Assembly (NCBI GenBank): GCA_048885865.1
Contig: JBHLLF010000011.1
Span: forward strand, 18,920 to 82,919
Direction of reading: 5' to 3'
DNA: 64,000 nt
DNA from: Candidatus Hermodarchaeota archaeon
GTDB lineage: Archaea; Asgardarchaeota; Thorarchaeia; Thorarchaeales; Thorarchaeaceae
In this document: positions 1 to 64,000 of the stretch, piece after piece
Numbering within the stretch: position 1 is the stretch's first letter
Layout: each line of letters starts with the position of its first letter
The notes under the pieces: model-generated
Seen by the model: only the letters and a program-made list of their open reading frames with translations
Databases searched by the model: none
What the model was told of the DNA's origin: nothing
Position numbers and translations under genes: made by a program

Positions 1-150
1 TGCAGGTAGTCAATAAAACAGTTAGGTGGAGGTAATCGCCAGAGGTTGGCAATGTAGGGGTGCTCAACTGATTAATGAAAGGTTAGCCCAGCCTCGTTGG
101 CTGGGCTTATGCCTGCCTATTCGCCTGATTGTCTTGGTCTTACTACTGCA
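1..150 (+). ncRNA. Candidate structured RNA of unknown class (may extend beyond the window start)
   Basis: 1-10 pairs with 142-150; 18-30 pairs with 120-132 (13 bp including G-U); hairpins 38-50 and 85-107 (perfect 9 bp); no long ORF. Confidence 0.35.
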
Positions 151-328
151 AAGTATAGAAATTTGCACCCAAAAATCACTCAATAAACCGTTGTAGGCGC
201 TCTTTTCTTGGTGGTGGTTGAATTTTCAGATGTGTTGTTTCTGCTTTCTTTCATTGTGGATATATCAGCGTCAGGCAAATAAGGGCAGAATGCAATACGC
301 CAGATTGCGAGGTAGAGGAACTGTGGCA

Positions 329-1237
329 ATGTCTCCGAGGGAAGAGGTGGCTCCCGTCATCAGAATGCGAATTAGCTTGAATAAGTCGCTGGATGAGGTT
401 TGGGAGAAGTTCATTGATCCAGTCATTATGCTTCAATGGCTTGGAAACGAGATATCTGCCGACATAAGAGCTGGCGGCTCTATCACGTTTCTAGGCAATA
501 ATGCGCCAACGACGTCTGAGCTTGGGAACAAATGGGACATTGAAGAGATCACCGAGAAAAAGGGAATTCTCCTTAGCTGGGATATCATGGGCACGAAGAC
601 GCTCTTCGTGCTGAGATTCCGAGACAGCCCTCGCCGCACTTATCTTGAGCTGAAACATGGTGCAATTCCAGATTCAGCATTGAATTTCCATCTTCCAGAA
701 CACTGGAACATCCTACTAGGCAATTTCAAAGCTGTATTGGAGTTGGGCAGCCCAGCACTGCGATTCGACTACTCGGACTATCGACCCCTTAGGATTACAC
801 GCTATGATCCCAAAGAGGTTCGAATAGGCGTTCACGTCAAAGCACCCCCGTCACTTCCATTTGATGTGTTCACCAATCCAGAAAAGCTGAAACGATTTAT
901 TCGGGCAGATGACCCCAAAATAGACCCCCAATATGCCGGATTATATACCTGGTGGGCAGAGGGCATGGGTCCAGTGGTCTTTACTAAAATGTACCAGGAT
1001 GAAGAGATTGAATTCTCCTGGGTCTATGGGAATGAGCCAGAAACGAAGGTAAACATCCGCTTCGAGGAAATCAATGGTGACACACTTGTTACACTTCATC
1101 ATCACGGGTTCCAACAGCCGGAATCAGTTGTGGGATATAATATCGGCTGGACCAGCATTCTCTGCGAGCTCAAACTGTTCTGTGAGCTTGGCGACTCAGG
1201 TATTGAACGGCTGAGTCGATGGGAGGAGTCCGTCTAG
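329..1237 (+). CDS. Tandem SRPBCC/AHSA1 (START-like) domain protein
   Basis: Two repeats of the SRPBCC pattern (VWEKFIDP..W / FDVFTNPEKL; T.V.L.H.G; W..LL..LK). ATG at 329 preferred over the ORF-track start at 218. Confidence 0.8.
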   Translation: MSPREEVAPVIRMRISLNKSLDEVWEKFIDPVIMLQWLGNEISADIRAGGSITFLGNNAPTTSELGNKWDIEEITEKKGILLSWDIMGTKTLFVLRFRDSPRRTYLELKHGAIPDSALNFHLPEHWNILLGNFKAVLELGSPALRFDYSDYRPLRITRYDPKEVRIGVHVKAPPSLPFDVFTNPEKLKRFIRADDPKIDPQYAGLYTWWAEGMGPVVFTKMYQDEEIEFSWVYGNEPETKVNIRFEEINGDTLVTLHHHGFQQPESVVGYNIGWTSILCELKLFCELGDSGIERLSRWEESV

Positions 1238-1248
1238 TATATTCGGTA

Positions 1249-1995
1249 CTAGACCATCAAGAACCAAAACGCAGTGGTAGGATAGAGAATCTGCCACATC
1301 ACTATTGCAGTTAGAATTGGAATCAAGAAGTTGTCTGTCCAAGCAATACTCAGCAGCTCAATGACCGTTATCACCAATGCTACTGTTGCTATTTGTGGGA
1401 GGACTAGCAACGGGGATGTTCCTGATGGGAAAATCAACATTGCAGTAGCAACTGAAAGGAGAGAAAATGCAAATACGGCAAGAGACCCTTCAAATGATTT
1501 GCCTTTGATTTGTTTCTTGATGAATCGGCAGCCAAACGGTCTTCCAATTACCTCACCAGCTGCATCACCCCAAGAAACCGCTAAAATCGATGCAACGATT
1601 ATTTCTGGCTGTTGAAAGAAGAAGATGAATACCGATCCAAAAGCTATCATCCCCATAAAGCCAGCCGCAAATGTAGCCATTCTTTGATCACTCTGTCTGC
1701 TGCCAGCCAGTAGAAGTTCTTCTATGAGCGTGCTCTTGTGTGCCCATGCGTAGAGAAGTATAGTCAGGAATATGCCCGCCGCCAATGATGGCCCACTTAG
1801 ATTGTTGTAATGCATAACAGTCAGTGCAATGATAGTCCCCATACTTATGTGTACAATCTTGCGGGGCTTCCATTTTGCTACCCCTTGGGCGGCCCACTTG
1901 TACGCAATAGCCAAGACGATGCCTCCCAAGATACCAGTCGAAACGGCCATTATAATGTCAAGTGCATTGGGATCTCCAAAGACTAGCTCCACCAT
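1249..1995 (-). CDS. Dolichol/phytol kinase-like CTP-dependent membrane kinase (cytidylyltransferase family)
   Basis: RKIVH, WGDAAGEVIG, KSFEGS and DNFLIP motifs; polytopic. Confidence 0.85.
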   Translation of the reverse strand: MVELVFGDPNALDIIMAVSTGILGGIVLAIAYKWAAQGVAKWKPRKIVHISMGTIIALTVMHYNNLSGPSLAAGIFLTILLYAWAHKSTLIEELLLAGSRQSDQRMATFAAGFMGMIAFGSVFIFFFQQPEIIVASILAVSWGDAAGEVIGRPFGCRFIKKQIKGKSFEGSLAVFAFSLLSVATAMLIFPSGTSPLLVLPQIATVALVITVIELLSIAWTDNFLIPILTAIVMWQILYPTTAFWFLMV

Positions 1996-2068
1996 AGCAG
2001 ATTTGGAGAGTCAAACGGTCACATTTCTTTCTTGCTAGTCTGCAAGTCTGCTAGCATCTATCATGGTT

Positions 2069-4795
2069 CTAGAACTGACTTCCCCAAGATGCATATCGTT
2101 GTGCTCGTCTAGCGCGCATGATGACGACAATAACAATCACAATGATAACTCCACCACCGACCAATGAGATATTAGCAACAATGAAGTTTACAATCTGATA
2201 GATGATGCCTGTCGAATTCCCCCATGCCGTCGTGGTAGTGGTTTCGGATTCGAATTGGACAATGTAGGTGAAGTTGCCTGAGAAATTCCAGTTTCCTAGT
2301 GTGTCACTTGCATGCACTCCAAAAGTCACATTGGTCCCCGCAGGAAATGTCGGAATGCTGCCAATCCAGATCACGCCGCTCAGAGTCATTGACATCTGGC
2401 CAAATGAGCCGCCATCAAGAAAGTATAGGATGTAAGCTTCTTCGACCCCGCTGGCATCTTCGATGATCGCACTCACGAGAACAGGTTGACGCTGATTTGG
2501 ATTCTCTGGAGTGAAGGTAACAGTAATCTCAGGTCCTTCTTGATCATCACCCGCAGTCACAGTGTATGTAAAATTCCCAGCAGAGTTTCCGTGGCCTAGA
2601 TCATCCACTGCGTAGACCCAGAACAAAACAGTAGTCCCTGTGGGCTGCGCTGGAATATGACCAGACCATATACCTGCTTCATAGTTTAGTTGTATAGTGC
2701 CACCATACTCTTCATCCAATAGAAAAACAATCTCCGCATTTGCGACTCCATCTGGGTCGGAAATGGTTGCAGCAACTGTAACACTCTCATATTCGGTAGG
2801 AGTCTTAGGCCAGTAATCGACATCAATGGCAGGCCCCTCAGATTCATTTAGAACAACATAGGTATAATTGCCAGCAACATTCCAATTGTCAAGAGTATCT
2901 CTGGCATGTACTCCGAAAGACACGACTGTCCCTGCTGGCATTGCTGGAATCGAGCCAGTCCAGAAGAAACCATTTTGAGCTAATGGTACTTCGCCCCATG
3001 TCGAGTTCTCAAGAAACCAGAGTATTAGTGCCTCAGCAACTCCAGAATAATCCTCGATAGTCGCATTCACAAGCACGCTCTGATCTTTAGTAGGCTCTTC
3101 AGGCCAGAAGTAGACATCCAATATGTCAGGTCCATTAAGGTCGTCATCAGTAACGGTGTAGCTATCTAATCCAGTCACTCCCCAGTTGCCTGCTACATCA
3201 GCAGCATAGATTCGATATTCCACAAGCGTCTCATTAGGCTGGCCTGGAATGCTAGCTTCATATTGATTGCCGCCTACTGCAGTCATAGTCATGTTTATTG
3301 GATTCACTCCATTGACGAAGTATTCGAGAATGGCAGTCCCGATATCGCTTGAGTCAGTCACATTTGCAGTAACTATCGCCTCTTGACCAATCATTGGAAA
3401 CCACGGATACCTCCAGGATACAATATCAGGACTCGTAGTGTCGCTGCCTGCGATAATGATGAAGTCGCCTCCGCGCGAACCCCAATTCCCAGCAATATCT
3501 TGAGCCATCACAATGAACTCCACATTGATGGGGGCAGGCTGGCCTGGGATCGTGGCAACGTAGCCATCTACCAACGGGGCCATGGTGATATTGTACCACG
3601 GACCTACACCAACGCGGTATGAAAGCATCACCTGAATGATGCCGTTTCTATCATCTACAAGCGCAGTGATTTGTGTTGGCTGATTAGTAGGAACTACTAT
3701 TGGCGGATCTACAAATGAAATCTCAGGCGGAATCCAATCGTATTTCATTGGAAACCGATCAACTGAGCCTGCCAATCCTTCAATTGGATAGACTCCTGTG
3801 CCATTGTAGTCGCTCCACCTATTGCCAATTGATATGCCATCATCCCAGGTGTTTGAACTGCCATTATCAAACCCATTCCCCCAAGAATTCCATGTGATAT
3901 TATTCAGGAAAATCTGATTGCCTGTGGAATAAAGCCCCAAATGTACACCATAGCCACTCCCATCTATCACGTAATTTGTGTCTATTGTCGAGTCACTTGT
4001 GTTGAATAGATGAATCCCAGCTTCTACTCCCCCACTTCCTCCTCCTGAGCTTCCTGTCACGTTATTTCCAGAAATGAAACAGAACGCGCTCCCAAATAGC
4101 TCGATGCCCACAATTTGATTTCCTACTACCTTGTTGTTCGTTACATAGCAATCATGAGAATCCTGGATGTATGCGCCCCACGAGTTATCGAATAGTCTAT
4201 TTGCTTCCGCATAAACATGGTGAGAAGAGGACACAGAAATCCCATATACTGTGAATTCTACAGTGTTGTTGACAAGCAAGACATCGTAGCTCATCAAAAT
4301 ATTGATGCCGCCAAAGTCACCATTTATTTCATTCCCCGAAACCTCAGATGAGTTGCAATTTCTTATTTCAATAGTGGACGAGTCATTCGAAGCAGCGTAG
4401 GCGACGCAGCTATCGATTATGCCACTCATCATATTAACGAATTTTACCGCACTTCCGGATATACCCATCCTCAATAGCCAGCAATTCTGAATTCTAAAAT
4501 GAACATCTGTGTTGTTGACAATTATCGGTGTCACATCCGATGTGATATTGAAGCCTTCAATGATGTATGGATTGCCAATAGTTCCATTGCCAGGAAAACC
4601 ATAAGATGAGAATGCGCTGTTATTCTGAATGTTGATAGGTTCAAAAGGGGTGTAAGATGCGGACTCGAATTGTCTATTTCGAGCGCTTACACTGGCCACA
4701 TAGCTTGCATGCGGCGAGTCAAAATTCATACTTTGAAGTGACAGGATGGCTATTACAAGCAGGGCTGATATCACGCAGATTGCTCGTTTCCTCAT
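2069..4795 (-). CDS. Cell-surface protein: NosD/right-handed beta-helix, about 5 Ig-like repeats, C-terminal TM anchor
   Basis: Signal peptide; GNGT..NPYIIEG; beta-helix repeats; WDDG..GN.WSDY motif; repeated 'V.A.I.D..GV..A...IP..PAGT.V.F.V.A.D..GN'; Thr run, TM, basic tail. Confidence 0.85.
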   Translation of the reverse strand: MRKRAICVISALLVIAILSLQSMNFDSPHASYVASVSARNRQFESASYTPFEPINIQNNSAFSSYGFPGNGTIGNPYIIEGFNITSDVTPIIVNNTDVHFRIQNCWLLRMGISGSAVKFVNMMSGIIDSCVAYAASNDSSTIEIRNCNSSEVSGNEINGDFGGINILMSYDVLLVNNTVEFTVYGISVSSSHHVYAEANRLFDNSWGAYIQDSHDCYVTNNKVVGNQIVGIELFGSAFCFISGNNVTGSSGGGSGGVEAGIHLFNTSDSTIDTNYVIDGSGYGVHLGLYSTGNQIFLNNITWNSWGNGFDNGSSNTWDDGISIGNRWSDYNGTGVYPIEGLAGSVDRFPMKYDWIPPEISFVDPPIVVPTNQPTQITALVDDRNGIIQVMLSYRVGVGPWYNITMAPLVDGYVATIPGQPAPINVEFIVMAQDIAGNWGSRGGDFIIIAGSDTTSPDIVSWRYPWFPMIGQEAIVTANVTDSSDIGTAILEYFVNGVNPINMTMTAVGGNQYEASIPGQPNETLVEYRIYAADVAGNWGVTGLDSYTVTDDDLNGPDILDVYFWPEEPTKDQSVLVNATIEDYSGVAEALILWFLENSTWGEVPLAQNGFFWTGSIPAMPAGTVVSFGVHARDTLDNWNVAGNYTYVVLNESEGPAIDVDYWPKTPTEYESVTVAATISDPDGVANAEIVFLLDEEYGGTIQLNYEAGIWSGHIPAQPTGTTVLFWVYAVDDLGHGNSAGNFTYTVTAGDDQEGPEITVTFTPENPNQRQPVLVSAIIEDASGVEEAYILYFLDGGSFGQMSMTLSGVIWIGSIPTFPAGTNVTFGVHASDTLGNWNFSGNFTYIVQFESETTTTTAWGNSTGIIYQIVNFIVANISLVGGGVIIVIVIVVIMRARRAQRYASWGSQF

Positions 4796-4870
4796 AACTT
4801 ATACCCCATAGTCTGAGAGATGTGCCCAGCTGGTCTAATTCTAGAAGTAAGATAAATTTAGCGGGATTCT

Positions 4871-5539
4871 ATGCCTCTCCTCGATAAACTTAAGAGAAAG
4901 CCCAAAGCAAATGATTCGAAAGATTATCTCCTCCCAAATTGGGCAATTGACATTGCTAACAAATCAACGAGTTACACTCGTTATGGACGCTTTGAGGCGA
5001 AGAAATTGAAGATGCGTGAGATACTGAGGATTGATGAACGCGGCAGACTTGTCATACCCAAATCTGCCCGAGAGTATCTTGGCATTGAGAATCATATTGA
5101 ACTACTTGAGAAAAGCACCGACACAATCACAATCATAGCAATCATCACTCCAACTGATCGTGCACTAAGGCTGACATCAGTATTTAGTGAAGACCACTCT
5201 ACCACGCCCATAGTTGAAGGAGCTTTGAGAGATGGTGATGATGTAGTCCCTCTCGAAGTCAACAAAGCAGGAAGAATACACACGAGCAGAATTATCCGCA
5301 ATATGCTAGAAATCACCCGCGATTCCTACTTGATAGCCATTCCTTTTGGTAGACAGGATGGTGTAAAGGAGCTTCGCATTATCCCGCTCCTAGATGCCAG
5401 CGAGGCACTGATTGTGCGCATCATAAAGAAAAATGCTGTGGAGTGGAGAATACTCACCCCCATTCCTGATGACCCGGAGGCGCTGAAGAAACGAATCCTC
5501 ATGATGAAGGGTGTTACGAAGGTAGACTTCTATCTTTGA
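4871..5539 (+). CDS. AbrB/MazE/SpoVT-family regulator with two AbrB-like repeats and an ACT-like C-terminus
   Basis: IDERGRLVIPKSAREYLGI; second repeat VNKAGRIHTSRIIRNMLEI; C-terminal LKKRILMMKGVTKVDF. Confidence 0.7.
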   Translation: MPLLDKLKRKPKANDSKDYLLPNWAIDIANKSTSYTRYGRFEAKKLKMREILRIDERGRLVIPKSAREYLGIENHIELLEKSTDTITIIAIITPTDRALRLTSVFSEDHSTTPIVEGALRDGDDVVPLEVNKAGRIHTSRIIRNMLEITRDSYLIAIPFGRQDGVKELRIIPLLDASEALIVRIIKKNAVEWRILTPIPDDPEALKKRILMMKGVTKVDFYL

Positions 5540-5562
5540 CAGGTCAGACGCCCACCCAAAAT

Positions 5563-5608
5563 CTTAAATAGAAGATATTTCCCAGATTGGGATGTCCCAA
5601 ATTGGGAT
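5563..5608 (+). promoter_or_regulatory. TATA box followed by two tandem palindromic operators TCCCA-N3-TGGGA
   Basis: TTAAATA at 5564-5570; TCCCAgatTGGGA at 5580-5592; TCCCAaatTGGGA at 5595-5607. Confidence 0.6.
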
Positions 5609-5614
5609 ACGAAC

Positions 5615-5740
5615 ATGAACGAACTTTGGAATGCAACCTTTCCTTACCTCCTCAAAAGCAAAGCAAATGGTTGGATTTGCAAGGGACCTGGTGGCGATGG
5701 GCCCTGGCCGGGGCTCATTGCCCCTTTACACTGCTTCTAA
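5615..5740 (+). CDS. Putative 41-aa small protein MNELWNATFPYLLKSKANGWICKGPGGDGPWPGLIAPLHCF
   Basis: ATG directly after the TATA box and operators; fits the intergenic gap without overlap; below the ORF-track cutoff. Confidence 0.35.
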   Translation: MNELWNATFPYLLKSKANGWICKGPGGDGPWPGLIAPLHCF

Positions 5741-5757
5741 GAATCAACCAATAACTG

Positions 5758-6735
5758 CTATAGGGTCAGCCATGTTCCTATGCCCTGTTCTATTGCCCGA
5801 TGGTATATCAGCGGTGCCACAGCCATGTCATCCAATGCTAGCCCTAGATTCGCAGTCATATTCTTCTCTTCGCGGGTTTGCCGTCCTGATTTCACCCCTG
5901 CAACGAGCTCACCAAGATCTGCATGGACTGGCGGGATGTTCTGGAAGTAGCCAATCTCCTGGTAGTGTCTAAGCTGGGCAGTGTCATCAGTGCAGAATTT
6001 ACTACTCTCGCAAAGCGCATCTGGATGCCAATAGGAATCAAAGTCCACAAGCGAGGCAAATGCACCCTCGTCCATCCAGCCGGCTTTGATAGTCGCATGA
6101 GGCTTTTTCAGAATTGGTCCAGCTGTTACAATTATGTCGCATCCTGTCACAGCCTGCTTGGGATTATCGACCAATTCAACTTCAAGACCAAACCTATCGC
6201 GTATCTCCTTTGCATAGAGTTTAGCTGAGTTCTTGCTTATGTCGTAGGCCATCACCTTCTCCAGAGGAAATCCCACCGCCAAGGCTTCGACATTGCTTCG
6301 TCCTTGTACACCACATCCCAATACTCCAACTGATGAAGAGTCATTTCTAGCAAGATATTTTGCTGAAATTGCTGTAGCAGCTCCTGTTCTCATTGCTGTT
6401 ATCCAAATGCAGTCCATAACAGATATCGGTAAACCAGTATCTGAATCATTGAGAATCAATAGTCCCGAGATGTATGGAAGCCCTCTCTTCTCGTTCTCAG
6501 GGAAGCCGCTCACCCATTTCATTCCTGCAGATTTTAGGGCAGGGATGTATGCAGGCATTGCATGGATGAAATTGTCTCCGTCTCCGGGATGTATCCCAGG
6601 TTTTGGCGGCATTTCAACGCGCCCTTTCCCCTTCTCTCGAAATGCAACTTCCAACCCGTCCACGATTTCACTCATAGTGAGCCCGGTAGCGATAACGTCG
6701 GCCTGCGAAAGATAGAGCAAACGATTCTCTGACAT
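5758..6735 (-). CDS. Ornithine cyclodeaminase / mu-crystallin (archaeal alanine dehydrogenase-like) family
   Basis: MPAY..GMKWVS, ITAMRTGA, GCGVQG Rossmann motif, GLALDD. Confidence 0.92.
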   Translation of the reverse strand: MSENRLLYLSQADVIATGLTMSEIVDGLEVAFREKGKGRVEMPPKPGIHPGDGDNFIHAMPAYIPALKSAGMKWVSGFPENEKRGLPYISGLLILNDSDTGLPISVMDCIWITAMRTGAATAISAKYLARNDSSSVGVLGCGVQGRSNVEALAVGFPLEKVMAYDISKNSAKLYAKEIRDRFGLEVELVDNPKQAVTGCDIIVTAGPILKKPHATIKAGWMDEGAFASLVDFDSYWHPDALCESSKFCTDDTAQLRHYQEIGYFQNIPPVHADLGELVAGVKSGRQTREEKNMTANLGLALDDMAVAPLIYHRAIEQGIGTWLTL

Positions 6736-6751
6736 ATTAGTTCACATCCTA

Positions 6752-7558
6752 TCAAATCTGTGGATCTCTCTCATCATTTGGATTGAAACCATGGCGTTGG
6801 AGAATGGTAAAGAGAGCATCAGCGGACCACCTGCCTTGGCACATCTTTCTTGAAATGTGCTCACACCAAGAATACTGATCAAAGCCTATGTCATCTTTCC
6901 CTTCCTTCAGTTTGACCTTCGTTCTTTCTTTGACATAGTACCCCTGGGCCAACATCCCTTCATCCATCACTTTCATGCACTCGTCAATGTCACTGTCAGA
7001 GTGATCCAAATATGAGTCCTCAAATGCGCTATACTGAATCGGGAATCGAGGACGAATCTCTGTCTTCTCTGCAGGGTCCGGATATCCCAAGTTCATGCCC
7101 ACAACGGGAAACACACGGTTTGGAATATTGAAAGTCTCGGATATGATATCAGCACGGAGAGGGGCGTTCCCAAGGAGAACAGATCCAAGCCCTAATGCTT
7201 CAGCCGTAAGTGTGAGGTTCTCCACTGCCAAGGTGACATCCTGGATACCAAGCCATAGTGTCATCAGGTCATCGTATTCATAGATGTGCCCGCGTTTGGC
7301 CATAATCTTCTCGAGGCGCCTTACATCGATCAAAAACACCAAGAGCAACGGAGCTGTGGGATATGACCCCATTCTCACCTTCTTCATCTTGGCCTTGTCC
7401 CGAGTATAGACTACCGAACAGAGCTGAGATGCAAATGGAGCTCTCATCCCTGCCTGCAGCACGTTTCTAAGAACCTCATCAGTCACTGGCGTGTCTAGAA
7501 ACCATCGCATCGATCGTCTATTGTTGATAATCTCAAATATCGTCTCTACTTCAGTCAT
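6752..7558 (-). CDS. Nitroreductase, NfsA/Frp-like
   Basis: RRSMR, RAP, AEALGLGSV, GYP..RPRFP; likely start MTEVE at 7558. Confidence 0.88.
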   Translation of the reverse strand: MTEVETIFEIINNRRSMRWFLDTPVTDEVLRNVLQAGMRAPFASQLCSVVYTRDKAKMKKVRMGSYPTAPLLLVFLIDVRRLEKIMAKRGHIYEYDDLMTLWLGIQDVTLAVENLTLTAEALGLGSVLLGNAPLRADIISETFNIPNRVFPVVGMNLGYPDPAEKTEIRPRFPIQYSAFEDSYLDHSDSDIDECMKVMDEGMLAQGYYVKERTKVKLKEGKDDIGFDQYSWCEHISRKMCQGRWSADALFTILQRHGFNPNDERDPQI

Positions 7559-7629
7559 GATAGGAAGTGGGCGTACTTCTAACCTATGAGGGTTACTGAT
7601 TTCACTATGGAAACACAGAATAGCACTCA

Positions 7630-7710
7630 TGAAAGAAAAAGAAGTGTGGGGCACAGATGCACATGCACCCTTGAGCTCACAGCTGAGTGTGCGCGTCTGC
7701 GTTCCACACC
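7630..7710 (-). terminator. Long GC-rich hairpin followed by a U-tract, downstream of the ArsR-GyrI gene
   Basis: Minus strand stems GTGTGG/CCACAC, CGCAGA/TCTGTG, GCGCA/TGTGC, CACTC/GGGTG, then TTCTTTTTCTTT. Confidence 0.55.
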
Positions 7711-7724
7711 ATACTAATTTTGTA

Positions 7725-8588
7725 CTACTTCTTGATCGACCAATACAGATCCAGGATTAGGTCGTCTTCAGACGCACCTGGATCATGTGCTCTCTCAAGG
7801 CATTGCTGATCTCCGAATTCGTACTTGCTGGACTTAATCCAATCACGTAGATATTTCCAAGCACCGATGAAATGATGTCCGTCTTCAAAGATGGGATCCG
7901 CTTTTAGAGGAGTTGTTGTAACAGCGAAAAGGCCGCCTTCGAATTCCTTGATTTCTATGTCGCCTTCAGGCTCAACATAGTCATCTACCTTGATCCAGAA
8001 CTCATAACCATACTCTTCTTTTCCTGGAGACGGTTCTGGGTTGTTGAAACCGAAGACGGGGTTCTTCTTTACATCGTCCAAAAGACCGAGGGGTTCCGCC
8101 CATGCACGCAACTTGTTCCACGCTTCATTCTCCGGAGATTTGCTTATGGCTTGAACACTTGCTACCCGCATCGGTTCAAGCCTTTCTATTCGTACCTCGA
8201 GTTCGTCCATCTTGTCCTTCCTCTTGGTATGTACTCGTTGGATGTAGTCTACCCGACGAGCAGCCTCGTGCTCCTGCCTTCTCCTAGAGGAGGCATATGC
8301 GGCACTGATGGATCTGAGAAAGTCAGCACCATCAGAGCTTATCTTGTAAAGGCCTCGGCTGGCATGAACAATAATGCCGCTCTCTACTAGTCTATTGAGG
8401 TGATGTGCAAGTGCCGTCTTGCTGAGTCCCGTTATCTTAAGCAGCTCACTGAACTCTTGGGGCTCATGATATACAGATGTGAGAATCACCATTCTCGCTT
8501 TGCTCGCAATTGCACTCAGAATTGCAGCGACATCTGCCTCCGATCCAGAGACAGTTTCGCTGACATCATTTTCCTGCTTGTCGGTAAT
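7725..8588 (-). CDS. ArsR-type wHTH fused to a GyrI-like effector-binding domain; probable ATT start at 8588 (first in-frame ATG is at 8492)
   Basis: HTH LSKTALAHHLNRLVESGII; GyrI-like domain from LEPMRVAS; ArsR helix 1 (ILSAIASKAR) lies upstream of the first ATG. Confidence 0.8.
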   Translation of the reverse strand: MTDKQENDVSETVSGSEADVAAILSAIASKARMVILTSVYHEPQEFSELLKITGLSKTALAHHLNRLVESGIIVHASRGLYKISSDGADFLRSISAAYASSRRRQEHEAARRVDYIQRVHTKRKDKMDELEVRIERLEPMRVASVQAISKSPENEAWNKLRAWAEPLGLLDDVKKNPVFGFNNPEPSPGKEEYGYEFWIKVDDYVEPEGDIEIKEFEGGLFAVTTTPLKADPIFEDGHHFIGAWKYLRDWIKSSKYEFGDQQCLERAHDPGASEDDLILDLYWSIKK

Positions 8589-8673
8589 GAGACCCCACCC
8601 ATATGAGTCGCGGATGTAATGCCTATTAAATATTTTGCTGAACTATAGTACTAATTTTACTGAACAGTTATTG

Positions 8674-9240
8674 TCACTTGTCGATAAAGGAAAGCGTATC
8701 CCATTCCTCTATGGTTTCGAACATGGATTTGGATAATGATCTAATCTTATCATAAATCGACTTTGCAGTGGCCGTCTGGAGCAAAGAAGCCATCTGCTTT
8801 TGAATCTCTTCGGCTTCTCGAAATGCGACTCTGAAATCAATGTTCTTCTTTCGAGTCCGATAGACAACCTCTCTGACCAATCCGTAGGGTCCTAAAGTCT
8901 GGAGCTTATCCGCATCAAAGACAACTTTGGCTTCTATGGTTCGTGCGGTATGTATCGTTGCTGGCTCTATGCATCTTACACAATGAACGATTCTATCAAT
9001 CATATTGGGAGAGACATTTATGCTAATGAGAAACTCATTGACTTGGCCAGCCCCCTCAGGGTGAAACTGGTGTAGGAGTGCACCCATTCTGGCAATGAGC
9101 TCATCCGCCCCTTCCTTTCTGGCTAGGTAGCTGGATAGGCTAGCTGTCTTTTCACAATGATCTGCTCCATGTGTATCATCTAGTGACCGATACTTCTTCA
9201 GAGCAAATTCCTCTATCAGTGCCAACTGTCGGTCTGTCAT
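8674..9240 (-). CDS. HD-domain phosphohydrolase-like protein (HQ instead of HD)
   Basis: THGADH, ALLHQ, DADKL..LG. Confidence 0.75.
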   Translation of the reverse strand: MTDRQLALIEEFALKKYRSLDDTHGADHCEKTASLSSYLARKEGADELIARMGALLHQFHPEGAGQVNEFLISINVSPNMIDRIVHCVRCIEPATIHTARTIEAKVVFDADKLQTLGPYGLVREVVYRTRKKNIDFRVAFREAEEIQKQMASLLQTATAKSIYDKIRSLSKSMFETIEEWDTLSFIDK

Positions 9241-9333
9241 CTGCACCGTTCTGCACCCCTATCGTCTGGCGAACGATAGCACGAATCTATCCAGTGCTGT
9301 ATCTCATATATCCTCGTAATACTATATTGAGGA

Positions 9334-9942
9334 TTAGGCAACAGGTTGACGAATCACAGTCTTGAGCTTCTCAGGAGCAGTTCTTCGAGGATCGCTTAGG
9401 TAAATCTCGTGGTGCTTTCCTCTGAGCTTGAATCCCCGCTCTTCAGCATAGGAATGTAGTCTATCAATTGTAGGCTTTTCCTCGGACCAAGGACCTAGGT
9501 GCAAGATTTGCACTGAATAGCCCTCTCGATAAGACTCAAACCTAAGTTTTCGGAGGGCGACTGGATCCTTCTTCTCCTTGACTTCTGGGATAGCCTCAAG
9601 GACATCACTTCTGGAAATGGGCTGTGGCTGCATAATCATTGAAGTCCAGTGCCACATTTCTTTTGAATCGATGTCAAAGCCCTCAGACCCTTCAACCCAC
9701 CACAATCCCTCCAGAGGCATCACCGTATAATCAGCAATCTTTGCCTTTTTCAATTTGAACTTCAGTGTGAAAGAGGTGGCATATAGAGCTTCCATCGCAT
9801 CTTGGTATTCTTGGGCAGTATTGGGGTCGCCTCGCCCATCAATCATTAAGAAGTTCATCTGAGGCACGTCTACTTCTGATGGCTGCTTTGAAGATGGCTT
9901 ATAGAACTCCTTCAAGACTCTCTTGTGGTCCACTTTCTTCAT
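9334..9942 (-). CDS. Stand-alone GyrI-like small-molecule-binding protein (Lin2189-like)
   Basis: IDGRGDPN, PLEGLWW, HLGP..EE, GKHHEIYLSDPRR; GAGGTG RBS before ATG 9942. Confidence 0.9.
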   Translation of the reverse strand: MKKVDHKRVLKEFYKPSSKQPSEVDVPQMNFLMIDGRGDPNTAQEYQDAMEALYATSFTLKFKLKKAKIADYTVMPLEGLWWVEGSEGFDIDSKEMWHWTSMIMQPQPISRSDVLEAIPEVKEKKDPVALRKLRFESYREGYSVQILHLGPWSEEKPTIDRLHSYAEERGFKLRGKHHEIYLSDPRRTAPEKLKTVIRQPVA

Positions 9943-9995
9943 TGTCTTACACCTCGCCTGAATACCAATCCCGAAATCCTTACGAGAATTCACTT

Positions 9996-10853
9996 CTATA
10001 AATTCCGGTGAACTGTATTTCTCTTGGATTTGCACACGATTCCCACTATTATGGCAAGCTCAACAGTGATTCCATAAATCATGACAAGATCTATTCCAGT
10101 AGGCTCGGGTGATTCTGTTGAGTCTGTCGTAGCAATGGTCGATGTCGTAGGATTATTCATTGCTGGGCCGATTGCCACATCGTCGATGTAGAAGGTTCCG
10201 GGCGCGCCATTTGATGCATGATTCTGAAGTCGCAGATATGTGATTTCAAGGTCCTGAGGAGATGAGGGCGCGCCAAATACTGCAGCATAGTCAGCTACTA
10301 TGGAGCGGTCAAGAATATGCCACTTGTTAGGCGACCAATTATAGAGGAGGTAATGGGCGCGCGTCACATTCGACTCTGCGTCACTGCCTGGATAACTGTA
10401 TCCAGACCAGACGTAGTTTAGTCCCCTAACGACTTCTGTTTCGGTGTTATAGACTGCCACGATGAATGAAGCTCTGCCATATTCACCGCATGTTATTCCG
10501 GTTCTAGTCGGAAATATCGCGGCGGAGAATCTAGTATCCTCAGTCACCGGTATAGGAGTGGAGAATACTTGGTCAACGAAGGCCCATATGTAGTATATAG
10601 AGTCCATTCGAAGTGCGTATGTTCCTGAGTATACTCGCGAGCTCTGTATTTGATTCTCTGCAGCATTCTCAATGTTGTCCCAAGAAGAAAAAGCTCCAGA
10701 TTCGAATCCGGGATTACCTACAGGATTCTCTTGCGAAATCCAATGAGATTCACTAGGATCTAGTGAATGGGTGGTGCTAGACAGTGACAACTCATATGAT
10801 GAGAGTATCAGACCTATGAGAACGAGTCCACCTAGAATGAATCTGCCTCTCAC
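9996..10853 (-). CDS. Secreted, membrane-anchored protein with a CBM4/9-like (galactose-binding-like) domain
   Basis: Signal peptide, NPGFESG...W, SGTYAL, FYIDDV, Thr-rich linker, C-terminal TM. Confidence 0.65.
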   Translation of the reverse strand: MRGRFILGGLVLIGLILSSYELSLSSTTHSLDPSESHWISQENPVGNPGFESGAFSSWDNIENAAENQIQSSRVYSGTYALRMDSIYYIWAFVDQVFSTPIPVTEDTRFSAAIFPTRTGITCGEYGRASFIVAVYNTETEVVRGLNYVWSGYSYPGSDAESNVTRAHYLLYNWSPNKWHILDRSIVADYAAVFGAPSSPQDLEITYLRLQNHASNGAPGTFYIDDVAIGPAMNNPTTSTIATTDSTESPEPTGIDLVMIYGITVELAIIVGIVCKSKRNTVHRNL

Positions 10854-10912
10854 GGATTTCCACTTACAGCTCCTGTAATCTTCAGTGGCTTAAATCTCCT
10901 GCCCATTTCTCT

Positions 10913-11749
10913 CTAAGTCTGGCATTTCGGACAGGTATACACGTGGCCTCCACCATGAGCGAGTTTCTCGATCGGAGACCCGCACTTAGGACATGACTGC
11001 CCTTTCATATTAGGCCCCATCAATGGAGTATATTGCCCCTGCTTTCCATAAAGGTCAGTAAATTGATCTTTCCCGCCAAGACGCACTCGTTCTTTGATTG
11101 TTGTAACAATCGCATCATATAGTGCCTTGATTTGACTACTGCTCAAGTCAGATGCCTTCTTCTTGGGATGTACACCAGCTTGATAGATTATGTCTTGGAA
11201 TGTGCTATTCTGAATACCAACGAGTACTGCTTCCTTTCCCACCAATGCCATTTTGATATTCTTTGAAATCTGTGATAGTTGGTCCTCGAACCATTTGGAA
11301 GTGAATCTCTTCTCGTCCGGGGAGACCACGTCCGAGAAATCCCTTCGATATACGTAGTTATTTTCCAGTTCCTCATTTGAGGCAGCGTCTATACTGCCCC
11401 ATCCCTTTAGCCTTAAAGAAAAGCGTGTCTTGTCGGAAAAGGTCAGTGTCAGATGGATCTTCTCGGGCAAACTAGTGTCATTTTCATGGAATCCAAATGT
11501 ACCCCCATATTCCGGAGCCAGAAACAAATTCATCTCATCGTCAAGTAGAATTCTTATGCCATTACCTCGTGAAACAACTGACTGAACTGTTCTCCCCAGT
11601 ATTTTGTCGAAGTTCTTCAAGCTCCCTACCATTTTGGACTTCTGCAACTTCTCTAATTCATCCAATTTCCAAGAATCAATCTTCTTTCCGACCAGCTCTT
11701 CGTTCATCTGCCTTGCGAGAATAGAGGCTTCAGGCAATTCAATACTCAT
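10913..11749 (-). CDS. Fpg/Nei-family DNA glycosylase-like protein with an atypical N-terminus
   Basis: MSIELPEA, RG(N), H2TH (GIQN..QDIIYQAGVHP), C-terminal CPKC...CPKC zinc finger. Confidence 0.85.
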   Translation of the reverse strand: MSIELPEASILARQMNEELVGKKIDSWKLDELEKLQKSKMVGSLKNFDKILGRTVQSVVSRGNGIRILLDDEMNLFLAPEYGGTFGFHENDTSLPEKIHLTLTFSDKTRFSLRLKGWGSIDAASNEELENNYVYRRDFSDVVSPDEKRFTSKWFEDQLSQISKNIKMALVGKEAVLVGIQNSTFQDIIYQAGVHPKKKASDLSSSQIKALYDAIVTTIKERVRLGGKDQFTDLYGKQGQYTPLMGPNMKGQSCPKCGSPIEKLAHGGGHVYTCPKCQT

Positions 11750-11765
11750 TTTCAATACTCTCCGT

Positions 11766-12809
11766 TCATACGCTCAAGAAGCGCATGTCTCCTTTGGAGA
11801 ATCGAGAGTATGCCTTTTTATCGTATTCACGGGTCAACTCAATCACATAGGCCTTGAGAGCCCTAGTTGTGGCCTTTCCGCCGACTCTGTCTGCGAATGA
11901 AACCACCAATTCCCATGCGGGTTCATGGGTTTTGGGAACATGGGTCCTCAGGAATCCCATGTCAGTTGTCCACTTGTCATACAACTGAATTAGCTTGGCA
12001 TCTATGCCAAGGTCTCTCAGCATCTTGAAATACAGATTCGCCCGAAACTGGGTAGTAAGGGGGTCTCTTCCTTTCTTGTGCTCTGCATAGGTGACTCCGT
12101 CTATTACGAGATTCTTGCCTCTATTTCGAAGCTCGCCATTCAATATAATTGTCCAAATCAATCTGTATAGGATATCACGACGATCTTGTATTATTCCTGC
12201 TCCAGCAACTGTATCTGGATGCTTCAATCCGAATTTCGTATTTGCTAGCTCGGAAAGGAATGCATGGACTGCTTTGAGGTCAGACGACTTTGTTCCCCGG
12301 ATTTTTGCATTCGCAGGATAGTCAATGACTTTCTTGACAGGAAGCTCCACAGTCTTCGATTCAATTATATCGTCACTGTTCAGACTCGCTCTAATCAAAT
12401 CAAGATGGGCTTTTCCTTGGAATGGCTCAATGAATTGCTCATAAGCCTTATCGGGGACCGCCTCACCAAGACGCTCTGAAACGCTTTCTCTGGTAATCTC
12501 ACCTATGTGAGCTTCAATCCAATCACAAGGGTATCTTGAACAATAGGCGCAATTCTGAATCCCGTTGTAGGTGGCACACTCTCTTGCTAAACACCCACGC
12601 ACAAAGTTGTGTACACCAACATCCTTAGCAAGCTTCTCATTTGGGATTTGACAAGATTGACATGGCTTGGCTGTTGGCGTGAAGCCTACATACTTCTTCG
12701 CATCATTGCGGTATAATTCCCAGCCCTCCTCAGAGATTCTTGAACGCACAAAGCAGCCCCACGGACAGGTGCCACAATAGTTCCCGCACTTGCTAATTGC
12801 TTGCTCCAA
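11766..12809 (-). CDS. DUF3795-like Cys-rich (metal-binding) domain protein with a C-terminal extension
   Basis: CGNYCGTCP, CQSC, CLARECA...CAYCSRYPC; likely TTG start at 12809. Confidence 0.7.
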   Translation of the reverse strand: MEQAISKCGNYCGTCPWGCFVRSRISEEGWELYRNDAKKYVGFTPTAKPCQSCQIPNEKLAKDVGVHNFVRGCLARECATYNGIQNCAYCSRYPCDWIEAHIGEITRESVSERLGEAVPDKAYEQFIEPFQGKAHLDLIRASLNSDDIIESKTVELPVKKVIDYPANAKIRGTKSSDLKAVHAFLSELANTKFGLKHPDTVAGAGIIQDRRDILYRLIWTIILNGELRNRGKNLVIDGVTYAEHKKGRDPLTTQFRANLYFKMLRDLGIDAKLIQLYDKWTTDMGFLRTHVPKTHEPAWELVVSFADRVGGKATTRALKAYVIELTREYDKKAYSRFSKGDMRFLSV

Positions 12810-12947
12810 TATCCTTTCCTCTTGCTTTAGTAGCATTGCAGTGATATAAACTTCCAGCCTGAAAAGGCGACGTAGTTCTCTTAATCCCTCCAGAGTCGAA
12901 AAACGCATATCATCGGTTCATCCCACAATACTCCGAGGAAGTCAGTT

Positions 12948-13805
12948 GTGAACGAATCTACTAGCAAAGATGCGGCAACAATTCAATCTACAATGATCGG
13001 ACCATTATGGGCGCGCGCAAAATACTCCCAGCTTTATCCAGATTTACTGAGGGACAACCAAGCCATAGATCTCCTTGAAAAGGTGAAAAGGGATTACAGT
13101 GGATCACAAGAGGACTTTGACATTTTAGAGGATTTCATTGATGAGTTGCTAGGACTTGCGTTTGCTATTAGAGCCAGAACATTCGACGACACAATTGCTT
13201 CATTTCTTCAAAGCAAACCCAATGCCACAATTGTGAATCTTGGTTGTGGCTTGGACACAACTTTTTCTAGAGTTGACAATGGGACCTTGCATTGGTTCGA
13301 TCTTGACCTCCCAGATGCAATAGACTATCGCCAGCGACTAATCCCAGAAACTTCAAGAAGTAGATGCATTGCGAAATCCATCTTTGATTTCAGCTGGATG
13401 GAAGACGTAGGCTTCAATGTTAGCGAGGGTCTCCTAATGATCGCAGGGGGACTCTTCGCCTATTTTGATGAGGAGGAAGTTTCACGATTTTTCAAAGCAG
13501 TGGCTCAAAGATTTCCTGGGGGAGAGATCATCTTTGATAGTAGTTCATCTCGAGGAAATTGGGTCATAAATAGGCGCTTCAAAAAGCATGGTATTTCGGG
13601 GATAGATCACAAATTCGATGCGAAGAGCCCAAGCCAAATAGAGAGCTGGTCTGAGCATCTTGAAGTAATTGATTGGTTTCCCTACTTCTCTCGCGTTGAA
13701 ACTAATCCAAAATGGAAACGTCGCACTCGCCTCATCATGAGTCTTAATTCAAGGTTCAGTCTTGCCAAATTCATCCGTGTGAGAATCAGGCAGTCTCAAC
13801 CATAA
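12948..13805 (+). CDS. Class I SAM-dependent methyltransferase (leucine carboxyl-MT/TcmP-like)
   Basis: PLWARA, RARTFD, NLGCGLDT, DLDLPD. Confidence 0.9.
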   Translation: MNESTSKDAATIQSTMIGPLWARAKYSQLYPDLLRDNQAIDLLEKVKRDYSGSQEDFDILEDFIDELLGLAFAIRARTFDDTIASFLQSKPNATIVNLGCGLDTTFSRVDNGTLHWFDLDLPDAIDYRQRLIPETSRSRCIAKSIFDFSWMEDVGFNVSEGLLMIAGGLFAYFDEEEVSRFFKAVAQRFPGGEIIFDSSSSRGNWVINRRFKKHGISGIDHKFDAKSPSQIESWSEHLEVIDWFPYFSRVETNPKWKRRTRLIMSLNSRFSLAKFIRVRIRQSQP

Positions 13806-13845
13806 GATAGAATTGTAGGCTTCATTGCTGATATGGACGAGCATC

Positions 13846-14604
13846 TTGAAAATAATCTCCTGGAACGTTAATGGAATTCGGGCATGTCTCAAGAAAGGAC
13901 TTCTTGAATTCGTTCAAAGCGAAAATGCTGATGTCTATTGCTTTCAAGAAACGAAGTCGTCATCTGGAATGGATGACATTGCACCACTAGCACTCAGCGA
14001 ATATGAGCAACATTGGCATCACGCAGTGAAGAAAGGATACAGTGGCACCATGATCCTTACAAGAGAACCACCAATCTCAATTTTTAGAGGCATAGACAAG
14101 AAGGGAATTGACACCGAAGGGCGTGCCCTTACGGCAGAATATGACGACTTCTATCTTCTGAACGTGTATTTCCCAAATGCAGGTCGTATGCTTGAAAGAC
14201 TGGACTTCAAATTGGATTTTAATGCAAGATTGCTTAGATATGCCCAAGGACTGCGCAAAGAAAAAGGTGTCATCATAACTGGCGATTTCAACGTTTCACA
14301 TAAGGAGATAGATATTGCCAGACCCAAGAGCAATCATGGTCATGCGGGTTTCACTGATGAAGAACGAGCATGGTTTGATCGACTAATGGCGAAGGGGTAT
14401 ATCGACACGTTCAGAGAATTTACGAAAGACGGTGGTCACTACACCTGGTGGTCATATCTTCATAATGCACGGATAAAGAATGTGGGTTGGCGGCTAGATT
14501 ATTTCATTGTGAGTGATGAACTAAGATCCATCGTTATACAGAGCAAAATACTCAATGATATAATGGGTTCAGACCATTGTCCTATCAGAATTCAGCTGAA
14601 ATGA
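13846..14604 (+). CDS. xth: Exodeoxyribonuclease III / AP endonuclease
   Basis: SWNVNG, QETK, GYSG, YFPN, GDFNV, YTWWSY, GWRLDYF, GSDHCP. Confidence 0.96.
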   Translation: MKIISWNVNGIRACLKKGLLEFVQSENADVYCFQETKSSSGMDDIAPLALSEYEQHWHHAVKKGYSGTMILTREPPISIFRGIDKKGIDTEGRALTAEYDDFYLLNVYFPNAGRMLERLDFKLDFNARLLRYAQGLRKEKGVIITGDFNVSHKEIDIARPKSNHGHAGFTDEERAWFDRLMAKGYIDTFREFTKDGGHYTWWSYLHNARIKNVGWRLDYFIVSDELRSIVIQSKILNDIMGSDHCPIRIQLK

Positions 14605-14624
14605 TAGTTTCAAGATTACTGCAA

Positions 14625-15092
14625 TCAAGAGAGCTTCAATTTCCATAGCCGTATCGTTTCCCACCATGCAAAAACCGCTCCAAGGGCACCAATGGCAAAC
14701 GCGATGTATCTATCGTAAAGCCCTGGTCTAGCGATGATGGTAAGGACAAGGTAAGCTATAGTCACCATTGTGAAGAAGATAGCCACGAACATATACCTTG
14801 GAAGAAACCTCCCTCGAAAGCCTATGAAATTCCTAAGCACTCCCACCTTTACAACTCTACTGACCTCATACGAATTGTCCGGAAGTTTCTCGACAAGCTC
14901 AAGGTCAACTAGTTTAGATAGATGGTGGCTAGCCACTGAAGGACTTGACATCCCAAGAGTCCTCTGTACTTCTCTAACACCCACCGAATCGCTTTGTGAG
15001 AGCATCAACCAGTATACACGCAATGTGTTTCCTCTTAGTTCCGGGTCGAGAGAAACCTCATCTTTCTTTTCTGACACGGCCACCACGCTCAT
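14625..15092 (-). CDS. Membrane-tethered winged-helix regulator (wHTH plus 2 TM)
   Basis: GVREVQRTLGMSSPSVASHHLSKL followed by two hydrophobic helices. Confidence 0.8.
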   Translation of the reverse strand: MSVVAVSEKKDEVSLDPELRGNTLRVYWLMLSQSDSVGVREVQRTLGMSSPSVASHHLSKLVDLELVEKLPDNSYEVSRVVKVGVLRNFIGFRGRFLPRYMFVAIFFTMVTIAYLVLTIIARPGLYDRYIAFAIGALGAVFAWWETIRLWKLKLS

Positions 15093-15149
15093 CTGGTCTT
15101 CATCTTCTACAGATTAATCTCTTCTTCCTTATCAGCACCCTCACAAATC

Positions 15150-15185
15150 TGTTCTAAACCGTGGACAGGGTGTTCTATTCCATGG
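15150..15185. promoter_or_regulatory. Direct repeat TGTTCTA-N2-CCRTGG x2, 21-bp spacing, in a divergent promoter
   Basis: tgttctaaaccgtgg at 15150-15164; tgttctattccatgg at 15171-15185. Confidence 0.45.
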
Positions 15186-15216
15186 TACTAAGTAGCTTTG
15201 AGTATAGGGAAAGGAC

Positions 15217-17475
15217 ATGCATCCAGTCATTGCCAGAGCTATTGATAGCGATATTAAGCAAAAGATGTTTGCCGCAGGACTTGTATCTGCACTTCTCGCA
15301 GTGAGCCTTGTGGGCACTATGGGCTATTTGGGAGGTGCCTTTGGCCCAACAGGACCACTCTCTCATTCGAATGCTCCTGTCTATACGATTGAGAATATTG
15401 TGGCCAGCGGCTTTGCTGATTTTGAGCCTCATGAAGAGTCGTTTGTACCTAATGCACCCGAATACACAGTCTACCAGGGTCTTTCGAATGTAGCCAATCT
15501 TGGCCAATTCGGAACCCTTCCTGCTGACCTGCTTTTCAAGATAGAAACGAGTGGATTTGCTGCTGCCACTCAAATTGAATACAAACAGATCCACGAAATA
15601 TTGCAATTGAATGATGATGAGGATGTTCCTAGTTTCGTTTCTTCAGATGCCGTCCTGCATGCATTCCACGTACTCTACGACTTAGCTCTTAGGGAGGTTG
15701 AAGTCTATTCCTTCTGGGACCTTCTTGGCAACCTGACCGCCTCTATGCTGGATTCCAGCTATGGACAATATCTAGTGGCCCCGGAAGGCAGATGGAAAGA
15801 AGCGGCATTAAGAAACATGATGTTCTTTACAGTGGCTCTGAAGCTCATCGATAGCAATTACGTGATTCCTCCAGCTTTCCCAGTTGAGATTGGCACTGAG
15901 GTCACTAAGGTGCTTACTCTGATTGATGCACATAATGAAATGACCGATGAGTGGTTCCAAGGATATCGAGAAGACTTCACTCAATTCGTGCCAAGGGGTC
16001 ATTACACCCGCAGTGAAACACTGGAACGATATTTCCAAGCAATGATGTGGTTTGGAAGAGTATCATTGCGGCTGCAACCTGATCTTCCAGAATTCCCTAA
16101 TGATAAAGGAAAGGACAACACCGCTCAGGCAATTCTCATTTCTCTGGCTTTGCTGGATGAGATTTCTACCATGCCGAGTGGAGTGACGGGATATGATCTT
16201 TGGGATGCAATCTACGAGCCTACAGTATTCTTTGTGGGTGCTGCTGACGACTTGCTACCTACCGAATACTTGCTATTAGTGCAAAGCATCTACGGATCGC
16301 AAATCACCATTCCTGATCTTGATGATGATGTCCTCTTGGAAGACTTCATTAATGCCGCTTTGGAGCTCCGAGAGCCAGCTATATTGGGACATCCAGTTCC
16401 AGATACATTGACTCTGGCTCAAACAATGGGACTCCGATTCATGGGGCAACGATACATACCTGATAGCTACATTCTGGGACAACTCGTGTACAAGAATGTC
16501 GGAACACTATTGAATCCAAGACTCATGCCAATGGGTCTAGATGTGATGGCTGCTCTTGGGTCGGAAAGAGCGTGGGAGCTCCTTGAACCTGAGAAAGTCT
16601 ATCAGAACTATGAGTCGCAGATGAACATGCTCTGGGACATGGTAGCCAATATCACTGAAGGAGAATGGACAAGCAACCTCTACTATCTGTGGTTGTACAC
16701 TCTTCTCCCTCTACTGTCCGATCCAGGTGAAGGTTATCCCTTCTTCATGCAAAGCGAGGCTTGGGTAGACAAGCAGCTATCCACCGCGCTAGGATCATGG
16801 GTTGAACTGAGGCACGATACAATTCTCTATGCCAAGCAGTCTTATACTTGGGAATTGACAGGAATGCCACCTCCCGTGAAGGGATATGTAGAGCCAGTTC
16901 CCCGAGTTTATGCGCGTTTGGCTTCATTGTGTAAGATGATGATTGATGGGCTTGATTCTAGGAGCCTTCTGTCCACTTTGATTGACAGCAAGCTGAACGC
17001 CCTATACGGTCTTCTATTAGATCTTCAGACAATTTCTATCAAGGAGTTGGAGGGAACTCCTCTGGACGAGGCTGAATACCGCCTCATTGAAGGCTGTGGA
17101 AAGACACTAGGATCAATTGTTGCAATGCCACAGGATGACTCCCTTACATCAGATGCTGACGATGACATGGCTGTCATTGCTGATGTTCACACAGACCCTA
17201 ATACTTTGAGTGTGCTTGAAGAAGCAGTTGGAAGACCTATGGTCATCTATGTAGCTGTTGAAGTTGATGGACAAGTCATTCTCACCAGAGGGGGAATATT
17301 CTCATACTACGAGTTTACTTGGCCGATGGATGATCGACTTACAGATGAGGCTTGGCAAGATATGCTTACACAGGGTGAGGCGCCACACCTACCAACTTGG
17401 ACTGCAAGTTTTGTGACTGACTCCGAGGTCACTTTGCTTGCAGCAAGTGCAATCACCTCTAAGGAATCAGAGTAG
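15217..17475 (+). CDS. DUF3160-family membrane-anchored protein
   Basis: DFTQFVPRGHYT, YFQAMMW.GR, RFMGQRY.PDS, SWVELRHDTILYAKQS, GYVEP, IADVHT, RLTDEAW. Confidence 0.88.
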   Translation: MHPVIARAIDSDIKQKMFAAGLVSALLAVSLVGTMGYLGGAFGPTGPLSHSNAPVYTIENIVASGFADFEPHEESFVPNAPEYTVYQGLSNVANLGQFGTLPADLLFKIETSGFAAATQIEYKQIHEILQLNDDEDVPSFVSSDAVLHAFHVLYDLALREVEVYSFWDLLGNLTASMLDSSYGQYLVAPEGRWKEAALRNMMFFTVALKLIDSNYVIPPAFPVEIGTEVTKVLTLIDAHNEMTDEWFQGYREDFTQFVPRGHYTRSETLERYFQAMMWFGRVSLRLQPDLPEFPNDKGKDNTAQAILISLALLDEISTMPSGVTGYDLWDAIYEPTVFFVGAADDLLPTEYLLLVQSIYGSQITIPDLDDDVLLEDFINAALELREPAILGHPVPDTLTLAQTMGLRFMGQRYIPDSYILGQLVYKNVGTLLNPRLMPMGLDVMAALGSERAWELLEPEKVYQNYESQMNMLWDMVANITEGEWTSNLYYLWLYTLLPLLSDPGEGYPFFMQSEAWVDKQLSTALGSWVELRHDTILYAKQSYTWELTGMPPPVKGYVEPVPRVYARLASLCKMMIDGLDSRSLLSTLIDSKLNALYGLLLDLQTISIKELEGTPLDEAEYRLIEGCGKTLGSIVAMPQDDSLTSDADDDMAVIADVHTDPNTLSVLEEAVGRPMVIYVAVEVDGQVILTRGGIFSYYEFTWPMDDRLTDEAWQDMLTQGEAPHLPTWTASFVTDSEVTLLAASAITSKESE

Positions 17476-17491
17476 TCACGGCGAGGAAGAT

Positions 17492-17529
17492 GGCGAGAGG
17501 ACGCGGGAAATCGTGGGCGTCCTCTCGCC
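17492..17529. terminator. Perfect 13-bp hairpin between convergent genes
   Basis: GGCGAGAGGACGC / GCGTCCTCTCGCC. Confidence 0.6.
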
Positions 17530-17641
17530 GCTTAAAAAGTGTTGGTTGTTAATGAAGAAATAAAAGGGAAACAAATCAATATACTAAGGAAGGCGATGTT
17601 GGGGCCTCGACAGCACAGTGGAAGTCCCGAGTTTAGGTCGT

Positions 17642-17860
17642 CTAGACCTCTTCGCCTTCACCAGGAGATTGCAGTTCAGCTATCTTCTCATCTATCTGCT
17701 TGATTCTGTCCTCTAAATGTGACCTTAATGCTTCAAGACGTTTGATCGCTGTTTCCTTGCTTTCATAGCCTGGAGCGCAATCCATGAATCCAAATAGTCC
17801 CGGCATCATTTCGAAGCCAAATCCATGTCTTCCTTTCATGCGTGGATGTGAATCACACAT
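17642..17860 (-). CDS. Small DUF5320-like protein (Gly/Phe-rich N-terminus, coiled-coil C-terminus)
   Basis: SKETAIKRLEALRSHLEDRIKQIDEKIAEL; TAATG overlap with the PadR stop; GAGGTGA RBS. Confidence 0.65.
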   Translation of the reverse strand: MCDSHPRMKGRHGFGFEMMPGLFGFMDCAPGYESKETAIKRLEALRSHLEDRIKQIDEKIAELQSPGEGEEV

Positions 17861-18438
17861 TATTCGCTTTTCACCTCCCACTCGTCTTCTTCACTTCCGA
17901 GTTCCTCCAAACGTTGGTTTACCCAAGCTAATTCGTTCTTCAGGTAATCACGGTACTCCTTGAGGAAATCTTCTCGCATCGAGAATAGTCCTGGTGACCA
18001 TCCCGCCTTCTTAAGAGCGGCAAATGCTATAGGGCTCTTGTGACGCTTCGCATGGTCAAAAAGAACAGTAGCAGTTTCACCTCTTGCAGCTTCCCCAAGG
18101 AAACTCCAAAACTTGTCCTGCATATGCATTTCCCCTCCCATGTGTTGGAGCACTCGAGTAAGGACTTCCTCTCCTCTTGGAGTGATGGAATATTCTATGG
18201 CGTCTGGACGTACTTCCTGACGGACCCGCCTCCCCTTGATCAAGCCTCTGTTGGAGAGTCTGCGAAGAGCAGGGTACAATGTACCGCTCTTCAACAGCAT
18301 TCCAAGTTGTTCTTTAAGGCCCGATAGAATTGCATAACCGTGAGCAGGTCCTTGTCTCAGCTGAGCTAGGATAAGGAGCTCTACCCGACTGATGCTTTTT
18401 CTTGGGGGGCCCATTCTTCTAGGTCCAGGAAATTCCAA
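17860..18438 (-). CDS. PadR-family transcriptional regulator
   Basis: GPAHGY, SGTLYPALRRL, YSITPRG. Confidence 0.92.
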   Translation of the reverse strand: MEFPGPRRMGPPRKSISRVELLILAQLRQGPAHGYAILSGLKEQLGMLLKSGTLYPALRRLSNRGLIKGRRVRQEVRPDAIEYSITPRGEEVLTRVLQHMGGEMHMQDKFWSFLGEAARGETATVLFDHAKRHKSPIAFAALKKAGWSPGLFSMREDFLKEYRDYLKNELAWVNQRLEELGSEEDEWEVKSE

Positions 18439-18456
18439 TTATATAGTCACCAACTT

Positions 18457-18494
18457 ATGTAGAGTTCTACATATAATTATGTAGACATCTACAT
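18457..18494. promoter_or_regulatory. Tandem PadR-type operators ATGTAGA-N2-TCTACAT
   Basis: Palindromes at 18457-18472 and 18479-18494 upstream of padR; they match the ATGT-N8-ACAT PadR pattern. Confidence 0.8.
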
Positions 18495-18536
18495 ATAAAC
18501 ATTGACTTCCGTGAACCTGGTCTCTGAATCTCTGAA

Positions 18537-19946
18537 TCAGTTTTCGATCAGACTTCTCAGAATCTCCTCTGCTCTATCATGTATCTTCTTGATGGCTTCA
18601 CTATCAGCGTATCCATGATAGTAGTTCAAGGTCAAAGTCAATCTTCCATTCATTGTAGCAATGCCGAGTACAATCTCCATCTTCATGCCAGCTGATGGAG
18701 TGAAGAATGCTCTCTGAACTTCAATACCAGAGATCTTGTCAGGGATGCCTAGCTTGCCTAAGTTAGTGCTGATGATATCAGGTGCTCTGCTTCCAATTCT
18801 CTCAAGATATTTCGTAACCATTCCGTCCTTCTTACTCGCATATACGGACAGCTTTGAGTATCTACTCTGATGAGGTTCGATTTGGTCACCGTAGAAAGCA
18901 ACTGACATGGCATCAACCAGAGTCTGGTCAAGATAGTGATGACTGATAACAGTCTCGAAGACATTATTGTTTTCCAAGTCCTTGCTTACAGCTTTATGGT
19001 AGACGCGGACATTGTCCCATAATGACGCATTCTCCTTGTACTTGAATTCCATGAAGGAGCCGCCTGCGTAGAATCCAACTGCATCACTGCAGTCAATGCG
19101 GAGTCGCTTTCTAGCATCCACTGCTGTGGCAACCTTCGCCTTTCCATCGTATGGTCCAACCGCGTCAATCCTTGCTTTTACAAGTGCAATTAGAAGTGCG
19201 GAGTTGAGGGTAACATCATTCTCTCTGGAAACCTCAATTAATCGTTTGGTCTCAGTCTTATCAAACTCGATAATCTCGATGCCATAGGATGTGTTCTTCC
19301 AAGAAGCCTCCCAGATGTTCACCAGGTCTTCCTCATCAAATAGGACCTTTTCTCTCTGCCAATTCTTGTTGATTCTACCCACAAGGCCCCTTTTGACACG
19401 CCCCCACTCTGAACCTTTGGGGAATATATCCAAGGTCTGCGGCGGCACATCTAGAAACGCCGGTGATTTCCTTTTGGGATCGTTGAGATGTAGAAGCACC
19501 TCTCTAAGTGCAAACTCTAGAGACCTACCATCACTGATTGTATGATGACAAAATACCATTAGCTCTGAAGTGTTGTTCCCCTTCACGAGAATGAAGCGGG
19601 TCAACGGACCTTTGGAGGGTCTCAGCGGAATAGCATGTTCAAGGTTTAATACATCTATCCAGTGACTATCAGACTCACGTGGGTACACTTTCACAGGGAT
19701 CTTTGCAGCCCCCTCAGTCGTAGAGTCATGGACTCCAGCTTCATCCCACTCAATCCGCACTCCGAACTGAGGATAGGTTATGAGCATTTTCTCAACAGCC
19801 GTTTCCAGCGCCTGTTCTGACACCTGGCCTTTGAGTCTTAGTACCAATGAGATGTGTGCATTGGGACCAAAAAGGAATCGACGTTCCTGCCCTGTAATGA
19901 TTCGCTTGTATGGTTTACTCTCTTCAGTAGTAATCATTTTCTTCAC
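18537..19946 (-). CDS. Stand-alone condensation-domain / CoA-dependent acyltransferase (PapA5/alcohol acetyltransferase-like)
   Basis: HHTISDG catalytic motif; VDARKRL; STNLG. Confidence 0.85.
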   Translation of the reverse strand: MKKMITTEESKPYKRIITGQERRFLFGPNAHISLVLRLKGQVSEQALETAVEKMLITYPQFGVRIEWDEAGVHDSTTEGAAKIPVKVYPRESDSHWIDVLNLEHAIPLRPSKGPLTRFILVKGNNTSELMVFCHHTISDGRSLEFALREVLLHLNDPKRKSPAFLDVPPQTLDIFPKGSEWGRVKRGLVGRINKNWQREKVLFDEEDLVNIWEASWKNTSYGIEIIEFDKTETKRLIEVSRENDVTLNSALLIALVKARIDAVGPYDGKAKVATAVDARKRLRIDCSDAVGFYAGGSFMEFKYKENASLWDNVRVYHKAVSKDLENNNVFETVISHHYLDQTLVDAMSVAFYGDQIEPHQSRYSKLSVYASKKDGMVTKYLERIGSRAPDIISTNLGKLGIPDKISGIEVQRAFFTPSAGMKMEIVLGIATMNGRLTLTLNYYHGYADSEAIKKIHDRAEEILRSLIEN

Positions 19947-19955
19947 GCAATATTA

Positions 19956-19986
19956 TATTTCGTAACTTTTAAATATTTACGAAATA
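19956..19986. promoter_or_regulatory. 10-bp inverted repeat around a TATA-like spacer in a divergent promoter
   Basis: TATTTCGTAA-N11-TTACGAAATA. Confidence 0.55.
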
Positions 19987-20009
19987 AGCAATCTCAAGAG
20001 ACTGTAGAC

Positions 20010-21140
20010 ATGAAGCTTGAGAGAGTGAAACGTGACTTCATCCGATACATGGAAGAAGTCCATGGCGCAAATCCCTACCCCCGCAATTTCTTTGGGTGCG
20101 TTATGGCCATTAGTTCTGAAAACGAACCAGTCAGTCAGGATAGGATAATGGAACTTACTGGCTACTCCCAGGCTACAGTATCACTTGCTATCCAAAAGAT
20201 ACAGCTGCTTCTACCAATACGTGCTGCAAAGAAGAAGGGTGACCGCAGGAACTACTATGTCTATGATGATGCAGCTAGTAGCTTTGTTCTTGATCTTCTA
20301 CAGAGACGAGTGGACGTACAGGATGTTGACATCAATCTAGTTGATTCCATTCTTGAGAAATCCAATGACCGGGATGACAAGGATGAAACAATCATACGTT
20401 TCAGAAGATATCTCAGAAATATGCGGCTCTATCTCAATCTGATTCACCAAATTCGAAGTGCCAGTGTTGAGCCATTCAAGCAGGCTCTGTCCTCTGGATC
20501 TTTGAAAAACCTCGGTCTTCAGGATGAGAGTGTTTTGGAAAAAGGTGCTCTGTCAGAATTCCTTTTGAAGCTCAAGAAGATCACCTCGATTACGGAGGAA
20601 GAACTCCCTGATGGCGAGGACCATATGACCGGCGACATCTTGCTCCTAAAGAATGAATACTTCACGGGGATTAAGACCTATCTGAATCCATTGTTCTCTC
20701 AGGCGATGGCCAACCAGCTGGTGGTAGTTCATTGCATCCTGCTTGAAGGCTGTGTCACACAGGATCAAATAGAACGAGCAACTCTCCTTCCCAGAAGCAT
20801 CATTTCAGAAGTTCTTGCCTACGCTGTAAAGAGGGGGATTGTGAAAGTTTCAGGGTCTCGCCCGAAATACTACCGTCCAGTAGTATCGTTTTCTGATTTG
20901 ATGCTTGCCAGTTATGATCGTGTAGCAAATTACATCGTTCTCGTTACAAAGCAATTGTCCGAGTTTGTCAAGAAGACTCGCCAGGTTCGTCCAAAATCCA
21001 AAGCGGTCACCGACTTCTTAGATTTCCTGACAGAACTTGAGAACGCCTACAAGCTGGCTCGCGCCTTCTCGATAAATATGAAAGTACAGACTGTAAAGCA
21101 ATTGAAAGCGGAATTTGAACATGGGTTTGAGTTTATCTGA
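20010..21140 (+). CDS. GbsR/MarR-like regulator with a duplicated wHTH
   Basis: SQDRIMELTGYSQATVSLAI...GDRRNYY; second repeat TQDQIERATLLPRSIISEVL...RPKYY. Confidence 0.75.
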   Translation: MKLERVKRDFIRYMEEVHGANPYPRNFFGCVMAISSENEPVSQDRIMELTGYSQATVSLAIQKIQLLLPIRAAKKKGDRRNYYVYDDAASSFVLDLLQRRVDVQDVDINLVDSILEKSNDRDDKDETIIRFRRYLRNMRLYLNLIHQIRSASVEPFKQALSSGSLKNLGLQDESVLEKGALSEFLLKLKKITSITEEELPDGEDHMTGDILLLKNEYFTGIKTYLNPLFSQAMANQLVVVHCILLEGCVTQDQIERATLLPRSIISEVLAYAVKRGIVKVSGSRPKYYRPVVSFSDLMLASYDRVANYIVLVTKQLSEFVKKTRQVRPKSKAVTDFLDFLTELENAYKLARAFSINMKVQTVKQLKAEFEHGFEFI

Positions 21141-21333
21141 AGACGACGAATTCCAATTGCAGAGATTTGGTCTTCTTCTAATCAAAGAAAACACTTTCTA
21201 AGTAACTTAGATTTCAAGAATAATGATATACTCATTCGATGTCTGGTCGCATGATAGGATGAACTAATTATATTCATCAGGTCACGCTAGATGTAGGTAT
21301 TCTGCAAATGTAAGATGAATTCCTAGTTTCTCA

Positions 21334-24063
21334 ATGGAGGGTATTGCATTGAAAAGAACCACAATCACCTTGATTTTCATATTGACATTTAGTACATTCT
21401 CTGCAGCAGTTCCAATTTCTACAGATTTTGCTACAGCGAGTGAAATTGCAGTTGTGTCTACGACGCTTTCTGCAGCACCAGGATACGAGGTTGCTGTGAT
21501 CAGGATAAGCGACGACGCACCTGTATTGGATAGCACTCCAGACACTAATTATGAGCAGTCGAACTTGCTCGACTGCAGTAATGCGAGTGGAGATATATCT
21601 CGTTCATGGTTGAAGTTCAACCTCACGCACCTACCAAACAACCTTCATTTTGCAAAAGCGACAGTGAATCTGTTTACTGTCTATGGTTCCGGTTCTGTAG
21701 ATTACCCCAGAGGGATTTTCATGTCTGAAAATGACTCTTGGACAGAGAAAACCATCACTTGGAATAATCAGCCTGTGTACAACTCAATCCCTGCAGATGT
21801 AATAGATTCACCAGCAAGTCCAGATATGTTCGACGTTGGTTTTTGGTATACATGGGAGATAACTGAAGAAGTTGTTCAAACAATGGAGCAAGATGGAATT
21901 CTTACACTAGTTCTATCTTTTGAAAATGAGAGTACCACCGGCACTTCCAATCTAGGGTTTTCATCAAAAGAATATGCAATCACTCTCGGTGATTCAGGGT
22001 ATCATGTTATGCCCCACATATCAATTGAATATGCAGTTCCATCAACTTCAGATCTTTTGGTCGATGGTTTCTCAGAATCACCTCAGATTGACTACATAAA
22101 TAGTGCAAATCCTGAGTTCAGTTGGACATTTAATGATGGAAACCAAGATGATATTCAAAAGAGTTTCGAACTTGAAGTATGGAACAACTCTGCCTTTGAT
22201 GATACACTCTTGATGCGGAAAAATAACAGTGAGATTTCAGTTATACACGACACCGGAGGAGCTGGAATAATACCTCCAGGTGATGCTTTCAACGCCCCCT
22301 ATGAATTGCGTTTTCAATATAAATGGCCTTCATCAATGATTCCTAAATCTGGCGTTGTTGACAAGCTACTATTTGAGATGGACAAATTGTCTGGGACAAC
22401 AACATACAATGATTTGGCAATCTATATGATCAGTGTAGACGATTCAAGTGACTTAACGACTGATTTCGAGGCTAATTACGATGGTGGAACACCAATCCAA
22501 GTGTTGAATCGATCCCAATTTACTGGAATAACAAAAGATGGATTCATGGCAATCGATATAGAAAATACATTTGTTGTGTCATCTAGCTTAAACCTGATTA
22601 TTGAATTGCGACACACAGGTGCATCGGGCACAATTGTAAATTGCAACTACACAGTTAGTGGTGGCTCAATTGCAGGTAGCGCAGATCCTGTGCCTGATGG
22701 TGGTGCATATTACGGTTCAACTGCAGATGCTGTTAGTGCCCGAACTCACGGTCTTAGACTTGAAATTGTGAGTAATGATGTGTTTTCAGATGGTGCTTCG
22801 ACAAACAGCATTCCGTTTGGGCTAAGTCTGGGAGATTCAGGAAGATTTCAATTCAAATACAATCGAAGTATGATTAACGATGAAGGCATCATTGACAGGA
22901 TTCTCTTTCCTGCAGGTATGACTGGTGATGTCGTATACGAGAATTTCTCAGTTTATCTTATCGAAACTCCACTAGAGGGAGAACTTAGTCACACAGATAT
23001 GGATAGCAATTACGCAGGGATGACTCCAACGCTAGTACTATCTACAGATGAGTATATAGTGCGTGATATAGGAGGAGTATTAGTCATTGATGTGGATGAC
23101 CTATTCTTCTATTCAAATACATACAATCTCATGCTAGAGTTGAGATTCGACAGTTTTGTCAGTGGAGAGCAACGAGCGATATTTCAAACCGGGCAAGGTG
23201 GATATCGTGCGTTTGATTCTAAAGCATTCGAAGGAAATGATACTGCAACTTACAACATGATTTTAGATTTCATCTACGAATCAAATTCAGTAGAGTATAG
23301 CGGCTCACCATTGGTCAATGCAACGACATACTACTGGCGAGTCAGAACTTACGATAGCATGGGAATTTGGAGTCCATGGGCAACAGGCAGTTTCAGATAC
23401 GAAATCCTGGAGAGTGCACCAGTTTGGTCCAATCTTGCTGAAACTACGAGTCCGATTGAGCTGGGAGAATCAATGACTATCTCGATCGATGCTACGCACA
23501 TCACTGGAATCAATCAGGTTCTATTAGAATTCAATGGAATGAATCACACAATGTCAAAATCAGGTGATTCCTTCTCGTATTCGTGGATTCCTGATTCAGT
23601 TGGAACTATTGCTTATACCGTTTATATGGAACCTTACTCAGGGTCATGGACTTCTGTTTCTGATAGCGTTGGTGTTGTGGACACTACAGCGCCTACTTGG
23701 ATTCAATCTCCAGCAGACAAAGTACTGATGTTCGGAGACCCGTTGAGTTATCAACTGATGGCTACAGACTTGTCCGGTATCGCTACTTGGACAATCGATG
23801 ACACGACCAATTTTGAAATCACCAATGGACTGGTGACAAACAAAACTGTCCTAGCTCCAGGAGGCTATCATCTGAGTGTCACAGTTACTGACAACGAAGG
23901 AAACAGTGCTTCAGCATCATTCATAGTTGCTGTTCTTGAGTCCACAGCCACAACACCGACACAACCAGGCCCCTTCGATGCTTCGATTGGAGTAATAGCA
24001 GCTCTTGTTGGAGTCATTGCTGTTCTCGTGATCATCATTGCTTTGCAGAATCGAAAGTCCTAG
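21334..24063 (+). CDS. Large surface protein: DNRLRE/CBM96-like domain, Fn3/Ig-like domains, internal repeat, C-terminal TM
   Basis: Signal peptide; PDTNY, SRSWLKFNL, W.E..ITWNNQP, FSSKE; YYWRVR; TM plus basic tail. Confidence 0.75.
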   Translation: MEGIALKRTTITLIFILTFSTFSAAVPISTDFATASEIAVVSTTLSAAPGYEVAVIRISDDAPVLDSTPDTNYEQSNLLDCSNASGDISRSWLKFNLTHLPNNLHFAKATVNLFTVYGSGSVDYPRGIFMSENDSWTEKTITWNNQPVYNSIPADVIDSPASPDMFDVGFWYTWEITEEVVQTMEQDGILTLVLSFENESTTGTSNLGFSSKEYAITLGDSGYHVMPHISIEYAVPSTSDLLVDGFSESPQIDYINSANPEFSWTFNDGNQDDIQKSFELEVWNNSAFDDTLLMRKNNSEISVIHDTGGAGIIPPGDAFNAPYELRFQYKWPSSMIPKSGVVDKLLFEMDKLSGTTTYNDLAIYMISVDDSSDLTTDFEANYDGGTPIQVLNRSQFTGITKDGFMAIDIENTFVVSSSLNLIIELRHTGASGTIVNCNYTVSGGSIAGSADPVPDGGAYYGSTADAVSARTHGLRLEIVSNDVFSDGASTNSIPFGLSLGDSGRFQFKYNRSMINDEGIIDRILFPAGMTGDVVYENFSVYLIETPLEGELSHTDMDSNYAGMTPTLVLSTDEYIVRDIGGVLVIDVDDLFFYSNTYNLMLELRFDSFVSGEQRAIFQTGQGGYRAFDSKAFEGNDTATYNMILDFIYESNSVEYSGSPLVNATTYYWRVRTYDSMGIWSPWATGSFRYEILESAPVWSNLAETTSPIELGESMTISIDATHITGINQVLLEFNGMNHTMSKSGDSFSYSWIPDSVGTIAYTVYMEPYSGSWTSVSDSVGVVDTTAPTWIQSPADKVLMFGDPLSYQLMATDLSGIATWTIDDTTNFEITNGLVTNKTVLAPGGYHLSVTVTDNEGNSASASFIVAVLESTATTPTQPGPFDASIGVIAALVGVIAVLVIIIALQNRKS

Positions 24064-24185
24064 GTTGCGGATGAAGAGCGAGTTCAAAGCATGATGACCT
24101 TCAGAGTAAGCTGAAGCGCCATCTAACAATCAACTCGTTGGCACTGAGAGAAATGCCCTTAAGACAGGTTCTTTGAATTTGCGTT

Positions 24186-25412
24186 ATGCTTGAGGTCACG
24201 CTTGATCAAGCCAGGAGATTCATCCTCGAAACTCAGGGTCTTAGAACCAGTCGCCAGAGTCGTTCAGTACTGGATGTTGCGAGAAGAATTCACTCCATCC
24301 AGATTGACACTATATCAGTTGTAACTCGGAGCCACAACCTCATCACATGGAACAGGTTCCCGAGATACAAGGAGGGAGATGTCTGGAAAGCTCAGAAGGA
24401 AGGAAAGCTGTTTGAATGGTGGTCTCACGCTATGTGTCTGATGCCCATTGAGACGTATCCCTTTACTGCTTGGCGGAAGCAATTCTATCCTGATGACCTC
24501 TGGAACTCTTTCAAGAAATGGAGTGCGCAGAATAAGCAAACCATAGAGCAGGTGTACAGGAAAGTCAAGAAGGATGGCGCGGTCAATAGCGCCTCAATGG
24601 GAGAGAGGAAGGCAAAGTCCGACGGCTGGTGGGACTGGAAAGCCGAGAAGCGGGCTCTTGAGTATTTATTCTACACAGGGCGGCTAATGGTGCCCTATCG
24701 AAAGGGATTCCAGAAGCATTATGATCTCACAGAGAGGGTACTCCCAGCAGGAATTGACTCTGAGCCACTATCTGATGATGAAGCTGCAGAGTTCGTCGTG
24801 ATGACGACATTGGCTTCCCTGGGTCTGGGGAGTCAAGAAGATTTTCGAACCTATATGGGCCGGATGCCATCTCGAGTATTATGGAAGAACAAAGCCACGG
24901 CTGTTGAAGAGTATCTAGAAGAGGTTGCTCAGGAAGGAGTCATTGAAGAAGTCTCGATTCCAATGCTGAAAGACCGCTACTTCGTACTCAAAAGGAACCT
25001 CCGTCGGCTCAAAATGGCGTCTAATGTGGAGAACGACCAAGTACCAGTTAAAATCCTCAGTCCTTTTGATAATATCATTCGCGAGCGCCATTATCCAAAG
25101 AAGATCTGGAACTTTGAATACGCCCTTGAGTGTTACACACCAGCTGATAAACGCAAGTATGGCTATTTCACGCTTCCACTACTTGATGGCAGCAATCTTG
25201 TTGGTCGTGTTGATGCAAAGGCTCATCGAAATGAAGGTGTGCTAGAACTGAAGTCACTTTATCTGGAATCTGACTTCTGGAAAACAGATGAGGGAATCAT
25301 AAGATTAGTCGAAGGATTGAAGAATTTTGCCAATTTTCATAGAGCTGAGCAACTAAAAATCGAAAAAGTGCGTCCAAAAGAGGCAAAATCGCCTATTTTG
25401 TATCAAATGTGA
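24186..25412 (+). CDS. YcaQ/AlkZ-like (HTH_42) interstrand-crosslink DNA glycosylase
   Basis: IQIDTISVV.RSH (QxD motif), WWDWK, YDLTERV, LSPFD, RKYGYF.LP. Confidence 0.9.
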   Translation: MLEVTLDQARRFILETQGLRTSRQSRSVLDVARRIHSIQIDTISVVTRSHNLITWNRFPRYKEGDVWKAQKEGKLFEWWSHAMCLMPIETYPFTAWRKQFYPDDLWNSFKKWSAQNKQTIEQVYRKVKKDGAVNSASMGERKAKSDGWWDWKAEKRALEYLFYTGRLMVPYRKGFQKHYDLTERVLPAGIDSEPLSDDEAAEFVVMTTLASLGLGSQEDFRTYMGRMPSRVLWKNKATAVEEYLEEVAQEGVIEEVSIPMLKDRYFVLKRNLRRLKMASNVENDQVPVKILSPFDNIIRERHYPKKIWNFEYALECYTPADKRKYGYFTLPLLDGSNLVGRVDAKAHRNEGVLELKSLYLESDFWKTDEGIIRLVEGLKNFANFHRAEQLKIEKVRPKEAKSPILYQM

Positions 25413-25529
25413 ATTATCGCTTCTCTTACGAAAAGAATTATGTGCATAAATGTAAAGCATTTTGTGGATACGTAGTGTGTGGAACTAGAGACTTGGGTCA
25501 TTGTTACAGTATCTATTTCCTAGGAGAGT

Positions 25530-26147
25530 TTGAGAATGAGTGATTCCCGGTGGACACGCTGGTATAAGGCAGTCCTCATAGGCGACGGAGCCGTCGGGAA
25601 GACAAGTCTCAAGAGAAACTATCTCGGCGAGGACTTCATGGAAGGTCACCTTCCTACAATTGGAGTTGACTTCGCTCAGAAGTCAATCGATTATGAAACT
25701 GGCACGGTGAAGTTTATCATCTGGGACCTTGCGGGCCAGCCCTCCTTTGAAAGGGTGCGTCGTCACTACTATCAGGGAGCTAATGGGATATTTCTTGTCT
25801 ATTCCGTGATAAATAGAAAATCATTCGACAATGCAACGAAGTGGCTTGTTGAAGCCTACAGATACATGGGGAGCTTGCCTCCGACCATTGTGATTGCCAA
25901 CAAGATTGATCTCCGGCCCGAAGAGCATGACGATTCAATGATTTCCACAGAGGAGGGGATAAGATTCGCGAACTTCTACAGCGAGAGGATGGAAGTTCCA
26001 ACATCATTCAGAGAGACCTCAGCTCTTACTGGCGAAGGAGTGCAGGATGCTTTCAGCGAGCTGATCAGCCTAATGAGTGAAACCGGAGAGGTCAATATTC
26101 CTGAACGTGCAGAAGTTCGTAGTGGTGGAACTGAGAGCAAAATCTAA
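25530..26147 (+). CDS. Rab-like small GTPase (Ras superfamily)
   Basis: GDGAVGKT, TIGVDF, WDLAGQ, NKID, SAL. Confidence 0.93.
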   Translation: MRMSDSRWTRWYKAVLIGDGAVGKTSLKRNYLGEDFMEGHLPTIGVDFAQKSIDYETGTVKFIIWDLAGQPSFERVRRHYYQGANGIFLVYSVINRKSFDNATKWLVEAYRYMGSLPPTIVIANKIDLRPEEHDDSMISTEEGIRFANFYSERMEVPTSFRETSALTGEGVQDAFSELISLMSETGEVNIPERAEVRSGGTESKI

Positions 26148-26286
26148 ACTTGCCGAATCATTTGGCATGATAACACTAACCTTATCTTGTGTGCTGTAAC
26201 TAAGGTTGTTCACCAATTCCTAGGCGGCACCCGAGAGCGCTAAATTAGGGCAAAAGAACGCGTTGACGAACATGGAGATGAGGTAA

Positions 26287-26874
26287 TTGCGAGACCAAGA
26301 TAATGGAAGCCTAATCTATAAAGCAGTTTTAATCGGCGACGGGGCAGTTGGGAAGACGTCCATACGACGCAATTATCTTGGAGAAGATTTCATTGAGGGT
26401 CACCTCGCAACAATAGGAGTTGACCTCGCAACCAAGAAGGTATTATTTGGCGAAAACGTCGTGAAATTCATCATCTGGGACTTGGCAGGTCAACCAACAT
26501 TCGAGAAGGTCCGAGGGCATTATTATCATGGATGCAACGGAATCGTCCTTGTATATTCAGTGGTTGATCGAGACTCTTTTGACAATGCTTCCAAGTGGTT
26601 GGTTGAAGCGTTCAAGAATATGGGCCCCCTGCCTCCAACAGTTATTGTTGGGAATAAGATTGACCTCCGACCTTTGCGGCAAGCAGACAAGATAGTGACC
26701 ACTGAGGAAGGCAAGAAGTTCATGCAGTACTTCATTGAGAAACTTGGAGTTCCCGCCATCTTTAGAGAAACCAGTGCAAAGACAGGCGAGAACATCCTTG
26801 ATACATTCGAGGAACTTCTTCGCATGATGGCTGAAGCAGAAGCTGGCAAAGAGTCTGACAAATTCGTTGGCTGA
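26287..26874 (+). CDS. Rab-like small GTPase, tandem paralog
   Basis: GDGAVGKT, TIGVD, WDLAGQ, NKID, SAK. Confidence 0.93.
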   Translation: MRDQDNGSLIYKAVLIGDGAVGKTSIRRNYLGEDFIEGHLATIGVDLATKKVLFGENVVKFIIWDLAGQPTFEKVRGHYYHGCNGIVLVYSVVDRDSFDNASKWLVEAFKNMGPLPPTVIVGNKIDLRPLRQADKIVTTEEGKKFMQYFIEKLGVPAIFRETSAKTGENILDTFEELLRMMAEAEAGKESDKFVG

Positions 26875-27022
26875 AGCATCCAGCAACCTTGCATTTTCAA
26901 TTCGTTTGCCTGAAGTTTAGCTCCATGAGGGCGTGTACTGCTTAGAGAATGCGTTATTCCGAATACAGCTTTGCCTACTGGTCCCTCACTGCATGAATAT
27001 AACAAGGAATATTTCATTTTGG

Positions 27023-27095
27023 ATATATCGTATCCGATATATATAAAGCGCAGCTGCAACTATAATACAGTCCCGATATATCCTTACGGATATAA
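27023..27095. promoter_or_regulatory. Cop-locus operators (ATATATCS-N4-SGATATAW) upstream of the YHS gene
   Basis: atatatcg-tatc-cgatatat at 27023-27042; atatatcc-ttac-ggatataa at 27076-27095; TATA at about 27041. Confidence 0.75.
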
Positions 27096-27196
27096 GCGGC
27101 CTTAGGAAATCTGAGCAAGGACTCTTACCTCAATGAAACGATTGTCCGCGTCCAGAGATGCTGATGGCTGCATCTAAGGGATTGCAGGTGAATAAA

Positions 27197-27349
27197 ATGC
27201 CAAAATGTCCAGTTTGCGGTATGATGGGAAAACCCCACATTAAATCAACCTACAAGGGGAAGACATACTATTTCATGAGCTTCCAGCATAAGGAGATGTT
27301 TGACGCAAATCCAGAGAAATTCAACCTTGAAGTGGGAGTTGACGAATGA
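27197..27349 (+). CDS. Small YHS/TRASH-domain metallochaperone
   Basis: CPVCGM...YKGKTYYF...F.ANPEKF; AGGTGA RBS. Confidence 0.85.
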   Translation: MPKCPVCGMMGKPHIKSTYKGKTYYFMSFQHKEMFDANPEKFNLEVGVDE

Positions 27350-27425
27350 TTACAGTGCTACTTTGCCCCAACTCCTTGTGCTACTGATCAGCTCCCCACT
27401 TCCCCTTTTTTTATCTATACAGCCT

Positions 27426-27459
27426 CAATATCTGTACTGATATATCCCATTCGATATAT
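27426..27459. promoter_or_regulatory. Cop-locus operator pair upstream of the regulator
   Basis: atatatcc-catt-cgatatat at 27440-27459, with a degenerate overlapping copy at 27426-27445. Confidence 0.7.
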
Positions 27460-27645
27460 TTATATTCCTCCTTTCAAGTTTAGAATTAGACTTGTGCATA
27501 GATAGCAAGATTGAGGAATGGCCCCGGTAAATAGGCAACTTTTATGGGGCTGGTGCCTTAATTGGGCTGCAGTTGACGCTGAGGATCCCTGGAAACAAGA
27601 ACTGCGGACCATAAGTTAATTGGGCGCTAAGAGGGTGTAATTACG

Positions 27646-28116
27646 TTGGCAGAAGAAAAGACAATGCAGAAGATGAAAGAAGTAGACCTTGACATTCAAG
27701 AGATGCTAGCCGATTTTTCTCAATTCTATATAATATTGATGTTGAACGAGAAACCCTCGCATGGCTATGGTCTCATGAAGGGATTTGAGCGCCGAACGGG
27801 GAAGAAGCTGAGTCCCGGAACGCTCTACCCGTTTCTACAACAGCTCGAAGAAAAAAGACTGGTTACGCAGAAGCAACAAGATGTTGGAAAGAAACGGAAG
27901 ATTATCTACTCATTAACAAAGAAAGGCAAGAAATTGAGTGACCGGTTGTTCAAGCGCTTTGCAGCAATTACTGCTTCTGCACTTGGATCCAGTCTTGAGG
28001 TATGCGCAAGCTGTGGTGCCCGGATCTATGAAGGTAGCCATCACGAAATAGTGGATGGCACTAATCTTGCGTTTTGCTGTGTTCATTGCGCAAAAGCATT
28101 CAAGCAGAGTTTATAG
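27646..28116 (+). CDS. PadR-family regulator with a C-terminal TRASH-like metal-binding domain (likely copper-responsive)
   Basis: HGY, SPGTLYP, YSLT..G; CASC...FCCVHC. Confidence 0.88.
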   Translation: MAEEKTMQKMKEVDLDIQEMLADFSQFYIILMLNEKPSHGYGLMKGFERRTGKKLSPGTLYPFLQQLEEKRLVTQKQQDVGKKRKIIYSLTKKGKKLSDRLFKRFAAITASALGSSLEVCASCGARIYEGSHHEIVDGTNLAFCCVHCAKAFKQSL

Positions 28117-28162
28117 ACTGTGACCGCGGGGCAGTCCCAGGAATAGGAGGAACCAAATACTT

Positions 28163-28196
28163 ATATATCGTACACGATATATCTGATACGACATTA
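28163..28196. promoter_or_regulatory. Cop-locus operator pair upstream of copA
   Basis: atatatcg-taca-cgatatat at 28163-28182, with an overlapping degenerate copy at 28177-28196. Confidence 0.75.
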
Positions 28197-28227
28197 TCTG
28201 ATGAGATACTAACCAAGGTGAAGAAAG

Positions 28228-31083
28228 ATGGCTCAGAAAGCTGAAACTAAAGCAAGGGCGTCAAGAATGTCAATGCGCATTGAAGGAATGCATTGTGCTT
28301 CGTGTGTAGCCAAAATCGAGGACGCCTTGACAAATCAAGACGGAGTAATAAAAGCCAGCGTTAGCTTGCTTGACGAAAAGGCTGTTGTTGAATACGAATC
28401 TACTGTAGTGGATAGAAGTGTTTTGGAGAAGGCTGTAGAGTCAACTGGTTATCGAGCACGACGGCCAACAATGTCCATCACTCTTAGCGAAACCTCTTCT
28501 TCTCTAGATTGGAATTTGATCATGGAAACCTTGGAGCAACTGGAGGGGGTTATTTCTGCTCGTCAATTCATGGACACTAGGCGCATTTTGATTGAATATG
28601 ATGATGAGCAATTGACATACAAGATTGTAAGAAAAACACTGAAGGGCATTGGAGTTGAAATCGAAGAGGCTGCAGGAATTGAAGCAGATCGAGAATCCCT
28701 AGCTAGAGAGAAAGAAATCCAGTATTACTCCCGTCTACTTGCATTCTCAGTTTTGTTGACAATCCCCGTGGTACTTATCCACTTTGGCACTCTAACGTCG
28801 TGGTTTCCATCTGAAGAGCTGAGGAGGCTTCTCATGTTCCTTCTTGCCACGCCTGTTCAATTCATTGCAGGCTACCCCTTCTACAAGTCAGCTCTCAAGG
28901 CGGCACGCCATTTTACCACGAATATGGATACTCTCATAATGCTGGGCACAAGCGCCGCTTACTTTTACTCGGTGGCCACTACCTTCCTACCACAATGGAA
29001 TGTCTACATGCCATTCTATGATTCAGCAGTTCTTCTTCTGAGCTTCATCCTACTTGGTCGAACACTCGAAGCAATTGCAAAAGGACGTACGTCAAAAGCA
29101 ATGCGAAGTTTGATGGATCTGCAGGCCAAGGTCGCCACAATTATACGAGATGGCGAGGAAATGCTACTTCCTATTGAGGATGTTGAAGTCGGAGATATTG
29201 TCCTCATAAAGCCCGGGGATAAAGTCCCAGTAGATGGCGAAGTCATCGATGGTCAGTCGAGTGTTGACGAGTCAATGATAACAGGGGAGCCAGAGCCAGT
29301 CAAGAAGAAAGCAGGCGATCCTGTGGTTGGAGCAACTATCAATAAGAATGGTGTTCTTCGAGTCAAAGCAACAAAAGTTGGAATGGACACGGTCTTATCT
29401 CAAATTGTCAAACTTGTAGAAGACGCCCAAACAAATAAGCCGCCCATACAGCGTAAAGCCGACGCAATAGCGAGCAAATTCACGCCTGTTGTCATCGTAT
29501 TAGCACTTTCAACTTTCATATTCTGGCTGTATATTTCCCCAATCCTGAATATTACTGACCCATTCTCGGGCGAGCCTGTTGAATGGACACAAGCCCTGAC
29601 TTTCAGTATTGCCGTACTTGTAGCAGCCTGCCCGTGTGCTTTGGGACTTGCTACTCCAACAGCAATCATGGTCGGCATAGGAAAAGGAGCGCAGCATGGT
29701 ATTCTGATAAAAGCTGGAGAAGGCCTTGAAGTCATTCCAACTGTTGACGCAATAGTATTCGACAAAACGGGTACTCTCACGATCGGAAGGCCCACGGTAA
29801 CAGATTTGTACACATACGGAGATTACAGTGACGCAGAAGCTCTACGAATCATCTCATCAGTGGAAAAGAACAGCGAACATCCTCTAGCTGAAGCAGTAGT
29901 AAAATACACCGAAGAGCTTGGAATCAACATCCCACATGCGTCTGATTTCGCCTCAACGACTGGAAGAGGAGTCCAGGCATTGGTAGAAGGACAGTTGGTT
30001 CTTGTCGGCAATGATAAGTTCATGAGAGAGAATTCCGTGGAGATTGCAGATGCTGAAGCCCAAGGACAAATGCTACAGGAGAAAGGAAAGACTACTATCT
30101 TTGCCGCAATTGAAGGCGAGATGCTTGCACTCATAGCCATAGCTGACAAGCTCAAAGACACTTCCATCCAAGCAGTTGAGAGCTTGAAGAGAATGGGCAT
30201 AGAAGTGTGGATGATTACAGGCGATAAAGAAGCAACTGCACTAGCAATAGCAGAAACCGTTGGAATTGACAAAGTGCTTGCAGAGGTTTTGCCAGCTGAT
30301 AAAGCTGAGAAAGTCAAGGAACTGCAGCGCAGTGGATTGACTGTGGCAATGGCAGGTGATGGTGTCAATGATGCAGTTGCACTTGCCCAAGCCGATGTCG
30401 GCATCGCTTTGGGGTCTGGAACTGACGTATCAGTTGAAACTGGTGATATCGTTCTTGTTAAGGATAATTTACTCGACGTGGTCACTGGAATCCAGCTGGG
30501 CGGAAAAACAATGTCCAAGATAAGGCAGGGATTCTTCTGGGCATTAATCTATAATATAGCCCTACTTCCACTTGCTGCCGGACTGTTGTATCCATCAGCA
30601 AACCTAGTGTTGCGTCCAGAGATTGCAGGTCTTGCAATGGCATTATCAAGTGTCAGTGTGGTCACCAATGCATTGACTCTGAACCGTTTCAAGCCTGAGC
30701 GCGCAGCGCATCCTATTGGAAGTGCACCTCCCGCCGCCTATCAGGAAGGCGATGTTGCTGTCGACCCGATCTGCAAGATGAAGGTGGAGATAGCTACAGC
30801 AGACCTATTCAGCGACTATAAAGGCAAGAGGTATTACTTCTGCAACCAATACTGCAAGGATACATTTGAAGGGAACCCTGCGGAGTATGAGGAGCTGACG
30901 GCTATGGAAGAAGAGATTCCAAAGGTCGCAGTTGACCCTATCTGCAAAATGGATGTGGATGTGGCCACAGCTGAGCTATTCAGCGACTTTGATGGGAAGC
31001 GATATTATTTCTGCTCGCCTAATTGCAAGCAGACATTTGATGCAGATCCGAAGGAGTATCAAGATCAAGATGCTAGGATATAG
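28228..31083 (+). CDS. copA: Cu(I)-exporting P1B-1 ATPase with an N-terminal HMA domain and two C-terminal YHS domains
   Basis: GMHCASC, TGEP, CPC, DKTGT, SEHP, GDGVND, YN, MALSS; two DPICKM..YYFC..C repeats. Confidence 0.95.
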
Positions 31084-31094
31084 ACGCATGAGAA

Positions 31095-31514
31095 TTAGTC
31101 AGAATCAAGCTTGAATTCTTTGGAGCAATTCTGGCATATCACTCTTCGTCCTTCAGAAATCTTCGATGGATAGTAGTAATAGCTGGCACCGCAAAAGTAA
31201 CAGGTGCCCCAGTTCTCTTGATGCTTGGCCATTTCAATCTCCCGTTCTACAGGTTCTACATCCCACCGTGGTCCGAAGAACCTGAAGTTGCATTCGCCAT
31301 CTGAGGGGCCTTTCTCAATTGTTATGACAACAGGTATGTATGTTTGATACTCTTGTTTATACCCAACATAGTATTCAATCTTGAAACCATCGTTTTCCCA
31401 AACACGAGAATAGACAGTTTGATATCGTGCGGTCAATCTCCCCATGAGTGCCTCAACGCTTTCTCCGGTGAGTTTCTTTGATAGCTCTACATTGTCATTA
31501 ATCTTAATTGCCAC
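31095..31514 (-). CDS. Hypothetical protein with a C-terminal zinc ribbon
   Basis: CYFC...CQNC; GTG start at 31514. Confidence 0.6.
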   Translation of the reverse strand: MAIKINDNVELSKKLTGESVEALMGRLTARYQTVYSRVWENDGFKIEYYVGYKQEYQTYIPVVITIEKGPSDGECNFRFFGPRWDVEPVEREIEMAKHQENWGTCYFCGASYYYYPSKISEGRRVICQNCSKEFKLDSD

Positions 31515-31617
31515 ATTGCTCCCTCGTTGCCGTTCGGATAGATTATGATATTGAAGAGATTTAAGGTGCCGCTCCCACAAGATTCGTGCTTCATGAATTG
31601 AAGGAGGAGAATTGTGA

Positions 31618-32976
31618 ATGCTTCCTTTCTATAAGAAAGTCTCATACGGAATGGGACGCTTTGGGTCGTCGTTTCTATTGACTCTAACTGGCCTCACTGC
31701 GTTCTGGATATATGGGACTGTTTTTGAGTTAAACTGGTTTCTTGATGGAATAGCACTTGCCGCATCCTATGTTGTCATTGGTCTAACGCATTGGTACATA
31801 GGCTTCTTGAGTGATAGGACTGAGACCAGATGGGGGCGAAGAAAGCCCTACGTTATCTTTGGAGCACCAGGACTGGCAATAACCGGATTCCTGCTCTTTG
31901 TGCCCAACTGGTTTCTTGACACTGCGGACATAGCTTTAGAGTATGTCATTTTTGGGTATTACTTGTTCTTCATTTGTGCTTTCAAGTTCTTTTACGCATT
32001 CCTTCTCACGGCGTTTCAGGCTTGGTTGCCCGAGATAACTGATGAGGATGAACGTCCTTTGGTTTCAGGCATGCAGAACACGGCAAACTGGATTGCTAAT
32101 GGACTTGGAGTGGTCATTGGATTCGTTACCCCGTTGTTCTTTGTGGCTGCACCTCCAGGCTTGAGTTCGATCGGATTCATGATAGTCCTGGCTTTCGCAA
32201 TCATCACTGTTTTGTTCTACCTGCCATCGATAGCTTTCATCAGGGAAAAACCCGGTCTAGTGCCTACAAGGAGGAGCATGAGGGAGGAAACAAAGACAGT
32301 ACTGGAGAACCCTGTATACGTGAGGTGGGTATTCATCTCAGGATTTCTGGCGTTCAGCTTTTCGGCGATAACAACTCAAATTGTGGGCTATTCTCAGACT
32401 GTGCTACTTCTGACCTCGATGGATCTTTTGCTACCTCCCGCAATTGCCCTTCTTATCTCAATCATCATCTTTCTTTACTTGTGGGTCAAAATGATTCATA
32501 GGGTTGGCAAGGGCCGCCTGTTGTTCTACTCCATGGTCATCCTTGCCTTTCTGATGGCGATGACGCCAGTTCTTGGTTGGCTTACAGGCGTAATCTCAAA
32601 TGTCATTGTAGCCTTCTTTTACTTCATTCCTTTGGCGGCTTGTATGGCCGTGTGGTATCTAATGAGCTACATTGTTCCGGCTGACATCGCACATGTTGAC
32701 GAACTAGGAACTGGAAAGGGTCGTGCGGGTATGTATGAGGGCTTTAAGGGCGTACCACTAAATATATTCCAAGCCATGACTGCTGTGTCTCTTGGCAGTC
32801 TCATGAGCTTCTCTGTAGCCAGTACAGGCAGCGAGCTTTTTGGTTACCTGTGGTGGGGACCAATCTTCGCGCCATTCCTACTGATTTCAGCCTGGATTCT
32901 GCGATCGACTAACATTGACCCCGATTTCGAGGCATTGAAGGCTCAGGCACAGGTAGGAGAGGTACACGAACAATAA
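31618..32976 (+). CDS. MFS transporter, GPH/MelB-like
   Basis: GFLSDRTETRWGRRKPY; about 12 TM; R.GMY.G. Confidence 0.9.
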   Translation: MLPFYKKVSYGMGRFGSSFLLTLTGLTAFWIYGTVFELNWFLDGIALAASYVVIGLTHWYIGFLSDRTETRWGRRKPYVIFGAPGLAITGFLLFVPNWFLDTADIALEYVIFGYYLFFICAFKFFYAFLLTAFQAWLPEITDEDERPLVSGMQNTANWIANGLGVVIGFVTPLFFVAAPPGLSSIGFMIVLAFAIITVLFYLPSIAFIREKPGLVPTRRSMREETKTVLENPVYVRWVFISGFLAFSFSAITTQIVGYSQTVLLLTSMDLLLPPAIALLISIIIFLYLWVKMIHRVGKGRLLFYSMVILAFLMAMTPVLGWLTGVISNVIVAFFYFIPLAACMAVWYLMSYIVPADIAHVDELGTGKGRAGMYEGFKGVPLNIFQAMTAVSLGSLMSFSVASTGSELFGYLWWGPIFAPFLLISAWILRSTNIDPDFEALKAQAQVGEVHEQ

Positions 32977-32990
32977 TCGGATGGATACTT

Positions 32991-33030
32991 TGGAAGTGCC
33001 CAGATGGGCTCTTCCACCATCCCATTTTTC
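32991..33030 (+). terminator. Hairpin with a nearby T-run between convergent genes
   Basis: TGGAAG-T-GCCC / GGGC-T-CTTCCA, then TTTTT. Confidence 0.45.
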
Positions 33031-33044
33031 AATTGAAAAACAGA

Positions 33045-33950
33045 CTAGAGGAAGAAATTACCTTCTGCGACAAGCTTGACCTTACCTGAAACTTCCATCC
33101 CTTCGAAATCTGCGCCCCCGACAACCTGCGAGATTAAATTGCTTGGCCGCTGTATTTCAAATCCCTGTTCAATGACCACGGGCTCGGCAATATCGCTCCC
33201 ACTCTGAACATCATATTTGCGCACATAGGCACCTAGCGGCCCTGCAGCACTTCCCGTCGCAGGATCCTCCAAGACTCCAACTCCAGGTGCAAACATCCGT
33301 GCATGGACAGAAGAGCCCTCATGGACTGTTTCAGTTGAGAAGATGACAATCTCCTGACTCAATTGGCCAGCTAGTGTATTCAGGATCTCATTTGGACTTG
33401 GTTCTGCTAATTGTACTGCTTTCAGGCTTTTCAATTGTACAATCAAAAAGGGGAATCCAGTTGAGACCCATTGAAGCGGGCTAGTCTTCGAGATGTCATC
33501 AGGACTGACCTGAACTGCTTTGGCGATAGCTTCAATGTCGTTGAATTCAGCAAGAAACTCTGGTTTGCTCTGTCGCATTAGAACTGTATCACCTGAGAGA
33601 AACTCAACAGGAGTAGGCCCAATACCAAGCTCCAAAGTGGCCGCCTTAATCTCCTCTGATATCAAGCCCTTATGCTTCATAGCAAAAGCAGTGCCAAGAG
33701 TCGGGTGTCCTGCAAAAGGAATCTCAGCTCCAGGAGTAAAGATTCGTACCTTTGCGGCGCATTGAGGCTTTTCAGAAGAGAGTATGAATGTTGTCTCAGA
33801 GAAGTTGAATTCCAAAGCCATACCCTGCATTTCTTCAGTCGTTAGATCTAGATTTCGCCTTGAGTTCCAAAACGTAGCAAGTTGATTTCCGCCAAAACCA
33901 TACCTATCATCAGTGAATACACTAGTCTGTACATAAGGAAATGAACGCAA
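33045..33950 (-). CDS. PhzF-family isomerase/epimerase
   Basis: [33 protein letters not shown]. Confidence 0.93.
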
Positions 33951-34020
33951 TGCTCTCTCACCTAGGAGTACATACCTCATATTCCTGCTTTAAGCAGCTC
34001 CTCTGAAGCAAGTTCGTAAA

Positions 34021-34500
34021 TCAGCACTTGACCTTATCGAGCTCGCCCTGACAAATCTCACGGTCTTGCTTATCCTCAAGTATGTCAATGAGCTCCTGGG
34101 ACATCTTGGTGTATTTCTTACATTCGTCCTTGTTGCCTGCTGCAGCATGGGCTTTGGCGATTGCCTCATAGACAAAAGGCATGTCAAAACTGGCCCAATT
34201 CTCACTATCCTCCTTCTCAGCCTTCTTTGCAAGATCATACATGATGTTTGCATATCTAACAGCCTGGTCCCCATTCTTCATGTGAGAGAAGACTCGAGAG
34301 ATCATGTACACAGCTCGAACATCGTTTGTCAGTGTGCCCACTTGCTTCCAATGATAGCGAGATGTGTAAGCCATTTCAAGGGCATCTTCAAGCTCAGCAT
34401 CTGTTGGATTGGCATTGTCCAGAACGCCCCAGACGCCACCATTGGTCTTTGCACCTAGTTTCTTGTGAAACTCGTTGAGAGTAAGTGTCTCATCAGTCAA
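34021..34500 (-). CDS. Conserved hypothetical all-helical (TPR-like) protein
   Basis: SRYHW..VG, W...F.YEA.AKAHA; TTG start after a GAGGG RBS. Confidence 0.65.
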   Translation of the reverse strand: MTDETLTLNEFHKKLGAKTNGGVWGVLDNANPTDAELEDALEMAYTSRYHWKQVGTLTNDVRAVYMISRVFSHMKNGDQAVRYANIMYDLAKKAEKEDSENWASFDMPFVYEAIAKAHAAAGNKDECKKYTKMSQELIDILEDKQDREICQGELDKVKC

Positions 34501-34687
34501 AGTTGAACCCTCAAAACAAGACTTAGATAACAATTGTTAATAAGTGTCTCTATTTTAGCTGCTAGATGAGGAGATGCACTTTCGTCTCAATCGGTCCCAA
34601 CAACAAGAATCCTAGCCAATTCAATGCAATAATCGTAATATATATAGGATTTATTTGTATTATTAAACCCTAGGAGCAATTCATCAT

Positions 34688-35164
34688 ATGCTTGACCTAA
34701 ATTCCCCTACCAATCGTGATCTTGTACATTTCTTCGAAAAACATTCGGAATGGTTGGGATTAGGGCGATATGCTGGTTTAGCTTTAGCCGCTATAGCAAT
34801 CAATGAGTTCGAGAATGATGACATGCTTGGCGCTGATGAAATCGCCGAATATACAGGATATTCGCGTAGCAACGTGGGCTTAATTCTATCTCAGCTTGAG
34901 AGTCTTGGTGTGATAACATGGCAGTCTGATCCATCTCAGAGAGGGAGAGGGCGAAAGCGGCATCTATATCGCCTTTCCAAAGGTGCCAATTCGATAATGC
35001 GAATTGGGCTAAAGAAAGTCGTTGATAGGTTGAAGGATGAAGTCAAAGTGCTGCAAATATTGATGGAAACCTATGGAAATGACATGCCTCATATCAAGCA
35101 TATGTTGAAAGACATGAAGGAGGACGCGGAAGAGGCACTATCCTGTGTCACAAATTTGTCTTAG
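34688..35164 (+). CDS. GbsR/MarR-like wHTH regulator
   Basis: ADEIAEYTGYSRSNV...L..LGV...GRKRHLY. Confidence 0.75.
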   Translation: MLDLNSPTNRDLVHFFEKHSEWLGLGRYAGLALAAIAINEFENDDMLGADEIAEYTGYSRSNVGLILSQLESLGVITWQSDPSQRGRGRKRHLYRLSKGANSIMRIGLKKVVDRLKDEVKVLQILMETYGNDMPHIKHMLKDMKEDAEEALSCVTNLS

Positions 35165-35928
35165 AACGCGAGCCAACCTCCATCTACTGCTAGTGTGTGC
35201 CCGGTAATATATATCGCATCATCACTAGCAAGGAAACATGCCGCACCTCTTATCCATTCATTCTCAGCGAACATAGGTAAGGCGGTCCGAGGCTTAATCA
35301 TCGTGTTTGCAATTTTCTTATCGCGCAGTGCTTCGATTGACATTGCAGTGGGAAAGAAGCCTGGGGCGATAGCATTGACTCGAATATTATGTTCTCCAAG
35401 CTCAACAGCTAGCGCCTTGGTCATAGCCACCATACCACCCTTCGAGGTGTAGTAGCTGATCTCAGTAAACTTGGTCCCTCCAAATCCGAATGTGGATGAG
35501 ATATTGATGATGGAGCCAAACCTCTTTGGAATCATCACCTTAGCCACTTCTCGCGTCGCCAGGAATGCGGACGTGAGATTCACATCCATCACTTTATTCC
35601 AGTCTTTCAGAGTCTGTTCTATCAGTGGTTTTACAATGTACATCCCAGCATTGTTAACCAAAACATCGACTGTGCCTAGCTTGTCGACTGCTGTCTTGAC
35701 AAGCTTGACTATATCTTCCTCCTTGGTCACATCACACATGACAGGAATTGCTCTTACATTGTATTCCTCGGCAACTTCTTTGGCGATTTTCTCCAACAGC
35801 TCCATTCTGCGAGCTGCAAGAACAACATGCGCCCCGGATTCTGCAAATCCGTGAGCGAATTGCTCTCCCAAGCCAGCGGAAGCTCCCGTTATGATGACCA
35901 CTCTATCAGTGAGGTCGTAGTTCACCAT
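35161..35928 (-). CDS. Short-chain dehydrogenase/reductase
   Basis: TGASAGLG, NNAG, YYTSK, NAIAPG, VDGG. Confidence 0.95.
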   Translation of the reverse strand: MVNYDLTDRVVIITGASAGLGEQFAHGFAESGAHVVLAARRMELLEKIAKEVAEEYNVRAIPVMCDVTKEEDIVKLVKTAVDKLGTVDVLVNNAGMYIVKPLIEQTLKDWNKVMDVNLTSAFLATREVAKVMIPKRFGSIINISSTFGFGGTKFTEISYYTSKGGMVAMTKALAVELGEHNIRVNAIAPGFFPTAMSIEALRDKKIANTMIKPRTALPMFAENEWIRGAACFLASDDAIYITGHTLAVDGGWLAF

Positions 35929-36035
35929 CCTGTTCTCTCTCCAATAGTTATGTTGATAGTGACTTATCGGGGACCTCCATATAAACAGTAAAGATTCCTA
36001 CTGATTCTCGGTGATTGGTGAATATCTATGACACA

Positions 36036-36977
36036 TTATTGTTGAGGCGCATTTTCGCCAGAGTTTTTCCGAATTTGATAGAACCTAATCAGGCCAATTG
36101 GTACCACAATGGCGAGCCAGATAATGATGTCGCCCATAGTAGACATCAACGAGTATTGATTCGCTGGATCCAGCCATAGAGACCCCAGCCTCATCATTTT
36201 GATAAGTGGGAATACCAAAACCAGACCAAAGGCTCTCTTTAGTTGAACCGCGTTCACTCGAGCTGCCAATGGAGGGCCAATCTGTCCACCAACCACCATT
36301 CCTGCACCAAGTGCTAGGGCATACGCCGGATCGATGAATCCTGTAACATAATTCAATGCAGTCCCAGCTGAAGCAGTAAAGACCATTGTGAACATCGATG
36401 TGGAAACAGCGGCCAGCATCGGTAGACCCATGAGAAGACTCAGCACGGGGACTATCACTGCACCTCCACCTATACCAAGTAGACCAGCTGCTACCCCGCC
36501 AATAAAGGCACCAACTAGGGAGAACGCCAATCGCTGATGTGACAACGCCGAGAAATCATAGTTCTCGATCTCTGATCTGTTATCATCGTTCTTTCTTCTT
36601 TTTGCAAAGAGCATCTTGATTGCAACTGGGAAGAGAGAGATGCCGAATATCAGACGAAGTGCATAGTCCTCCGCAATCAGAGTCCGTAGGAAAACACCGG
36701 TCAAAGATCCCGGGATTGTGGTGATAGCTAGAAATAACCCGGCTTTGGGAATGATTGGACGAGGATTCTGTTTCCAGTATTTTGGTGTGCTGGCTGCAGC
36801 AACGAACAATGCAGCAACCAGAGCCGTAGCTGAGGCGTGCTGTGCATCAAAGAAGAAGACAATAATCAATAACGGAGTGTTGAAGATGCCACCGCCAATT
36901 CCCACCATAGAGGCAATTGTTCCCACTGCCACAGCATAAATAGCTAATAGCAGAACATCGACAATCATCGCTTGCAT
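36036..36977 (-). CDS. TauE/SafE (TSUP) family membrane transporter
   Basis: Two GIGGG..P repeats; polytopic. Confidence 0.9.
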   Translation of the reverse strand: MQAMIVDVLLLAIYAVAVGTIASMVGIGGGIFNTPLLIIVFFFDAQHASATALVAALFVAAASTPKYWKQNPRPIIPKAGLFLAITTIPGSLTGVFLRTLIAEDYALRLIFGISLFPVAIKMLFAKRRKNDDNRSEIENYDFSALSHQRLAFSLVGAFIGGVAAGLLGIGGGAVIVPVLSLLMGLPMLAAVSTSMFTMVFTASAGTALNYVTGFIDPAYALALGAGMVVGGQIGPPLAARVNAVQLKRAFGLVLVFPLIKMMRLGSLWLDPANQYSLMSTMGDIIIWLAIVVPIGLIRFYQIRKNSGENAPQQ

Positions 36978-37050
36978 CTATGAGCTCCGTCCTAAAAGCC
37001 GGGGCGAATTTTCCTATACTTAAGGAATCCTATCAGGTCGCTCAATCAGA

Positions 37051-37488
37051 CTACATCGGGGTTGGTCGCCGACTAACCTGGTAGCCGCCAATAATCATCA
37101 GAATAATCCCAATACCAATCGCCGCTATTGCCTGATTTAGCAGTGTAAATGATTGACTTTCAGCTGCGAAGTACGAAACCCCCATTCCGATGAATATAAC
37201 AACGAGTCCAATAAAGGCGATGATCCTACCCGGCCGGGAGTCATATCTCAAAAAGGCAGGGCCCTCATCGGATATCTCAATCTTTGGAGCCTTGGAGACC
37301 TCCACATCTTTTCTAAAGAAGCGTAGGCCATCTGGAGTGACTTTACCTTCCATAATGCCTTCAGTTATCATCTCATTAAGCATGGATACAACTTCATCCA
37401 TCTCAACACCCAACCTGTCACTCATTAGCTGAATGGAACTGATATTATTCTCAACCATCTCCCTTAGGTGACTCCTTGGGTCGGACAT
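37051..37488 (-). CDS. PCI-like winged-helix protein with two C-terminal TM helices
   Basis: SIQLMSDRLGVEMDEVVSMLNEMITEGIMEGKV followed by two hydrophobic helices. Confidence 0.6.
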   Translation of the reverse strand: MSDPRSHLREMVENNISSIQLMSDRLGVEMDEVVSMLNEMITEGIMEGKVTPDGLRFFRKDVEVSKAPKIEISDEGPAFLRYDSRPGRIIAFIGLVVIFIGMGVSYFAAESQSFTLLNQAIAAIGIGIILMIIGGYQVSRRPTPM

Positions 37489-37505
37489 TCTAGTTTCATC
37501 TGGGG

Positions 37506-37766
37506 TTAATAATAGACTCCACCTAAACCTAACGGTTCAAGAAGCAGCTGGTTTAGAAGCGAATGTATAATGGAGGCATTGATCGGAGTGCCAGTGCTCA
37601 GCCGAGCCGCCGCCGGAGTCAGGGGCCAGTTGTTGGATGCCCACAATGGTTCTATAGAACTTCCAACTCTGCTGGAAGGGAAAGGAGCTAGAATTCTGGC
37701 AACAGTCCCATTCCAGACTTGAAGCGCCAGTTGCATTGCGCTGATGGAAAGGGAATAGTCACTAAT
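37506..37766 (-). CDS. Possible small hypothetical protein (start ATT 37766 or ATG 37736); alternatively a structured RNA leader
   Basis: Open frame after a BRE/TATA at about 37810-37792; ends 17 nt before the next gene. Confidence 0.3.
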   Translation of the reverse strand: MSDYSLSISAMQLALQVWNGTVARILAPFPSSRVGSSIEPLWASNNWPLTPAAARLSTGTPINASIIHSLLNQLLLEPLGLGGVYY

Positions 37767-37835
37767 TGCGACCCTAACAGGTGGCTCTCCGTTATATAGG
37801 AACTTTCTCACCTCAGTCTAGGCAAGAGAGGAGCA

Positions 37836-39335
37836 TTGACAGCAATGAGCAGAACCTCGACGTTCATGGGATTCACTGAGGCTGATGCGAAGGCGATTCA
37901 CCTTGGCAAGGTATTGATGATTCTCCTTCCAACCGCCAGCATCATCTTCACGCTCAGCTCTACCTTCTATACGATTTTCATAGCAGAGGCACTTGGTGGA
38001 GGCGACTTCATTCAGGGCCTTAGTCTATTGGGAATTCTAATAGCTATTCAGATGGTTGTGCAGACTGTTTTGGATTATCCGAGTGGAGCACTTGGAGATT
38101 GGATAGGCCAAAGATATGTCATTGCATTGGGTAACTCACTTTACGGTGTCACTTTCTTTATGGTATCCCTTGTCACCTCAGAGACTCCCTTTGCTTATCT
38201 AGCCGCCATATATGCCATGCAAGGAGTAGCGCAGTCCCAGATATCTGGAGCTTGGGATGCATGGTTTGACAATAACTACAAGGTTGCAATGCCTCAAGAT
38301 GAGGACAGGAAACAGTACGGGGTATTCTGGGGTCGTATGGGAATGATTTCCCAGATTGCAGCAACGGCTGCTCTCATTCCAGGAAGCATTCTTGCGGTTG
38401 TATTCCGGAGGCCGTTTGTCTTCCAGATTGAAGCAGTGGGTGCGTTCATTTTCGCAATGCTGGTCATGAGGTATATACGTGATTTTCCAGAAGTCGAGGC
38501 GATGAGAGAGGAGCGACCCTCAATGGGCGAATATATCACTCTCCTGAAGGAAGGAGTCAGCTACCTTTGGCGAACACCATTTGTAAAATACCTGGTATTT
38601 GGCTCCATGCTAGCTGCGAGCGCAATCTCTGTCTGGGGTCAGCTGATTCTATTTCCCCTCTACTTCTCCTATCTCATCACTGATGTCGCGGTCGCATCTT
38701 TCAGAACTCTTGCCTTTCTACCTGGAGTTGTCGCCAACGAGCGATCCGGTATTTGGTCTCAGAAGTTTGAACCCAAGAAATGGATACCCCGATTTCGTCT
38801 GCTGCAAGCATGTGGATTTGCATTCTATATAGTACTGGCGCTTGTGATGACCATCTTCCCTCCCGCAGCTGAAGGGGCAGAGATGGTCACACTGCTCTTG
38901 CCATTCACATCTCTGGTTCTAATCGAGCTGCCCATCATCCATGTGATTCCAGTAGCACTTCTCTTCACACTCTTCACAGTGACAGTGTTCTTCGGAGGAT
39001 TTGCTGAGATTCTGACCCAGAGAGTTCTTTTAGATGCAATACCCAATCGCAATAGGAACTCCATTTACTCACTTCAGCCCACAATCCATCTTTTGCTCGC
39101 GATTCCTCAGATTGTGTTCTTTGGATGGTTCATCCCCACCTTTGGATTTCCTTTGACATTGACTGGTTGCGCCTTTGTTTCATTAGCAGGTGTCTTGGTC
39201 ATTAGATATGCGCTGACGCTGGATGTGCCAAAATGCGATGATTTTGCGGAACAGCAAATGCAGACTCCTGAATTAAGTGAATCGACAGAAAGCAGGCAAA
39301 AGGATACAGAGGCGTTGGCATATCAGTTGGAATGA
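37836..39335 (+). CDS. MFS transporter
   Basis: DYPSGALGDWIGQR motif A; about 12 TM. Confidence 0.88.
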   Translation: MTAMSRTSTFMGFTEADAKAIHLGKVLMILLPTASIIFTLSSTFYTIFIAEALGGGDFIQGLSLLGILIAIQMVVQTVLDYPSGALGDWIGQRYVIALGNSLYGVTFFMVSLVTSETPFAYLAAIYAMQGVAQSQISGAWDAWFDNNYKVAMPQDEDRKQYGVFWGRMGMISQIAATAALIPGSILAVVFRRPFVFQIEAVGAFIFAMLVMRYIRDFPEVEAMREERPSMGEYITLLKEGVSYLWRTPFVKYLVFGSMLAASAISVWGQLILFPLYFSYLITDVAVASFRTLAFLPGVVANERSGIWSQKFEPKKWIPRFRLLQACGFAFYIVLALVMTIFPPAAEGAEMVTLLLPFTSLVLIELPIIHVIPVALLFTLFTVTVFFGGFAEILTQRVLLDAIPNRNRNSIYSLQPTIHLLLAIPQIVFFGWFIPTFGFPLTLTGCAFVSLAGVLVIRYALTLDVPKCDDFAEQQMQTPELSESTESRQKDTEALAYQLE

Positions 39336-39353
39336 TGGTTCAAGCTTTAGAGT

Positions 39354-41531
39354 TTACCTTCTCTTCCTCATCATTAGAATGATAGCTCCCGCACCAAGAA
39401 CTGCGACTCCTGCAATTCCAGTTATCAGCAATGTGCCATTTGCTACAGTTGGTTCAGTTGGGGGCGGAGTAGATGTAGGTGGAGAAATGCTCGTTGTTTC
39501 GGTCGTTCCTGAGGTTGTAGTCTCTGTAGTTGTTTCAGAAGGTTTTGGATTCACTATGACAGTCACTTCATCACTAGCTCTGTTGCCTGCTATGTCGAGC
39601 AACTCCAACCGATAGATGTGTGTACCTGGAGAGAGGCCATCCACTGACACCTCTATGACATGGATAGGCAAAGTCCAGTCAGCTGTTTCAATTAAGTCCC
39701 CATTGAGATATACCTGATACGAATATGGATTCCGATCACTAATAGACCAAGATATAGAATTACCAGTGACTCCCTCGTCGTAGGCGAAATCAGTAGGACC
39801 ATCTATTTCTGGAATGATTGTATCTTCAACAGTGATTACAATCTCCGTGAAAATGAAATTCATAGATGGATCGTAGGCCCTGACTTCTACAGGATAGATG
39901 CCCAATGGCAGCACCTCAGTGTCAAGCAAGGTCCCGTCAGCATCTATGGAGAAATGATCAGTATCATTGATCCAATACGTGGAGATTCCATAGAGGTCGA
40001 ATGCCTCTATAACGATCATGACTCGATCTCCTTGCTCTATCGTTTCATCCGCTGGAGGAGTAATCCATTCAGGTGGCGTCGTGTCAACGGAAGTGATTTG
40101 CAATGAATGACTCATTCTCCTTCCATCAGTTGTATTGACGCGAAGAGTGAATTTATACATCCCAGGATCGAGAGAAGGAAGTTCTACATCAATGGATTTC
40201 CCATTCCAAGCTCCTTCCTCAAGAGTGAAGCCGTCTTGCTCTACACTGTAATAATCAGGCCGGACTGCAGAAGCATTCCAAACGATATTGCTTGCGAATC
40301 CAGCCTCAACATTGAAATCGGGAGGATTGCCTGTGGTAAGAATTGGGACTGGATATCGATCAAGGCTCCCTCGATCACCGGTAATGGGATAGGGATCGAA
40401 GTTTGATATGCCGCCCCAGGCATTACCCAAACTGATACCGTCATCCCAATTGTTAGGGAGGGATTTAGTTGCCGGACCGGCGAAGTCATAGGCATTCCCT
40501 CTCAGGTTGTACCCGATATAATTGGCGTAAAGCATGCAATAGGCTGAGTCATAGAAGTATGCCCCAACTCCTTCATTATCGACTATGTCGTTTGCTGTGA
40601 AGTTGTCGTACCACGAGTGAATCACATAGATTGCATTGCTTTTCATAGTACTGATGTTGTTAGATGAAACAGCATTTCTATTGGATGAATCTAGGAAAAT
40701 CCCGTTCTCCCCATCCTGGATGACATTATGGAGAATCGAGGAGTTAAGCGTGAATTTGGTGTAGATATTAGTTCGCACATTGACGATTGAATTGGAAGAA
40801 ATGCTCAATCGTTCGCAAGAGTATAGGGAAATTCCGCTGCTAGCACTCTCAATCACATTTGCAACTATCTTCGTGTCTGTACATGTATCCGCGATGATGC
40901 CGCTTGTGATGATTTCAATATCATTGCCAATTAGAGTTGTAGAATCAATTTTGTATGCATAGACTCCGTAGTCAAATTCGGAAATTACACATCCACTTAT
41001 GCTTGAAGAAGAAACCTTCTCAAGACGAACTCCTCCCTTTCCCTTTGTTATCTGACAGGAACTGATATTCACATTCTGAACTTTTAGCAAACTGATCCCT
41101 GTAGCCATTCCGCCCACGATGCTGCCCTCTACCACTCCATTGCTGACTCGTTCAATCTCTATTCCCTTGCCATCTACAACAGCATCCCTATTCTCAAGAA
41201 GACAGTTCCTTATGACGAAATAAGATAGGGTGCCTACAATTTTGATACAGTAGATATTGGACTGGATATGAAGTCCTTCAATAATGAATGGCTTGTCCTT
41301 TGTTCCCTCTCCAGGCCAATCCTTGCTGAAATCATCATCAGAGCCAATGTAAATGGGGCTGTGAGGAACGTATCCCGCCGATATTGAGGCAGCGTCAGAA
41401 TAGGCTGGGAAGTCTGCATGAGTGAGTGGTGCGTTATTCTCTGTATGGACGGAGAGAATTAAAAGAACAAGAACAAAGCTGAATGCAGAAATCGACCTCA
41501 GATTGAACACACGACACCTCTCCATGTCCAT
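39354..41531 (-). CDS. NosD/beta-helix surface protein with Ig-like repeats and a TM anchor
   Basis: WPGEGT...PFIIEG, beta-helix, WDDG.S.GN.W, GDRGSLDRYP, Thr/Pro linker, TM, RKRR. Confidence 0.85.
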   Translation of the reverse strand: MDMERCRVFNLRSISAFSFVLVLLILSVHTENNAPLTHADFPAYSDAASISAGYVPHSPIYIGSDDDFSKDWPGEGTKDKPFIIEGLHIQSNIYCIKIVGTLSYFVIRNCLLENRDAVVDGKGIEIERVSNGVVEGSIVGGMATGISLLKVQNVNISSCQITKGKGGVRLEKVSSSSISGCVISEFDYGVYAYKIDSTTLIGNDIEIITSGIIADTCTDTKIVANVIESASSGISLYSCERLSISSNSIVNVRTNIYTKFTLNSSILHNVIQDGENGIFLDSSNRNAVSSNNISTMKSNAIYVIHSWYDNFTANDIVDNEGVGAYFYDSAYCMLYANYIGYNLRGNAYDFAGPATKSLPNNWDDGISLGNAWGGISNFDPYPITGDRGSLDRYPVPILTTGNPPDFNVEAGFASNIVWNASAVRPDYYSVEQDGFTLEEGAWNGKSIDVELPSLDPGMYKFTLRVNTTDGRRMSHSLQITSVDTTPPEWITPPADETIEQGDRVMIVIEAFDLYGISTYWINDTDHFSIDADGTLLDTEVLPLGIYPVEVRAYDPSMNFIFTEIVITVEDTIIPEIDGPTDFAYDEGVTGNSISWSISDRNPYSYQVYLNGDLIETADWTLPIHVIEVSVDGLSPGTHIYRLELLDIAGNRASDEVTVIVNPKPSETTTETTTSGTTETTSISPPTSTPPPTEPTVANGTLLITGIAGVAVLGAGAIILMMRKRR

Positions 41532-41745
41532 GTCACCCAGCTAAACAAAGGACTCGAAGGCGAGGGCGTGCATTCCTATTCAAGTATGATATGATATAGG
41601 ATACATAAGCTTCTTAGTAAAATCAATCGTATATTAAACAGAAAGCTTCGTCGATTTTTCGAAGACTCTGTGCACCTGTTGTGACTTATGGTGAATTAAC
41701 TCTACAGACAATAATCATCTCTGGTAATTATTCTCGCTGCATGAG

Positions 41746-43344
41746 CTATGCAACTTCACGCTTCTTCCCAATGACAAAGAGAATCGCAAAACCTAGGGCG
41801 GTTGGGATTCCGATGCCAGTTGCCACTACTACAGGTTCAATATATGGGCCTGCCATGGAACCATCTGCGGGAGGAGTACCAGCGACATCAGTCTTGGGCT
41901 TCGGAATTGGAGTGGTAGTTGGAACAGGAGTCTTACCTTCTACAGTGACTTTGACTGAAGCGGATGCCGAGTTGCCACCAAGATCGTACACGTCCATTCG
42001 GTATATGTATTCACCTGCAGAGAGACCATCAATGGATATTACTACCGTATCAGAGTTTTCAGGCCAATCAAAGGATTCAACTGGTGCACCATCGACATAG
42101 ATTGTATATGATTTGAGATTGATATCAAAGGCCGACCACTCAAGTGACTTGCCAGTGTCCCCTTCCTTGTATGTCACATCTTCTGGACCAACTATCTCTG
42201 GACTGATGGTGTCTTGTACAGTGACTGTGAAAGTAGCAGAGCAGAAATTATTGAATGGGTCATAGGCACGAACTTCAACAGTGTATTCTCCAAAGGCCAG
42301 CGGCTGATTGCATGTGATGTTTGCCTTGTAATCAACGCTGGAATCAATAAACTCAATGCTGAAGAGATCAGTATCGTCTATCCAATAGGTTGAGATACCA
42401 CTGTCATCGTCTGCTTCGACAACCATCTTGAATGTGTCGCCGCATTCTATTGTCTGCTCTATCGGAGCTGTGATCCACTCCGGTGCAACGGTATCAGGAT
42501 CTGAACCAATTGGGTATCGGTCAACACTTCCTCTATCACCAGAAATGGGATACACTCCTATGCCCTCATAGTCATCCCAATCGTTTCCAAGGCTTACATC
42601 ATCATCCCATAGGTTTGAGTAGGTTGCCGAATGGTCACCAATGGCATCTCTTGCATTTACCCACATGTTGGACTCAAAGTAGTTGCCAAACAAAGTGCAA
42701 GAGCCGGAGTCATAGAGAAAGACACCTATTCCGTCATTATTGGCTATCGTGTTGTAGGTCACAGTGCAATCAAATGAGAAAGCGAGGAAAAGAGCGCACC
42801 ATTTAGAGTCAGTGATCTCATTATTCATGATCAGTATCGATGAGGAGTGTTTGATTTGGATACCAATTCTCACAGAGCTGATTTCATTTCCCTGTATCAC
42901 AATGTTTTCAGATTTATGAATTCCAAAACCACGATTCACATCAGAAAAGGCACAGTCCTCAATAACTCCATTCTCGACATTAGCAAGGTAAATACCAGTG
43001 CTGCCCCATCCATTGCTTCTACCTTCAAAGATAGAATCTCTGATTATGAAATGAGCAGTTGTGCCCCGGATTCTGATCCCGAATCCTCTAATTTCAAGTT
43101 GAAGCCCCTCTATGATGAATGGTTCATCTTCGGTTCCTTCGCCGCGAAAATCATATTTACGGAAGTCCTCATTTGATTTGATGTAGATCCCTTTATTTTT
43201 GCAGTCTGGCGAAACTCCTCCATCCACGGAGGTGGGATTCACAAATACTGGAAATACAAGCAGTACTAGAAACAGACTAGCAGCTATCACAAACCTTCTG
43301 CGGAAGACCTGCATCCTCATCATGGGACTCCCATCCGGTACCAA
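41746..43344 (-). CDS. NosD/beta-helix surface protein, tandem paralog of 39354-41531
   Basis: GEGT...PFIIEG, GDRGSVDRYP, PEWIT.P, EVRAYDP, TM anchor. Confidence 0.85.
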   Translation of the reverse strand: MVPDGSPMMRMQVFRRRFVIAASLFLVLLVFPVFVNPTSVDGGVSPDCKNKGIYIKSNEDFRKYDFRGEGTEDEPFIIEGLQLEIRGFGIRIRGTTAHFIIRDSIFEGRSNGWGSTGIYLANVENGVIEDCAFSDVNRGFGIHKSENIVIQGNEISSVRIGIQIKHSSSILIMNNEITDSKWCALFLAFSFDCTVTYNTIANNDGIGVFLYDSGSCTLFGNYFESNMWVNARDAIGDHSATYSNLWDDDVSLGNDWDDYEGIGVYPISGDRGSVDRYPIGSDPDTVAPEWITAPIEQTIECGDTFKMVVEADDDSGISTYWIDDTDLFSIEFIDSSVDYKANITCNQPLAFGEYTVEVRAYDPFNNFCSATFTVTVQDTISPEIVGPEDVTYKEGDTGKSLEWSAFDINLKSYTIYVDGAPVESFDWPENSDTVVISIDGLSAGEYIYRMDVYDLGGNSASASVKVTVEGKTPVPTTTPIPKPKTDVAGTPPADGSMAGPYIEPVVVATGIGIPTALGFAILFVIGKKREVA

Positions 43345-43543
43345 TCATACCTATGCTCAAATACTGATTGGTATCCTATAATATCTATCAATATTCATTC
43401 ATAAACCATATAGTAAAAGCCTCCCATATGAAAAACCGTCACAAGGCACCAATAAATCGACAGGGCTGACTGAATAACTGCACATAATTTTCAAACTGAG
43501 CTACTTTGTCAGCCGCGTCTAGTTGAGGGACTCCAATTGATTT

Positions 43544-44608
43544 CTATTTCTCATAGAAGTACTTGCCACTCTTGTAGATGATCTCGTCGCCTGCGATGAT
43601 CTCGCCTTCTTTCATGGTCTTGATCATGTCGACATGTACAGCACTTTCATTTGTACCGTTACAATCCTCGTATGCTCTCCCAAGAGCACAATGAATAGTG
43701 TCACCTATCTTCTCATCAAAGAGCATGTTCAATGTATGTTGTGTAATTCCCCGGTTTGTGCCTATCGCCATCTCGCCTAGCCTCTTCGAGCCTTCATCAA
43801 TCTCAATGATAGCTTTCAACGTGGCTTCCTCTTTCTCAGCAGAGAAATCAACAACATCGCCTTTCTCAAATGTGAGTCGCACACCCTCGATGACCTTTCC
43901 TTGCTGAAGGAACGGAATGTCGAAGTATATCTTGCCCTCAACTGTGTCTTCTACTGGCGCAGTGAACACCTCACCCGATGGCATGTTGTGTTTGCCATCA
44001 GAAGCAATCCAGATTCGACCCTCGGTCGACGCATAAAGGTCGGTTTCAGGCCCCACAAATCTGATATCACTATGGCGTTCAAGATGCTCTTTCATAACGT
44101 ACATATTCTTCGACTCTGACTCCCAATTAATGAGAGTAGCTCTATAGACAAAGTCTTTGTACTCCTCCAGACTCATGCTTGCTTGTTGTGCTAGAGTCAA
44201 GCAGGGGTGAACTGTCAAACACCACTTCTTTTTCAAGTATAATGCCGTGATTTCTTGTTGGGTCACCTGGTTCAACATAATTCGATTAGGATCAACATTC
44301 GCTAGAGCTTTGGTGTTCATGGGAGCTCGTGCTACAATTAGTACATCAAGACTCTCGATTAAAGCCTTATAGTGCCTTGGGAATAATTGCAGTGTTTCAT
44401 CACTTGCACCATCATAGAAGGCTCGCGCTGCCTCATCACTATCCATTAAATTGATCACTCGGCCGCCAGCTTTGGCAACCTCTCTATTCAAAGCGACCAC
44501 CAAATCATGTGAGAGAGGGCTGCCTATGATTCCAACCATATCACCTGGCTGGATATCGGTGCTCCATTTCACCAAGATCTTTGCATGTTCAACAATTCGT
44601 GGGTCCAT
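43544..44608 (-). CDS. Aminopeptidase, peptidase M29 (AmpS/aminopeptidase T)
   Basis: NMPSGEVFTAP, LGEMAIG, LFDEKI..T.H.ALG, SAVHVD. Confidence 0.95.
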   Translation of the reverse strand: MDPRIVEHAKILVKWSTDIQPGDMVGIIGSPLSHDLVVALNREVAKAGGRVINLMDSDEAARAFYDGASDETLQLFPRHYKALIESLDVLIVARAPMNTKALANVDPNRIMLNQVTQQEITALYLKKKWCLTVHPCLTLAQQASMSLEEYKDFVYRATLINWESESKNMYVMKEHLERHSDIRFVGPETDLYASTEGRIWIASDGKHNMPSGEVFTAPVEDTVEGKIYFDIPFLQQGKVIEGVRLTFEKGDVVDFSAEKEEATLKAIIEIDEGSKRLGEMAIGTNRGITQHTLNMLFDEKIGDTIHCALGRAYEDCNGTNESAVHVDMIKTMKEGEIIAGDEIIYKSGKYFYEK

Positions 44609-44713
44609 ATTCTATCTACCAGCGGTAGCGCCCGGACAACATAATCATATAGCTTTTGACTGAGGCCATCATTAGATAGCTAAAAATAAAACTCGCCATC
44701 ACTTCGTCTATTC

Positions 44714-45184
44714 ATGAAAGAGAAACTTGGAAAGGCCCTCGCAGCAGGGCTATATGGCAAAGGAACTCACGCAGAATCTCTGAAGATTGTTGATGGCATT
44801 TCGGATGAGCACGCAAAGAAACGGATAACGCAGAATGTCCATTCCTCTTGGGAGCAGCTATTCCACATTGTCTTCTGGCAGGATCTTTGCATAAAGGCTG
44901 CTCGATTGGAGAGAGTTGAATGGCCCAAAGATGGTGAGCCAAGTTGGCCAACTGAATCCGCATCAGTTACTTGGGAAGAATTGGTCAGCCGCTTCAAGTC
45001 AGGTCTTGAAGAAGCAAGGACACTATCCCTGGAAAGTGACCTAGCTGCCCCCATGGCCTCATGGGCGGACTTCCCTGTTCTCTCCTCTCTTATTATCTTG
45101 GCCCAGCATAATTCATATCACCTGGGACAAATCGTTGTGAATCGATTGGCACAGGGAACATGGCCAATGATAAAAGAAGAATGA
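44714..45184 (+). CDS. DinB/YfiT-like protein
   Basis: HSSWEQLFHI.FW, QHNSYHLGQI. Confidence 0.9.
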   Translation: MKEKLGKALAAGLYGKGTHAESLKIVDGISDEHAKKRITQNVHSSWEQLFHIVFWQDLCIKAARLERVEWPKDGEPSWPTESASVTWEELVSRFKSGLEEARTLSLESDLAAPMASWADFPVLSSLIILAQHNSYHLGQIVVNRLAQGTWPMIKEE

Positions 45185-45188
45185 ATTC

Positions 45189-47564
45189 TCACTCACTCCG
45201 GTAGACCTTCACCAATACAGAGTTGAATCCCGGAGTGTGTCCGAACGCGGAATGCTTGTCATCTGTAAGAACGTTGACGTTACCATCTCGCTCCCACCAT
45301 CCATCACTTGACCATATGAGCCTCGGATCAATTTTGTCCGTTACTTCTAGCTTGACTTCATCTACTCGTCCATGCATAGACTCAACAGTGACTCGATCTC
45401 CATGTGTCAATCCCAATGATGTTGCTGTTTCAGGATGCATCCTGATATAGGTACGCCGAACAGGGACTTCCTGCATACTGGGCATCCTGATTGGCTCTTT
45501 CACCACATCATATGGACAGACATCAAGATTGCATTCTCTACAGCCAATGCATTTCTCGTCATCCCACACTGGTACTAGGAGCCCGGTGATGTCCTCCGGA
45601 ACCGAGATTTCTTTGTCTGATAGATGGACTGCAAGCCCGCTAACAAGAGAGCTAAGTTCCTCTCTCAGTCTCGCCTTTGGTCTAGGTTGAACTTCTTGGT
45701 TCAGGCGAATCTGCTGTGGGCTTGGCCGAGCTAGGGCTATGGCGTCATCTGGACATTTTTTGATGCATTCCTGACAAGTTGTGCAATGGGCGAAGCTTTT
45801 CACCTCTGCACCTAGTTCCGCTGTAGTGTATTGTGAATGGAGTCGTTCTCTCAGACGGCCAGTTATCATGATTAGAGGATATTCCTCAAAGACTTCAGCA
45901 GCGGACAGAGGACTCTCAGCAGGTTCTTCATGGAACGGGAGTGGATCATAACCGAGTGCCTCCAGTTCAGTTGAGAAAAGCTCTATCTTCTTTGTAGGTG
46001 TGTTGAAGATGAAATCAGAGAATGGAATAGCGGGAGATTTCGTTCGAATTCCTTCTGGATTCTTTATAAGATCTTCAAGAATGATGTGTTTACACTCATC
46101 AGAGTCCAGGGCTAGTTTCATGACGTCCCTTGGTGTCAATCTGAAGTGTTCATCCGTGCCCAACCGTTCGGCAAGTCCCTTCCAGATATCAAACTCATCT
46201 CGAGCTTCACCGTCCGGGTCCACGATTTTAGGCGCGAACTGTACAATCCTATGTAGTTCGCTATGAACGAGGTTGTCATGCTCAAAAATGAAGGTCGCCG
46301 GTAATACAATCTCGCATAGACGGGCGGTGTCTGTCATCTCTAAGTCAATACATACTTTGAAGGGAATTCTCTGAAGTGCCTCTCTTGCCTTATTGGTGTT
46401 TGGCCACTGAGTCATGGGGCTTGCGGCCTGGATGACCAATATGTCCAACGGGCTTTCATCATAGCTGAGTACATATTCCGGAATGTATGTGCCAGAGGGC
46501 ACCACAGGCTGAACTGAAGAGTCCAACAAGTGTTCAAGGGCTATAGCACTGCTGTTGAAAGGGCTATTATCTGAAGACAGATACTGAAATCCCCCTCCTG
46601 AAACACCAAGATATCCACAGATGGCAAGTAGGCTATGCACGGCTCTAGCTGCCCATGTGCCATTGGTGTAGTGATTCATCCCGGCGGGGGCTGTCATTAT
46701 TAGGGCTGGACCATGTGTGGCAAAGGTAACTGCGATTTCCTGAATGGTGTTCTCATCCACCCATGTGATACCACTGACCGTTTTTCTATCGTATGATGCA
46801 ATACGTTCCTTGAACTCATCGAATCCGTGGACATAAGCCTCGACATATTCCTTATCGTAGAGGCTACGCGTTATGATCTCATTTGCAATGCCAAGTGCGA
46901 GGGCGCCATCAGTCCCTGGCCTAATGGTAGTGTGGATGTCAGCAATCTCGGCATGTGGAGTCTTCCTTGGGTCGATTACAATGAGCTTGGCTCCATTGTC
47001 TATTGCCTCTTGGATGACTCGTTTCGAATGGACACTCGACTCGAATTTGTTGGTGCCCCAAATGACAATACATTTCGAGTTGGCCCAGTCACTCAGTTCA
47101 TGAGGAGGAAATGAACCAACATTGAATCGGGCTCCTTCATAAGCTCCCTCAAAGCATATCTCCACAATCCCAGGAATCATTCGACAACCAAATGCGTTTG
47201 AGAAGCGTGATGCATATCTTGGAGCCATGCCGTCATTTCCTGAGCCCGAGTAAATCCCAACTGCTTGAGGTCCCTTTGTCTTCTTTGCAGCACGCATCCT
47301 CTCAGCAATCTCATCCAAAGCTTCATCCCATGCTATCCGCTCGAAGGTGCCATCATCTTGCCTTCGAAGTGGATGCTTTAATCGGTCTTCAGAGTACATC
47401 CTCAGGAGATGAGCATACCCCTTTGGACAGCATCTTCCAAGCGTATAGGGATGATTGGGGTCTCCTCTTAGTCTAGTGATTCTCCCATCGACAACTTCTA
47501 CAATATAGGCACATATGTCCGGGCAATTGAGGGCACAGGCAGAGTAATACTCGACGGGTTCCAT
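45189..47564 (-). CDS. DMSO-reductase-family Mo/W-bisPGD oxidoreductase with an inserted 2[4Fe-4S] ferredoxin
   Basis: N-terminal CALNCPDIC...C.KG; RL..PL, WDEALD, VIDPR, PGTDGAL, LPAT..E, KIEL.S, YPL..IT; two CxxCxxC..CP motifs; GGTGAGG RBS before ATG 47564. Confidence 0.92.
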   Translation of the reverse strand: MEPVEYYSACALNCPDICAYIVEVVDGRITRLRGDPNHPYTLGRCCPKGYAHLLRMYSEDRLKHPLRRQDDGTFERIAWDEALDEIAERMRAAKKTKGPQAVGIYSGSGNDGMAPRYASRFSNAFGCRMIPGIVEICFEGAYEGARFNVGSFPPHELSDWANSKCIVIWGTNKFESSVHSKRVIQEAIDNGAKLIVIDPRKTPHAEIADIHTTIRPGTDGALALGIANEIITRSLYDKEYVEAYVHGFDEFKERIASYDRKTVSGITWVDENTIQEIAVTFATHGPALIMTAPAGMNHYTNGTWAARAVHSLLAICGYLGVSGGGFQYLSSDNSPFNSSAIALEHLLDSSVQPVVPSGTYIPEYVLSYDESPLDILVIQAASPMTQWPNTNKAREALQRIPFKVCIDLEMTDTARLCEIVLPATFIFEHDNLVHSELHRIVQFAPKIVDPDGEARDEFDIWKGLAERLGTDEHFRLTPRDVMKLALDSDECKHIILEDLIKNPEGIRTKSPAIPFSDFIFNTPTKKIELFSTELEALGYDPLPFHEEPAESPLSAAEVFEEYPLIMITGRLRERLHSQYTTAELGAEVKSFAHCTTCQECIKKCPDDAIALARPSPQQIRLNQEVQPRPKARLREELSSLVSGLAVHLSDKEISVPEDITGLLVPVWDDEKCIGCRECNLDVCPYDVVKEPIRMPSMQEVPVRRTYIRMHPETATSLGLTHGDRVTVESMHGRVDEVKLEVTDKIDPRLIWSSDGWWERDGNVNVLTDDKHSAFGHTPGFNSVLVKVYRSE

Positions 47565-47737
47565 AATTGTCCTCACCGTCACTCGAAGAGAGTCAATAAC
47601 TCTTACTGTTGAGCAAGCATTCTCTGAAACTTGGGGAATAGATGCTACTCTCAAACCTGCTTCATCAAGTGCAAACAAGAAGAGGTCCACAGAATGGTCT
47701 ATAAGCCAACTCACGAGGAGAAATGCCTCTCTATTGG

Positions 47738-47989
47738 CTATAGCAAATAAACGGTATCCTTTTCTCTGACTCTGTCCTTGACCTTGATTGCAATCTCCTG
47801 TCCCTTGATACCCTCGCTAATGTCTTTCCTATCAACCTGCATGGATGCAATCTCTTGTTCGAAACTAGTAGTAGTCCCTTCGATACTGATTTTATCGCCT
47901 ACTTTCAAAGTGTCCTCCAACATAATTGCAGCCACACCGATCTTGTGGAAATATCGTGTAATCACACCAATCTGTTTCTTCTCGCCCAT
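47738..47989 (-). CDS. Small EF-Tu domain-II-like beta-barrel protein
   Basis: IG.IT.YF.KIGVAAI, LKVGD.I, SMQVD, G.EIAIK...VRE.D.VY. Confidence 0.8.
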   Translation of the reverse strand: MGEKKQIGVITRYFHKIGVAAIMLEDTLKVGDKISIEGTTTSFEQEIASMQVDRKDISEGIKGQEIAIKVKDRVREKDTVYLL

Positions 47990-48106
47990 TAACGCGACCT
48001 CTACTAGCAATCACCATCGAGCTTGAAAAATTCTTTGTCGAGGGGGGATACGTAATCGAAACCATTAAGTTATTAGACTTGAATATCTGATAATAGGTTA
48101 CTAGTT

Positions 48107-48853
48107 GTGAATAGTGACGACAAAGCCGCGCGGTTCAAGGCATATGATGATGCCATCTCAAATTTGGGAAAATCAGGCCAATCGCTATTTGTCGTCGACA
48201 GTGATGATGAGTTTGATACATTTCGCCGAGACTTCGACGAATTCCTTAGAGAGAAGAAGCTCATAAGAGAAGATAGCTCGAATCGACCTTATCACATTGT
48301 ACGGATAGGATATGACGGAGATCTGCTGGATGACATGTTCAGGCTTGTGGTTTCCGATGCATCCACCAACTTCGAGCCAGCATTGTTGGACCCAAGTAGT
48401 CTGTTTTCAAAGCAATCGATCTTCGAACATCTCTATCACTCCATCACCACGGACAAATTCATTGTCTTCCATATCACTGAGTTTCCACTTGCCTACTACT
48501 TCGAAACAGCAGTTGTTGTAGATGTGGATGAGTTATCTGATGTAATGGATTCGAGAGTCCATGATGACACAATAATGCGATACTTGAAGGATTTAAAGGA
48601 GCAAGGAACTGAGGAGCACCGCAAGACGTACAGCTTCTTCTATAAAATTAGCACTTCACTCCTGATGGAGCTATCGAATGTTTTTCTTGTAGCGACAAGT
48701 CAAGGACTGAATAAGCACATAGTTGTGGCGAGTTGGCGAACTCAGACTCTACTACTCGGATTCAGTCCACTTACTTGGTCATCGGGCTCCTTCAGAATCA
48801 ATAACTTCAGTGGGCAGGATATCAGCGATGATTGGGGGTTCCCCTCACTGTAA
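48107..48853 (+). CDS. Hypothetical protein
   Basis: 248-aa ORF filling the gap; no motif recognised. Confidence 0.6.
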   Translation: MNSDDKAARFKAYDDAISNLGKSGQSLFVVDSDDEFDTFRRDFDEFLREKKLIREDSSNRPYHIVRIGYDGDLLDDMFRLVVSDASTNFEPALLDPSSLFSKQSIFEHLYHSITTDKFIVFHITEFPLAYYFETAVVVDVDELSDVMDSRVHDDTIMRYLKDLKEQGTEEHRKTYSFFYKISTSLLMELSNVFLVATSQGLNKHIVVASWRTQTLLLGFSPLTWSSGSFRINNFSGQDISDDWGFPSL

Positions 48854-48854
48854 G

Positions 48855-49730
48855 CTAGGTTACAACCATAATGTCATCATCGCTTTTTGCACCTATCTCA
48901 ATCTCAGCGGCATGACGTATCTGAGGCAAATCCCAGACATCACCATCCAGTCGGTTCTTTGCCCCATAACTCTTCAATACCCGTACGCCTTCCACATCGA
49001 TTGAAACCATGTCACCGCTAGCTAGGATGAGATTAGGCGATTCAACATGTCCGTTTGCTGGGCCTCCTGTCACGAAGACTTTTCGCGCGTCCATCAAAAT
49101 AAGGTCAGGTTTGAAGAAAGAAGCCAAATCCGCAATCTTCGTTTCCAATCTTCTGGCGTGCATCTTAAGGCGATCTTTAGTCGCGACCCATCCTACAAAT
49201 GACTTCATAGTAGCAGTGAATCTGGCAAACCTATGAGTCTTTAGGCATGGAACGACCACGAGCTTGTCACCCTCTAGAGCTGGCTCTCCAATTGAACCAC
49301 TCTTCATATGCTTCCCCTTGGGGAACTTTCTCTTCACCCAATCGTGCTCATCGAGGTAGACCAGCTCGATTCCGAGGTCTCCAACCATGCTGCACAGTCC
49401 AATATCATCTGCCACGTCGCATGTCTTCAAAGCAAACATCGAGCTATCCACTATTCGCAATTTGGATGCTCCTGCTTCAAGGAGCAACTCACCAACTGCG
49501 CGTAGAAACTCAGGATCGCTTGAAGCGGGAAAAGGGTCAGCGGTATTCAGATTTGGCTTGATTGTTACTATGTCACCAGATTCTATGACTTTCTCAAAAC
49601 CTCCAATCAAGTCAACTGCTCTCAAAATCGACGCCTTGAGGTCATTGGTGGCTACAACCTTGCTAACCTTGAATCTATTATTCTCCGAAAATGGAGTCGA
49701 AATTATCGATGTGCTTTCCGAGCCATTCAT
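48855..49730 (-). CDS. DUF362 domain protein
   Basis: IKPNL, P.LKTH..FT...K..VG, PDL.LMDA, GGP..G, D.V.ID. Confidence 0.9.
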   Translation of the reverse strand: MNGSESTSIISTPFSENNRFKVSKVVATNDLKASILRAVDLIGGFEKVIESGDIVTIKPNLNTADPFPASSDPEFLRAVGELLLEAGASKLRIVDSSMFALKTCDVADDIGLCSMVGDLGIELVYLDEHDWVKRKFPKGKHMKSGSIGEPALEGDKLVVVPCLKTHRFARFTATMKSFVGWVATKDRLKMHARRLETKIADLASFFKPDLILMDARKVFVTGGPANGHVESPNLILASGDMVSIDVEGVRVLKSYGAKNRLDGDVWDLPQIRHAAEIEIGAKSDDDIMVVT

Positions 49731-50022
49731 GAATTAGTGACAATCTCTCAGCCTAATTAGATTACTCTTATAGTCCTCTGCGGATAGGTGGGTGCACGTT
49801 ATCAGCCTCCGAAACATTGCCCACCCATCTAGGAATGGCCAATTCATTGAGGACGCAAAAAAAGAACGCACTGAAATTGCATCTCGACAGAGACGAACTG
49901 ACTTCACTGCAAATGGTCTATATTGTCCTGCAAATGGAAATTCAGCCTTGAAGTGCACGGCCGTACACCTCAAGGCTCATATTCTATTGCATTCCATAGA
50001 TTGCTGTCTAAGGTTGTGCGTC

Positions 50023-51048
50023 ATGGCGGGTATGTATTCGAATCAGTCAAGCAGTTCAACCACAGTGATAGTGGTGGTGGTTGCAATTGCGGCAACACTG
50101 CTTCTTGCGAACAGTATGCTAGACCATCCAATTCTTCCGCTGCTTCCTCCGGGAATCGGAACGGTGACTACCACACCTACCACAACCATACGGCCTCCTC
50201 CTGAAAACTTGACGGCTCATGAACCCATAGTGATTATTGGTAATGAGGACTTTCAACACCAAGCTGATAATAATAACTGGTCTGGAGATGGGAGTGCAAG
50301 TAATCCTTACATCATCGAAGGCTATGTGATTGAGTCTTCTGAGATATGCATCAACATAATGTACACGACTCTCTACTTCGAGATTAGATATTGCTCATTC
50401 TCCTGCCCAGAGCCTGAGCCCTTTGGAGGTATGGGCGTGAACATATGGGAGGCAGATAATGGACTTGTGGACTCATGCACATTTCGAGAGATGGAGTGGG
50501 GTGTGAATCTCTTCATCACAGACAATTGCGATGTTAGGAGATGTGACATTGAAGCGGGATGGATTGGCGTAAATGTAAGCTACTCTAGTGTCACATTTGT
50601 GGCAGATAACACCATTCAAGGAGGAGATTATGCAGTCTTTGTTGACCAAAGTACGACATTTGCTGTGCTAGAGAATAATCTCTGTCTAACTAATTGTGGC
50701 CTTGCTGTGTGGGGGAGTACGGGAGGAGTCCTGCGACACAACAATGTTTCATACAATGATGCAGGTATCGAGGTTCTCGGGTCTAGTGAGGAAATAGCGT
50801 TTGAGACAAACTGGGTAATCCATAATTCAGGTATTGGAATAGATTTAGGGGTCGGTACCAGCTCCTGTCTCCTATTTGACAACCAGATTGGCTGGAACGG
50901 AGGTGGGAACGCACTGGACAACGGCCTTGAAAACTACTGGGATAACGGAGAAATAGGTAATGCATGGAGCGACTATGAAGGATCTGGGGTCTATGTGATA
51001 CCAGGAAGTGGAGAGAGCGTTGATAACTTCCCATCCCTTATAGTCTGA
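50023..51048 (+). CDS. NosD/beta-helix surface protein with an N-terminal anchor
   Basis: Hydrophobic N-terminus, Thr/Pro linker, WSGDGS..NPYIIEG, GNAWSDY.G.GVY.IPG...VD.FP; ATG 50023 preferred. Confidence 0.8.
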   Translation: MAGMYSNQSSSSTTVIVVVVAIAATLLLANSMLDHPILPLLPPGIGTVTTTPTTTIRPPPENLTAHEPIVIIGNEDFQHQADNNNWSGDGSASNPYIIEGYVIESSEICINIMYTTLYFEIRYCSFSCPEPEPFGGMGVNIWEADNGLVDSCTFREMEWGVNLFITDNCDVRRCDIEAGWIGVNVSYSSVTFVADNTIQGGDYAVFVDQSTTFAVLENNLCLTNCGLAVWGSTGGVLRHNNVSYNDAGIEVLGSSEEIAFETNWVIHNSGIGIDLGVGTSSCLLFDNQIGWNGGGNALDNGLENYWDNGEIGNAWSDYEGSGVYVIPGSGESVDNFPSLIV

Positions 51049-51176
51049 AAATATTCGCAAAATGCACTATACCAGCAAAATGGACAGAATCGCACATCCC
51101 AGTACATGAAAAAACTGAAACCGAAAAGCTTCATATGTCGCCTTTCCTATGAGCCCTCCTCAGAAGGGCCCAACCC

Positions 51177-51710
51177 ATGACACAGCATCGACTGTCTGCA
51201 GTCTATAAAACTGTATTAATCGGCGACGGGGGAGTGGGCAAGACTAGCATCGCCGTTAGATACACCGAGGACCGCTTTGATGAGCAAATGAAGATGACCA
51301 TCGGCGTCAACTTCGCCTCTAAGAAGGTAGAGATATCCGGCTCTGAGGTAACATTGCTTCTCTGGGATCTTGGGGGGCAACCTCGATTCCAGGATGTTGT
51401 CGACGGATACTTCCGAGGTTCAAAGATGGGCATTGCTGTTTATGAAGTGACTCGCCCATTCACACTCTATAGACTTGATGATTGGATTGGACGACTCCGT
51501 AATAACATTGAGGACTGCCCAATCATAATTGTGGGAAACAAGATTGACGAACGAGATGAAGGAGAGGGAGTATCAAAAGAGCAGGCGATGGAGTATGCAT
51601 CAAAATACAATGCGATAGTCTTCGAGGTTTCTGCAAAGACGGGAGAGGGAGTGCCCGAGCTCTTTGAGGCAGTGGCTCGACTTATTGCTAGAGCCTATGA
51701 AGAAGAGTGA
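51177..51710 (+). CDS. Rab-like small GTPase
   Basis: GDGGVGKT, TIGVNF, WDLGGQ, NKID, SAK. Confidence 0.93.
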   Translation: MTQHRLSAVYKTVLIGDGGVGKTSIAVRYTEDRFDEQMKMTIGVNFASKKVEISGSEVTLLLWDLGGQPRFQDVVDGYFRGSKMGIAVYEVTRPFTLYRLDDWIGRLRNNIEDCPIIIVGNKIDERDEGEGVSKEQAMEYASKYNAIVFEVSAKTGEGVPELFEAVARLIARAYEEE

Positions 51711-51801
51711 CTGATGTGTCAGAAATAGCGTTAAATGTTGGCATCACTGAAAGTGATGAGATGGCTTGTTTCGCCGTTTGAGCACGGGTGGTGATCTAGA
51801 G

Positions 51802-52062
51802 TTGGCTAATGTGACACTTAACCCATTTGCATGTCCGGCATGCTCGAAAGGCACTCTAGTGAAGGTCGAGGTTGAGGCGGCAACTATCACCGAGGCAAAG
51901 CGTCATCCTGTCATTGTCACAACACAATGCCCCAACGGTCATTCTATCGTTGTATTCGTAGACAAGAATTTCCAGGTCCGTGATGTCGAGGCCGTGGCTG
52001 GAGCAGCCAAGAAACAAGAAGATGCAGTCGACAAGACAAAGTCATGGTTTGATTCCTTGTAG
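51802..52062 (+). CDS. Small C3H zinc-ribbon protein
   Basis: CPAC...CPNGH..VVFVDKNF.VR; GGTGA RBS before TTG 51802. Confidence 0.75.
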   Translation: MANVTLNPFACPACSKGTLVKVEVEAATITEAKRHPVIVTTQCPNGHSIVVFVDKNFQVRDVEAVAGAAKKQEDAVDKTKSWFDSL

Positions 52063-52238
52063 TTTTTTGTACGCAATTTTGTGCTTCCCATTAAGGGATG
52101 AAATATTACCTGATATTACAACTTACGAGAAATGCTTATTACATGGCAATCGAGGCTTTGTTTAATAGATAGGCCATCTTCCGTATCTATTGCAAGAAAG
52201 GGATTTGCAGACGACTCAACGGATGGCGAGGCTCGGTA

Positions 52239-52685
52239 ATGTACGGTATCTTCGTGATCAATGACGCTGGGGAGACCATTGCGTCGATTGGCTGGGAGAA
52301 CCTAAAGGGTGACTCATCACTCTTCGGAGGGTTTCTCTCTGCGGTTCAAATGTTCATCAAGAAGATATCAGGTACTGAAATCGAAGAGCTGCGCTTTGGA
52401 GACCTGAAGCTTCTAGTGGGTCATGCAGGTACAGATTATGTTGTAACTCTTCATGCACTTGACGACCAAAAAGCAGAGGACCACAATCGCGAGGTTGTTA
52501 AGCTTGTTAACGAAAGCTCGGACATTCGAATAGATGACGGCTTTCTGGAACTTGTCAATGAAATGGTAATGACGGAGAGCCAGGAAGATGCGGAGAAGGT
52601 TCGTAGCGGTCTGAGGGCATGGACAAGCGGCGAACTCGATGAGGCAAAGAAAGCCGCAAGTGAGTGGGGCAAGAAGGTGTTCTAA
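52239..52685 (+). CDS. Longin/roadblock-like domain protein
   Basis: GIFVINDAGETI, helix LFGGFLSAVQMFIKK, IEELRFGDLKLLV: beta-beta-alpha-beta-beta-beta-alpha pattern. Confidence 0.7.
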   Translation: MYGIFVINDAGETIASIGWENLKGDSSLFGGFLSAVQMFIKKISGTEIEELRFGDLKLLVGHAGTDYVVTLHALDDQKAEDHNREVVKLVNESSDIRIDDGFLELVNEMVMTESQEDAEKVRSGLRAWTSGELDEAKKAASEWGKKVF

Positions 52686-54152
52686 ATGGAAACTTACGAA
52701 GTAGCTCAGTTCTTCATTGCATTAGCAACACTGGTCGCAGCAGGGACAATTATCACCTATAGCTTGAGAAGGTCATCCCAAGCTGATGCGGAAACCAAAC
52801 GTGCCTTCAGACCTCTGTATTTGTTTGCATTAGCAATGCTAGTTTATGCAGTTGGAACATTCATTACTTTCCAAGAGGCAGCAACAGGGAGGTCGTTTCT
52901 AGTTGACTTTCTTGCGGACTACCGTGGTATTTACGAACATTTCCTGGATTATCTTGTCTTCCCATACTATACCTTATTTGTTATTCTGATAGTTGAAGTC
53001 GTCATTCTTGCCATTGCCGCTTCAATGATTACTAGACGGGGATACCTTGGGTTAGTAATTGTTGTCATAGCGCTTATCAGCATTATACTTCTCTTCCAGT
53101 CAATCGATCTTGTGTTCATATTCAGAGTGAGCAATCGTGCAGACTTCCTATTTAGCATGGGATCTCTGTTGAGGTCAGCAATTCTTCTTGTTGTTGCCAT
53201 CATATTTGTCTGGATTGCCTATGATACCAGAAGAGGAACGGCTGCGGCAATGTCCTTTGCGCTCGTTATGCAGCTTCTCAATCTCCCAGATCTATATGGC
53301 GAGGGATTTGCTGGCTTTGCACTTCCAATCTATGGAACATATGTAATCGTCTTCATGGCGCTAATGGGACCGGCTATGCTGGCATTTACATTTCTTAGGC
53401 CCGAACAAGAAATGACTGGTGAGCTTGTAGGATATGGAGCTAGCTTTGCAGGACCTGCGTTGGTGATTTCTGGAGTATATGCACAAGGTCTTCTAGGGGA
53501 CATCGTGCTTACAAGTATCGTACTTGTTGGGTCATTTGCGATAATGCTAGCGGCTGGTACTGCGGCATATCTATATGGCAGATGGAGGGAAACCAAACAG
53601 CTGCCAACATTTCTTATGCTAATTGCCTTTGCACTATTTGCTTTTGGGCAGTTGTCTGGCATGTTGGGAAATACCAATAATCTACCGACCACAGAAGCTA
53701 TTTACTTCGAAATTCTGTCCCTCGGATTAGCCTTGACTCTGCTATCAACCACGTCGATATTCGCTGCTGGATATAGAAGTGCTGGTCTATTACCGTTCCT
53801 GTTCTATTTGCCAGTCGCTATCCTTATTGTCCAAGGTTTTCCTGCACCCATAGAAACGACTTTCTTGGAATTAATCTGGTTTGTAATCCCGCTACTAATT
53901 ATGTTTCTCCTTCCAGTGATTCTTTTCGGTAATGTCTGGCGCAGAATGAAGAAACAGAATCAACCAGGCAGACTCAGACCCCTGGGTATCGCGCTGGGAA
54001 TCTTGCTTTTCCTTGTGATCAGAATCCCCATCCTATTGATTGGTATTCTAGGACTTGACCCTGGATATGCGCTGGTCACCGTCAGTTATTTTGTGTCATG
54101 GATGGCACTAACAGGAAGGTTGGATAGAACTCTTGGCATGAGAGGCTTCTAA
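52686..54152 (+). CDS. Polytopic membrane protein (about 15 TM; apparent 7TM duplication)
   Basis: About 15 hydrophobic segments; ATG directly after the longin gene stop. Confidence 0.8.
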   Translation: METYEVAQFFIALATLVAAGTIITYSLRRSSQADAETKRAFRPLYLFALAMLVYAVGTFITFQEAATGRSFLVDFLADYRGIYEHFLDYLVFPYYTLFVILIVEVVILAIAASMITRRGYLGLVIVVIALISIILLFQSIDLVFIFRVSNRADFLFSMGSLLRSAILLVVAIIFVWIAYDTRRGTAAAMSFALVMQLLNLPDLYGEGFAGFALPIYGTYVIVFMALMGPAMLAFTFLRPEQEMTGELVGYGASFAGPALVISGVYAQGLLGDIVLTSIVLVGSFAIMLAAGTAAYLYGRWRETKQLPTFLMLIAFALFAFGQLSGMLGNTNNLPTTEAIYFEILSLGLALTLLSTTSIFAAGYRSAGLLPFLFYLPVAILIVQGFPAPIETTFLELIWFVIPLLIMFLLPVILFGNVWRRMKKQNQPGRLRPLGIALGILLFLVIRIPILLIGILGLDPGYALVTVSYFVSWMALTGRLDRTLGMRGF

Positions 54153-54243
54153 GAATAAATAACTGAGTTCCGCATCCATTCCTCTTTTATTGGTCCGGCT
54201 AGATGCTCCGCTGAATACAGCTATTAATGGTCTAGTGAAGCAA

Positions 54244-55128
54244 ATGAGAATTGGCTATGCCTGCATTAACATGTCCATCGGATGCTCCAGCGCAAGGACA
54301 TTCAGGCTTAAGTCGTATACAGAACCTCGCCTCATTGCAACAATTCAGGAAAATCTGCAATGCCTCAGGAGAATCATCAGATTCAATTTAGAGAATAATA
54401 TCCTGTTCTTTAGAATAACCTCTGATCTGATCCCATTTGCGAGTCATCCCATTATGAAGGTTGATTGGAAATCTCTATTCTCGGATGAACTCTCAGAGAT
54501 AGGAGAACTGGCTGTTTCAGCAGGTATGAGACTGTCGATGCATCCCGGTCAGTACACTGTTTTGAATTCCACAAGTGATTCAGTTTACAGGAATGCGCTG
54601 GCAGACCTTCAATATCATTGTGACATACTTGACCTGATGAATCTGGGTCCAGATGCAAAGGTTCAGATCCACATTGGAGGAGTCTATGGGGATAAGGAGG
54701 CATCACTCCAGCGTTTTGCTGAGCGATATGACCTTCTGGACAAGACCATCTCTCGCAGGTTGGTAGTTGAGAATGATGACCACAGCTATACGCAGAAAGA
54801 CTGTATGTTTCTTAGCGAGTTGACAGGGATTCCCGTCGTCTTCGATAATTTGCATCATGATGTCCTCAACCATGGCGAATCCATAAGGGATAGCTTGAAG
54901 CGAAGCGCCGCAACCTGGACAAAACGCGAAGGTCCGCCCATCGTGCATTACAGTTCGCAGAGTCCTACTGGTCGTCCTGGGAAACATGCAGCTACTCTGG
55001 ACACTAATGACTTCGCAGATTTCCTTCAACGAACAAGGGACATTGGATATGACCTCATGATCGAGATAAAGGACAAGGACATTTCTGCTCTCAAAGCCCT
55101 AAGAATACTCGACAGAATCCACGCCTAG
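54244..55128 (+). CDS. uvsE: UV damage endonuclease
   Basis: MRIGYAC, FFRI.S..IPFASHP, RLSMHPGQY.VLNS, HIGG.YG, VENDD, FD..HH, HYS, H, E.KDKD. Confidence 0.95.
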   Translation: MRIGYACINMSIGCSSARTFRLKSYTEPRLIATIQENLQCLRRIIRFNLENNILFFRITSDLIPFASHPIMKVDWKSLFSDELSEIGELAVSAGMRLSMHPGQYTVLNSTSDSVYRNALADLQYHCDILDLMNLGPDAKVQIHIGGVYGDKEASLQRFAERYDLLDKTISRRLVVENDDHSYTQKDCMFLSELTGIPVVFDNLHHDVLNHGESIRDSLKRSAATWTKREGPPIVHYSSQSPTGRPGKHAATLDTNDFADFLQRTRDIGYDLMIEIKDKDISALKALRILDRIHA

Positions 55129-56543
55129 TGATGGTGAGCATGACCTCCATTGATAGGAGCAAGATTGCCAATGGCATTTCGTACCACCTCTGAAAGCGCG
55201 GGGTGGATGTACATTGCCCTCCTAGATGGAATGAATGACCCACTGTCCGTGTTCATCAGAGTGATGATTTCTTGTACAAGCATTGGAGCATAAGGCCCCA
55301 CAACCGTTCCACCTAGGATGCGATGAGTTTCGGCATCAGCTATAACCCTCGCAAATCCCTCAGGTTCTCCCATTGCAAAGCCCTTCGCCACACTGTCATA
55401 CCCTGCCTGTCCGACAAGAAGCGGCCGACCAGAGGATCTTGCTTGTTTTAGATTCATCCCGACCGTTGCGATAGGTGGATACGAAAAGACTGCCCACGGC
55501 ACTGCACTGTAGTCCATAGAGATGAACTCCTCAGGACCAGCGCCTTCAAGAGATCTCGACCAGTTATACCAGACAATGCCGGATTCCTCATTAGCTACGT
55601 GACGAAACATGTACTTCCCAATAGCATCACCAAAAGCCCATATTCGCTTCTTTGTGGTTCTGAAATATTCATCAACAACAACGAATCCTCTGTCATCTGT
55701 CGTAACACCAGTTTTCTCTGGCTTAAACAAATCTGCATTGGATTGTCGACCCACAGCTACCAGAAGGCTATCGGCGCTGAATGTTTTCTCTGTTCCGAAT
55801 TCCCGGTCTCTAGCAACCACAGTCTTTATTCCATCCGACTCTGTCACTTCAGTCGCTTCGTGGTTGGTGAGAATTCTCATACGTTTTGATAGCTCACGTT
55901 TCAGAAGTTCTGAAACGTCATGGTCCTCATTCTTGACTAGATAAGGATTTCTTCCGATAATAGTCACATCTGTACCAACAGCGGAGAAGAAGTGGCCAAA
56001 CTCTGCCGCTATGTATCCGCCACCAAGGATGATCATCGACTTGGGTCTTTCAGTCAGCTGAAGTGCTTCCTTGCTGGTCATGTAATCAACTTCCTCTAGC
56101 CCTTCGATTCTTGGAATGATCGGTCTTGTCCCAGCAGCAATGAAGATGTGTTCTCCCTGAATCGTTTCATCGTCCACTCTCATGGTGTAGTCGCCTATGA
56201 ACTCGCCAGTCGTATGATACCAATCATAGTCCTTCGCGGCGTTAATCGACCTGCCAATATTATCTGCATCAGTCCCAACATGAGCACGCATCCGTTCCAT
56301 GAGGGCGGGAAAATCTATTGACTCAACAGTTGCCTTCACGTTGAGCTTCTCTGCCAATTGCGTCTGCACAATCACGTCAGCAACATATGTCAGTATTTTA
56401 GTTGGGATACAGCCTCTATTGAGACAAGTCCCGCCCATTGGTCCGTTCTCGACTATTGCGACCTTCAAGCCACTATTGTACGCAGGCGACGCAAGATTCA
56501 GTCCTGAACCTGAACCAATCACTATCAAATCATAATCCTTCAT
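55125..56543 (-). CDS. Pyridine nucleotide-disulfide oxidoreductase class I (dihydrolipoyl dehydrogenase/mycothione reductase-like)
   Basis: GSGSG, GGTCLNRGCIPTK, GGGYIAAE, GD, HPALSE. Confidence 0.9.
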   Translation of the reverse strand: MKDYDLIVIGSGSGLNLASPAYNSGLKVAIVENGPMGGTCLNRGCIPTKILTYVADVIVQTQLAEKLNVKATVESIDFPALMERMRAHVGTDADNIGRSINAAKDYDWYHTTGEFIGDYTMRVDDETIQGEHIFIAAGTRPIIPRIEGLEEVDYMTSKEALQLTERPKSMIILGGGYIAAEFGHFFSAVGTDVTIIGRNPYLVKNEDHDVSELLKRELSKRMRILTNHEATEVTESDGIKTVVARDREFGTEKTFSADSLLVAVGRQSNADLFKPEKTGVTTDDRGFVVVDEYFRTTKKRIWAFGDAIGKYMFRHVANEESGIVWYNWSRSLEGAGPEEFISMDYSAVPWAVFSYPPIATVGMNLKQARSSGRPLLVGQAGYDSVAKGFAMGEPEGFARVIADAETHRILGGTVVGPYAPMLVQEIITLMNTDSGSFIPSRRAMYIHPALSEVVRNAIGNLAPINGGHAHHH

Positions 56544-56688
56544 GGCAAAAATCCACCAGAAATATATTAACAATTGTTTATTTCTTAATAAGCCTATTGC
56601 TATTGGAAAGGGTACGAGCGATTCAAATATGATACTTCGCCAAGCTTAAGTGCAAATCAAGATTCAATCTCCAGGAGAGGCTAGCAAA

Positions 56689-58581
56689 TTGAGAATGCTC
56701 CAGATACATAGTGATGGATTCTCCTATGAGGCCAAACGCAAGGCACTCAAGAATGCAGAGGCTGTGAAATCGAAGTCGTACTCAACCGAAGACTCATGTC
56801 TGGTGAACTTCATCGCAGCTGAAAAGAGTGACGAGAAGGATGTCGAGTCAGCGTCAAAGTTGACGGCGGACATGATAGCCCAGGCCGCGGAAGAGGTCAA
56901 GGAGAAGAACATCGTTGTATATCCATGGGTTCACCTTAGCGAGGACCCATCTCCTCCAAGCACTGCCCTGAAGCTTCTCAAGAACGTCGCAAAAGATCTT
57001 GAAGCACGTGGGTTCAATGTAGTGCGCGTACCATTTGGCTGGTACAAGTCGTTCGAACTTCACTGCAAGGGACATCCTCTTGCAGAACGATCCAAGGTAC
57101 TAGACATCTCAGCTGAAACGGGAGAGGTGAAATCTAGGGATGCCACTTTGGGAGAAGATCTCACAGCAATTGCTGCAGAAGAGAAGGCTACTTCAAAATT
57201 CTATATCATGGAACCGGATGGAAAGCTCACTGACTACGAAGAATTCAATTACAGGAATCACAAGGAGCTTAAGATCTACGTTAAATATGAAACTGCGAAG
57301 GATAGGACTGCATCAGAGGCGCCTCCGCATATAGAAATGATGCAGAAGCTTGAACTTGTGGACTATGAGCCCGGTTCAGACCCGGGCAACTTCAGATGGC
57401 CTCCGCGTGGACTCACATTGAAGAGAGCAGTGGAGCAAAGAGTTCTAGCAGAGATGCTGGACTATGGGGCACATGTTGTACAGACTCCGGTGATATACGA
57501 CTACGAACATCCTTCGCTCAAGTCGTACCTCCAGCGATTTCCATCACGCCAATATGTTATCAAATCAGGAGATCGTGATTACTTTGCTAGGTTTTCCGCA
57601 TGCTTTGGCCAATTCCTCCTGATACAGCAAGCAGTGGTGTCATACAAGCAACTTCCGCTGAAGCTCTTCGAGATGGCTCAGTCTTTCAGACGTGAACAGA
57701 GCGGCGAGCTTGCAGGAATGCGACGACCGAGAGTATTCACCATGGCGGACATTCATGAATTTGTAGCCGACATTGAAGGCGCTATGGATGCGGTGAAGAG
57801 GCAGCTTGTCTTTGTAGAGAAGCTTCAGAAAGAGCTCGAGGTTGACTACGAGGTTTCATTCAGAGTTCTAAAGTCCTTCTTTGAAGAGAATAGAGATTTC
57901 ATGAACGAGGTGGCAAGAACTATCGGGAAGCCAATGATGGTTGAGGTCTTCGATGACCAGTATGCCTACTTCATCTTCAAAGGCGAATGGAATGTCGTTG
58001 ACGCACAGAAGAAAGCAGGTTGCCTAGGTACAATTCAGATCGATGTAGAGAATGCAGAACGCTTCGACATCAAGTACATCGGAGAGGATGGCAAGGAGCA
58101 CCTTCCTCTAATCCTCCATACTTCGCCCTCTGGATCTATGGAGCGCATATTGTATGGTGTGCTAGAACAAGCTCACAAGGATAAGATTCGTGGAAAGAAG
58201 CCCAAGATTCCTCTCTGGATGACTCCCTCGCAGGTGCGGCTACTACCAATAGATGAGAACATGGTTGACTACTGCCTTGAATTGGGCAAGGAATTGGACA
58301 AGTATGGAGTGCGGTATGAGATAGACGATAGGTCACAGACTATTAGCAAAAAGGTGAGAGCTGCTGAAAAGCTTTGGATTCCATACATCTGCGTTGTCGG
58401 AGAGAAAGAGCGTGACTCGAACCAGCTTTCTGTCAGGCGTCGCGAGGAAGGTGATCAAGTATCAATGGGTATTGAAGAACTGGGAACTCTAATTGCTCAG
58501 CAGACAAGCTTTGCTCCAAGACAACGACTCTTGCTGCCTAATCTCGTTTCCAAGCAACCTGTCTTCTCAAGAGAAGTATGA
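56689..58581 (+). CDS. thrS: Threonine--tRNA ligase, archaeal type
   Basis: Archaeal editing domain (L.IHSD, YPW.HLS, PFGWYK...CKGHPLAE); RFSACFG, FRREQSGE, HTSPSGS.ER; anticodon-binding domain. Confidence 0.97.
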   Translation: MRMLQIHSDGFSYEAKRKALKNAEAVKSKSYSTEDSCLVNFIAAEKSDEKDVESASKLTADMIAQAAEEVKEKNIVVYPWVHLSEDPSPPSTALKLLKNVAKDLEARGFNVVRVPFGWYKSFELHCKGHPLAERSKVLDISAETGEVKSRDATLGEDLTAIAAEEKATSKFYIMEPDGKLTDYEEFNYRNHKELKIYVKYETAKDRTASEAPPHIEMMQKLELVDYEPGSDPGNFRWPPRGLTLKRAVEQRVLAEMLDYGAHVVQTPVIYDYEHPSLKSYLQRFPSRQYVIKSGDRDYFARFSACFGQFLLIQQAVVSYKQLPLKLFEMAQSFRREQSGELAGMRRPRVFTMADIHEFVADIEGAMDAVKRQLVFVEKLQKELEVDYEVSFRVLKSFFEENRDFMNEVARTIGKPMMVEVFDDQYAYFIFKGEWNVVDAQKKAGCLGTIQIDVENAERFDIKYIGEDGKEHLPLILHTSPSGSMERILYGVLEQAHKDKIRGKKPKIPLWMTPSQVRLLPIDENMVDYCLELGKELDKYGVRYEIDDRSQTISKKVRAAEKLWIPYICVVGEKERDSNQLSVRRREEGDQVSMGIEELGTLIAQQTSFAPRQRLLLPNLVSKQPVFSREV

Positions 58582-58858
58582 GTTTCCTCTATCAGCCAGG
58601 GGAATCAGCTGCCTATGTCAAAGATTAGCTAATTCCCTTTACATCTTTTTGAATTAAAAAGGAGAAGGGATTTATTAGATAATAAATCGAAATGTACACT
58701 ACTAAATGGAAATTTGCTGCGATTTTTGGAAGCAAAACGATTTATTACCTAGATAATACATTGTATTGGTACCTAAACGCTTGAACTTACTAACATGCCG
58801 CCACCCACACAGGTTAGGAATGGAGACTCGCAAGAGGTCCGGGAGAAAGAGAGAGGTA

Positions 58859-59569
58859 ATGAGGGAGTTGCACAAAGGCTACTCCAATAGCCGAGCATCA
58901 CGCACAGTCGATCGATACATGATCGCCATCTGCGTCTTGTTCGTATTTGCGTTATGTAGTACTAGCTACAGTATCGCCGCGCAAAACCCAAACCTCTTAG
59001 ATCAAATGGAGCAAGACTTCAATGAGCTTACAGACAAAGCTAACTCCTGGTCTGAAGTCTCCGAGTCAAATTTTGACATATTAGCTCTGGATGCCTATGA
59101 TTTGGAACTATGGTCGGAAAGTGCTTGCCTGACGCTCGAACCAGAACAAGGTTACATAGAGATTGAGGAGCAGTATCTACCTCAAGAAATACCACTCTGC
59201 ATTACTCAAGCAGATCTTGACAAGTGGGGTGTCTATGTCCACGTATATGGTGGATATGTCCTTGAGGGAGCCTGGCTCAAACTCTACCAGAAGAATTATG
59301 ATTGGCGATATGTCAACGTCCACTTCACAAAGGTTGACGGTGCATGTTGCAGTGATTATTATTACAAGATTAATTTCACCCTACCAGGTGGTGTGGATCA
59401 TCTGTGCTTCGATGCAAACAACTTCCCAGATGATTCGAACTGGTGGCCATTCGAGGTCGGAATTCCGGATGGCAATGCATTAGAAAAGGAAATCAAGATT
59501 AAATTCTGCAGTCTGTGGAGCGGCTGCATCGAGCCAACCCAGGAGTTCACGATTTCCATAGCCCATTAA
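58859..59569 (+). CDS. Hypothetical secreted/membrane-anchored Cys-containing protein
   Basis: GAGGT RBS, hydrophobic signal-like segment, several Cys. Confidence 0.55.
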   Translation: MRELHKGYSNSRASRTVDRYMIAICVLFVFALCSTSYSIAAQNPNLLDQMEQDFNELTDKANSWSEVSESNFDILALDAYDLELWSESACLTLEPEQGYIEIEEQYLPQEIPLCITQADLDKWGVYVHVYGGYVLEGAWLKLYQKNYDWRYVNVHFTKVDGACCSDYYYKINFTLPGGVDHLCFDANNFPDDSNWWPFEVGIPDGNALEKEIKIKFCSLWSGCIEPTQEFTISIAH

Positions 59570-59592
59570 CAATCATGGGCACCGGAGCTAAT

Positions 59593-59630
59593 GTGTCGCC
59601 CTCTACAATGGGGCGACACTTCTACTTTTC
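59593..59630 (+). terminator. Hairpin plus pyrimidine tract
   Basis: GTGTCGCCC / GGGCGACAC, then TTCTACTTTTC. Confidence 0.55.
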
Positions 59631-59723
59631 ACAAGGAGATTAACACCCAACGAAAATCATACTACGACATTGTTTTTATCTTGCCAACGACTATGTAAAG
59701 AATCATTACTAGAGGTGTATTCT

Positions 59724-60866
59724 TTGAAGGTCCTTGTTCTTGGTGCAGGTCTGATGGGAAGAGGCGCCGCTTACTATCTTGCACACACAGACGGAGTAGA
59801 GCAGTTCATAGTCGCTGACATCGATGAGAAAGCCGCTAATGCTCTCGCTAAGGAATTTGGCGACAAGGCGGTTGCCGAGAAAGTCGATGCAAGAAATAAA
59901 GGTCAACTAATCTCCCTCTTCTCGAGGGTTGATTCTGTCATCAGTGCGATTTCCTATACTGTCAACGCGCTTCACACTGAAGTTGCCATAGAAACTGGAG
60001 CTCACATGGTGGACCTAGGCGGGAACATTTTCGTCCACGAGAAGCAATTTGCAATGCATGATAAGGCGAAAGAAGCAGGCGTCACTGTGATTCCGGACAT
60101 TGGGCTGGCGCCTGGAATGACCAATGTCTTGGCGAGGGCGGGCATTGACCAACTCTCTAGAACTGAATCGGTCCAGCTACGCGTGGGAGGTCTTCAGCAG
60201 GATCCACGACCCCCGTTGAACTACTCTCTCATCTTCTCTGTGGAAGGCTTGATCAACGAGTATGTCGAGCCATGCCGAGTTCTTCGAGATGGAAAAATCG
60301 CTATGGAAGACCCACTTATTGGATTTGAGGAGCTGGAATTTCCTGAGCCCTTTGGAAAGCTGGAGGCATTCAATACAAGCGGCGGTACATCGACATTGCC
60401 TATAACATATGAAGGGAAGATAAGCAATCTGGATTACAAGACCATAAGGTACCCAGGTCATGGACATAAGATGTGGTGCATTTACAAGCTCGGTCTCATG
60501 GATAGTAACGAGATGGATTTCGAAGGCGTGAAAGTAGCACCACGCAAAGTGCTAGAGCGGCTTCTTGAGAAGAATCTGCCGCCAACTGGTAAGGACGTGA
60601 CTCTTGTTCGTTGCACTATTGAAGGCTGGAAAGGCACAGAGTCAAGAAAAATCCAATATCAGCTCATTGACTACTTTGATGATGAAACTGAACTCACCTC
60701 AATGATGCGGACGACTTCATTTCCAGCTGCTGCGGTAGCTGTGATGTGTGCAGATGGAACTATCACCGAACGGGGAGTCCTTGCACCTGAGGTGGCAATA
60801 CCTCCGCAAGTCTTCATTGAAGAAATGCGTAACAGAGGGATTGAGATCGAAGAGAGAGCATTCTGA
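59724..60866 (+). CDS. Saccharopine dehydrogenase / lysine 6-dehydrogenase family
   Basis: VLGAG.MG, GLAPG, VGGL, FSVEGLINEY, YKT.RYPGH, M.RTT. Confidence 0.9.
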   Translation: MKVLVLGAGLMGRGAAYYLAHTDGVEQFIVADIDEKAANALAKEFGDKAVAEKVDARNKGQLISLFSRVDSVISAISYTVNALHTEVAIETGAHMVDLGGNIFVHEKQFAMHDKAKEAGVTVIPDIGLAPGMTNVLARAGIDQLSRTESVQLRVGGLQQDPRPPLNYSLIFSVEGLINEYVEPCRVLRDGKIAMEDPLIGFEELEFPEPFGKLEAFNTSGGTSTLPITYEGKISNLDYKTIRYPGHGHKMWCIYKLGLMDSNEMDFEGVKVAPRKVLERLLEKNLPPTGKDVTLVRCTIEGWKGTESRKIQYQLIDYFDDETELTSMMRTTSFPAAAVAVMCADGTITERGVLAPEVAIPPQVFIEEMRNRGIEIEERAF

Positions 60867-60938
60867 AATATAACATGAAAGTCAGTTCAGGGAAATGTTA
60901 TCAGGCAGTCGGATACCCTAGTCGTTTGGGGAATCAAC

Positions 60939-62162
60939 TTGGGAAAGTATGATCGTATCTATGAGAAGATACTCGATGCACGTGAGGCTCTGAAAGGAAT
61001 CAAGCATGTCACTAGACTTGATCATTCGACTACATTTAGCCAAATGACTGGGGGCAATGTGTATCTCAAACTTGAGAATCTCCAGAAGACCGGGTCTTTC
61101 AAGGTAAGAGGTGCCGCTTATGCAATGTCCCAGCTGAACGACGATGAGAAGAAAGCTGGAGTCATAGCAGCATCTGCTGGAAATCATGCGCAAGGAGTTG
61201 CATATGCGGCGAAGCGACTGGGTCTGAAGTCTACTATCGTGATGCCGCGTTTCTCGCCAGTTGCGAAGATCCAAGCAACTCAGGGCTATGGCGCCAAGGT
61301 AGTTCTTCATGGAGATGTGTTTGATGATGCATTAGCTCATGCTAGAGAGACCGCAGAAGTGAGTGGTGCAACCTTTCTTCATCCTTTCAATGACGAGAAT
61401 GTGATTGCTGGCCAGGGAACGATAGGTCTTGAGATTCTTGAAGAACTTCCTGAAGTGGATGTAGTGGCCATCCCTGTAGGAGGTGGAGGTCTCTCAACCG
61501 GAATTGCTATTGCAATAAAGGAGCAAAAACCCGAAGTGGACATCTACGGAGTTGAGGCTGACTCTGCAGCATCCATGAAGGCGTCTCTAGAAGCAGGTCG
61601 AATCACAAAGGTCGAGGGCTTGGACACTGTGTGTGACGGGATTGCAGTGAAGAAACCAGGACGTCTGACATTCAACATCGCAAGAGACCTTCTCACAGAT
61701 GTCGCTACTGTCCAGGAGCTAGAAGTCACGAGGACGCTATTCCTTTTGCTTGAACGTGCCAAGATTGTTGTGGAACCTGCTGGTTGCGTCGGACTAGCGG
61801 CGTTCCAGCATGGACATATCGATATTAGAGAGAAGAATGCTGTTGCGGTGTTATCAGGGGGAAATATCGACATGAGCTTCATGGCAAGAGTCGTGGAGAA
61901 GGAGTTGTTCCGACTTGGACGCAATGTCAGAATAAAGGGAGTGATTCGCGACCGAGTTGGCAGTCTGAATCAAGTACTCACCATGGTAGCTGAGTCAGGT
62001 GTTAGTGTTATTGAGATTGTCCAAGACAGGTTCGACCCAGACATTGCACCAAACAAAAACGAACTGAAGATGGTCCTTGAGGTTCCTGATGAATCAGCAG
62101 TAAGGAATCTATTCAAGCTATTCAAGAGAGCATCTCTAAAGTTTGAGATATATGACGACTAG
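60939..62162 (+). CDS. ilvA: Threonine ammonia-lyase with a C-terminal ACT domain
   Basis: KLENLQKTGSFKVRGA, SAGNHAQG, HPF, GQGT, GGGGL, SGGN. Confidence 0.93.
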   Translation: MGKYDRIYEKILDAREALKGIKHVTRLDHSTTFSQMTGGNVYLKLENLQKTGSFKVRGAAYAMSQLNDDEKKAGVIAASAGNHAQGVAYAAKRLGLKSTIVMPRFSPVAKIQATQGYGAKVVLHGDVFDDALAHARETAEVSGATFLHPFNDENVIAGQGTIGLEILEELPEVDVVAIPVGGGGLSTGIAIAIKEQKPEVDIYGVEADSAASMKASLEAGRITKVEGLDTVCDGIAVKKPGRLTFNIARDLLTDVATVQELEVTRTLFLLLERAKIVVEPAGCVGLAAFQHGHIDIREKNAVAVLSGGNIDMSFMARVVEKELFRLGRNVRIKGVIRDRVGSLNQVLTMVAESGVSVIEIVQDRFDPDIAPNKNELKMVLEVPDESAVRNLFKLFKRASLKFEIYDD

Positions 62163-63919
62163 ACAAGTGGCATGGAATTTACCAGTATCCAGGAATAAAG
62201 GAATGCATTAACGAATATTGCCGGCCATGGATTCTTGAATCTTGATGATGTCAAGAACAAGATGAATGTGGCAGCTGTAGAAACAATTACAAAGTAGAGC
62301 AGTAGAAGTCCAAGAACAACTGACGGTCCTGCAACAATTCCAAGAAAAGCGCTACCATAGGTCATTATAATAGCAAAGGCCGCCAAAGGAACCAGTCGCA
62401 AGATGAAGGCCATTGCCACCTCTTTGAATTGCTGCCGGAAGCTATCCCAAGCCTTGGCTGGTAGGAGTAAATCAGACCATAGAGCATCTGCAATTGAGAG
62501 GGGCAATGCAAAAATCACCAAAATCAAAATTCCCTCCAACCTTTGGTCGATTGGGATACGCAGAATTGGCAGGATGATAGTGGTTTCAGTCAAATCCCCT
62601 AATCGCATCCATATCGTCAGCCAAAGAATACAGATCAGAGTTGGCAAAATTGCACTGGCAGATGCCTTAAGCAGACTAGATGGATTCCCTGATTCATATC
62701 CAAGTCCATTCAGTAGCTGCCGCAGGGTTTGCTCTTTGAGAATAAGCATCAGAAATAGAACTAAGGCTAAAGGCCATAATAGGAAGAAGACAATCAATCC
62801 AGAAGAATTATAGATATTTAGCCATAGAAAGTCCGGATCCCCTGTTGCTTGAAAAGAATAGCCAGTGAAGGCATAAAGTGTCACCATCATAGCCGCCAGC
62901 GAAATACTGACCATTGCTGCTAGCTTGGGAGGAACCCGAGTTTCTTCACATAGAATCGGTCGCGCACTAATTCGTTTCGGAAGATGCTCAGAAATAATGA
63001 TGAGCAAGGGAATGAGTGAAGCTAGCAGTGAGAACGCTCCAACCACATAAGCGATTGCTCTGTTTTTGTAGACAAGGTCATAGGTTCGGAAATAGGGTCT
63101 CCAGAACTTCAGCGTGTGGATGAGTTGGTCTTCTCCTTGGAGCGCTTGTATCATCCAAGTCACGGATTCGATGACTATCAGCTGATCACTGATCTCGGTT
63201 ATGTGATTTGAACCACCGAGTATTAGTCTATAAGCTGTCCCCTCCGTCAGATTCCCATAAGTTACTCCTGTTTCTGCTGATGAATTGCCAGTAATGGATT
63301 GGAACTCTGTTAGGAGTTTTCCTGGAGGTATTAGCTCGTCAAACTGGCCAGACGCGAGGAGCGTATTAGCTGGTATTGACACGACCTCATCAATCCAGAC
63401 AGGACCCACGGCTACAAGTGCCTCTGGTGGCGTGGGCTGATCATACATGGCAAGGCCCACCTGCCACCCGAGTGAGTGTCCAATGACACCATAGACTCCT
63501 GGAGCAGTGCCCGAGTAATTTTGCCAGACATACTGCAGTGCCGCGAAGCAATCATCGGCGAGTCTATCATAGTTATCCCATTCGAATAGGACGCCTGAAT
63601 CTCCATGCCCTGCCAGGTCAACTGAAACGACAGTGAAGTTCCGTCTTGCTAATTCTATGTTGAAAGCATACATGCTCTCCTTAGACCCACCAACCCCATG
63701 AATTGTTAGAACTACGGGCATAAAACCAGAATAGGTGTGTTCTCTAGGTGTATACACGGTGAAATTGATGTTGCGTCCTGGCTCAACCTCAATACCTGTT
63801 CTTTCCAAATCGATTGTTCCTTGACCGCTTTCTGCAATCCAAGAAAGATACAATGAGGATGCAATGAGGATTGTTAGGATGAACAGTACGTAGTAATGCA
63901 CACGTCTGTCTAGAGCCAT
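62159..63919 (-). CDS. Alpha/beta hydrolase fused to a polytopic membrane domain
   Basis: HG.GG, DLAGHG.S, GHSLG nucleophile, D and H triad candidates; several C-terminal TM. Confidence 0.85.
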   Translation of the reverse strand: MALDRRVHYYVLFILTILIASSLYLSWIAESGQGTIDLERTGIEVEPGRNINFTVYTPREHTYSGFMPVVLTIHGVGGSKESMYAFNIELARRNFTVVSVDLAGHGDSGVLFEWDNYDRLADDCFAALQYVWQNYSGTAPGVYGVIGHSLGWQVGLAMYDQPTPPEALVAVGPVWIDEVVSIPANTLLASGQFDELIPPGKLLTEFQSITGNSSAETGVTYGNLTEGTAYRLILGGSNHITEISDQLIVIESVTWMIQALQGEDQLIHTLKFWRPYFRTYDLVYKNRAIAYVVGAFSLLASLIPLLIIISEHLPKRISARPILCEETRVPPKLAAMVSISLAAMMVTLYAFTGYSFQATGDPDFLWLNIYNSSGLIVFFLLWPLALVLFLMLILKEQTLRQLLNGLGYESGNPSSLLKASASAILPTLICILWLTIWMRLGDLTETTIILPILRIPIDQRLEGILILVIFALPLSIADALWSDLLLPAKAWDSFRQQFKEVAMAFILRLVPLAAFAIIMTYGSAFLGIVAGPSVVLGLLLLYFVIVSTAATFILFLTSSRFKNPWPAIFVNAFLYSWILVNSMPLV

Positions 63920-64000
63920 TGATCACCACGTCTTTTATTCTAGCACTCGCAGTCAGTATAACGCGATGCTATCAGCCAGTGAGATAAGCCTGACGGTCTT

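What the first reader, a model, noticed from the sequence alone, without database searches (positions are those of the whole stretch)
51177..54152. Candidate Asgard signalling module: Rab-like GTPase, Zn ribbon, longin-like protein and a double-7TM membrane protein
Seen: four consecutive + strand genes, namely a GTPase with all G1-G5 motifs, an 86-aa CxxC/CxxH protein, a protein with a longin/roadblock pattern, and a polytopic protein whose ATG directly follows the longin stop (TAA|ATG). Known: longin domains form the core of eukaryotic Rab GEFs (Mon1-Ccz1, TRAPP, uDENN), and roadblock MglB regulates MglA. Asgard genomes carry many of these parts, but membrane receptors upstream of them are largely undefined. 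Inference: a receptor-GEF/GAP-GTPase switch analogous to GPCR/G-protein logic. Caveat: a T-run after 52062 and TATA-like boxes near 51731 and 52161 suggest 2-3 transcription units.
Basis: partly seen in the sequence, partly recalled or inferred. Interest (0 to 1): 0.8.

Follow-up and report, generated by a model that had tools for sequence, protein, structure and literature searches.

The report
Asgard GTPase module with double-7TM protein
A Thorarchaeota-type archaeon carries a conserved four-gene set that links a Rab-like GTPase, a small zinc-ribbon protein and a longin-fold protein to a membrane protein built from two GPCR-like seven-helix bundles, giving a rare matched switch, regulator and membrane partner that can be tested together.

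Summary
All four + strand ORFs are at the stated coordinates.

**The four proteins**
- The GTPase is Ras/Rab-like. Its best solved relative is Thor-Rab 7EZB.
- The 86-aa protein has an invariant CPxC...Cx3H site.
- The 148-aa protein models as a longin fold (Sec22b, Z 12.5).
- The 488-aa protein models at pLDDT 91 with 15 helices. Residues about 266-482 superpose on GPCR 7TM bundles (Z up to 14.9). The N half is a diverged repeat of the C half (hhalign E 8.7e-8, controls E 0.29 or worse), so the layout is 7+1+7.

**Linkage**
- The genome holds three paralogous copies of the whole set, one with the GTPase moved to the other end.
- All 21 informative loci from other genomes (Thorarchaeota-labelled MAGs, Atabeyarchaeum, LC30) keep Zn-longin-TM in that order with a GTPase next to it.
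- The four gene trees share their main clades.
- The membrane family is small: 63 representatives among 1.84 billion proteins, and 49 of 400 Asgard genomes.

**Still inferred**
No protein contact, GEF/GAP activity, ligand or transcript was tested. The complex predictor was unavailable.

**Verdict**
A real functional module that I found in none of the papers searched, most likely a membrane-anchored controller of a dedicated GTPase. It is a new variant of the known GTPase-longin kind.

The parts
51177..51710 (+). Rab/Ras-like small GTPase, 177 aa. G1-G5 are complete and the catalytic Gln68 is present. There is no C-terminal Cys.
   Evidence: Pfam Ras 2.8e-42. Best PDB match is Thor-Rab 7EZB at 8.6e-36, followed by Rab18, Sec4 and Rab35. 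Invariant motifs in 23 module GTPases. The three module GTPases form one clade among 30 Ras-family domains of the own genome, SH-aLRT 95.
51802..52062 (+). Zinc-ribbon-like protein, 86 aa (the ORF is open from 51766). It has CPxC...Cx3H and a conserved C-terminal DKTKxWFxSL tail.
   Evidence: Alignment of 21 sequences: C11, C14, C43 and H47 invariant, W82 nearly invariant. No Pfam or NCBIfam family. Always directly upstream of the longin gene.
52113..52170 (+). Conserved intergenic block with a TATA-like TTTAATAG at 52161-52168. It is a likely own promoter for the longin and membrane gene pair. The block limits are approximate.
   Evidence: Alignment of 7 loci. The block stays conserved in L009 and L017, where the flanking intergenic DNA has diverged. 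No Rfam match. Promoter function is inferred.
52239..52685 (+). Longin-fold protein, 148 aa. The longin core is residues 1-115. Two C-terminal helices end in an invariant Trp143.
   Evidence: AF2 model with pLDDT 70 and strand/helix order bb-a-bbb-aa. VIA-align: Sec22b Z 12.5, VAMP7 11.8, AP sigma 11.2; MglB and LAMTOR about 9.8, over residues 1-97 only. Foldseek gives 17 matches at E<=1e-3, the listed ones longin or roadblock proteins.
52686..54152 (+). Polytopic membrane protein, 488 aa, 15 TM helices, predicted N-out/C-in. Its start codon directly follows the longin stop.
   Evidence: AF2 pLDDT 91, pTM 0.88. Positive-inside rule: K+R are 13 of 50 residues in inside loops and 3 of 70 in outside loops. 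No Pfam or NCBIfam family. Only 63 representative relatives among 1.84e9 proteins, none longer than 502 aa.
52692..53396 (+). N-terminal 7TM repeat (TM1-7, aa 3-237).
   Evidence: hhalign of aa 1-242 against aa 268-488 on 108 full-length homologues: probability 94.4, E 8.7e-8, pairing TM1-7 with TM9-15. Reversed control E 0.47; ten column shuffles E>=0.29.
53418..53483 (+). Linker helix TM8 (aa 245-266), which lets both repeats keep the same orientation.
   Evidence: Helix list of the model, topology count, repeat alignment.
53502..54110 (+). C-terminal 7TM repeat (TM9-15, aa 273-475) with a GPCR-like fold.
   Evidence: pdb_via_wide: all 50 listed rows are GPCRs or designed GPCR-like folds. 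ADGRL3 Z 14.9, rmsd 3.9 over 205 residues; class C receptors Z 12-13.5. Second look: NTSR1 12.3, the rhodopsin KR2 10.6.

Best explanation
The four genes encode one membrane-anchored small-GTPase control module.

**Shown**
- A Rab/Ras-like GTPase with a complete catalytic set and no lipid-anchor motif.
- An 86-aa zinc-ribbon-like protein.
- A longin-fold protein.
- A 15-helix membrane protein made of two parallel GPCR-like 7TM bundles joined by a linker helix.
- These are inherited, duplicated and rearranged as one block in Thorarchaeota-labelled MAGs, Atabeyarchaeum and LC30.

**Inferred**
- The double-7TM protein is the membrane platform, and possibly a sensor of a membrane or small-molecule cue. 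Its conserved cytoplasmic face would do the docking.
- The longin protein and the zinc-ribbon protein dock on that face. Each ends in a similar Trp-containing C-terminal tail, perhaps one per 7TM half.
- The longin, whose most conserved stretch is helix alpha1, binds the dedicated GTPase and sets its nucleotide state or its place at the membrane.
- The family has no invariant Arg, and the GTPase has Met where Thor-Rab has its Arg37. An exchange-factor or recruiting role therefore looks more likely to me than an arginine-finger GAP role.
For: **Linkage**
- There are three paralogous four-gene sets in the own genome. In the C6 copy the GTPase has moved to the far end and the genes abut or overlap.
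- 24 related loci came from other genomes. In 3 of them the held DNA starts at or inside the membrane gene, so they say nothing. All 21 informative loci have Zn-longin-TM in that order with a GTPase gene within about 0.8 kb. It lies upstream in 18, downstream in 2 (L027, L029) and on both sides in L028.
- The longin stop and the TM start are 12 nt or less apart, or overlap, in 21 of 24 sets.
- No other gene cluster is shared by more than 8 of the 27 loci compared.
- The four gene trees recover the same main clades.
- The three module GTPases are one clade among 30 Ras-family domains of this genome.

**Folds**
- Longin.
- GPCR-like 7TM.
- Internal duplication.

**Cytoplasmic platform**
- Inside loops are more conserved than outside loops, 2.78 against 1.82 bits.
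- Conserved TM residues lie mostly towards the cytoplasmic ends.

**Fusions in other Asgard genomes**
- I examined 6 longer ORFs whose N-terminus matches the module's longin profile (E 1e-14 to 1e-16).
- 3 of them carry a C-terminal small-GTPase domain and 1 a zinc-ribbon-rich TackOD1 domain.

**Distant zinc-ribbon relatives**
- One lies next to another GTPase in the own genome, on C27. Others lie next to a GTPase in 3 of 10 sampled loci.

**No lipid anchor**
- No conserved C-terminal Cys is present in the module GTPases.
Against: - No protein-protein contact was tested here.
- Whether the genes are expressed was not established.
- The window copy probably has its own promoter before the longin gene and a T-run after the zinc-ribbon gene, so the four genes need not be one transcript.
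- The longin family reaches no Pfam longin threshold. Fuz_longin_1 is found in 5 of 32 members, best E 0.056, among other chance-level families.
- The GPCR match is at fold level only, with 6-14% identity. The tool's own note says helical models can reach Z of about 14 by arrangement alone.
- Extracellular loops are short and variable, so nothing points to a ligand.
- The L005 GTPase groups with the C22-type clade rather than branching deep as its three partners do.
- 7 of 10 sampled distant zinc-ribbon loci have no GTPase nearby.
Confidence: 0.55

Rival explanations
1. The membrane protein is a transporter or channel, and the GTPase, longin and zinc-ribbon proteins regulate or report its activity (a 'transceptor').
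For: - Two parallel repeats joined by a linker helix is an arrangement also used by SWEET sugar transporters, 3+1+3 (recalled).
- Extracellular loops are short, and conserved polar residues lie inside helices, for example E104, Q196 and Y340.
- Weak Foldseek rows include MATE and MurJ transporters and LYCHOS, which has a transporter-like domain.
- SLC38A9 with Ragulator and Rag, and FeoB, are precedents for transporter-GTPase coupling (recalled).
Against: - The transporter rows have E 0.18 or worse and TM-scores of 0.11-0.19.
- The only consistent structural match is to GPCR-type 7TM bundles.
- Neither Pfam nor NCBIfam reported a family for this protein.
Confidence: 0.2
2. The module is a membrane landmark for trafficking, polarity or membrane remodelling. 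The double-7TM protein only marks a membrane site. The longin and zinc-ribbon proteins recruit the GTPase there to engage cytoskeletal or ESCRT-type effectors, with no signal sensed.
For: - The best longin matches are trafficking longins: Sec22b, VAMP7, AP sigma, zeta-COP and TRAPPC4.
- The best GTPase matches are Rabs.
- Conservation is concentrated on the cytoplasmic face.
- The passages I read in PMC10933270 argue that Asgard GTPase, roadblock and longin parts serve membrane regulation.
Against: - No effector gene travels with the module.
- In the C22-type copy, found in 7 loci, the module sits beside an HTH protein and a divergently transcribed HTH-PAS sensor protein. That suggests signalling rather than trafficking.
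Confidence: 0.15
3. The genes are neighbours by inherited synteny only and have no joint function.
For: - No contact or co-transcription was shown here.
- The window copy has a likely internal promoter.
Against: - Linkage survives duplication into three paralogues, a change of gene order, and divergence down to 25-30% identity across Asgard lineages, while all other flanking genes change.
- The gene trees are congruent.
- Longin-GTPase fusions exist elsewhere.
Confidence: 0.05

Closest known systems
Thor-Rab (PDB 7EZB) and eukaryotic Rab GTPases
   Same: - Best sequence matches are 7EZB at 8.6e-36, then Rab18, Sec4 and Rab35.
- G1-G5 are complete, with the catalytic Gln in DxxGQ.
   Different: - There is no C-terminal prenylation Cys.
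- Met sits at the position aligned with Thor-Rab Arg37 (alignment; the role of Arg37 is from passages of PMC10933270).
- It belongs to a separate, module-linked clade.
Longin domains of Sec22b, VAMP7 and Ykt6, AP sigma and zeta-COP, TRAPPC4, and the longin GEF/GAP platforms (Mon1-Ccz1, FLCN-FNIP, GATOR1)
   Same: - Fold and strand order match, with Z 10-12.5 over about 110 residues.
- The genetic link to a small GTPase is like that of the longin GEF and GAP complexes. Their functions are recalled.
   Different: - It is a stand-alone 148-aa protein with its own C-terminal Trp tail.
- It reaches no Pfam family threshold.
- The family has no invariant Arg.
- Its partner is a polytopic membrane protein. 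Activity is untested.
MglA-MglB (bacterial Ras-like GTPase with a roadblock GAP)
   Same: - A prokaryotic small GTPase is encoded beside a small protein of the roadblock/longin superfamily.
- MglB matches at Z 9.8 over 94 residues.
   Different: - The model begins with a strand, not the N-terminal helix of roadblock.
- The GTPase lacks an MglA-type intrinsic Arg at the aligned switch-I position.
- The module has two extra partners, the zinc ribbon and the double 7TM.
The Asgard operon of a LAMTOR1-like roadblock, a Rab-like GTPase and a DENN protein (Liu et al. preprint 10.1101/2020.10.19.343400; passages read)
   Same: It is a conserved Asgard neighbourhood that joins a Rab-like GTPase to a protein of the roadblock/longin superfamily.
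   Different: - The partners differ: a zinc ribbon and a double-7TM membrane protein instead of DENN.
- The passages found for the terms 7TM, transmembrane, membrane protein and GPCR were none.
GPCR-type 7TM receptors, including class C and adhesion receptors, and LYCHOS/GPR155
   Same: - The C half superposes on GPCR bundles at Z up to 14.9, with about 200 of 215 residues aligned.
- N-out/C-in orientation.
- Two 7TM units side by side recall obligate class C dimers (recalled).
- LYCHOS is a polytopic GPCR-like protein that signals to a longin-containing GAP for Rag GTPases (recalled; the PDB titles name it the mTORC1 cholesterol sensor).
   Different: - No sequence similarity and no Pfam 7tm family.
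- Heterotrimeric G proteins are not part of the set.
- The two bundles are in one chain.
- The LYCHOS match is poor: Foldseek E 0.011, TM 0.23; Z 10.4 at rmsd 14.2.
- The N half is a repeat of the C half, not a PIN-like transporter domain.

Membership tests
Ras-superfamily small GTPase (Pfam PF00071) | Profile score above the curated cut-off, and G1-G5 motifs present | tested here: met
   144.5 bits against a cut-off of 21.6. GDGGVGKT, T41, DLGGQ, NKID and SAK are read. All are invariant in 23 sequences except K154, which is conserved in at least 90%.
Rab family proper | C-terminal Cys motif for geranylgeranylation | tested here: not met
   The window protein ends ...ARAYEEE. No conserved C-terminal Cys is present in 19 module GTPases.
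Rab family proper | RabF1-F5 motifs | not tested
   Only the best-hit ranking to Rabs was seen.
Longin domain | Strand/helix order b-b-a-b-b-b-a-a | tested here: met
   The model has E3-7, E13-17, H26-42, E48-53, E56-63, E66-73, H79-92 and H100-110. The model's pLDDT is only 70.
Longin domain | Superposition on solved longin domains | tested here: met
   Sec22b Z 12.5, rmsd 2.8 over 110 residues; VAMP7 11.8; Ykt6 10.4; AP sigma 11.2.
Longin domain | Sequence membership in a Pfam longin family | tested here: not met
   No Pfam hit for the window protein. Fuz_longin_1 in 5 of 32 family members, best E 0.056, below threshold.
Longin GEF or GAP platform | Binds its GTPase and changes nucleotide exchange or hydrolysis | not testable with these tools
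A biochemical assay is needed.
Roadblock/LC7 (MglB type) | N-terminal helix before the first strand (a-b-b-a-b-b-b) | tested here: not met
   The model starts with a strand at residue 3. Roadblock chains align to residues 1-97 only, Z 9.3-9.8. Robl_LC7 in 1 of 32 members, E 0.0021.
GPCR-like 7TM fold | Seven helices, N-terminus outside and C-terminus inside, superposable on solved GPCR bundles | tested here: met
   Residues 266-482. All 50 listed rows are GPCR or designed GPCR-like folds, Z 10.0-14.9. Topology by the positive-inside rule. This is fold level only.
GPCR families (Pfam 7tm_1, 7tm_2, 7tm_3 and the like) | Sequence membership | tested here: not met
   No Pfam or NCBIfam family at E<=0.1. 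The profile search finds only its own small family.
LYCHOS/GPR155 architecture | PIN-like transporter domain followed by a GPCR-like domain and DEP | tested here: not met
   Foldseek E 0.011, TM 0.23. VIA Z 10.4 at rmsd 14.2. The N half is homologous to the C half. No cytosolic domain follows TM15.
Microbial rhodopsin | Retinal-binding Lys in the seventh helix | tested here: not met
   No Lys in TM7 or TM15 of the window protein (sequence). KR2 matches at Z 10.6 only.
Zinc ribbon | Two metal-ligand pairs conserved | tested here: met
   C11, C14, C43 and H47 are invariant in 21 sequences. The fold was not modelled and metal binding is untested.

The most novel reading that the evidence does not exclude
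The double-7TM protein is a prokaryotic, single-chain pseudo-dimeric GPCR-like receptor. It passes a membrane or small-molecule cue through a longin-type exchange factor, helped by the zinc-ribbon protein, to a dedicated Rab-like GTPase. That would be an archaeal form of 7TM-to-GTPase signalling. It would run in parallel to, or be ancestral to, the logic of LYCHOS-GATOR1-Rag or of GPCR-G protein coupling.
Probability: 0.2. Interest if true: 0.9.

Novelty: new variant of a known kind. Interest (0 to 1): 0.72.

Why it matters
**A matched set**
- Asgard genomes hold dozens of small GTPases and longin or roadblock proteins, but who works with whom is mostly unknown.
- In the passages I read, Tran et al. 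2024 (PMC10933270) state that MK-D1 GTPase genes are generally not in operons with roadblock, longin or TRAPPC3 genes. They say this makes pairing GTPases with GAPs or GEFs hard to predict from genome layout.
- This module gives a matched set: one GTPase clade, one longin, one zinc-ribbon protein and one membrane partner. It comes in three diverged paralogues per genome, which offers built-in specificity controls. All four proteins are small enough to express.

**Possible wider meaning**
- If the membrane protein proves to be a receptor, 7TM-to-GTPase coupling would be placed in archaea.

**What the literature searches found**
- The searches for Asgard with longin, small GTPase and gene neighbourhood, with GPCR and 7TM, with operon and membrane protein, and with seven-transmembrane and Thorarchaeota listed no title or abstract describing such a module. 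I read passages from only six of the listed papers, and none describes it.
- The search for Asgard with LYCHOS returned no paper at all.
- A 2026 preprint (10.64898/2026.10.28.762692; passages) mentions an Asgard-eukaryote 'class C GPCR' structural cluster without detail. Its supplements are closed, so I cannot say whether that cluster is this family.

Tried and rejected
- **Complex prediction.** I sent four chains (A2, A5, A3, A1, with the longin as partner).
- **Expression.** The look-up of sequencing runs listed no RNA holder, only DNA sediment and mangrove metagenome runs.
- **Earlier findings of this scan.** Nothing near the place or by sequence.
- **Internal repeat, first attempt.** With the 42-sequence alignment there was no signal: probability 0.2, E 0.33. 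It appeared only with 108 full-length homologues.
- **Foldseek of the membrane model against PDB.** No match at E<=1e-3. The weak top rows are LYCHOS, and I rejected LYCHOS as a structural relative after the second look gave rmsd 14.2. Its fold is inferred from the repeat alignment only.
- **ESM Atlas.** The nearest clusters for the membrane and zinc-ribbon proteins are unnamed archaeal ones. HisKA_7TM at 0.85 and DUF1062 at 0.83 are below the tool's own trust level.
- **PDB profile searches.** The longin profile (best E 0.41) and the zinc-ribbon profile (best E 0.005, over an 11-residue C2H2-like stretch) gave nothing usable.
- **Rfam.** Nothing over 50900-54400.
- **Phyletic co-occurrence.** The longin profile matches 278 of 400 Asgard genomes because it reaches the wider longin superfamily, so it is not a marker of the module. 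The zinc-ribbon profile at 1e-8 matches 88 of 400, including a shorter paralogue family.
- **Bacterial promoter and terminator scan.** Not run, because it does not cover archaeal promoters.


Full report
**Observation**

- 51177-51710, 177 aa;
- 51766-52062, 98 aa from the first TTG, or 86 aa from TTG 51802, the start shared with 20 homologues;
- 52239-52685, 148 aa;
- 52686-54152, 488 aa.

The longin stop and the next ATG abut (TAA|ATG). The T-run after 52062 and TTTAATAG at 52161-52168 are present.

The neighbours are a beta-helix/NosD-like protein, a DUF362 protein and UvdE. They are shared only with some related loci, 5 to 8 of the 27 compared.

**GTPase**

- Pfam Ras scores 2.8e-42.
- The best solved relative is the Thorarchaeota Rab 7EZB (8.6e-36), followed by Rab18, Sec4, Rab35 and Rab14.
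- G18-T23 of GDGGVGKT, T41, DLGGQ, N121, K122, D124, S152 and A153 are invariant in 23 module GTPases. K154 is nearly so.
- There is no C-terminal Cys.
- Met sits at the position aligned with Arg37 of Thor-Rab. Passages of PMC10933270 describe that residue as a possible intrinsic finger.
- The own genome has 36 Ras-family matches. In a tree of 30 of them the three module-linked copies form one clade, SH-aLRT 95.

**Zinc-ribbon protein**

- In 21 sequences C11, C14, C43 and H47 are invariant, giving CPxC...Cx3H.
- The protein ends in a conserved DKTKxWFxSL tail.
- It has no Pfam or NCBIfam family.
- Atlas neighbours are unnamed archaeal clusters.

**Longin protein**

- Homologues are annotated only as hypothetical proteins. 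The named ones come mostly from Thorarchaeota-labelled MAGs, with some labelled Promethearchaeota or Hodarchaeota.
- The AF2 model from 32 sequences has pLDDT 70 and the order bb-a-bbb-aa, followed by two helices.
- Foldseek gives 17 matches at E<=1e-3. The listed ones are longin or roadblock proteins.
- VIA-align ranks Sec22b (Z 12.5), VAMP7 (11.8), AP sigma, zeta-COP, TRAPPC4 and Ykt6 above MglB and LAMTOR. Those reach about 9.8 and cover residues 1-97 only.
- By sequence it reaches no Pfam longin threshold.
- The most conserved stretch is helix alpha1 (D25, G30, G31, F32, S34, A35, Q37). W143 in the C-terminal tail is invariant. No Arg is invariant.

**Membrane protein**

- The model from 42 sequences has pLDDT 91 and pTM 0.88, with 15 membrane helices.
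- The positive-inside rule gives N-out/C-in: K+R are 13 of 50 residues in inside loops and 3 of 70 in outside loops.
- Inside loops are more conserved (2.78 against 1.82 bits), and conserved helix residues lie mostly towards the cytoplasm.
- A search of 48,161 PDB representatives aligns residues about 266-482 to GPCR bundles in all 50 listed rows. ADGRL3 scores Z 14.9, designed GPCR-like folds 14.5 and 13.9, and class C receptors 12-13.5.
- The second look adds NTSR1 at 12.3 and the rhodopsin KR2 at 10.6.
- The tool warns that helical models can reach such Z values by arrangement alone. I claim a shared fold, not homology.
- With 108 full-length homologues, the N half (aa 1-242) aligns to the C half (aa 268-488) at probability 94.4 and E 8.7e-8, pairing TM1-7 with TM9-15. 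The reversed control gives E 0.47 and ten column shuffles give E>=0.29. The shallower 42-sequence alignment had shown nothing.
- The protein is therefore 7+1+7: two parallel 7TM units and a linker helix.
- LYCHOS tops Foldseek weakly, at E 0.011, but superposes badly, at rmsd 14.2.

**Linkage**

The own genome has three paralogous sets:
- C11 is the window copy.
- C22 has the same order, preceded by an HTH_20 protein whose stop overlaps the GTPase start.
- C6 has the order Zn-longin-TM-GTPase, with the genes abutting or overlapping.

The search for related loci gave 24 loci from other genomes.
- In 3 of them (L010, L020, L024) the held DNA starts at or inside the membrane gene, so they are uninformative.
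- All 21 others have Zn-longin-TM with a GTPase beside it. It lies upstream in 18, downstream in L027 (opposite strand) and L029, and on both sides in L028.
- The loci include Atabeyarchaeum (L028) and LC30 (L029), at 27-31% identity.

Further points:
- The longin-TM gap is 12 nt or less, or an overlap, in 21 of 24 sets.
- No other gene cluster is shared by more than 8 of the 27 loci compared.
- The four gene trees share their main clades. One exception is the L005 GTPase, which joins the C22-type clade.

**Distribution**

- The membrane family is in 49 of 400 Asgard genomes: f1 43 of 85, f4 2 of 3, f14 3 of 19, and none in the rest, including f22 at 0 of 135.
- It has only 63 relatives among 1.84e9 representative proteins. 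None is longer than 502 aa, so no fused forms were found.
- The longin profile reaches the wider Asgard longin superfamily, 278 of 400 genomes.
- The zinc-ribbon profile matches 88 of 400 genomes at 1e-8, including shorter paralogues.

**Indirect support for physical coupling**

- I examined 6 longer ORFs whose N-terminus matches the longin profile. Three carry a C-terminal small-GTPase domain (Pfam Ras 2.1e-45; Arf 3.1e-19 and 1.1e-23). One carries TackOD1, a zinc-ribbon-rich domain. Two have no Pfam family.
- A distant zinc-ribbon relative heads a 286-aa protein directly downstream of another GTPase on own contig C27.
- Of 10 sampled distant zinc-ribbon loci elsewhere, 3 have a GTPase nearby and 7 do not.

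**Transcription**

- A block at about 52113-52170 that includes TTTAATAG is conserved in 7 loci, among them two whose flanking spacer has diverged.
- There is no Rfam match.

**Mechanism**

Shown: the parts, their folds, and their inheritance as a block.

Inferred:
- The double-7TM protein is a platform or sensor with a conserved cytoplasmic face.
- The longin and zinc-ribbon proteins dock on it, perhaps by their similar Trp tails, one per half.
- The longin engages the lipid-anchor-free GTPase and controls its nucleotide state or location.
- I judge a GEF or recruiting role more likely than an arginine-finger GAP role, because no Arg is invariant in the longin family. This is inference only.

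**Literature**

- PMC10933270 (passages) reports Thor-Rab and roadblock structures. It states that MK-D1 GTPases are generally not in operons with roadblock, longin or TRAPPC3 genes.
- The Liu et al. preprint (passages) reports a LAMTOR1-like, Rab-like and DENN operon. It yielded no passage for 7TM, transmembrane, membrane protein or GPCR.
- Eme et al. (PMC10307638, passages) and PMC11291895 (one passage) do not mention this set.
- PMC13466386 (passages) discusses GPCR origins without Asgard receptors.
- The 2026 preprint (passages) lists an Asgard 'class C GPCR' cluster without detail, and its supplements are closed.
- Five searches were run. The Asgard plus LYCHOS search returned no paper. 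The other four listed no title or abstract describing the module, and I read passages from only six of the listed papers.
- What I say about MglA-MglB, Mon1-Ccz1, FLCN, GATOR1, SLC38A9, SWEET and the LYCHOS-GATOR1 link is recalled. It comes from no call.

**Verdict**

The module is real and conserved, and I did not find it described. It is a new variant of the GTPase-longin kind. Its membrane partner has an unexpected GPCR-like double-7TM build. The signalling mechanism is open and directly testable.

Noticed in passing
window 25566-26075 and 26320-26829: Two further Ras-family GTPase genes lie in tandem on the + strand of the same contig. These are one search matches C11:44485-44994 and C11:45239-45748, converted to window coordinates. 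In the tree they group with C18_61519 and C21_2298, not with the module clade.
   Followed up: partly
L004:4793-5599 (+) and L004:1990-4704 (-), own contig C22: The C22-type copy of the module is preceded by a 268-aa HTH_20 protein whose stop overlaps the GTPase start. A 904-aa protein is transcribed divergently; it has the same HTH N-terminus plus several PAS domains. Both are conserved in 7 loci of this subtype, which hints at a sensory link for that paralogue.
   Followed up: partly
window 52060 and 52683 (C-termini of the zinc-ribbon and longin proteins): Both soluble proteins end in a similar conserved Trp-containing tail: DKTKxWFxSL, and xEWGKKVF or xDWASKML. The longin tail has pLDDT under 50. 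Two like tails and two like 7TM halves suggest one docking site per half. This is untested.
   Followed up: no
L030:4755-6617, L031:4764-7947, L032:4976-8173: Another Thorarchaeota-type longin paralogue (E about 1e-29 to the profile) sits in a different conserved set in three of the four loci fetched. That set is a 305-309-aa protein, a 129-143-aa protein that looks roadblock-like by eye, then the longin. In two of the three loci a 423-430-aa membrane protein follows. The fourth locus, L033, lacks this set. It may be a second longin-membrane module.
   Followed up: partly
own genome C27:31595-33103 (-): A 171-aa Ras-family GTPase is followed by a 286-aa protein whose first 70 residues or so resemble the module's zinc ribbon.
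   Followed up: partly
L036:823-1956 (+): A 377-aa protein joins an N-terminal longin-like domain (E 1.3e-15 to the module profile) to a TackOD1 output domain with zinc ribbons, Pfam 2.1e-31.
   Followed up: no
window 52113-52170: The intergenic block upstream of the longin gene is conserved beyond the TATA-like box. The stretch AACTTACGAGAAAYGCTTATTA is invariant or nearly so in 7 loci. It may be a regulator binding site.
   Followed up: partly
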